From: Escherichia coli | GTDB taxonomy: Bacteria; Pseudomonadota; Gammaproteobacteria; Enterobacterales; Enterobacteriaceae | Reading direction: 5' to 3' (one strand) | DNA: 965 nucleotides | Assembly (NCBI RefSeq): GCF_003334335.1 | Contig: NZ_QOWQ01000134.1 | In this document: positions 1-965 of the stretch, one piece after another | Position numbering within the stretch: position 1 is the first letter of the stretch | Layout of the letters: every line of letters begins with the position of its first letter | Program-made: the position numbers and the translations under genes | Notes under the pieces: model-generated | The model's database searches: none | Told to the model about the DNA's origin: nothing | What the model saw: the letters and a program-made list of their open reading frames with translations, nothing else

Positions 1-965
1 GTGATTTCATTGCGGGTTTCTGTGATGGTGGTCTGCATTTCCGCCATCTCGTCCTTCAGCTGACTGTTGTCAATCTCTGCCCACAGCGCCTCTGCCAGAT
101 GCAGTTTTCCTATTTTTTCCCGAAACAGCCCCAGATACCCTTCTGCATCATTGCTGGCCCGTCCACTGGCTTCAACAAAAGCAGATTTACCCACCAGGTT
201 GACGCTGCGCACATAAAACCAGAAATCCTTTCCGGGCTTAATGTGCGGACCGGAGACACTCCACTGACTGCCGGTCCCCAGATAACGGGCAGAGGTTTCC
301 ACCTGTGCGGCGTCTGCAATTTTTGCCTCCGAAAACCAGAACTCAAACTGCACCGTCGGGTCATACACCGCAAGACGCGGGACTGCCGTTATCTGAAAAT
401 ACCCCGGCGTCAGTTCAACACCGGCAGGCGCTGCCGGTGCGTTAATCCGGAACGTGGTGGTGGCGGGTTCGCCCTGCTGGCCATAGCTGTTAATCGCCCT
501 GACCGTCAGGGTGTATTCCCCGGGAGGCAGGCCACTGAAACGGTGCTCCGTATCGGCAGTGATGGCGGTGGTCAGCAGGCGGCTGTTCTCACCGCTTCCA
601 CTGGTCAGGCGCAGACTGAAGCGCACGCCCTTCACCACCCGCGGCGTGTCCCATTTCGCCAGCGCCAGATACTGGCCGTCAGCTGCGCTCACCTCCACCG
701 TCAGGTGCTGCACTGCCGGTGGGATAACGCTGTTCAGGGTGCCTGACTGCGGCTCAAAGCGGGCTCCGTTATCCACAATGGCTTCTTTTTCCGGTACGTG
801 CTGCACTGCCGTGATGGCAAAGGTGCCGTCCGTGTTTTCCCGGATGGAGACACAGCGGAACAGGCGACGGCGCAGTGACGGCAGGGAGAGTCCCCACACC
901 CCGTATGTCTCCACACCATCAGGCAGGGTACTGACCTGTATCCGGTCCGGCGCGGGGTGTGCGGT
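1..965 (-). CDS. J: Host specificity protein J / tail tip attachment protein (lambdoid gpJ family), internal fragment, partial at both ends
   Basis: Minus-strand frame with codon boundaries at + positions 3..965 is open for all 321 codons (positions 1-2 are a partial codon). Translation N->C, reading 965->3: [321 protein letters not shown]. Long stretches match my recollection of the central part of phage lambda gpJ (e.g. [71 protein letters not shown]). The protein is not low-complexity, unlike the R/C-rich products of the track ORFs. No start or stop lies in the window, so the gene extends beyond both edges. Confidence 0.93.

Follow-up and report, generated by a model that had tools for sequence, protein, structure and literature searches.

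A 965-nucleotide stretch very probably internal to a lambda-type tip attachment protein J gene

The stretch of DNA analysed here, 965 nucleotides long and called the window below, very probably comes from the interior of a gene encoding a tip attachment protein J of the lambda type, the central tail fibre or baseplate hub protein. The gene looks intact and would come from a siphovirus or prophage of the lambdoid group whose host is Escherichia coli or a species close to it; we infer both the host and the integrity of the gene outside the window. Our high confidence is a single joint judgement on the identity of the J segment, its domain content, the intact-looking gene, and a lambda-like mechanism. 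As such, the window is ordinary and already known: it is a piece of an annotated gpJ allele, with nothing else hidden in it.

The frame running from position 965 to position 3 on the minus strand has 321 codons and no stop, and both the start and the stop of the gene lie outside the window. The five remaining frames have 2, 6, 11, 13, and 16 stops. In 20,000 mononucleotide shuffles of the window there were on average 10.4 stops per frame, and the Poisson chance of a stop-free frame is about 3e-5 per frame. Only three of the 20,000 shuffles were stop-free in any of the six frames, so an open frame of 321 codons is far above chance. GC content at its codon positions 1, 2, and 3 is 0.63, 0.49, and 0.67, a profile typical of a real enterobacterial coding frame. 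The J frame is also under purifying selection, as shown by dN/dS values of 0.093 against PhiR5_1, 0.107 against NCTC9112, and 0.234 against lambda; synonymous changes make up 7 of the 9 differences from PhiR5_1 and 15 of the 20 from NCTC9112. A single frame carries all 321 amino acids in 78 of 119 related loci. The earlier note had taken this window-wide minus-strand frame for the sole convincing coding one and had supposed that it was unlisted for want of a start or stop in the window. Both statements hold. The ORF list (at least 60 aa) contains exactly three ORFs, none of them in the J frame, because the listing omits ORFs which run off either end of the source.

The family of the product, named as gpJ in the earlier note, was identified consistently by searches with the translation. 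In PDB it matched 8iyk_J, "Tip attachment protein J", with E 3.8e-125 (phmmer), residues 8-300 of the query aligning to residues 543-837 of the chain collinearly with two single-residue gaps. By blastp it was 63.6% identical to lambda J 543-850 (E 5e-134); this was the very comparison proposed in the note, where a lack of significant similarity to gpJ was named as the refuting outcome. PHROG 31, "central tail fiber J", was matched at E 2.4e-115, and among PHROG tail families E values were as low as 3.5e-197. The NCBIfam model NF049904, lambda_TipJ, was matched over positions 536-856 of 1163 with E 4e-171 and 571 bits. Its curated cut-off of 1950 bits is a whole-protein score, for which the 321-aa fragment, spanning 28% of the model, is too short; the full-length PhiR5_1 J, 99.4% identical to the window protein, scores 2312.5 bits and exceeds the cut-off. 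Overall identity to lambda at the amino acid level is 62-64%, and lambda-like records appear solely in the 60-80% megablast identity band, in agreement with the view that this is a diverged homolog and not lambda J itself.

The domain content of the segment is shown by these matches to be the end of hub domain IV with the following linker, two fibronectin-like domains, and about the first 40 residues of the shaft:

3..965, minus strand: internal 321 codons of J, residues 536-856 of the 1157-aa PhiR5_1 J (open frame, homology, dN/dS)
747..965, minus strand: end of hub domain IV (HDIV) and linker to the FNIIIs, aa 1-73, lambda J ~536-609 (67% identity to lambda; HDIV boundary approximate)
435..746, minus strand: FNIII-1 (Ig-like), aa 74-177, lambda J ~610-714 (PF24421; 61% identity to lambda)
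126..434, minus strand: FNIII-2 (Ig-like), aa 178-280, lambda J ~715-817 (PF24489; 73% identity to lambda)
3..125, minus strand: start of the alpha-helical shaft (three-helix bundle), aa 281-321 (24% identity to lambda 818-860)

The two FNIII domains adjoin back to back, over their full Pfam models: Ig_J (PF24421) covers aa 74-177 with E 2.7e-41 (model 1-104 of 104) and Ig_J_second (PF24489) covers aa 179-280 with E 1.6e-38 (model 2-103 of 105). The FNIII-2 stretch also matched the gpJ713 fragments 9wca_J and 8xcj_Z in PDB (phmmer). Beyond it, in the shaft segment (aa 281-321), identity to lambda fades to 24%. We infer the position and the name of the shaft from PMC11101478, where the lambda AHS is located below the FNIIIs and includes helices 841-861. 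The earlier placement of the window in the central third of J was approximately right; the window occupies 46-74% of the protein, reaching slightly beyond that third into the start of the shaft.

The nearest allele is that of the plaque-forming Escherichia phage PhiR5_1 (PV340545.1, XSB41336.1), the complete genome of which encodes a full-length J of 1157 aa, annotated as tail tip host specificity protein J. The DNA of this allele is 99.1% identical (99.07%) to the window over all 965 bases without gaps, and the proteins differ at two of 321 residues. It is base-for-base the same as the window at nt 1-676, and all nine substitutions fall at nt 677-930. The IMG/VR alleles L078 and L080, for their part, are identical to the window over nt 524-965. 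Among 15 ungapped alleles the window has no private variant. Since identity passes in this way from PhiR5_1 to L078 and L080 with no private variants left over, the comparison indicates that the window allele is probably a recombinant patchwork of known alleles. The apparent recombination junction of the window lies between about 524 and 676. A mosaic of this kind is the expected product of recombination among co-resident lambdoid prophages.

We found no identical copy of the window among the 116 IMG/VR stretches having a 46-base exact pattern, where PhiR5_1, at 99.07%, stays the best match. A 160-base pattern across the junction had no exact match in the GTDB species representatives, a set with one genome per species in which a match was unlikely. 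The literature search for PhiR5 and PhiR12 gave unrelated papers only. Judged by its sequence, the allele is nevertheless not new, as an annotated J at 99.4% protein identity is in GenBank.

The relatives of the window are numerous, as the earlier note had expected in describing the J alleles of enterobacterial prophages as a large family. Megablast matched it to 151 phage records and, out of 5,426 complete E. coli genomes, to 2,056; those with a match have a median of 2 copies, and as many as 12 places are matched in one genome. The features beneath these matches are annotated as gpJ or tail tip host specificity protein J. More than 1,000 complete E. coli genomes have gpJ alleles of lambdoid prophages (NF049904) with 90-98% DNA identity along the full length of the window; these alleles differ from it solely in the combination of shared polymorphisms. 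Stx-converting phage J, with about 100 records, has the same 90-98% DNA identity. The copies in E. coli lambdoid prophages and Stx phages are annotated as "phage attachment tail tip protein J".

No flanking genes are contained in the window, and the neighbours predicted for it (an I-like gene upstream, lom- and stf-like genes downstream) were looked for in its nearest relatives. There they were found: I, K, L, and M upstream, and lom, tail fibre, and tail fibre assembly genes downstream. The gene order in related phages is H-M-L-K-I-J-lom-stf-tfa, and lambda has the same order around J. In PhiR5_1 the order is V-G-T-H-M-L-K-I-J-Lom, followed by a 523-aa hypothetical protein and then by a tail fibre assembly protein. 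The tail order of the prophage of E. coli NCTC9112 is that of PhiR5_1 apart from one inserted gene. Within the tail-tip module of this prophage lies an annotated porin, ompC (L002 13140-14303, which is NZ_LR134079.1 2976938-2978101), between an M-like tail gene (14510-14851) and L (12245-12943), sharing their strand with the other tail genes. It has the look of a moron-type insertion in an unusual position. A phage-borne porin beside host-specificity genes might influence superinfection or receptor availability.

Scans for non-coding features agreed with the remark that nothing in the window supports an undescribed system. There were no Rfam matches at E<=1, no tRNA or tmRNA genes, and no promoter-like sites in the window. 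Its repeats are short matches of two or three copies, 12-21 nt long. Four terminator-like hairpins were counted against 0.9 expected from shuffles, and as functional terminators they were rejected; lambda and many other alleles lack three of them. The fourth, at window positions 813-830 on the plus (antisense) strand, has a 7-bp stem which is kept in all 33 distinct alleles, lambda included; in lambda its loop is altered and the T-run is lost. The stem is kept only because it overlies the conserved DGT(F/Y)AIT codons, and the hairpin most probably arises as a side effect of the coding there. Taken together, the repeats and hairpins look like chance or codon by-products.

The three ORFs in the list lie in other frames than J:

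99..746, plus strand: listed ORF of 215 aa, antisense and in register with J (ORF list, at least 60 aa)
110..373, minus strand: listed ORF of 87 aa, off-frame (ORF list, at least 60 aa)
734..919, minus strand: listed ORF of 61 aa, off-frame (ORF list, at least 60 aa)

Their content of R, C, and G together is 23-26%, against 14% in the J frame, so that the earlier description of them as R/C/G-rich off-frame reads stands, while "low-complexity" was an overstatement. The length of the antisense ORF has its explanation in the codons of J. The J frame in the window contains no TTA, no CTA, and two TCA codons, the latter being both of the stops of the in-register antisense frame, and for this reason that frame stays open for long. 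In lambda the in-register antisense frame is open for 323 codons opposite J codons 536-858, and the whole lambda J has one TTA, no CTA, and four TCA in about 1,132 codons. As these codons are scarce in it, J is a strong generator of spurious antisense ORFs.

How may such a segment work in the tail? The opening mechanism of the lambda tail tip has been described by cryo-EM (PMC11101478; PMC10721106). In lambda, binding of LamB by the C-terminal domain is followed by refolding of the shaft; the strings of FNIII domains part and shift to the side, the hub domains then turn outwards, and the tube is opened (PMC11101478; PMC10721106). By homology, three copies of the present J would make up the tail tip. 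Binding of its C-terminal receptor-binding domain, which lies outside the window, to an outer-membrane receptor would cause the shaft to refold; the FNIII strings would then separate and swing sideways, and the hub domains would turn outward, opening the tube for DNA ejection. The window would encode the gate-and-clamp portion of J, presumably working as in lambda because the FNIII domains are 61-73% identical to those of lambda. The details of signal transmission may differ, since the shaft segment is only 24% identical.

Several other readings of the window have to be weighed against an intact phage J gene. The one with most in its favour is that J is broken somewhere outside the window, in a cryptic, decayed prophage, and that no functional tail tip is produced from the segment any more. 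Defects are found in many lambdoid prophages, an E. coli genome has several copies of J (a median of 2, at up to 12 places), and in 3 of 31 distinct related IMG/VR alleles there is a frameshift inside the homologous stretch. The frame of the window is itself intact across 321 codons, however, every variant in it is also present in intact alleles, most of the changes separating it from its closest relatives are synonymous (7 of 9 and 15 of 20), and the nearest relative, PhiR5_1, is the plaque-forming phage with the full-length J described above. Given the share of frameshifted alleles, 3 of 31, we consider a pseudogene unlikely. The three alleles in question are L109 (8262-9223), L107 (4440-5403), and L025 (2839-3779), each of which tblastn splits into two frames; the cause is either decay of these prophage copies or an error in assembly. 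It is far less probable, to the point of being barely credible, that the gene is part of a phage-tail-like bacteriocin (F-type tailocin) and not of a phage. The F2-pyocin tail fibre 25vf_A is indeed matched by residues 20-160 of the query (E 8e-07), but this weak match is about 118 orders of magnitude behind that of lambda J, and the near-identical relatives are found within typical lambdoid prophages and complete genomes of phages.

The plus-strand ORF at 99..746 could in principle be a real antisense gene overlapping J, being 215 aa long and lying in a register which in lambda too is open for 323 codons. This openness, however, follows from the avoidance of TTA, CTA, and TCA by the J frame (0, 0, and 2 codons), and changes between close alleles are three times as frequent in the antisense peptide as in that of J, with 16 residues against 5 in NCTC9112 and 5 against 2 in another close allele. 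In composition the antisense peptide resembles an off-frame read (R 12%, G 10%), and the scan found no promoter-like site on either strand of the window. We rejected it as a gene: its peptide is not conserved, it is a by-product of the codon usage of J, and its being real is extremely improbable. A variant of the main reading concerns the shaft, which clamps the FNIII cone and refolds on receptor binding. Because this part is only 24% identical to lambda and is followed, in the nearest full-length allele, by about 25 extra residues, there is a slim chance that this allele group transmits the receptor signal differently or suits a receptor other than LamB; expression of the antisense ORF is still less likely. 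An internal segment of an intact-looking lambdoid J gene remains by far the best explanation of the window.

For annotation this means that the three listed ORFs are off-frame artefacts to discard and that the window is correctly labelled as an internal segment of a J gene (tail tip, host specificity) from a lambdoid phage. ORF lists of short windows which require a start and a stop overlook the real gene, and genes avoiding TTA, CTA, and TCA yield long spurious antisense ORFs. The practical interest of J alleles lies in the host range of phages. Beyond correct annotation the significance of the window is slight.

The closest well-described protein is lambda gpJ (NP_040600.1, 1132 aa; PDB 8IYK, 8K35, 8XCI, 9E7M), with which the window is collinear over lambda 543-850. 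The linker, FNIII-1, FNIII-2, and shaft follow in the same order, with 61-73% identity in the linker and FNIII domains and 62-64% overall, in contrast to 24% in the shaft segment. How far the divergence extends along the whole protein can be seen in PhiR5_1 J, whose alignment with lambda J runs over the full length, 756 of the 1160 columns being identical. The N-terminal hub domains (HDII, HDII insertion, HDIII, HDIV) and the C-terminal central straight fibre with its receptor-binding domain are all present in this nearest allele. In bins of 50 residues, identity is 60-88% over most of the first 800 residues, with 48-50% in two bins; residues 799-898 are poorly conserved, similarity is back in the central fibre, and it falls over the last ~150 residues. 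It is here, just past the shaft segment of the window (PhiR5_1 799-898), that PhiR5_1 J has about 25 more residues than lambda J. This profile is the familiar mosaic pattern of J alleles. The C-terminal receptor-binding end of PhiR5_1 J has diverged from lambda, with 15 of 50 residues identical in one late bin. Because this is so in the nearest full-length allele, the receptor need not be LamB; the C-terminus, which binds the receptor and determines host range, lies outside the window.

Similarity reaches tail-like particles as well. The F2-pyocin tail fibre protein 25vf_A matched the window weakly but significantly, aa 20-160 (nt 486-908, minus strand) aligning with residues 558-698 of the chain at E 8e-07, which shows that J and F-type tailocins have the linker/FNIII-1 region in common. 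In the T5 baseplate hub protein pb3, compared here from the literature, the FNIII copies are separated, unlike the closed cone which they form in lambda.

What the first reader, a model, noticed from the sequence alone, without database searches (positions are those of the whole stretch)
3..140. Helix-prone, heptad-like segment at the C-terminal-ward end; probable point of strongest divergence from lambda J
After the conserved DAEGYL block the protein reads [43 protein letters not shown]. It is rich in E/K/L/A/Q with hydrophobic spacing suggestive of an alpha-helix or coiled coil, in contrast to the beta-rich modules upstream. From memory, lambda gpJ has [39 protein letters not shown] at the equivalent place: recognisably related at first, then drifting. 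This may mark the start of the variable distal part of J, which in lambdoid phages is exchanged modularly and carries receptor specificity further downstream. This window does not include the receptor-binding C-terminus.
Basis: partly seen in the sequence, partly recalled or inferred. Interest (0 to 1): 0.35.

Follow-up and report, generated by a model that had tools for sequence, protein, structure and literature searches.

The report
Helical shaft of phage tail-tip protein J
The flagged stretch encodes the first 45 residues of the alpha-helical shaft that links the fibronectin-like domains of a lambda-type phage tail-tip protein J to its distal fibre; this is a known domain, here in a common allele about 28 residues longer than lambda's, so the finding is real but ordinary.

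Summary
The window is an internal piece of a lambdoid J gene (central tail fibre) on the minus strand. It is 99.1% identical in DNA to Escherichia phage PhiR5_1.

The flagged peptide is present exactly as quoted, at window nt 3-131. It is the most helix-prone stretch of the window and has the fewest Pro/Gly.

Identity to lambda J falls from 66% to 22% there (p=4e-8). In the full-length PhiR5_1 homologue this region is the identity minimum of the whole protein.

By position and homology it is the N-terminal half of the alpha-helical shaft (AHS). In lambda cryo-EM structures the AHS is a three-helix bundle that clamps the FNIII-2 trimer and refolds on receptor binding.

- **Periodicity.** A heptad register is not statistically supported. 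Long alleles show a 29-residue, 8-turn repeat.
- **Alignment.** The last 23 residues do not drift from lambda. They lie in a 28-residue unit that lambda lacks.
- **Module boundary.** This is not the start of a uniformly variable distal part. The beta-prism fibre downstream is conserved again. The receptor-binding module has its own boundary about 150 residues further on and assorts independently of shaft type.

The domain is known; interest is low.

The parts
3..965 (-). Internal fragment of the tail-tip / central tail-fibre gene J (321 codons, no stop). Corresponds to residues 536-856 of the 1157-residue J of phage PhiR5_1.
   Evidence: The frame is open throughout. DNA is 99.1% identical to PhiR5_1 J and 319/321 residues are identical. 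The best solved-structure match is lambda gpJ 8iyk_J, E=3.8e-125. PHROG hit phrog_31, 'central tail fiber J'.
435..746 (-). First fibronectin/Ig-like domain (FNIII-1; Pfam Ig_J), J609-712.
   Evidence: Pfam Ig_J E=3.6e-40 on the near-identical PhiR5_1 protein. Coordinates were transferred to the window.
129..431 (-). Second fibronectin/Ig-like domain (FNIII-2; Pfam Ig_J_second), J714-814, ending in the conserved DAEGYL block.
   Evidence: Pfam Ig_J_second E=1.2e-37. The AlphaFold2 monomer model has pLDDT 73-90 here. Coordinates.
75..146 (-). Shaft helix 1 (J809-832, [24 protein letters not shown]). Counterpart of the start of lambda's upper AHS helix (lambda 809-840).
   Evidence: HMMER aligns J812-833 to lambda 814-835, with 8/22 identity. 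Predicted helical in both AlphaFold2 runs, but at low confidence. The lambda helix is described in PMC11101478.
3..71 (-). First 23 residues (J834-856, [23 protein letters not shown]) of a ~28-residue shaft unit that lambda J lacks. The window ends inside this unit.
   Evidence: HMMER leaves J834-862 unaligned to lambda. The anchor-to-anchor shaft length is 86 here and 58 in lambda. Stacking in 29-mers gives three units here and two in lambda. The a/d register has p=0.014. The 8-turn harmonic dominates the middle unit, p=0.03. Helical with pLDDT 54-72 in the linked-trimer model.

Best explanation
Window nt 3-137 (minus strand) encodes the N-terminal 45 residues of the alpha-helical shaft (AHS) of the central tail-fibre protein J. 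The shaft lies directly after the second fibronectin-like domain and before the beta-prism 'central straight fibre'.

What follows is inferred by homology with lambda gpJ and was not tested here:
- Three copies of this helix form a bundle under the FNIII-2 trimer and help hold the tail tip closed.
- When the distal receptor-binding domain engages its outer-membrane receptor, a twist travels up the fibre.
- The shaft then flips and partly refolds, the FNIII strings separate and the tube opens.

Shown here from sequence: this allele belongs to a common E. coli prophage class whose shaft is 86-87 residues long, against 58-59 in lambda, a net difference of 28 residues. The 87 residues stack as three 29-mers in register with the significant 29-residue repeat of long alleles (only the middle 29-mer fits it on its own), and lambda's stack as two. 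The last 23 residues of the window lie in the extra stretch.

If that unit is fully helical, the shaft would be about 4 nm longer than lambda's (inference).

The shaft is the least conserved and most length-variable part of J between alleles. It varies independently of the receptor-binding domain.
For: Identity and position:
- Searches place the window in J.
- Pfam on the 319/321-identical PhiR5_1 J gives Ig_J_second at 714-814 and Phage_Tail_Tip at 871-998. No model covers 815-870.

Homology to the solved lambda shaft:
- J714-833 aligns to lambda 716-835, and J863-1157 aligns to lambda 837-1131.
- Lambda's AHS spans 809-861 and its closed-to-open refolding is described in PMC11101478. Domain limits of 615-862 for FN+AHS come from PMC10999833.

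Helicity:
- The segment has the highest helix propensity and fewest Pro/Gly in the window.
- The AlphaFold2 monomer model has helices at J809-834 and J839-851.
- The GS-linked three-copy model has helices at J809-832 and J835-893 in all three copies, with pLDDT 54-72 over J834-893.

Repeat architecture:
- Long alleles show autocorrelation peaks at lags 29 and 58.
- Their hydrophobic period is 3.625-3.65 (29/8 = 3.625), p<=0.001.
- The 8-turn harmonic dominates the unit profile: p=0.006 for long-allele units and p=0.03 for this allele's middle unit.

Length classes:
- The protein panel gives classes of 58, 86, 130, 159, 257 and longer; closed E. coli genomes give 86, 159 and 195 and a lambda-length short-shaft J.

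Variability:
- The shaft N-half is the lowest or near-lowest identity domain in every inter-allele comparison, and it assorts independently of the RBD.
- DNA similarity stops at the FNIII-2/shaft junction in 17 of 40 spread hits.
- A mosaic breakpoint at J876-883 is supported by clusters of 523, 96, 25 and 10 member sequences.
Against: - No periodicity test is significant for the 45 residues that are actually in the window.
- The first unit, J812-840, does not show the 8-turn amphipathic pattern (p=0.74).
- AlphaFold2 confidence is low. In the monomer run pLDDT is 29-60 over the shaft. In the linked trimer it is below 40 for J804-833, and the construct is not a true multimer prediction.
- No structure exists for a three-unit shaft.
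- Trimer formation, the extra length and the refolding mechanism are all transferred from lambda.
- The window is not identical to PhiR5_1 (nine DNA mismatches in 965 nt), so its own downstream sequence is unknown.
Confidence: 0.85

Rival explanations
1. One reading: a canonical left-handed heptad coiled coil that opens the modularly exchanged, receptor-specificity-bearing distal cassette of J.
For: - Identity to lambda drops sharply here.
- DNA homology often ends at this junction in closed genomes.
- There is a local a/d register in J834-862, p=0.014.
- Mosaic breakpoints fall within the shaft.
Against: - No single heptad register fits the segment (p about 0.9-1.0).
- The family periodicity is 29/8 = 3.625, not 3.5.
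- The fibre downstream is 69-92% identical between alleles.
- The RBD boundary is at about J980-1000.
- RBD and shaft types assort independently.
- Functional receptor-swap chimeras were made by fusing at lambda residue 964, keeping lambda's own shaft.
Confidence: 0.08
2. The segment is a flexible or disordered hinge with no fixed structure. Its divergence reflects an absence of structural constraint.
For: - AlphaFold2 confidence is low over the shaft.
- Inter-allele identity is lowest here.
- Length is freely variable.
- No Pfam model covers the region.
Against: - The homologous lambda residues 809-861 are resolved as a helix bundle in cryo-EM.
- Pro/Gly content is the lowest in the window.
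- Long alleles have a highly significant helical amphipathic period.
- Both AlphaFold2 runs give helix rather than coil.
Confidence: 0.04
3. The segment is helical, but the extra 28 residues do not extend the shaft. They form a helix-turn-helix or a beta element packed against FNIII-2 or the fibre, as parts of lambda's shaft do in the open state.
For: - Both models predict a helix break at J833-834 ('ID/DN').
- In lambda, residues 841-861 convert to beta strands on receptor binding.
- The monomer model shows low-confidence strands after J859.
Against: - The linked-trimer model gives one continuous helix over J835-893.
- The extra unit is in register with the 29-residue repeat of longer alleles, whose amphipathic period is helical.
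Confidence: 0.1

Closest known systems
Alpha-helical shaft (AHS) of bacteriophage lambda gpJ, residues ~809-861 (PDB 8IYK, 8XCI, 8XCK; Ge & Wang 2024, PMC11101478)
   Same: - Same protein family and the same position between FNIII-2 and the beta-prism fibre.
- The first 22 residues (8/22 identical) and the last 36 residues (9/36 identical) of the shaft align to it.
- The flanking domains are 69-75% identical.
   Different: - 28 residues longer: 86 against 58 between anchors.
- Window residues 299-321 have no lambda counterpart.
- Only 20-23% identity over the shaft.
- The trimeric bundle and receptor-triggered refolding were not tested for this allele.
Long-shaft J alleles of E. coli prophages (for example strains RM10466, UID2404240036, DETEC-S589, AH20K059)
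   Same: - Same flanking domains, at 84-92% identity.
- The same C-terminal shaft unit.
- Their internal 29-residue units match this allele's middle unit (...SEITQTV....EDQS..I.Q...).
   Different: - Shafts of 159-195 residues, and 257 in one metagenome-derived protein, against 86 here.
- The N-terminal shaft part is only 40-46% identical.
Phage T5 tail tip (pb3/pb4 FNIII strings and central fibre)
   Same: Per PMC11101478, lambda and T5 share the opening mechanism. The FNIII strings separate, the central fibre bends and the tube opens. This allele presumably works the same way (inference).
   Different: In T5 these functions are spread over separate proteins. No sequence comparison with T5 was made here.
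Non-heptad trimeric helical stalks, such as trimeric autotransporter adhesin stalks with 15- or 19-residue periodicities (from general knowledge, not tested)
   Same: A repeat length that gives about 3.6 residues per turn rather than 3.5, with polar (T/Q/S/N) residues at core-like positions.
   Different: No sequence relationship. The comparison is an analogy only.

Membership tests
Lambda-type tip attachment / central tail-fibre protein J | Significant full-length sequence homology to lambda gpJ and the J domain order (FNIII-A, Phage-tail_3 hub, Ig_J, Ig_J_second, Phage_Tail_Tip, Ig_GpJ_C). | tested here: met
   The window protein matches 8iyk_J at E=3.8e-125. All six Pfam domains are found in order on the 319/321-identical PhiR5_1 J. 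The gene lies between tail genes I and lom in PhiR5_1.
gpJ alpha-helical shaft (AHS) | Lies immediately after FNIII-2 and before the beta-prism fibre (Phage_Tail_Tip). | tested here: met
   Ig_J_second ends at J814 and Phage_Tail_Tip starts at J871. The segment is J812-856.
gpJ alpha-helical shaft (AHS) | Sequence homology to lambda gpJ 809-861. | tested here: met
   J812-833 aligns to lambda 814-835 (8/22 identical) and J863-898 aligns to lambda 837-872 (9/36 identical). The alignment is anchored by strongly conserved flanks. J834-862 has no counterpart.
gpJ alpha-helical shaft (AHS) | Alpha-helical secondary structure. | tested here: inconclusive
   Helix is predicted in both AlphaFold2 runs, but pLDDT is only 29-72. 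Helix propensity is the highest in the window. Periodicity is not significant within the window segment.
gpJ alpha-helical shaft (AHS) | Parallel three-helix bundle in the J trimer that clamps FNIII-2. | not testable with these tools
   Only a monomer model and a GS-linked pseudo-trimer could be run, and the coordinates were not inspectable.
gpJ alpha-helical shaft (AHS) | Flips and partly converts to beta strands on receptor binding. | not testable with these tools
   Known for lambda only (PMC11101478).
Canonical heptad coiled coil | A 3.5-residue hydrophobic periodicity with a consistent a/d register. | tested here: not met
   The best register over the 45 residues is no better than shuffles (p 0.9-1.0). 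It is met only locally at J834-862 (p=0.014). The family period is 3.625-3.65, with a 29-residue repeat. MARCOIL and DeepCoil were not available.
Exchangeable receptor-specificity cassette of J | Co-inherited with the receptor-binding domain. | tested here: not met
   PhiR5_1 and VT1-Sakai share the RBD (99%) but not the shaft (53-54%). Stx2a_JNE090279 shares the shaft (95-97%) but not the RBD (59%). The DNA boundary lies at about J980-1000.

The most novel reading that the evidence does not exclude
The J shaft may be a modular spacer. It appears to be built from 29-residue units of eight helical turns each, which implies straight rather than supercoiled helices. Anchor-to-anchor shaft lengths are 58 residues in lambda, 86 here and 130, 159, 195 and 257 in other Enterobacterial alleles. 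That is two 29-residue units in lambda, three here and roughly 4.5 to 9 unit-lengths in the others. Copy number would change by unequal recombination, independently of the receptor-binding domain. It would set the stand-off distance between tail tip and receptor and tune how the receptor signal is relayed to the tube-opening switch. I found no description of such a repeat or of these length classes in the paper library searched.
Probability: 0.3. Interest if true: 0.4.

Novelty: already known. Interest (0 to 1): 0.18.

Why it matters
For annotation, this places the unmodelled gap between two Pfam domains of J (residues about 815-870) as the alpha-helical shaft already seen in lambda structures.

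For phage engineering, it shows three things:
- The shaft and the receptor-binding domain are separate modules.
- Natural J alleles tolerate shafts of 58 to about 260 residues.
- The safe junction for receptor swaps lies about 150 residues downstream of this segment.

The 29-residue unit is a small, testable structural detail. It does not change how J is thought to work.

Tried and rejected
- **Heptad register.** A single-register heptad test and a hydrophobic power spectrum on the 45-residue segment were both not significant. 'Heptad-like' is therefore not claimed.
- **AlphaFold2 monomer** of J714-1000. FNIII-2 was confident, but the shaft and fibre had low pLDDT, as expected for an obligate trimer.
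- **GS-linked three-copy construct** as a stand-in for a trimer. It was helical throughout, but mean pLDDT was 45.7 and the N-terminal helix was below 40. I used it only as weak support.
- **Mosaic proteins with breakpoints inside the window segment.** P0056 (J823-827) and P0064 (J853-861) gave strong max-chi-squared signals. Both are singletons on short draft contigs. No phage record matches them above 88% and 83%. E. coli genomes carry up to 12 J copies, so these may be assembly chimeras and are not relied on. P0057 (J836-839) is also a singleton on a short contig and was not checked against the phage records, so it is not relied on either.
- **The idea that all shaft length differences are multiples of 7 or 29.** The difference from lambda is 28 and one step is 29. 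Others are 44, 73 and 36 (= 29+7), so the idea was rejected as a general rule.
- **Other scans.** An Rfam scan of both strands found nothing. The 215-codon antisense ORF has no PHROG match.
- **Exact source.** No identical source for the window was found in closed E. coli genomes; the best hit is 97.9%.

Full report
**What is in the window**

The minus strand, frame window:3-965, is open for all 321 codons. The DNA is 99.1% identical to the J gene ('tail tip host specificity protein J') of Escherichia phage PhiR5_1. In that phage the gene sits between tail genes M-L-K-I and lom.

The protein is 319/321 identical to PhiR5_1 J residues 536-856. About 2,050 of 5,426 closed E. coli genomes carry similar sequence, with a median of two copies and up to 12. 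None is identical; the best is 97.9%.

Against solved structures the best match is lambda gpJ (8iyk_J, E=3.8e-125). Window residues 8-300 align to lambda 543-837.

Pfam on PhiR5_1 J gives:
- Ig_J at 609-712
- Ig_J_second at 714-814
- nothing at 815-870
- Phage_Tail_Tip at 871-998
- Ig_GpJ_C at 1027-1157

The window therefore covers the hub-to-FNIII linker, both fibronectin-like domains and the first 45 residues of the unmodelled gap.

**Check of the observation**

The compositional claim holds. E/K/L/A/Q make up 49% of the segment against 30% elsewhere, and Pro+Gly is 5% against 15%. The segment has the highest Chou-Fasman helix propensity and the fewest Pro/Gly of 13 windows along the protein.

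The drop in identity to lambda is real: 10/45 against 188/284 columns, Fisher p=3.8e-8.

The 'heptad-like' spacing is not demonstrable:
- One a/d register over the 45 residues does no better than shuffles (p about 0.9-1.0).
- Helical-band hydrophobic power is not significant (p=0.34).
- Only J834-862 has a locally consistent register (p=0.014).

**What it is**

The AHS is a three-helix bundle below the FNIII domains that anchors the three FNIII-2 units. On LamB binding three things happen:
- the upper helix (809-840) remodels;
- residues 841-861 become beta strands;
- the shaft flips, the FNIII strings separate and the tube opens (PMC11101478).

Domain limits of 615-862 for FN+AHS come from PMC10999833.

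The flagged segment, J812-856, starts at the conserved DAEGYL block that ends FNIII-2. Its first 22 residues align to lambda 814-835 with 8/22 identity. It is therefore the N-terminal half of the AHS.

AlphaFold2 gives helices at J809-834 and J839-851 in a monomer run. A GS-linked three-copy construct gives helices at J809-832 and J835-893 in all three copies. Confidence is modest: pLDDT is 54-72 over J834-893 and below 40 upstream. I treat helicity as supported mainly by homology. The trimeric bundle and the switching mechanism are inferred from lambda.

**The 'drift' is an indel**

HMMER splits the alignment of PhiR5_1 J to lambda into two blocks. J714-833 aligns to lambda 716-835, and J863-1157 aligns to lambda 837-1131. 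J834-862 is left unaligned.

([18 protein letters not shown]) aligns instead to TLEDQSATIQQIQRVQKD, which lies beyond the window end. So window residues 299-321 sit in a 28-residue stretch that lambda lacks.

I measured the distance between conserved anchors in FNIII-2 and the CSF in 163 homologues. The shaft falls into discrete length classes:
- 58 residues (lambda type)
- 86 residues (this type, the majority in a panel biased towards the query)
- 130, 159 and 257 residues
- 219-332 residues in distant relatives

Closed E. coli genomes confirm classes 86, 159 and 195. One further closed genome (strain 2017.06.04CC) carries a lambda-length J with a lambda-type short shaft.

**A 29-residue unit**

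Long alleles show sequence autocorrelation peaks at lags 29 and 58. Their hydrophobic period is 3.625-3.65 (29/8 = 3.625), p<=0.001.

Exact repeats inflate any harmonic, so I tested the averaged 29-residue unit profile by column permutation. The 8-turn harmonic dominates, p=0.006.

Stacked in 29-mers from the C-terminal anchor, this allele's 87 residues form three rows. The middle row ([29 protein letters not shown]) is in register with the long-allele unit and shows the 8-turn harmonic on its own (p=0.03). Lambda has two rows.

The first row, which lies entirely in the window, does not show this pattern (p=0.74). That is unsurprising if it also packs against FNIII-2, but this is inference.

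More distant J-like proteins have 32-residue repeats and a period of 3.55. Not all length differences are multiples of 29 or 7; examples are 44, 73 and 36 (= 29+7).

**Is it the start of the variable distal part?**

Only in a limited sense.

In the full-length comparison of PhiR5_1 J with lambda, identity is 0.10-0.23 over J819-898. It recovers to 0.70-0.80 over J919-1018 in the CSF, then falls to 0.28-0.50 in the RBD. The shaft is thus the point of strongest divergence, but it is an island.

Per-domain identities to PhiR5_1 in complete phage and genome records make the same point:

| Record | Window part of shaft | Comparison regions |
|---|---|---|
| lambda | 20% | FNIII-2 75%, CSF 69% |
| RM10466 | 40% | FNIII-2 89%, CSF 92% |
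| AH20K059 | 44% | FNIII-2 84%, CSF 90% |
| UID2404240036 | 46% | FNIII-2 84%, CSF 89% |
| VT1-Sakai | 53% | FNIII-2 73%, CSF 72% |
| Stx1_499 | 84% | flanking domains 93-97% |

Shaft and RBD assort independently. VT1-Sakai has a 99% identical RBD with a 53% identical shaft. Stx2a_JNE090279 has a 95-97% identical shaft with a 59% identical RBD.

At the DNA level, PhiR5_1 and VT1-Sakai differ by 10-32 nt per 60 up to about J978. They are nearly identical from about J990 to the end. That boundary matches the lambda-964 junction used to build functional OmpC-targeting gpJ chimeras (PMC11338833).

Even so, the FNIII-2/shaft junction is itself a recurrent homology boundary. In 17 of 40 evenly spread hits from closed genomes, megablast similarity stops at query nt 339-340, which is J813-814 or window nt about 129.

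**Mosaicism inside the shaft**

I painted homologues against two parental types. Max-chi-squared breakpoints fell at J823-827, 836-839, 853-861 and 876-883, all p<0.0005, plus one in the CSF.

The J876-883 junction is carried by clusters of 523, 96, 25 and 10 member sequences. I accept that one.

The recombinants at J823-827 (P0056) and J853-861 (P0064) are singletons on short draft contigs. They have no counterpart above 88% and 83% identity in the phage collection. Because J is multi-copy in many genomes, they may be assembly chimeras, and I do not rely on them. The J836-839 recombinant (P0057) is also a singleton on a short contig and was not checked against the phage collection, so I do not rely on it either.

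Complete records do show a local patch of differences between PhiR5_1 and Stx1_499 at J819-858: 10 and 7 nt per 60, against 2 in each adjacent 60-nt bin.

**Other checks**

There are no Rfam families on either strand. The 215-codon antisense ORF at 99-746 (+) has no PHROG match.

**Verdict**

The structural guess (helical) is right, and the segment is the known alpha-helical shaft of J. The guess that it is the point of strongest divergence from lambda is also right.

The heptad reading, the residue-by-residue equivalence with lambda beyond residue 298, and the idea that the exchangeable specificity module starts here are not supported.

The domain and the gene are already known. The 29-residue unit and the shaft length classes are a minor addition that I did not find described in the searchable literature.

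Noticed in passing
window 99-746 (+): A 215-codon ATG-started ORF lies antisense to J. It has no PHROG match and is most likely a by-product of the composition of the coding strand.
   Followed up: partly
L001 ~5480-5866 (PhiR5_1 J1027-1157, RBD): The receptor-binding domain of the nearest full-length relative matches the 'A8 gpJ' chain (PDB 9wca) much better than lambda's RBD does (overall E=1.6e-160 against 2e-139). In PMC11338833, A8 is a chimera that targets OmpC. PhiR5_1-type phages may therefore use OmpC rather than LamB. The window itself does not reach this region.
   Followed up: partly
L001 vs L005 (PhiR5_1 vs VT1-Sakai J, ~J980-1157): Two otherwise divergent J genes (10-32 nt differences per 60 nt) become almost identical (0-2 per 60) from about J990 to the stop codon. 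This marks a clean RBD-module exchange boundary.
   Followed up: yes
L005 1-2766 (VT1-Sakai): The J gene of the Stx1 prophage VT1-Sakai is annotated as two overlapping CDS, 'truncated protein by a mutation'. It is therefore probably a defective tail-tip gene.
   Followed up: no
L010 and L011 (E. coli RM10466 and AH20K059 J genes); proteins P0123, P0136: Some J alleles have shafts of 159, 195 and 257 residues built from 29-residue repeats. AH20K059 differs from the 159 class by one 29-residue unit plus one heptad. Distant J-like proteins (P0234, P0237) instead show a 32-residue repeat.
   Followed up: partly
proteins P0060 and P0127: Two partial J proteins carry an apparent tandem duplication spanning the shaft C-terminus and the start of the fibre (anchor distances 140 and 136). 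These could be real duplications or assembly artefacts on contigs of 756 and unknown length.
   Followed up: no
window residues 20-160 (window nt ~486-908, minus strand): The stretch spanning the hub-to-FNIII linker and most of FNIII-1 has weak but significant similarity (E=8e-7) to the tail-fibre protein of F2-pyocin (PDB 25vf_A, residues 558-698).
   Followed up: no
L003 1501-2468 vs window: The Stx2a-converting phages match the window at 94.3-94.4% over 968 nt rather than 965 nt. This is a 3-nt (one-codon) indel somewhere in the FNIII region.
   Followed up: no

Follow-up and report, generated by a model that had tools for sequence, protein, structure and literature searches.

Comparison of the second FN3-fold domain in a J gene fragment from Escherichia coli with phage lambda gpJ

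In the closed tail tip of phage lambda, the FNIII-2 domains of gpJ pack together around the axis (PMC10721106, PMC11101478), and the alpha-helical shaft (AHS; lambda residues 809-861, PMC11101478) forms a three-helix bundle below them. Upon binding to LamB, a rotation passes up the fibre, the AHS flips by ~180 degrees and partly becomes beta-sheet, and the FNIII trimer is no longer restrained (PMC11101478). In the open state, the FNIII strings have dissociated and stand at right angles to the hub, gpI and the hub domains have moved outward, and the tube measures >3 nm (PMC11101478). The baseplate hub protein pb3 of phage T5, which we compared by its published description, also has two consecutive FNIII domains after four hub domains, and in T5 as in open-state lambda the FNIII strings are separated or at right angles to the tube (PMC10721106, PMC11101478).

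Here, a 965-base stretch of E. coli DNA (the window) was compared with these systems, with a focus on a segment that an earlier note on the same DNA had described as a second, tentatively assigned FN3/Ig-like module. This segment very probably represents the greater part of FNIII-2 in a tip attachment protein J of the lambda type. The domain is an FN3-fold beta-sandwich of seven strands and ~96 residues with one short extra helix, and it would share the gate role derived from lambda. It is already known, being catalogued in Pfam and solved by cryo-EM in lambda, and the annotation is correct but ordinary. As a discovery it carries little weight, since the domain has a Pfam entry, several solved lambda structures and a wide occurrence in E. 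coli genomes; in practice it is of use for annotation and engineering, for which the exact domain limits in this J variant are provided (Table 1).

Gene and domain layout of the window

Translation of the window identified one frame that is open throughout, on the minus strand from base 965 (321 codons), and many stops in the remaining two minus-strand frames. The window is an internal piece of the gene encoding the tip attachment, or host specificity, protein J in a lambdoid phage or prophage of E. coli. At the DNA level it is 99.1% identical to J of Escherichia phage PhiR5_1, a gene that has the tail-tip genes M, L, K and I upstream and lom and tail-fibre genes downstream; it also aligns colinearly with NCBIfam NF049904 lambda_TipJ (profile positions 536-856 of 1163) and matches PHROG families of the type 'central tail fiber J'. 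These results identify the gene as J. Only 2 aa differ between the window and the PhiR5_1 J protein. Many Stx-converting and other lambdoid phages share 90-96% DNA identity with the window, which falls within a 'tail tip host specificity protein J' gene in all annotated matching records, and near-identical genes in RefSeq are named 'phage attachment tail tip protein J'. J genes of similar sequence occur in 2056 of 5426 complete E. coli genomes, most often with several prophage copies in one genome; the E. coli J copies number roughly 6700. The fragment scored 571 bits against lambda_TipJ; the curated whole-protein cut-off of 1950 bits is out of reach because the window represents 28% of the protein. 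A PDB sequence search with the window retrieved lambda gpJ chains (8iyk and others) at E 3.8e-125, colinear with lambda residues 543-837.

On the opposite strand, an ORF of 215 aa with an ATG start (99-746, plus strand) spans both FN3 domains. It was judged to be a spurious shadow ORF and rejected because its whole length is antisense to the conserved J frame. Its composition is Arg/Gly/Cys-rich, which is typical of shadow ORFs that face GC-rich genes, and a PHROG search returned no match at E <= 1.

Table 1 Features of the window with their positions, strand and basis (nt, window positions; aa, residues of the minus-strand translation).
Feature	nt	aa	Strand	Basis
Internal fragment of lambdoid gene J	3..965		-	321 codons without stop; residues 536-856 of PhiR5_1 J (1157 aa)
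End of gpJ hub region, up to lambda residue 609	747..965	1-73	-	Aligns with lambda gpJ 543-609, 74% identity
FNIII-1, lambda 610-712	441..746	74-175	-	Pfam PF24421, weak PF00041 match, seven AF2 strands
FNIII-2, full domain, lambda gpJ 713-808	153..440	176-271	-	Pfam PF24489, alignment to lambda, AF2 model
Segment of the earlier note, lambda 722-805	162..413	185-268	-	Entirely within FNIII-2
FNIII-2 strand A		182-189	-	AF2 model
FNIII-2 strand B		191-197	-	AF2 model
FNIII-2 strand C, QFEFWFS		206-212	-	AF2 model
Short helix AAQVETS between C and C'	291-311	219-225	-	AF2 model
FNIII-2 strand C'		227-232	-	AF2 model
FNIII-2 strand E		235-238	-	AF2 model
FNIII-2 strand F, DFWFYVRSV		247-255	-	AF2 model
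FNIII-2 strand G		264-271	-	AF2 model
F strand and F-G turn motif	183..227	247-261	-	Column counts, 30 homologues
Alpha-helical shaft (AHS) start, lambda 809 onward	3..152	272-321	-	AF2 helices, model residues 201-247

The domain order along the minus strand is that of a lambda-type gpJ. The hub end presumably includes the linker between HDIV and FNIII-1 that the lambda papers place at this point (order: PMC10721106). It is followed by FNIII-1, which was recognized by Pfam PF24421 'Tip attachment protein J, Ig-like domain' (Ig_J; aa 74-177, E 2.7e-41) and is a canonical FN3 domain with a strand-B Trp (W105 in AKWDTP); the monobody and FN3 matches obtained in the PDB sequence search with the window fall on this domain. 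FNIII-2 is thus placed with Ig_J directly upstream and, downstream, the helices that begin at model residue 201. The F2-pyocin tail fibre (PDB 25vf_A) matched the hub end and FNIII-1 (aa 20-160; 486-908, minus strand) at E 8e-07, and the sequence match of the F-type pyocin fibre (PDB 25vf and related entries) stops before FNIII-2. The central tail fibres of F-type pyocins are J-like.

Limits and fold of FNIII-2

Pfam PF24489 'Tip attachment protein J second Ig-like domain' (Ig_J_second) matched aa 179-280 with an E-value of 1.6e-38 (131.4 bits), covering model positions 2-103 of 105, and the domain in the window is a member of this family with no difference from it. Pairwise alignment of aa 176-271 with lambda gpJ 713-808 is gapless at 74% identity, and a PDB sequence search using the domain alone found lambda gpJ chains at E about 1e-46. 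Only gpJ chains were found in that search, the next entry (glycogen phosphorylase, E about 0.6) being noise. The limits 713-808 were derived from the start of the gpJ713 construct and from the AHS start at 809, and no explicit residue limits for FNIII-2 were found in the main texts of the lambda papers; they agree with the limits set by Pfam. The peptide of 84 residues given in the earlier note for positions 162-413, where the coding strand was left unstated, is the exact translation of the minus strand. As a delimitation of the module, the segment does lie inside FNIII-2, but the true limits are 9 residues further upstream and 3 residues further downstream; its start falls inside strand A, which omits the first part of that strand together with the conserved A-P-x-x-P linker motif, with an invariant P177 and with P180 found in 29 of 30 homologues.

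AlphaFold2 (AF2) modeling of the stretch comprising FNIII-1, FNIII-2 and the following helix (248 aa) produced two seven-stranded beta domains and then long helices (pLDDT 85.8). When modeled alone, FNIII-2 also gave a confident fold (pLDDT 94, pTM 0.85) with seven strands and one short helix, which bears out the beta-strand patterning read previously from the letters. Foldseek searches with the two-domain model returned lambda tail-tip structures first (E down to 6.5e-28), followed by the tandem FN3 pairs NCAM FN3 1-2, neogenin FN5-6 and titin A77-A78 over 200-224 columns. In the library of predicted viral structures, the best matches were 'Tip attachment protein J' proteins and phage proteins annotated as FN3. 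A Pfam scan and a structure prediction compared with lambda gpJ had been proposed in the earlier note as checks on its call; the scan identified two adjacent gpJ Ig-like families (PF24421 and PF24489), and the FNIII-2 model superimposed on the lambda structure at 1.1 Å over 101 of 102 residues. FNIII-2 is a seven-stranded beta-sandwich whose best structural neighbours are FN3 domains, and, on the evidence of the predicted model, we regard its FN3 fold assignment as firm. Together, PF24489, AF2 and the FN3 neighbours uphold a fold call that had been offered as tentative and need no longer be so.

At the level of sequence, FNIII-2 stands apart from classical FN3 domains (PF00041; neogenin, DCC, titin, fibronectin FN10), with no significant sequence match and 5-22% identity to FN3 structures. 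Pfam fn3 (PF00041) gave no match at E <= 10 in aa 176-271, and therefore FN3 membership of this domain rests on structure, not sequence. The only PF00041 match in the window, itself weak, is to FNIII-1 (aa 96-168, E 0.023), in line with the earlier description of the second module as less canonical than the upstream one, which is true at the sequence level. BLASTP found no alignment between FNIII-1 and FNIII-2 at E <= 100, and the two modules are therefore not recent duplicates. When sub-alignments of the two domains were compared using hhalign, 31 columns comprising the E-F-G motif could be aligned, with a probability of 12.7%. A forced global profile alignment (probability 9%) was used as a weak guide to strand register only.

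These results also bear on the possibility that the segment is not an independent domain and instead belongs to a larger domain or to a fold other than a beta-sandwich, either of which the earlier note had named as grounds for abandoning its reading. The domain-alone sequence searches, which find no FN3 proteins outside gpJ, the lack of BLASTP similarity to FNIII-1 and the missing Pfam fn3 match are all compatible with this possibility. Nevertheless, it has a negligible probability, as FNIII-2 folds confidently as a stand-alone unit and matches isolated FN3 domains over 82-95 residues in the structure search, and as the Pfam limits agree with the lambda limits; the recombinant lambda protein behind the 8XCJ and 8XCK fibre structures likewise starts at residue 713 (PMC11101478).

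For the analysis of conservation, homologues were collected from a representative library of 1.84 billion proteins, which yielded 641 proteins at E <= 0.001 (217 at E <= 1e-10). These were trimmed to the region, and 30 sequences extending down to 24% identity were aligned; the residue counts given for FNIII-2 refer to 30 homologues down to about 28% identity. Among the homologues are giant proteins of 1200-6600 aa (including P0053, P0059-P0061, P0075 and P0077) with 7-45 matching stretches each; these multi-FN3-repeat proteins match mostly via the FNIII-1 part, and their repeats have ~30-37% identity to J FNIII-1.

Conserved residues and the Tyr corner

The F/G motif is the most conserved part of FNIII-2 (R253, 28/30; N256, 29/30; G259 and S261, both 30/30) and follows the FN3 pattern Y-x-x-x-V-R-x-V-N-x-x-G-x-S, making it the strongest sequence link of FNIII-2 to FN3. 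A motif resembling the Tyr-corner region had been recognized here before, and the FN3 pattern is indeed present; the Tyr position itself, however, is occupied by Phe (F248; window 222-224, minus strand). The same column holds Tyr in 27 of 30 homologues, including lambda, with Phe found in the present protein and its two closest relatives. Lambda thus reads D-Y-Y-F-Y where the window encodes D-F-W-F-Y. The change to F248 is a conservative loss of the Tyr hydroxyl.

The 'conserved Trp early on' of the earlier note is W210 in FEFWF. It is conserved, being Trp in 25 of 30 homologues and Tyr or Phe in the others, but it appears to lie in strand C and not at the classical strand-B site. In the AF2 model of FNIII-1, the Trp of AKW is at the end of the second strand, which is the classical position. 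The forced, low-probability profile alignment of the two domains sets this classical Trp opposite P196 of FNIII-2 and sets FEFWF opposite the C strand of FNIII-1. Judging from this alignment and the strand order of the model, the position of the classical strand-B Trp would correspond to the invariant P196.

FNIII-2 differs from classical FN3 domains in the invariant Pro that appears to occupy the strand-B Trp site and in the extra short helix between strands C and C'. Such a helix is absent from classical FN3 domains. Given the 1.1 Å agreement, it is presumably present in the lambda structure as well. V222 and A226, in the neighbourhood of this helix, are conserved, and the conserved residues of the domain surface include E208, W210, G230 and W235. 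Overall, about 26% of residues differ between the domain in the window and lambda gpJ FNIII-2 (residues 713-808; PDB 8IYK, 8K35, 8XCI, 8XCJ/8XCK, 9E7M), among them those of the C'-E region, which is SQWSVSGPH here and LYWIAASIN in lambda.

Predicted gate function and the boundary to the helical shaft

The gating mechanism has been shown for lambda, and by homology a corresponding sequence of events may be expected here. J would form a trimer in which three copies of FNIII-1 and FNIII-2 close the exit of the tail tube. Engagement of an outer-membrane receptor by the C-terminal receptor-binding domain would send a twist up the fibre, upon which the AHS would flip and partly refold. The three FNIII strings would then part and swing sideways, with the hub domains rotating outwards and the tube opening for DNA ejection. 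In the best-supported reading, FNIII-2 of the window would be a structural, gate-forming module and not a determinant of receptor specificity, because it is 74% identical to its lambda counterpart, has the same neighbours and matches it structurally at 1.1 Å. The AHS that follows and would clamp FNIII-2 is of another sequence type than that of lambda, with about 40% identity, and the details of the latch may therefore differ.

Other functions can be envisaged for a domain of this fold. Phage Ig-like domains as a class have been proposed to adhere weakly to carbohydrates (PMC10721106), and FNIII-2 could accordingly be, mainly or additionally, a weak carbohydrate-binding adhesion module that tethers the tail tip to LPS or surface glycans before receptor binding. 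We consider this unlikely, as nothing in the present results favours it, in closed lambda FNIII-2 is packed around the axis and not displayed outward (PMC10721106, PMC11101478), the Pfam scan of the window detected no sugar-binding motif or carbohydrate-binding family, and the most conserved FNIII-2 residues form a fold-core motif. Even less probable, to a degree that leaves it little credit, is that FNIII-2 is a passive length spacer between hub and fibre with no gating role: FN3 domains do often act as spacers, but the lambda FNIIIs seal the tube and move on receptor binding (PMC11101478), and the 74% identity of FNIII-2 to lambda, while the flanking AHS is not conserved, argues for constraint beyond length.

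Apart from its predicted role in the gate, FNIII-2 marks a change in relatedness along the protein. Identity to lambda gpJ is highest at the hub end and in FNIII-2 (74% each), lower in FNIII-1 (60%) and lowest in the AHS (about 40%), which begins directly after FNIII-2. Among the aligned homologues, FN3 pairs of the lambda-like kind carry either AHS type, namely GEIGKTHLAQELW...NEI (this window) or GKITESHLGKELLEKV... (lambda). This drop in identity from 74% to about 40%, together with the occurrence of either AHS type behind lambda-like FN3 domains, suggests that the end of FNIII-2 (junction near nt 125-155) may be a module junction in the shuffling of J genes. More tentatively, and with somewhat greater doubt than belief on our part, the FNIII-2/AHS boundary (around aa 271-280) could be a preferred recombination junction in lambdoid J genes, at which a conserved hub and FN3 'gate' are joined to interchangeable distal cassettes consisting of the AHS, the straight fibre and the receptor-binding domain. 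If true, the host-range cassette would start where FNIII-2 ends, far upstream of the C-terminal region classically linked to host range. With the part from the hub to FNIII-2 conserved and the fibre beyond it exchangeable, this would also be the break point to use when chimeric J proteins are designed to change host range. Within the hub-proximal part, FNIII-1 is more diverged from lambda than either FNIII-2 or the hub end, though it is the more FN3-canonical domain by sequence.

Follow-up and report, generated by a model that had tools for sequence, protein, structure and literature searches.

The J gene fragment

The window, that is the whole stretch of 965 nucleotides that was analysed, lies within a single protein-coding gene. 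Positions 3–965 on the minus strand constitute an internal fragment of the lambdoid tail-tip host-specificity gene J, and the frame is open throughout (minus-strand frame 0 is free of stop codons over all 965 bases). The closest match in the phage collection is the annotated J of Escherichia phage PhiR5_1, with 99.1% DNA identity, and the best match in complete E. coli genomes reached 97.9%; no 100% match to the window was found in either the phage collection or the complete E. coli genomes. The fragment corresponds approximately to residues 536–857 of the PhiR5_1 J protein (1157 aa). In PhiR5_1 the gene sits between gene I and lom, and the K-I-J-lom context is known from this phage, the window being without flanks. 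Homology over the Ig-like region identifies the product as a lambda-type J: residues 8–300 of the window translation align to residues 543–837 of lambda gpJ (phmmer against PDB, 8iyk_J, E = 3.8e-125).

Two consecutive J-specific Ig-like (FNIII) domains were identified in the window by Pfam, both on the minus strand. The first, Ig_J (PF24421), spans window positions 435–746 (residues 74–177, E = 2.7e-41), and the second, Ig_J_second (PF24489), positions 126–431 (residues 179–280, E = 1.6e-38). In the structures of lambda gpJ the two Ig-like domains are named FNIII-1 and FNIII-2 (PMC10721106, PMC11101478).

An inverted repeat at the domain border

The palindrome under study consists of two 9-nt arms that are 100% complementary and flank a loop of 3 nt. 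On the plus strand the left arm, CACCGGCAG, occupies positions 419–427, the loop GCG positions 428–430 and the right arm, CTGCCGGTG, positions 431–439. On the coding strand the right arm is the upstream arm and reads CACCGGCAG, the loop reads CGC (positions 2 and 3 of an Ala codon and position 1 of a Pro codon), and the left arm is the downstream arm, CTGCCGGTG, which covers Pro positions 2 and 3, Ala, Gly and position 1 of Val. It is the sole perfect hairpin in the window with a stem of at least 8 bp and a loop of 3–30 nt, and the PhiR5_1 J gene likewise contains no other perfect hairpin with 8 bp or more. The earlier note had described a perfect 9-bp inverted repeat in which 419–427 is the exact reverse complement of 431–439, and this description is correct.

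The coding-strand codons at the site (417–440, minus strand; residues 176–183 of the window translation) are GCA CCG GCA GCG CCT GCC GGT GTT, encoding APAAPAGV. The Pfam border falls inside this peptide, with Ig_J ending at residue 177 and Ig_J_second starting at residue 179. The peptide aligns to residues 711–718 of lambda gpJ (APAAPSRI), and a published truncation, gpJ713, begins at the homologous lambda linker site (PMC11101478). The palindrome is thus located, as had been proposed, on the Ala/Pro linker that joins two beta-sandwich modules.

The 9-mer CTGCCGGTG (coding sense CACCGGCAG) is present twice on the plus strand of the window, at 431–439 and at 713–721. The copies are 282 nt, or 94 codons, apart, and at 713–721 the encoded peptide is PPAV, where the first Ig-like domain starts. 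That both tandem domains start with the same Pro-Ala DNA motif is consistent with an origin by duplication. An antisense ORF of 215 aa (99–746, plus strand) spans the palindrome. It was not treated as a gene, long stop-free antisense stretches being found in all alleles (median 247 aa); such stretches are expected because they lie opposite a GC-rich gene.

Chance level and codon arithmetic

When the window was shuffled 5000 times with its dinucleotides preserved, a perfect stem of ≥9 bp closing a loop of 3–8 nt arose in 2.5% of the shuffles; with the loop set to exactly 3 nt the figure was 0.5%. Synonymous-codon permutations, in which both protein and codon usage were kept, yielded a hairpin of at least 9 bp in 2.3% of cases, and in 1.8% the hairpin fell at the same peptide. 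The shuffles and the permutations agree with the earlier estimate of a few percent, and the 1.8% bears out the accompanying remark that Ala/Pro codons favour palindromes of this kind. Given the peptide and the codon usage of the window, the probability of the 9-bp stem is 2.2%, corresponding to approximately one in 45 encodings. Approximately 206 kb of non-redundant lambdoid DNA contained 30 distinct perfect hairpins of the same class (approximately 0.15 per kb), a count that takes in allelic variants and terminator-like intergenic hairpins. An event of about 2% is not significant for one feature picked from a scan of many windows.

The frequency of the stem can be understood from the register of the hairpin: the first two bases of a codon face those of its partner codon in reverse order, 1 pairing with 2 and 2 with 1, and the third bases pair with each other. 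In this register an Ala codon (GC-) complements another Ala codon, a Pro codon (CC-) complements a Gly codon (GG-), and Val contributes the G that pairs with the C of the first Ala. Through this Ala-Ala, Pro-Gly and Ala-Val complementarity the amino acids fix six of the nine pairs, as can be read directly from the sequence, and the remaining three are free wobble-wobble pairs (A/T, G/C, A/T).

Folding and regulatory signals

The DNA hairpin alone has a folding energy of approximately -11.2 kcal/mol. As RNA it comprises 10 pairs including one G-U, and both the MFE and the centroid structure predicted for a 121-nt mRNA context contain it. At -18.1 kcal/mol the palindrome is the strongest 29-nt local fold in the whole PhiR5_1 J mRNA, the next best reaching -15.0 and all 29-nt windows of J averaging -5.1 kcal/mol (sd 2.8). 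The corresponding local fold in other linker alleles ranges from -1.6 to -8.1 kcal/mol, against -18.1 in the allele with the palindrome. However, the 121-nt context was no more stable than its shuffles (z = -0.12).

No Rfam match to the site was obtained at E ≤ 1. The stem is not followed by a T-run on the coding strand, where TTGAACTG comes next, or on the plus strand, where CGTTAATC does, and a scan for terminators and promoters made no call at the palindrome stem. An intrinsic terminator was therefore rejected: the GC-rich stem is present, but it has no T-run, lies inside an uninterrupted ORF and is not called by the scan. A conserved structured RNA or cis-regulatory hairpin was rejected as well, since pairing among alleles is at shuffle level, covariation shows no excess and Rfam gives no match.

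Other terminator-like sequences were observed in and around J genes. The scan returned four terminator-like matches in the window, against 0.9 ± 1.0 in shuffles. A match at 404–424 (minus strand), composed of CCGGTGTTGAACTGACGCCGG and then GGTATTTTCA, has an RNA fold of -12.3 kcal/mol, lies inside the ORF and contains only four T. It shares CCGGTG with a palindrome arm and would compete with the palindrome because of this shared motif. Outside the window, two loci (L001 and L019, approximately 763–792) contain a long perfect hairpin, AAACCCCGGTATCAGCAGATACCGGGGTTT, of 13–18 bp with T-runs, upstream of J (start 896). A separate hairpin, ACAGGCA[C/T]CCCGGAGG[G/A]TGCCTGT, is located at approximately position 821 of locus L024, again upstream of J (start 962); of its two forms, one differs from the other by a compensatory pair. 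Judged by sequence, these upstream hairpins look like real terminator-type elements, unlike the palindrome studied here.

Conservation across linker alleles

The allele survey covered 83 J sequences: the window, 80 IMG/VR loci, lambda and PhiR5_1. The palindrome was found in 23 of the 83, and all 23 carry an identical 45-mer. It is restricted to one linker allele and absent from 15 others including that of lambda; linkers without it include APAKPATI, APAVPATI, APAAPASI, APAAPATI, APAAPSRI and more. The palindrome is consequently not kept across J alleles with differing linker peptides, a point that the earlier note had put forward as a check. When the stem was scored on the 16 distinct linker alleles, 51.4% of the cells paired, compared with 50.8 ± 1.4% in shuffles, and 228 of 500 shuffles reached the observed value. 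The covariation score over the same 16 alleles was 0.049, against 0.046 in shuffles.

Whole-collection scans for every encoding of the 10-residue linker peptide returned 38 stretches in IMG/VR and 28 in the metagenomes. Two of these, L083 (IMG/VR) and L149 (metagenome), read GCG CCT GCA GCG CCT GCC GGT GTT, so that the peptide is the same and the stem is broken. The two synonymous changes amount to two arm mismatches, and the local fold drops to -11.4 kcal/mol. Loss of the palindrome where the peptide is kept, which had been named beforehand as the outcome pointing to codon choice, is hence found in nature, the evidence being these 2 of 66 pattern matches only.

In L083 (3084–3115) and L149 (1932–1963) the linker is readable as a near-perfect 9-nt tandem, GCGCCTGCA GCGCCTGCC, encoding APA-APA. 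Because it is readable in this way, the linker qualifies as low-complexity sequence, and such sequence is generally prone to slippage or conversion. The tandem suggests that slippage or conversion took place within the linker of these two sequences. Alternatively, they could be recombinant between L012-type and window-type cassettes.

Among 85 fetched carriers the 21 nt of the palindrome are invariant. In the alignment, the invariant block reaches from approximately 12 nt upstream to approximately 80 nt downstream of the 32-nt search pattern. As the block extends well past the palindrome, the invariance reflects a shared haplotype, not stem-specific constraint, and purifying selection on the stem of the carriers was rejected on the grounds that the aligned block is far wider than the palindrome.

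A J relative is present in 2056 of 5426 complete E. coli genomes, and these 2,056 genomes contain roughly 6,750 J places. A 71-nt cassette with the palindrome was matched in 182 E. coli genomes, 118 of them at ≥99% identity. The palindrome cassette is a minority allele in E. coli.

Mosaicism of J and the linker

J alleles are strongly mosaic. Each of 68 unique J sequences was rebuilt from the others over 2.87 kb with a copying model (Viterbi), and the density of joints at the palindrome ±20 nt was at the 98th to 99.8th percentile. Mapping breakpoints relative to 419–439 had been suggested as a check on a recombination or module-shuffling point; joints are dense there, but independently of the palindrome, since without any of the 17 unique sequences that bear the palindrome the enrichment was still at the 98th to 100th percentile. 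Nucleotide diversity in the 21-nt linker (0.269 vs a mean of 0.076) exceeds that of every other 21-nt window in the first 2.9 kb of J, and the enrichment of joints tracks this diversity because dense differences force donor switches in the copying model. Linkage between flanking sites, with ±25 nt excluded, was r2 = 0.081 compared with 0.108 ± 0.040 (22nd percentile), and linkage is low along the whole J gene (r2 about 0.1 everywhere). A hotspot of recombination driven by the palindrome was rejected, since joints persist without the carriers and linkage across the site is ordinary.

One upstream haplotype occurs together with three different versions of the linker. The linker does behave as a short, variable and reassorting mini-cassette. 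The diverse stretch corresponds to window positions 406–455 (q511–560) and the homologous positions in loci L001–L082.

Two further features were observed downstream (coding sense). A second small cassette at window positions 366–395 (q571–600) shows 8 substitutions in 30 nt relative to otherwise closest relatives. It is carried by the window, PhiR5_1, L001 and L003, and its peptides, VPRLAVYD / VPKLTIYD, lie at the start of the second Ig-like domain. At window position 328 (q638) a break in homology was found, as many Stx-phage J genes (H28–H40) match only q1–638 in megablast. This break is inside the second Ig-like domain; in coding sense it lies downstream of the palindrome by approximately 90 nt and does not coincide with it.

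Origin of the two arms

The two arms differ in their distribution. The upstream arm CACCGGCAG (coding sense) is common to lambda, L035, L049 and L153, none of which has the palindrome. The downstream arm (coding sense) is specific to the allele encoding the palindrome peptide and is also present in L083 and L149. The nearest non-palindromic cassettes, L122 and L153 (E. coli 95-3322), differ from the window within q502–563 only at q537, 544, 546 and 547, the changes towards the window being a loop change from GCA to GCG and the replacement of AGC ATT by GGT GTT. Stepwise intermediates, which count in favour of a by-product of codon choice, are represented by L035/L120 (..GCA CCG GCC AGC ATT) and L122/L153 (..GCA CCT GCC AGC ATT).

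This distribution allows the speculation that the palindrome is the footprint of a quasipalindrome template switch, in which case the hairpin would still be non-functional but its perfection would be mechanistic and not due to chance in codon choice. An ancestor resembling L122/L153, CACCGGCAG-CAC-CTGCCAGCA, has an inner stem of 5 bp, on which the nascent strand would fold back and copy the upstream arm. AGCA would then have been turned into GGTG in one event, changing Ser-Ile to Gly-Val. The sharing of the upstream arm with other alleles and the allele-specific downstream arm fit this scenario, as does the fact that three of the four differences from L153/L122 complete the stem. Furthermore, the imperfect repeat of L122/L153, with its 5-bp inner stem and -8.1 kcal/mol, could prime the switch, and all other sampled alleles have ATT (Ile) where the window allele has GTT. 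Against it, the argument is partly circular, the site having been chosen for being a perfect palindrome, and no cluster of substitutions in excess of background was found, although copying explains three of the four changes. Between these alleles, clusters with ≥4 differences per 11 nt, or with ≥3 per 4 nt, are to be expected (P about 1.0 for both L153 and L122; 0.92/0.75 for L120, giving an overall range of about 0.75–1.0). The loop change A537G is unexplained by copying, L083 and L149 carry the derived downstream arm without a matching upstream arm, and codon 544–546 varies in all alleles (AGC, ACC, ACG, AGG, CGG, GGT). A template-switch origin is possible, without statistical support, and we consider it unlikely. 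If true, one replication error turned Ser-Ile into Gly-Val in the linker of a phage host-range protein, rewriting two residues, and the hypervariable linker would be a case of multi-nucleotide templated mutation generating diversity in a phage tail protein.

Interpretation of the palindrome

We favour the reading that the palindrome is a non-functional by-product of the codons in one FNIII-1/FNIII-2 linker allele of J, to which we assign a probability of about 0.8. The peptide A-P-A-A-P-A-G-V supplies six of the nine pairs, and the three wobble pairs match through codon choice. The linker is short and highly variable, and the Gly-Val version is one of many cassettes, no other of which completes the stem. 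Judging from the lack of conservation, a role in recombination, transcription termination or translation appears neither needed nor indicated. This agrees with the alternative offered in the earlier note, that the repeat may be coincidental, which the evidence favours. Several observations count against the by-product reading: a 2% event is uncommon at a single site, the palindrome lies exactly on the domain border, it is the strongest 29-nt fold in the PhiR5_1 J mRNA, where no other perfect hairpin reaches 8 bp, and its 21 nt are invariant in the 85 carriers, the last being shared with the surrounding haplotype.

Two functional explanations have to be weighed against this reading. The hairpin could act in the mRNA, as a site of ribosome pausing after FNIII-1 that aids co-translational folding, as an RNase or stability determinant, or as an internal terminator. 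Its presence in both predicted structures of the 121-nt context, its rank as the most stable local fold in J and its position on the domain border speak for such a role. An effect on mRNA structure, also raised in the earlier note, is nevertheless disfavoured by the shuffle-level energy of the context, by the other J alleles, which have the same domain architecture and no comparable structure, and by the same-peptide variants L083 and L149 that break the stem; the missing T-run on both strands, the absence of a terminator call at the stem and the lack of an Rfam family match point the same way. We regard a function in the mRNA as highly improbable. Slightly less credible still is that the DNA hairpin serves as a functional recombination point, at which breakage or strand exchange swaps modules on the FNIII-1 side and on the FNIII-2 side. 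The high joint density around the palindrome and the joining of one upstream haplotype to three linker cassettes are what it would predict, but the enrichment stays after removal of the 17 carriers, the site coincides with the diversity peak, and linkage across it is ordinary in a gene where linkage is low throughout. In addition, arms of 9 bp are much shorter than palindromes that are known to provoke cruciform or SbcCD processing. The proposal of a module-shuffling point at the palindrome is accordingly not upheld by these data.

Taken over all roles, the chance that the palindrome has any function appears very small. It seems to be dispensable in the same-peptide variant and not to be tied to mosaic joints, as far as the compared alleles indicate. 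With the by-product reading a well-known phage gene loses a candidate for a regulatory or recombinogenic element, and in itself this matters little. It does provide a rule for discounting similar features: in linkers rich in Ala, Pro and Gly, perfect short palindromes need only a few matching wobble bases, because in antiparallel register Ala codons complement one another and Pro codons complement Gly codons. The diverse, reassorting FNIII-1/FNIII-2 linker is of modest use for engineering or typing of J alleles.

Comparison with known systems

The linker between FNIII-1 and FNIII-2 of lambda gpJ (approximately residues 711–717, APAAPSR; PDB 8IYK and 8XCG; gpJ713 in 8XCJ) occupies the homologous position, and it has the APAAP core and the upstream-arm DNA CACCGGCAG in common with the window. 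It differs in encoding Ser-Arg-Ile (TCG AGG ATT) where the window encodes Ala-Gly-Val (GCC GGT GTT). Because of this replacement lambda is without the palindrome, and its local fold is -6.4 kcal/mol compared with -18.1 in the window.

With Rho-independent terminators the palindrome shares a GC-rich, perfect stem of 9 bp and a short loop, whereas it has no T-run on either strand, lies inside an ORF and is not conserved.

Quasipalindrome template-switch mutations, or Ripley-type templated mutations, have been studied with reporter genes in E. coli. The differences between the window and its nearest allele resemble them in being clustered, in being confined to one arm and in making an imperfect repeat perfect. 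They are unlike them in that the clustering is not in excess, the loop change is unexplained and the derived arm occurs without its partner in L083 and L149.

Segments of tail-fibre and host-range genes are exchanged mosaically among lambdoid phages. The J alleles compared here follow this pattern, being heavily mosaic with short cassettes that reassort, one of them at the linker, whereas the mosaicism of J is gene-wide (r2 about 0.1) and independent of the palindrome.

Follow-up and report, generated by a model that had tools for sequence, protein, structure and literature searches.

The window analysed here, a stretch of Escherichia coli DNA of 965 nt, contains part of a single gene. In an ORF check, the minus strand gave the only frame without stops over its whole length, and the encoded fragment resembles the tail-tip protein J of lambdoid phages. 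Residues 8–300 align to residues 543–837 of lambda gpJ (PDB 8iyk_J, E 3.8e-125), the best phage match is the 'tail tip host specificity protein J' of Escherichia phage PhiR5_1 (99.1%), and the same J type carries the gpJ annotation in E. coli genomes. With this homology and with two J-type Ig/FNIII domains followed by a helical shaft (Table 1), the window is part of a lambda-type J, as the sequence-only reading had already said. The domain order is the one found in lambda gpJ (PDB 8IYK/8K35/8XCG; Pfam PF24421 Ig_J and PF24489 Ig_J_second), in which the AHS domain sits below the FNIIIs (PMC11101478).

Window-like J is common: a set of 5,426 complete E. coli genomes yielded 6,754 such places, spread over 2,056 genomes. 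Related O157:H7 alleles (88% identity) show the tail-module order L-K-I-J-lom-stf, of which the window itself covers part of J only. An ORF on the plus strand (99–746, 215 aa, with an ATG start) was considered as a second gene and rejected, as it is antisense to the strongly supported J frame and has no support of its own; it is best read as a by-product of coding-strand composition. Many phage J alleles match the window at 80–93% over coding nt 1–638 and then not at all at megablast sensitivity. The matching ends near window position 328 (coding nt ~638, residue ~213, in VQFEFWF), which suggests a mosaic recombination boundary inside FNIII-2 near that residue.

Table 1. Features of the 965-nt window, with residue numbers of the encoded J fragment
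Feature	Position	Strand	Basis
ORF, 321-aa internal fragment of lambdoid tail-tip / host-specificity protein J	1..965	-	Only stop-free frame; homology
Pfam Ig_J (FNIII-1), residues 74–177	435..746	-	Pfam, E 2.7e-41
Pfam Ig_J_second (FNIII-2), residues 179–280	126..431	-	Pfam, E 1.6e-38
Start of the alpha-helical shaft, after FNIII-2, residues 274–320	6..146	-	AF2 helix 274–320; PMC11101478
Repeat copy 1, upstream on the coding strand, (A)CG GCA GTG CAG CAC = T52 A53 V54 Q55 H56	798..811	-	
Repeat copy 2, (C)CG GCA GTG CAG CAC = P83 A84 V85 Q86 H87	705..718	-	
Spacer, V57 to the first base of the P83 codon, the HDIV-to-FNIII-1 linker	719..797	-	

The gene contains an exact 14-mer, GTGCTGCACTGCCG as read on the plus strand, at two sites that are 93 nt apart from start to start. 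The sequence-only reading had described this repeat and its phase correctly: its exact length is 14 nt, the flanking bases differ (g/g versus c/t), and the two copies lie in frame and in the same phase of the minus-strand J ORF, 31 codons apart, each encoding the tetrapeptide AVQH (Table 1). One repeat and the spacer together form a unit of 93 nt, or of 96 nt in Sp11-type alleles. The description of such a 14-mer as improbable by chance holds in part. Of 5000 shuffles that preserved the dinucleotides of the window, 0.26% contained an exact direct repeat of at least 14 nt, so that the repeat is modestly surprising for a single window, but such repeats are to be expected now and then when many windows are scanned. 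When the protein was kept fixed and synonymous codons were redrawn from the usage of the window, both sites were identical over 14 nt in 2.8% of draws, and 52% of amino-acid shuffles contained a repeated tetrapeptide. What surprise there is lies in the identity of the codons alone, and it is modest. AVQH is one of three repeated tetrapeptides in the window fragment. The other two, AITA (residues 50 and 134) and ITAV (residues 51 and 192), both overlap the first AVQH motif, and illustrate how common such repeats are in the beta-rich J.

The positions of the two motifs were compared in an AlphaFold2 model (24-sequence alignment, mean pLDDT 81). The model has strands at residues 36–43 and 49–55, a short helix at 58–61 (PEKE), a loop extending to residue 85 and a strand at 86–95, and pLDDT is below 50 at residues 59–78. 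This predicted layout agrees with the lambda structure, in which beta25 comprises residues 570–578 (PMC10721106), corresponding to window residues 35–43. By the model and the published structure (PMC10721106), motif 1 is the C-terminal end of the last beta-strand of the HDIV hub, and strand A of FNIII-1 begins, at its N-terminus, with motif 2. The motifs exactly bracket the HDIV–FNIII-1 linker, which corresponds to the 31 codons that separate them. The suggestion that AVQH may be a strand-initiating motif thus holds for motif 2, whereas motif 1 ends a strand, and the two motifs do not occupy equivalent structural positions. In lambda gpJ, TAVQH (587–591) and PAVQH (619–623) likewise flank the HDIV–FNIII-1 linker, but the spacing is 32 codons, with a one-residue insertion in the loop.

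This linker is described in the lambda tail-tip structure papers (PMC10721106, PMC11101478), and cryo-EM work proposes that its elongated form allows the FNIII strings to come apart and swing outward when LamB is bound (PMC11101478); the Ur-lambda paper (PMC12617516) contains nothing on the HDIV–FNIII linker. The baseplate hub protein pb3 of phage T5 shares the hub–FNIII–FNIII architecture, and its FNIII string repositions at tail opening (PMC10721106, PMC11101478). The likeness to pb3 is one of architecture, as published, and AVQH at these sites is a feature of the lambda clade alone. In an alignment of 24 diverse homologues, H56, K60 and G67 are invariant down to 26% identity, and both K60 and G67 lie within the linker spacer. 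The conserved core H-x-P-E/N-K...D/E-x-G, at the start of a linker regarded as 'flexible', suggests that this part makes a specific contact within the structure and is more than a passive tether.

Given the in-phase spacing and the identical tetrapeptide, the two sites could be viewed as what is left of an old duplication within the gene, in which a unit of about 31 codons was copied and each AVQH starts one copy; a small ancient duplication had been among the earlier proposals. However, the 26 residues that follow each AVQH share only 3 identities, and the local BLOSUM62 score of the two units is 9, below the shuffle mean of 14. The structures of the units also differ, with a helix plus loop in one and FNIII strands A and B in the other. 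In 66 family representatives, site 1 never departs from [AC][VLI][QE]H with xP[EN]K after it, whereas AVQH at site 2 is confined to the lambda/E. coli clade and gives way to P-V/I-E-N/H/R (PVEN/PVEH/PIER) in homologues at 47% identity or less. A duplication origin is scarcely credible on these data, and the proposal is not sustained.

At the nucleotide level, the identical codon usage of the two motifs is a property of individual alleles, and not the conserved feature that it might seem to be from the window. Among 138 distinct related J sequences, the 14-mers are identical in only 16. The best 80 viral-contig relatives (at least 90% amino-acid identity) include 17 with identical 14-mers and 45 with GCG versus GCA at the Ala codon, and a second, less biased sample (120 loci listed) yielded 9 of 112. 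In lambda-type alleles from viral contigs the sites differ at 2–4 of the 14 nt, so that there is no 14-nt repeat; the commonest pair is ACC GCC GTG CAG CAT and CCA GCG GTG CAG CAC. Across the 138 sequences, site 1 shows wobble variation in three of its five codons (ACG/ACC/ACT, GCA/GCG/GCC/GCT and CAC/CAT), and site 2 in four of its five (CCG/CCC/CCA, all four Ala codons, GTG/GTA and CAC/CAT). The only near-fixed codons are GTG and CAG, which are also dominant in the window gene (15 of 25 Val and 13 of 13 Gln). No conservation beyond coding constraint was found, and the repeat does not behave as a functional nucleotide-level element. The exact repeat of the window is a single synonymous base away from the commonest allele state, which has GCG at site 1 and GCA at site 2.

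The nucleotide identity of the two sites is considered coincidental because homologues show divergent codons. The sequence-only reading had tied such a conclusion to codon divergence combined with an absence of indel variation between the motifs; the codons do diverge, but indels between the motifs exist. Intragenic gene conversion, in the form of short-patch templated repair that keeps the AVQH sites identical, would account for the presence of GTG CAG at both sites in nearly all alleles, and for identical sites in certain lineages, whether their spacing is 31 or 32 codons. However, the gene as a whole favours GTG and CAG, and the variable wobble positions do not covary: the commonest state has a different Ala codon at each site, which is the pattern of independent drift. 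We give this possibility almost no credence.

Both motifs are present in all 192 informative viral-contig alleles, where they lie 31 or 32 codons apart, the difference being EPQSG versus DG[DE]QSG in the loop. Larger indels between the repeats were sought with 40-nt junction probes (13 + 14 + 13 nt), which the wild type matches over only 27 nt, less than the 28-nt megablast seed. As these probes need a 28-nt exact word, the counts of deletion alleles given here are lower bounds. In two strains of E. coli O157:H7 the deletion probe had 100% matches, of which two lie in strain 2571 and one in F6321. The deleted J genes in these strains are intact ORFs of 1127 aa with the junction FAITAVQH-LTVEV. 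Their undeleted parent is the Sakai Sp11-type J, found with at least 99% match in at least 278 records, which contains the same exact 14-mer twice (14/14), 96 nt apart. Relative to this parent, the O157 deleted alleles show a single 96-nt gap, equivalent to window positions 705–797, and no mismatch within 300 nt on either side.

The chromosomal distribution of these alleles differs between the two strains. In F6321, the J at 1.87 Mb is full-length and the one at 2.84 Mb is deleted (loci L254 and L202), the latter in a prophage whose tail and head genes look complete, while in strain 2571 the corresponding prophages, at 1.87 Mb and 3.06 Mb (L201 and L253), both carry the deleted form. Apart from the deletion, the four J copies of the two strains differ by a single base. 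The second deleted copy in 2571 may be due to an independent deletion, to gene conversion between the prophages or to an effect of assembly polishing. An exact-protein look-up of the deleted O157 J returned only the two NCBI O157 assemblies.

A further probe, carrying the commoner C form of the repeat, detected one more genome, that of the bovine strain OkiPb01713 from Okinawa. The protein junction is the same as in the O157 alleles. The closest full-length relative found, from strain 2013C-4974, is identical to the OkiPb01713 J across about 1 kb save for a 96-nt gap bounded by the repeats. In this relative the repeats, 96 nt apart, agree at 13 of 14 positions, and the Okinawa crossover therefore falls within a block of 9 exactly matching nt. 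The OkiPb01713 prophage is decaying, with a frameshifted lom and an IS66-family element adjoining J. Because the Okinawa J is only 84.7% identical to the O157 deleted allele, and the junction variants differ (C in Okinawa, T in O157), the deletion appears to have arisen at least twice independently, in two unrelated J backgrounds.

In total, the deletion was found in 4 gene copies in 3 of 5426 genomes, compared with about 6,750 J places. As assembled, three genomes carry deletion alleles with both ends falling precisely on the repeats. The check for natural J indel variants that had been proposed thus yielded 96-nt deletion alleles, derived from parents with 32-codon spacing, and the prediction that the repeats are a substrate for in-frame deletion is borne out by natural alleles that lack exactly one repeat and the spacer.

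These alleles bear on the view that the repeat is pure coincidence, an oddity of one allele with no biological consequence. The absence of the exact repeat from most alleles is in keeping with that view, as are the frequency with which synonymous redraws reproduce the identical codons and the roughly coin-flip occurrence of a repeated tetrapeptide. However, deletion end points that match both repeats in two unrelated J backgrounds contradict it already, unless each of the three assemblies is in error here, since chance deletions would not fall there twice. A coincidence without consequence is accordingly judged improbable.

Duplication alleles, the other product of slippage that had been envisaged, were not found: there was no match to the degenerate duplication junction PPAVQH-VPEK in viral contigs, and none to the duplication-junction probe in E. 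coli genomes. The degenerate deletion junction AITAVQH-LT was not detected in 2.9 million viral contigs, for which the wild-type control gave at least 120 matches, and the deletion probe had no match in the phage collection. A degenerate 26-nt deletion pattern gave 49 matches in metagenomes (L204–L252), which were examined as candidate J genes; all are unrelated sequences and none is J. These matches are mostly from soil, and about 45 of them share one highly conserved segment, most with stops in the frame concerned, so that the real gene of this segment probably uses a different frame or lies on the opposite strand. No published account of the J deletion emerged from a literature search.

The explanation that we regard as very probable is that the repeat has no function of its own, that it results from the recurrence of AVQH together with codon choice, and that its only consequence is mutational, in the form of short-homology deletion. 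AVQH occurs twice in lambda-clade J, first where HDIV ends and again where the first fibronectin-type domain begins, and both copies are written in the commonest E. coli codons, GTG, CAG and CAC. In a minority of alleles, including that of the window, the Ala and Thr/Pro codons happen to share their wobble bases as well. The resulting direct repeats, 93–96 bp apart, are a substrate for short-homology deletion, which could proceed through slippage at replication or single-strand annealing. The product keeps one repeat and loses the spacer in frame, joining the last HDIV strand straight to strand A of FNIII-1 with the whole linker gone.

Efficient RecA-dependent exchange usually needs about 23–27 bp. 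As to the pathway of the deletion seen here, we infer that slippage or annealing is likely, and RecA independence is probable because the homology is only 9–14 bp (compare PMC5426353). The repeat is a weak, recurrent site of short-homology in-frame deletion. It is described as weak because there are only four deleted copies among about 6,750, and because the deletion is absent from viral contigs and the phage collection.

Because the deletion takes away the invariant K60 and G67, and in view of what has been published on the role of the linker, we infer that a linker-less J would be defective, and would be tolerated in resident prophages. Against such a defect stand the intact ORFs of the O157 deleted alleles and the complete-looking tail and head genes of the F6321 prophage. 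The same observations, combined with the in-frame and recurrent nature of the deletion, might be taken to indicate a selected contingency switch at the DNA level, yielding a useful linker-less J with, for example, an altered tail-tip state. However, the nucleotide sequence of the repeats is not conserved, and deletion alleles are very rare, with no reciprocal duplication allele and hence no reversibility. The deletion also removes two family-invariant residues, and the Okinawa copy is in a prophage that is itself decaying. A selected switch is consequently considered highly unlikely. It is likewise very doubtful that linker-less J represents a working variant, with its tail tip locked in or biased toward another conformational state, and that lineages with the exact repeat are pre-disposed to generate it at low frequency.

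Short-homology deletion, as favoured here, has precedents in E. coli. Deletion hotspots between short direct repeats were reportedly found in lacI by Albertini and colleagues in 1982. In the RecA-independent short-homology deletions of E. coli (comparison: Azpiroz & Lavina 2017, PMC5426353), as in J, there are two short repeats of which one copy is retained, the other copy and the spacer are lost exactly, and events recur at one site. Unlike in those E. coli deletion systems, the events described here are known as natural prophage-gene alleles only. Contingency loci and phase-variable receptor-binding genes are similar in that a repeat in a host-interaction gene leads to an in-frame length variant. 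However, J has two copies of a 14-mer and no tandem tract, the repeat is unconserved, reversible gain is unseen, and the variant amounts to about 4 in 6,750 gene copies. The phenomenon is an ordinary short-homology deletion site.

For general genome biology, these observations carry very little weight: they add one more example of precise deletion at short repeats, and an example of how codon bias and a recurring tetrapeptide create direct repeats. For the study of gpJ, the natural intact J genes that lack exactly the HDIV–FNIII-1 linker represent ready-made linker-deletion mutants. Such alleles could serve as a direct probe of the tether model, in which the FNIIIs swing out at tail opening on LamB binding (PMC11101478).

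Other variants were observed in the same part of J. In one IMG/VR contig (L187, near position 6664, after window residue 66), a lambda-type J reads ...VPEKEAIVD joined to IENTPDGMQSQVLLAADRIAMVNP..., with an apparent in-frame loss of about 320 codons that includes both FNIII domains and the helical shaft; no suitable full-length partner for mapping its deletion end points was found among the other loci. A T5 run at window positions 786–790 (A5 on the coding strand) lies in CCG GAA AAA GAA, which encodes PEKE. Two viral-contig alleles shift frame at the PEK(E/K) homopolymer and a third about ten codons downstream, and one of the frame-shifted alleles regains the frame before PAVQH. These alleles may be genuine pseudogenes or may reflect sequencing errors.

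The deleted J genes are named by PGAP as 'phage tail tip domain-containing protein' or 'TipJ family phage tail tip protein', and not as gpJ (L201, L202 and L256). Some full-length J alleles also receive a generic name, so that the name alone is no marker of the deletion. Annotators should be aware that deleted J genes bear generic names and that PGAP leaves the deletion unmarked.
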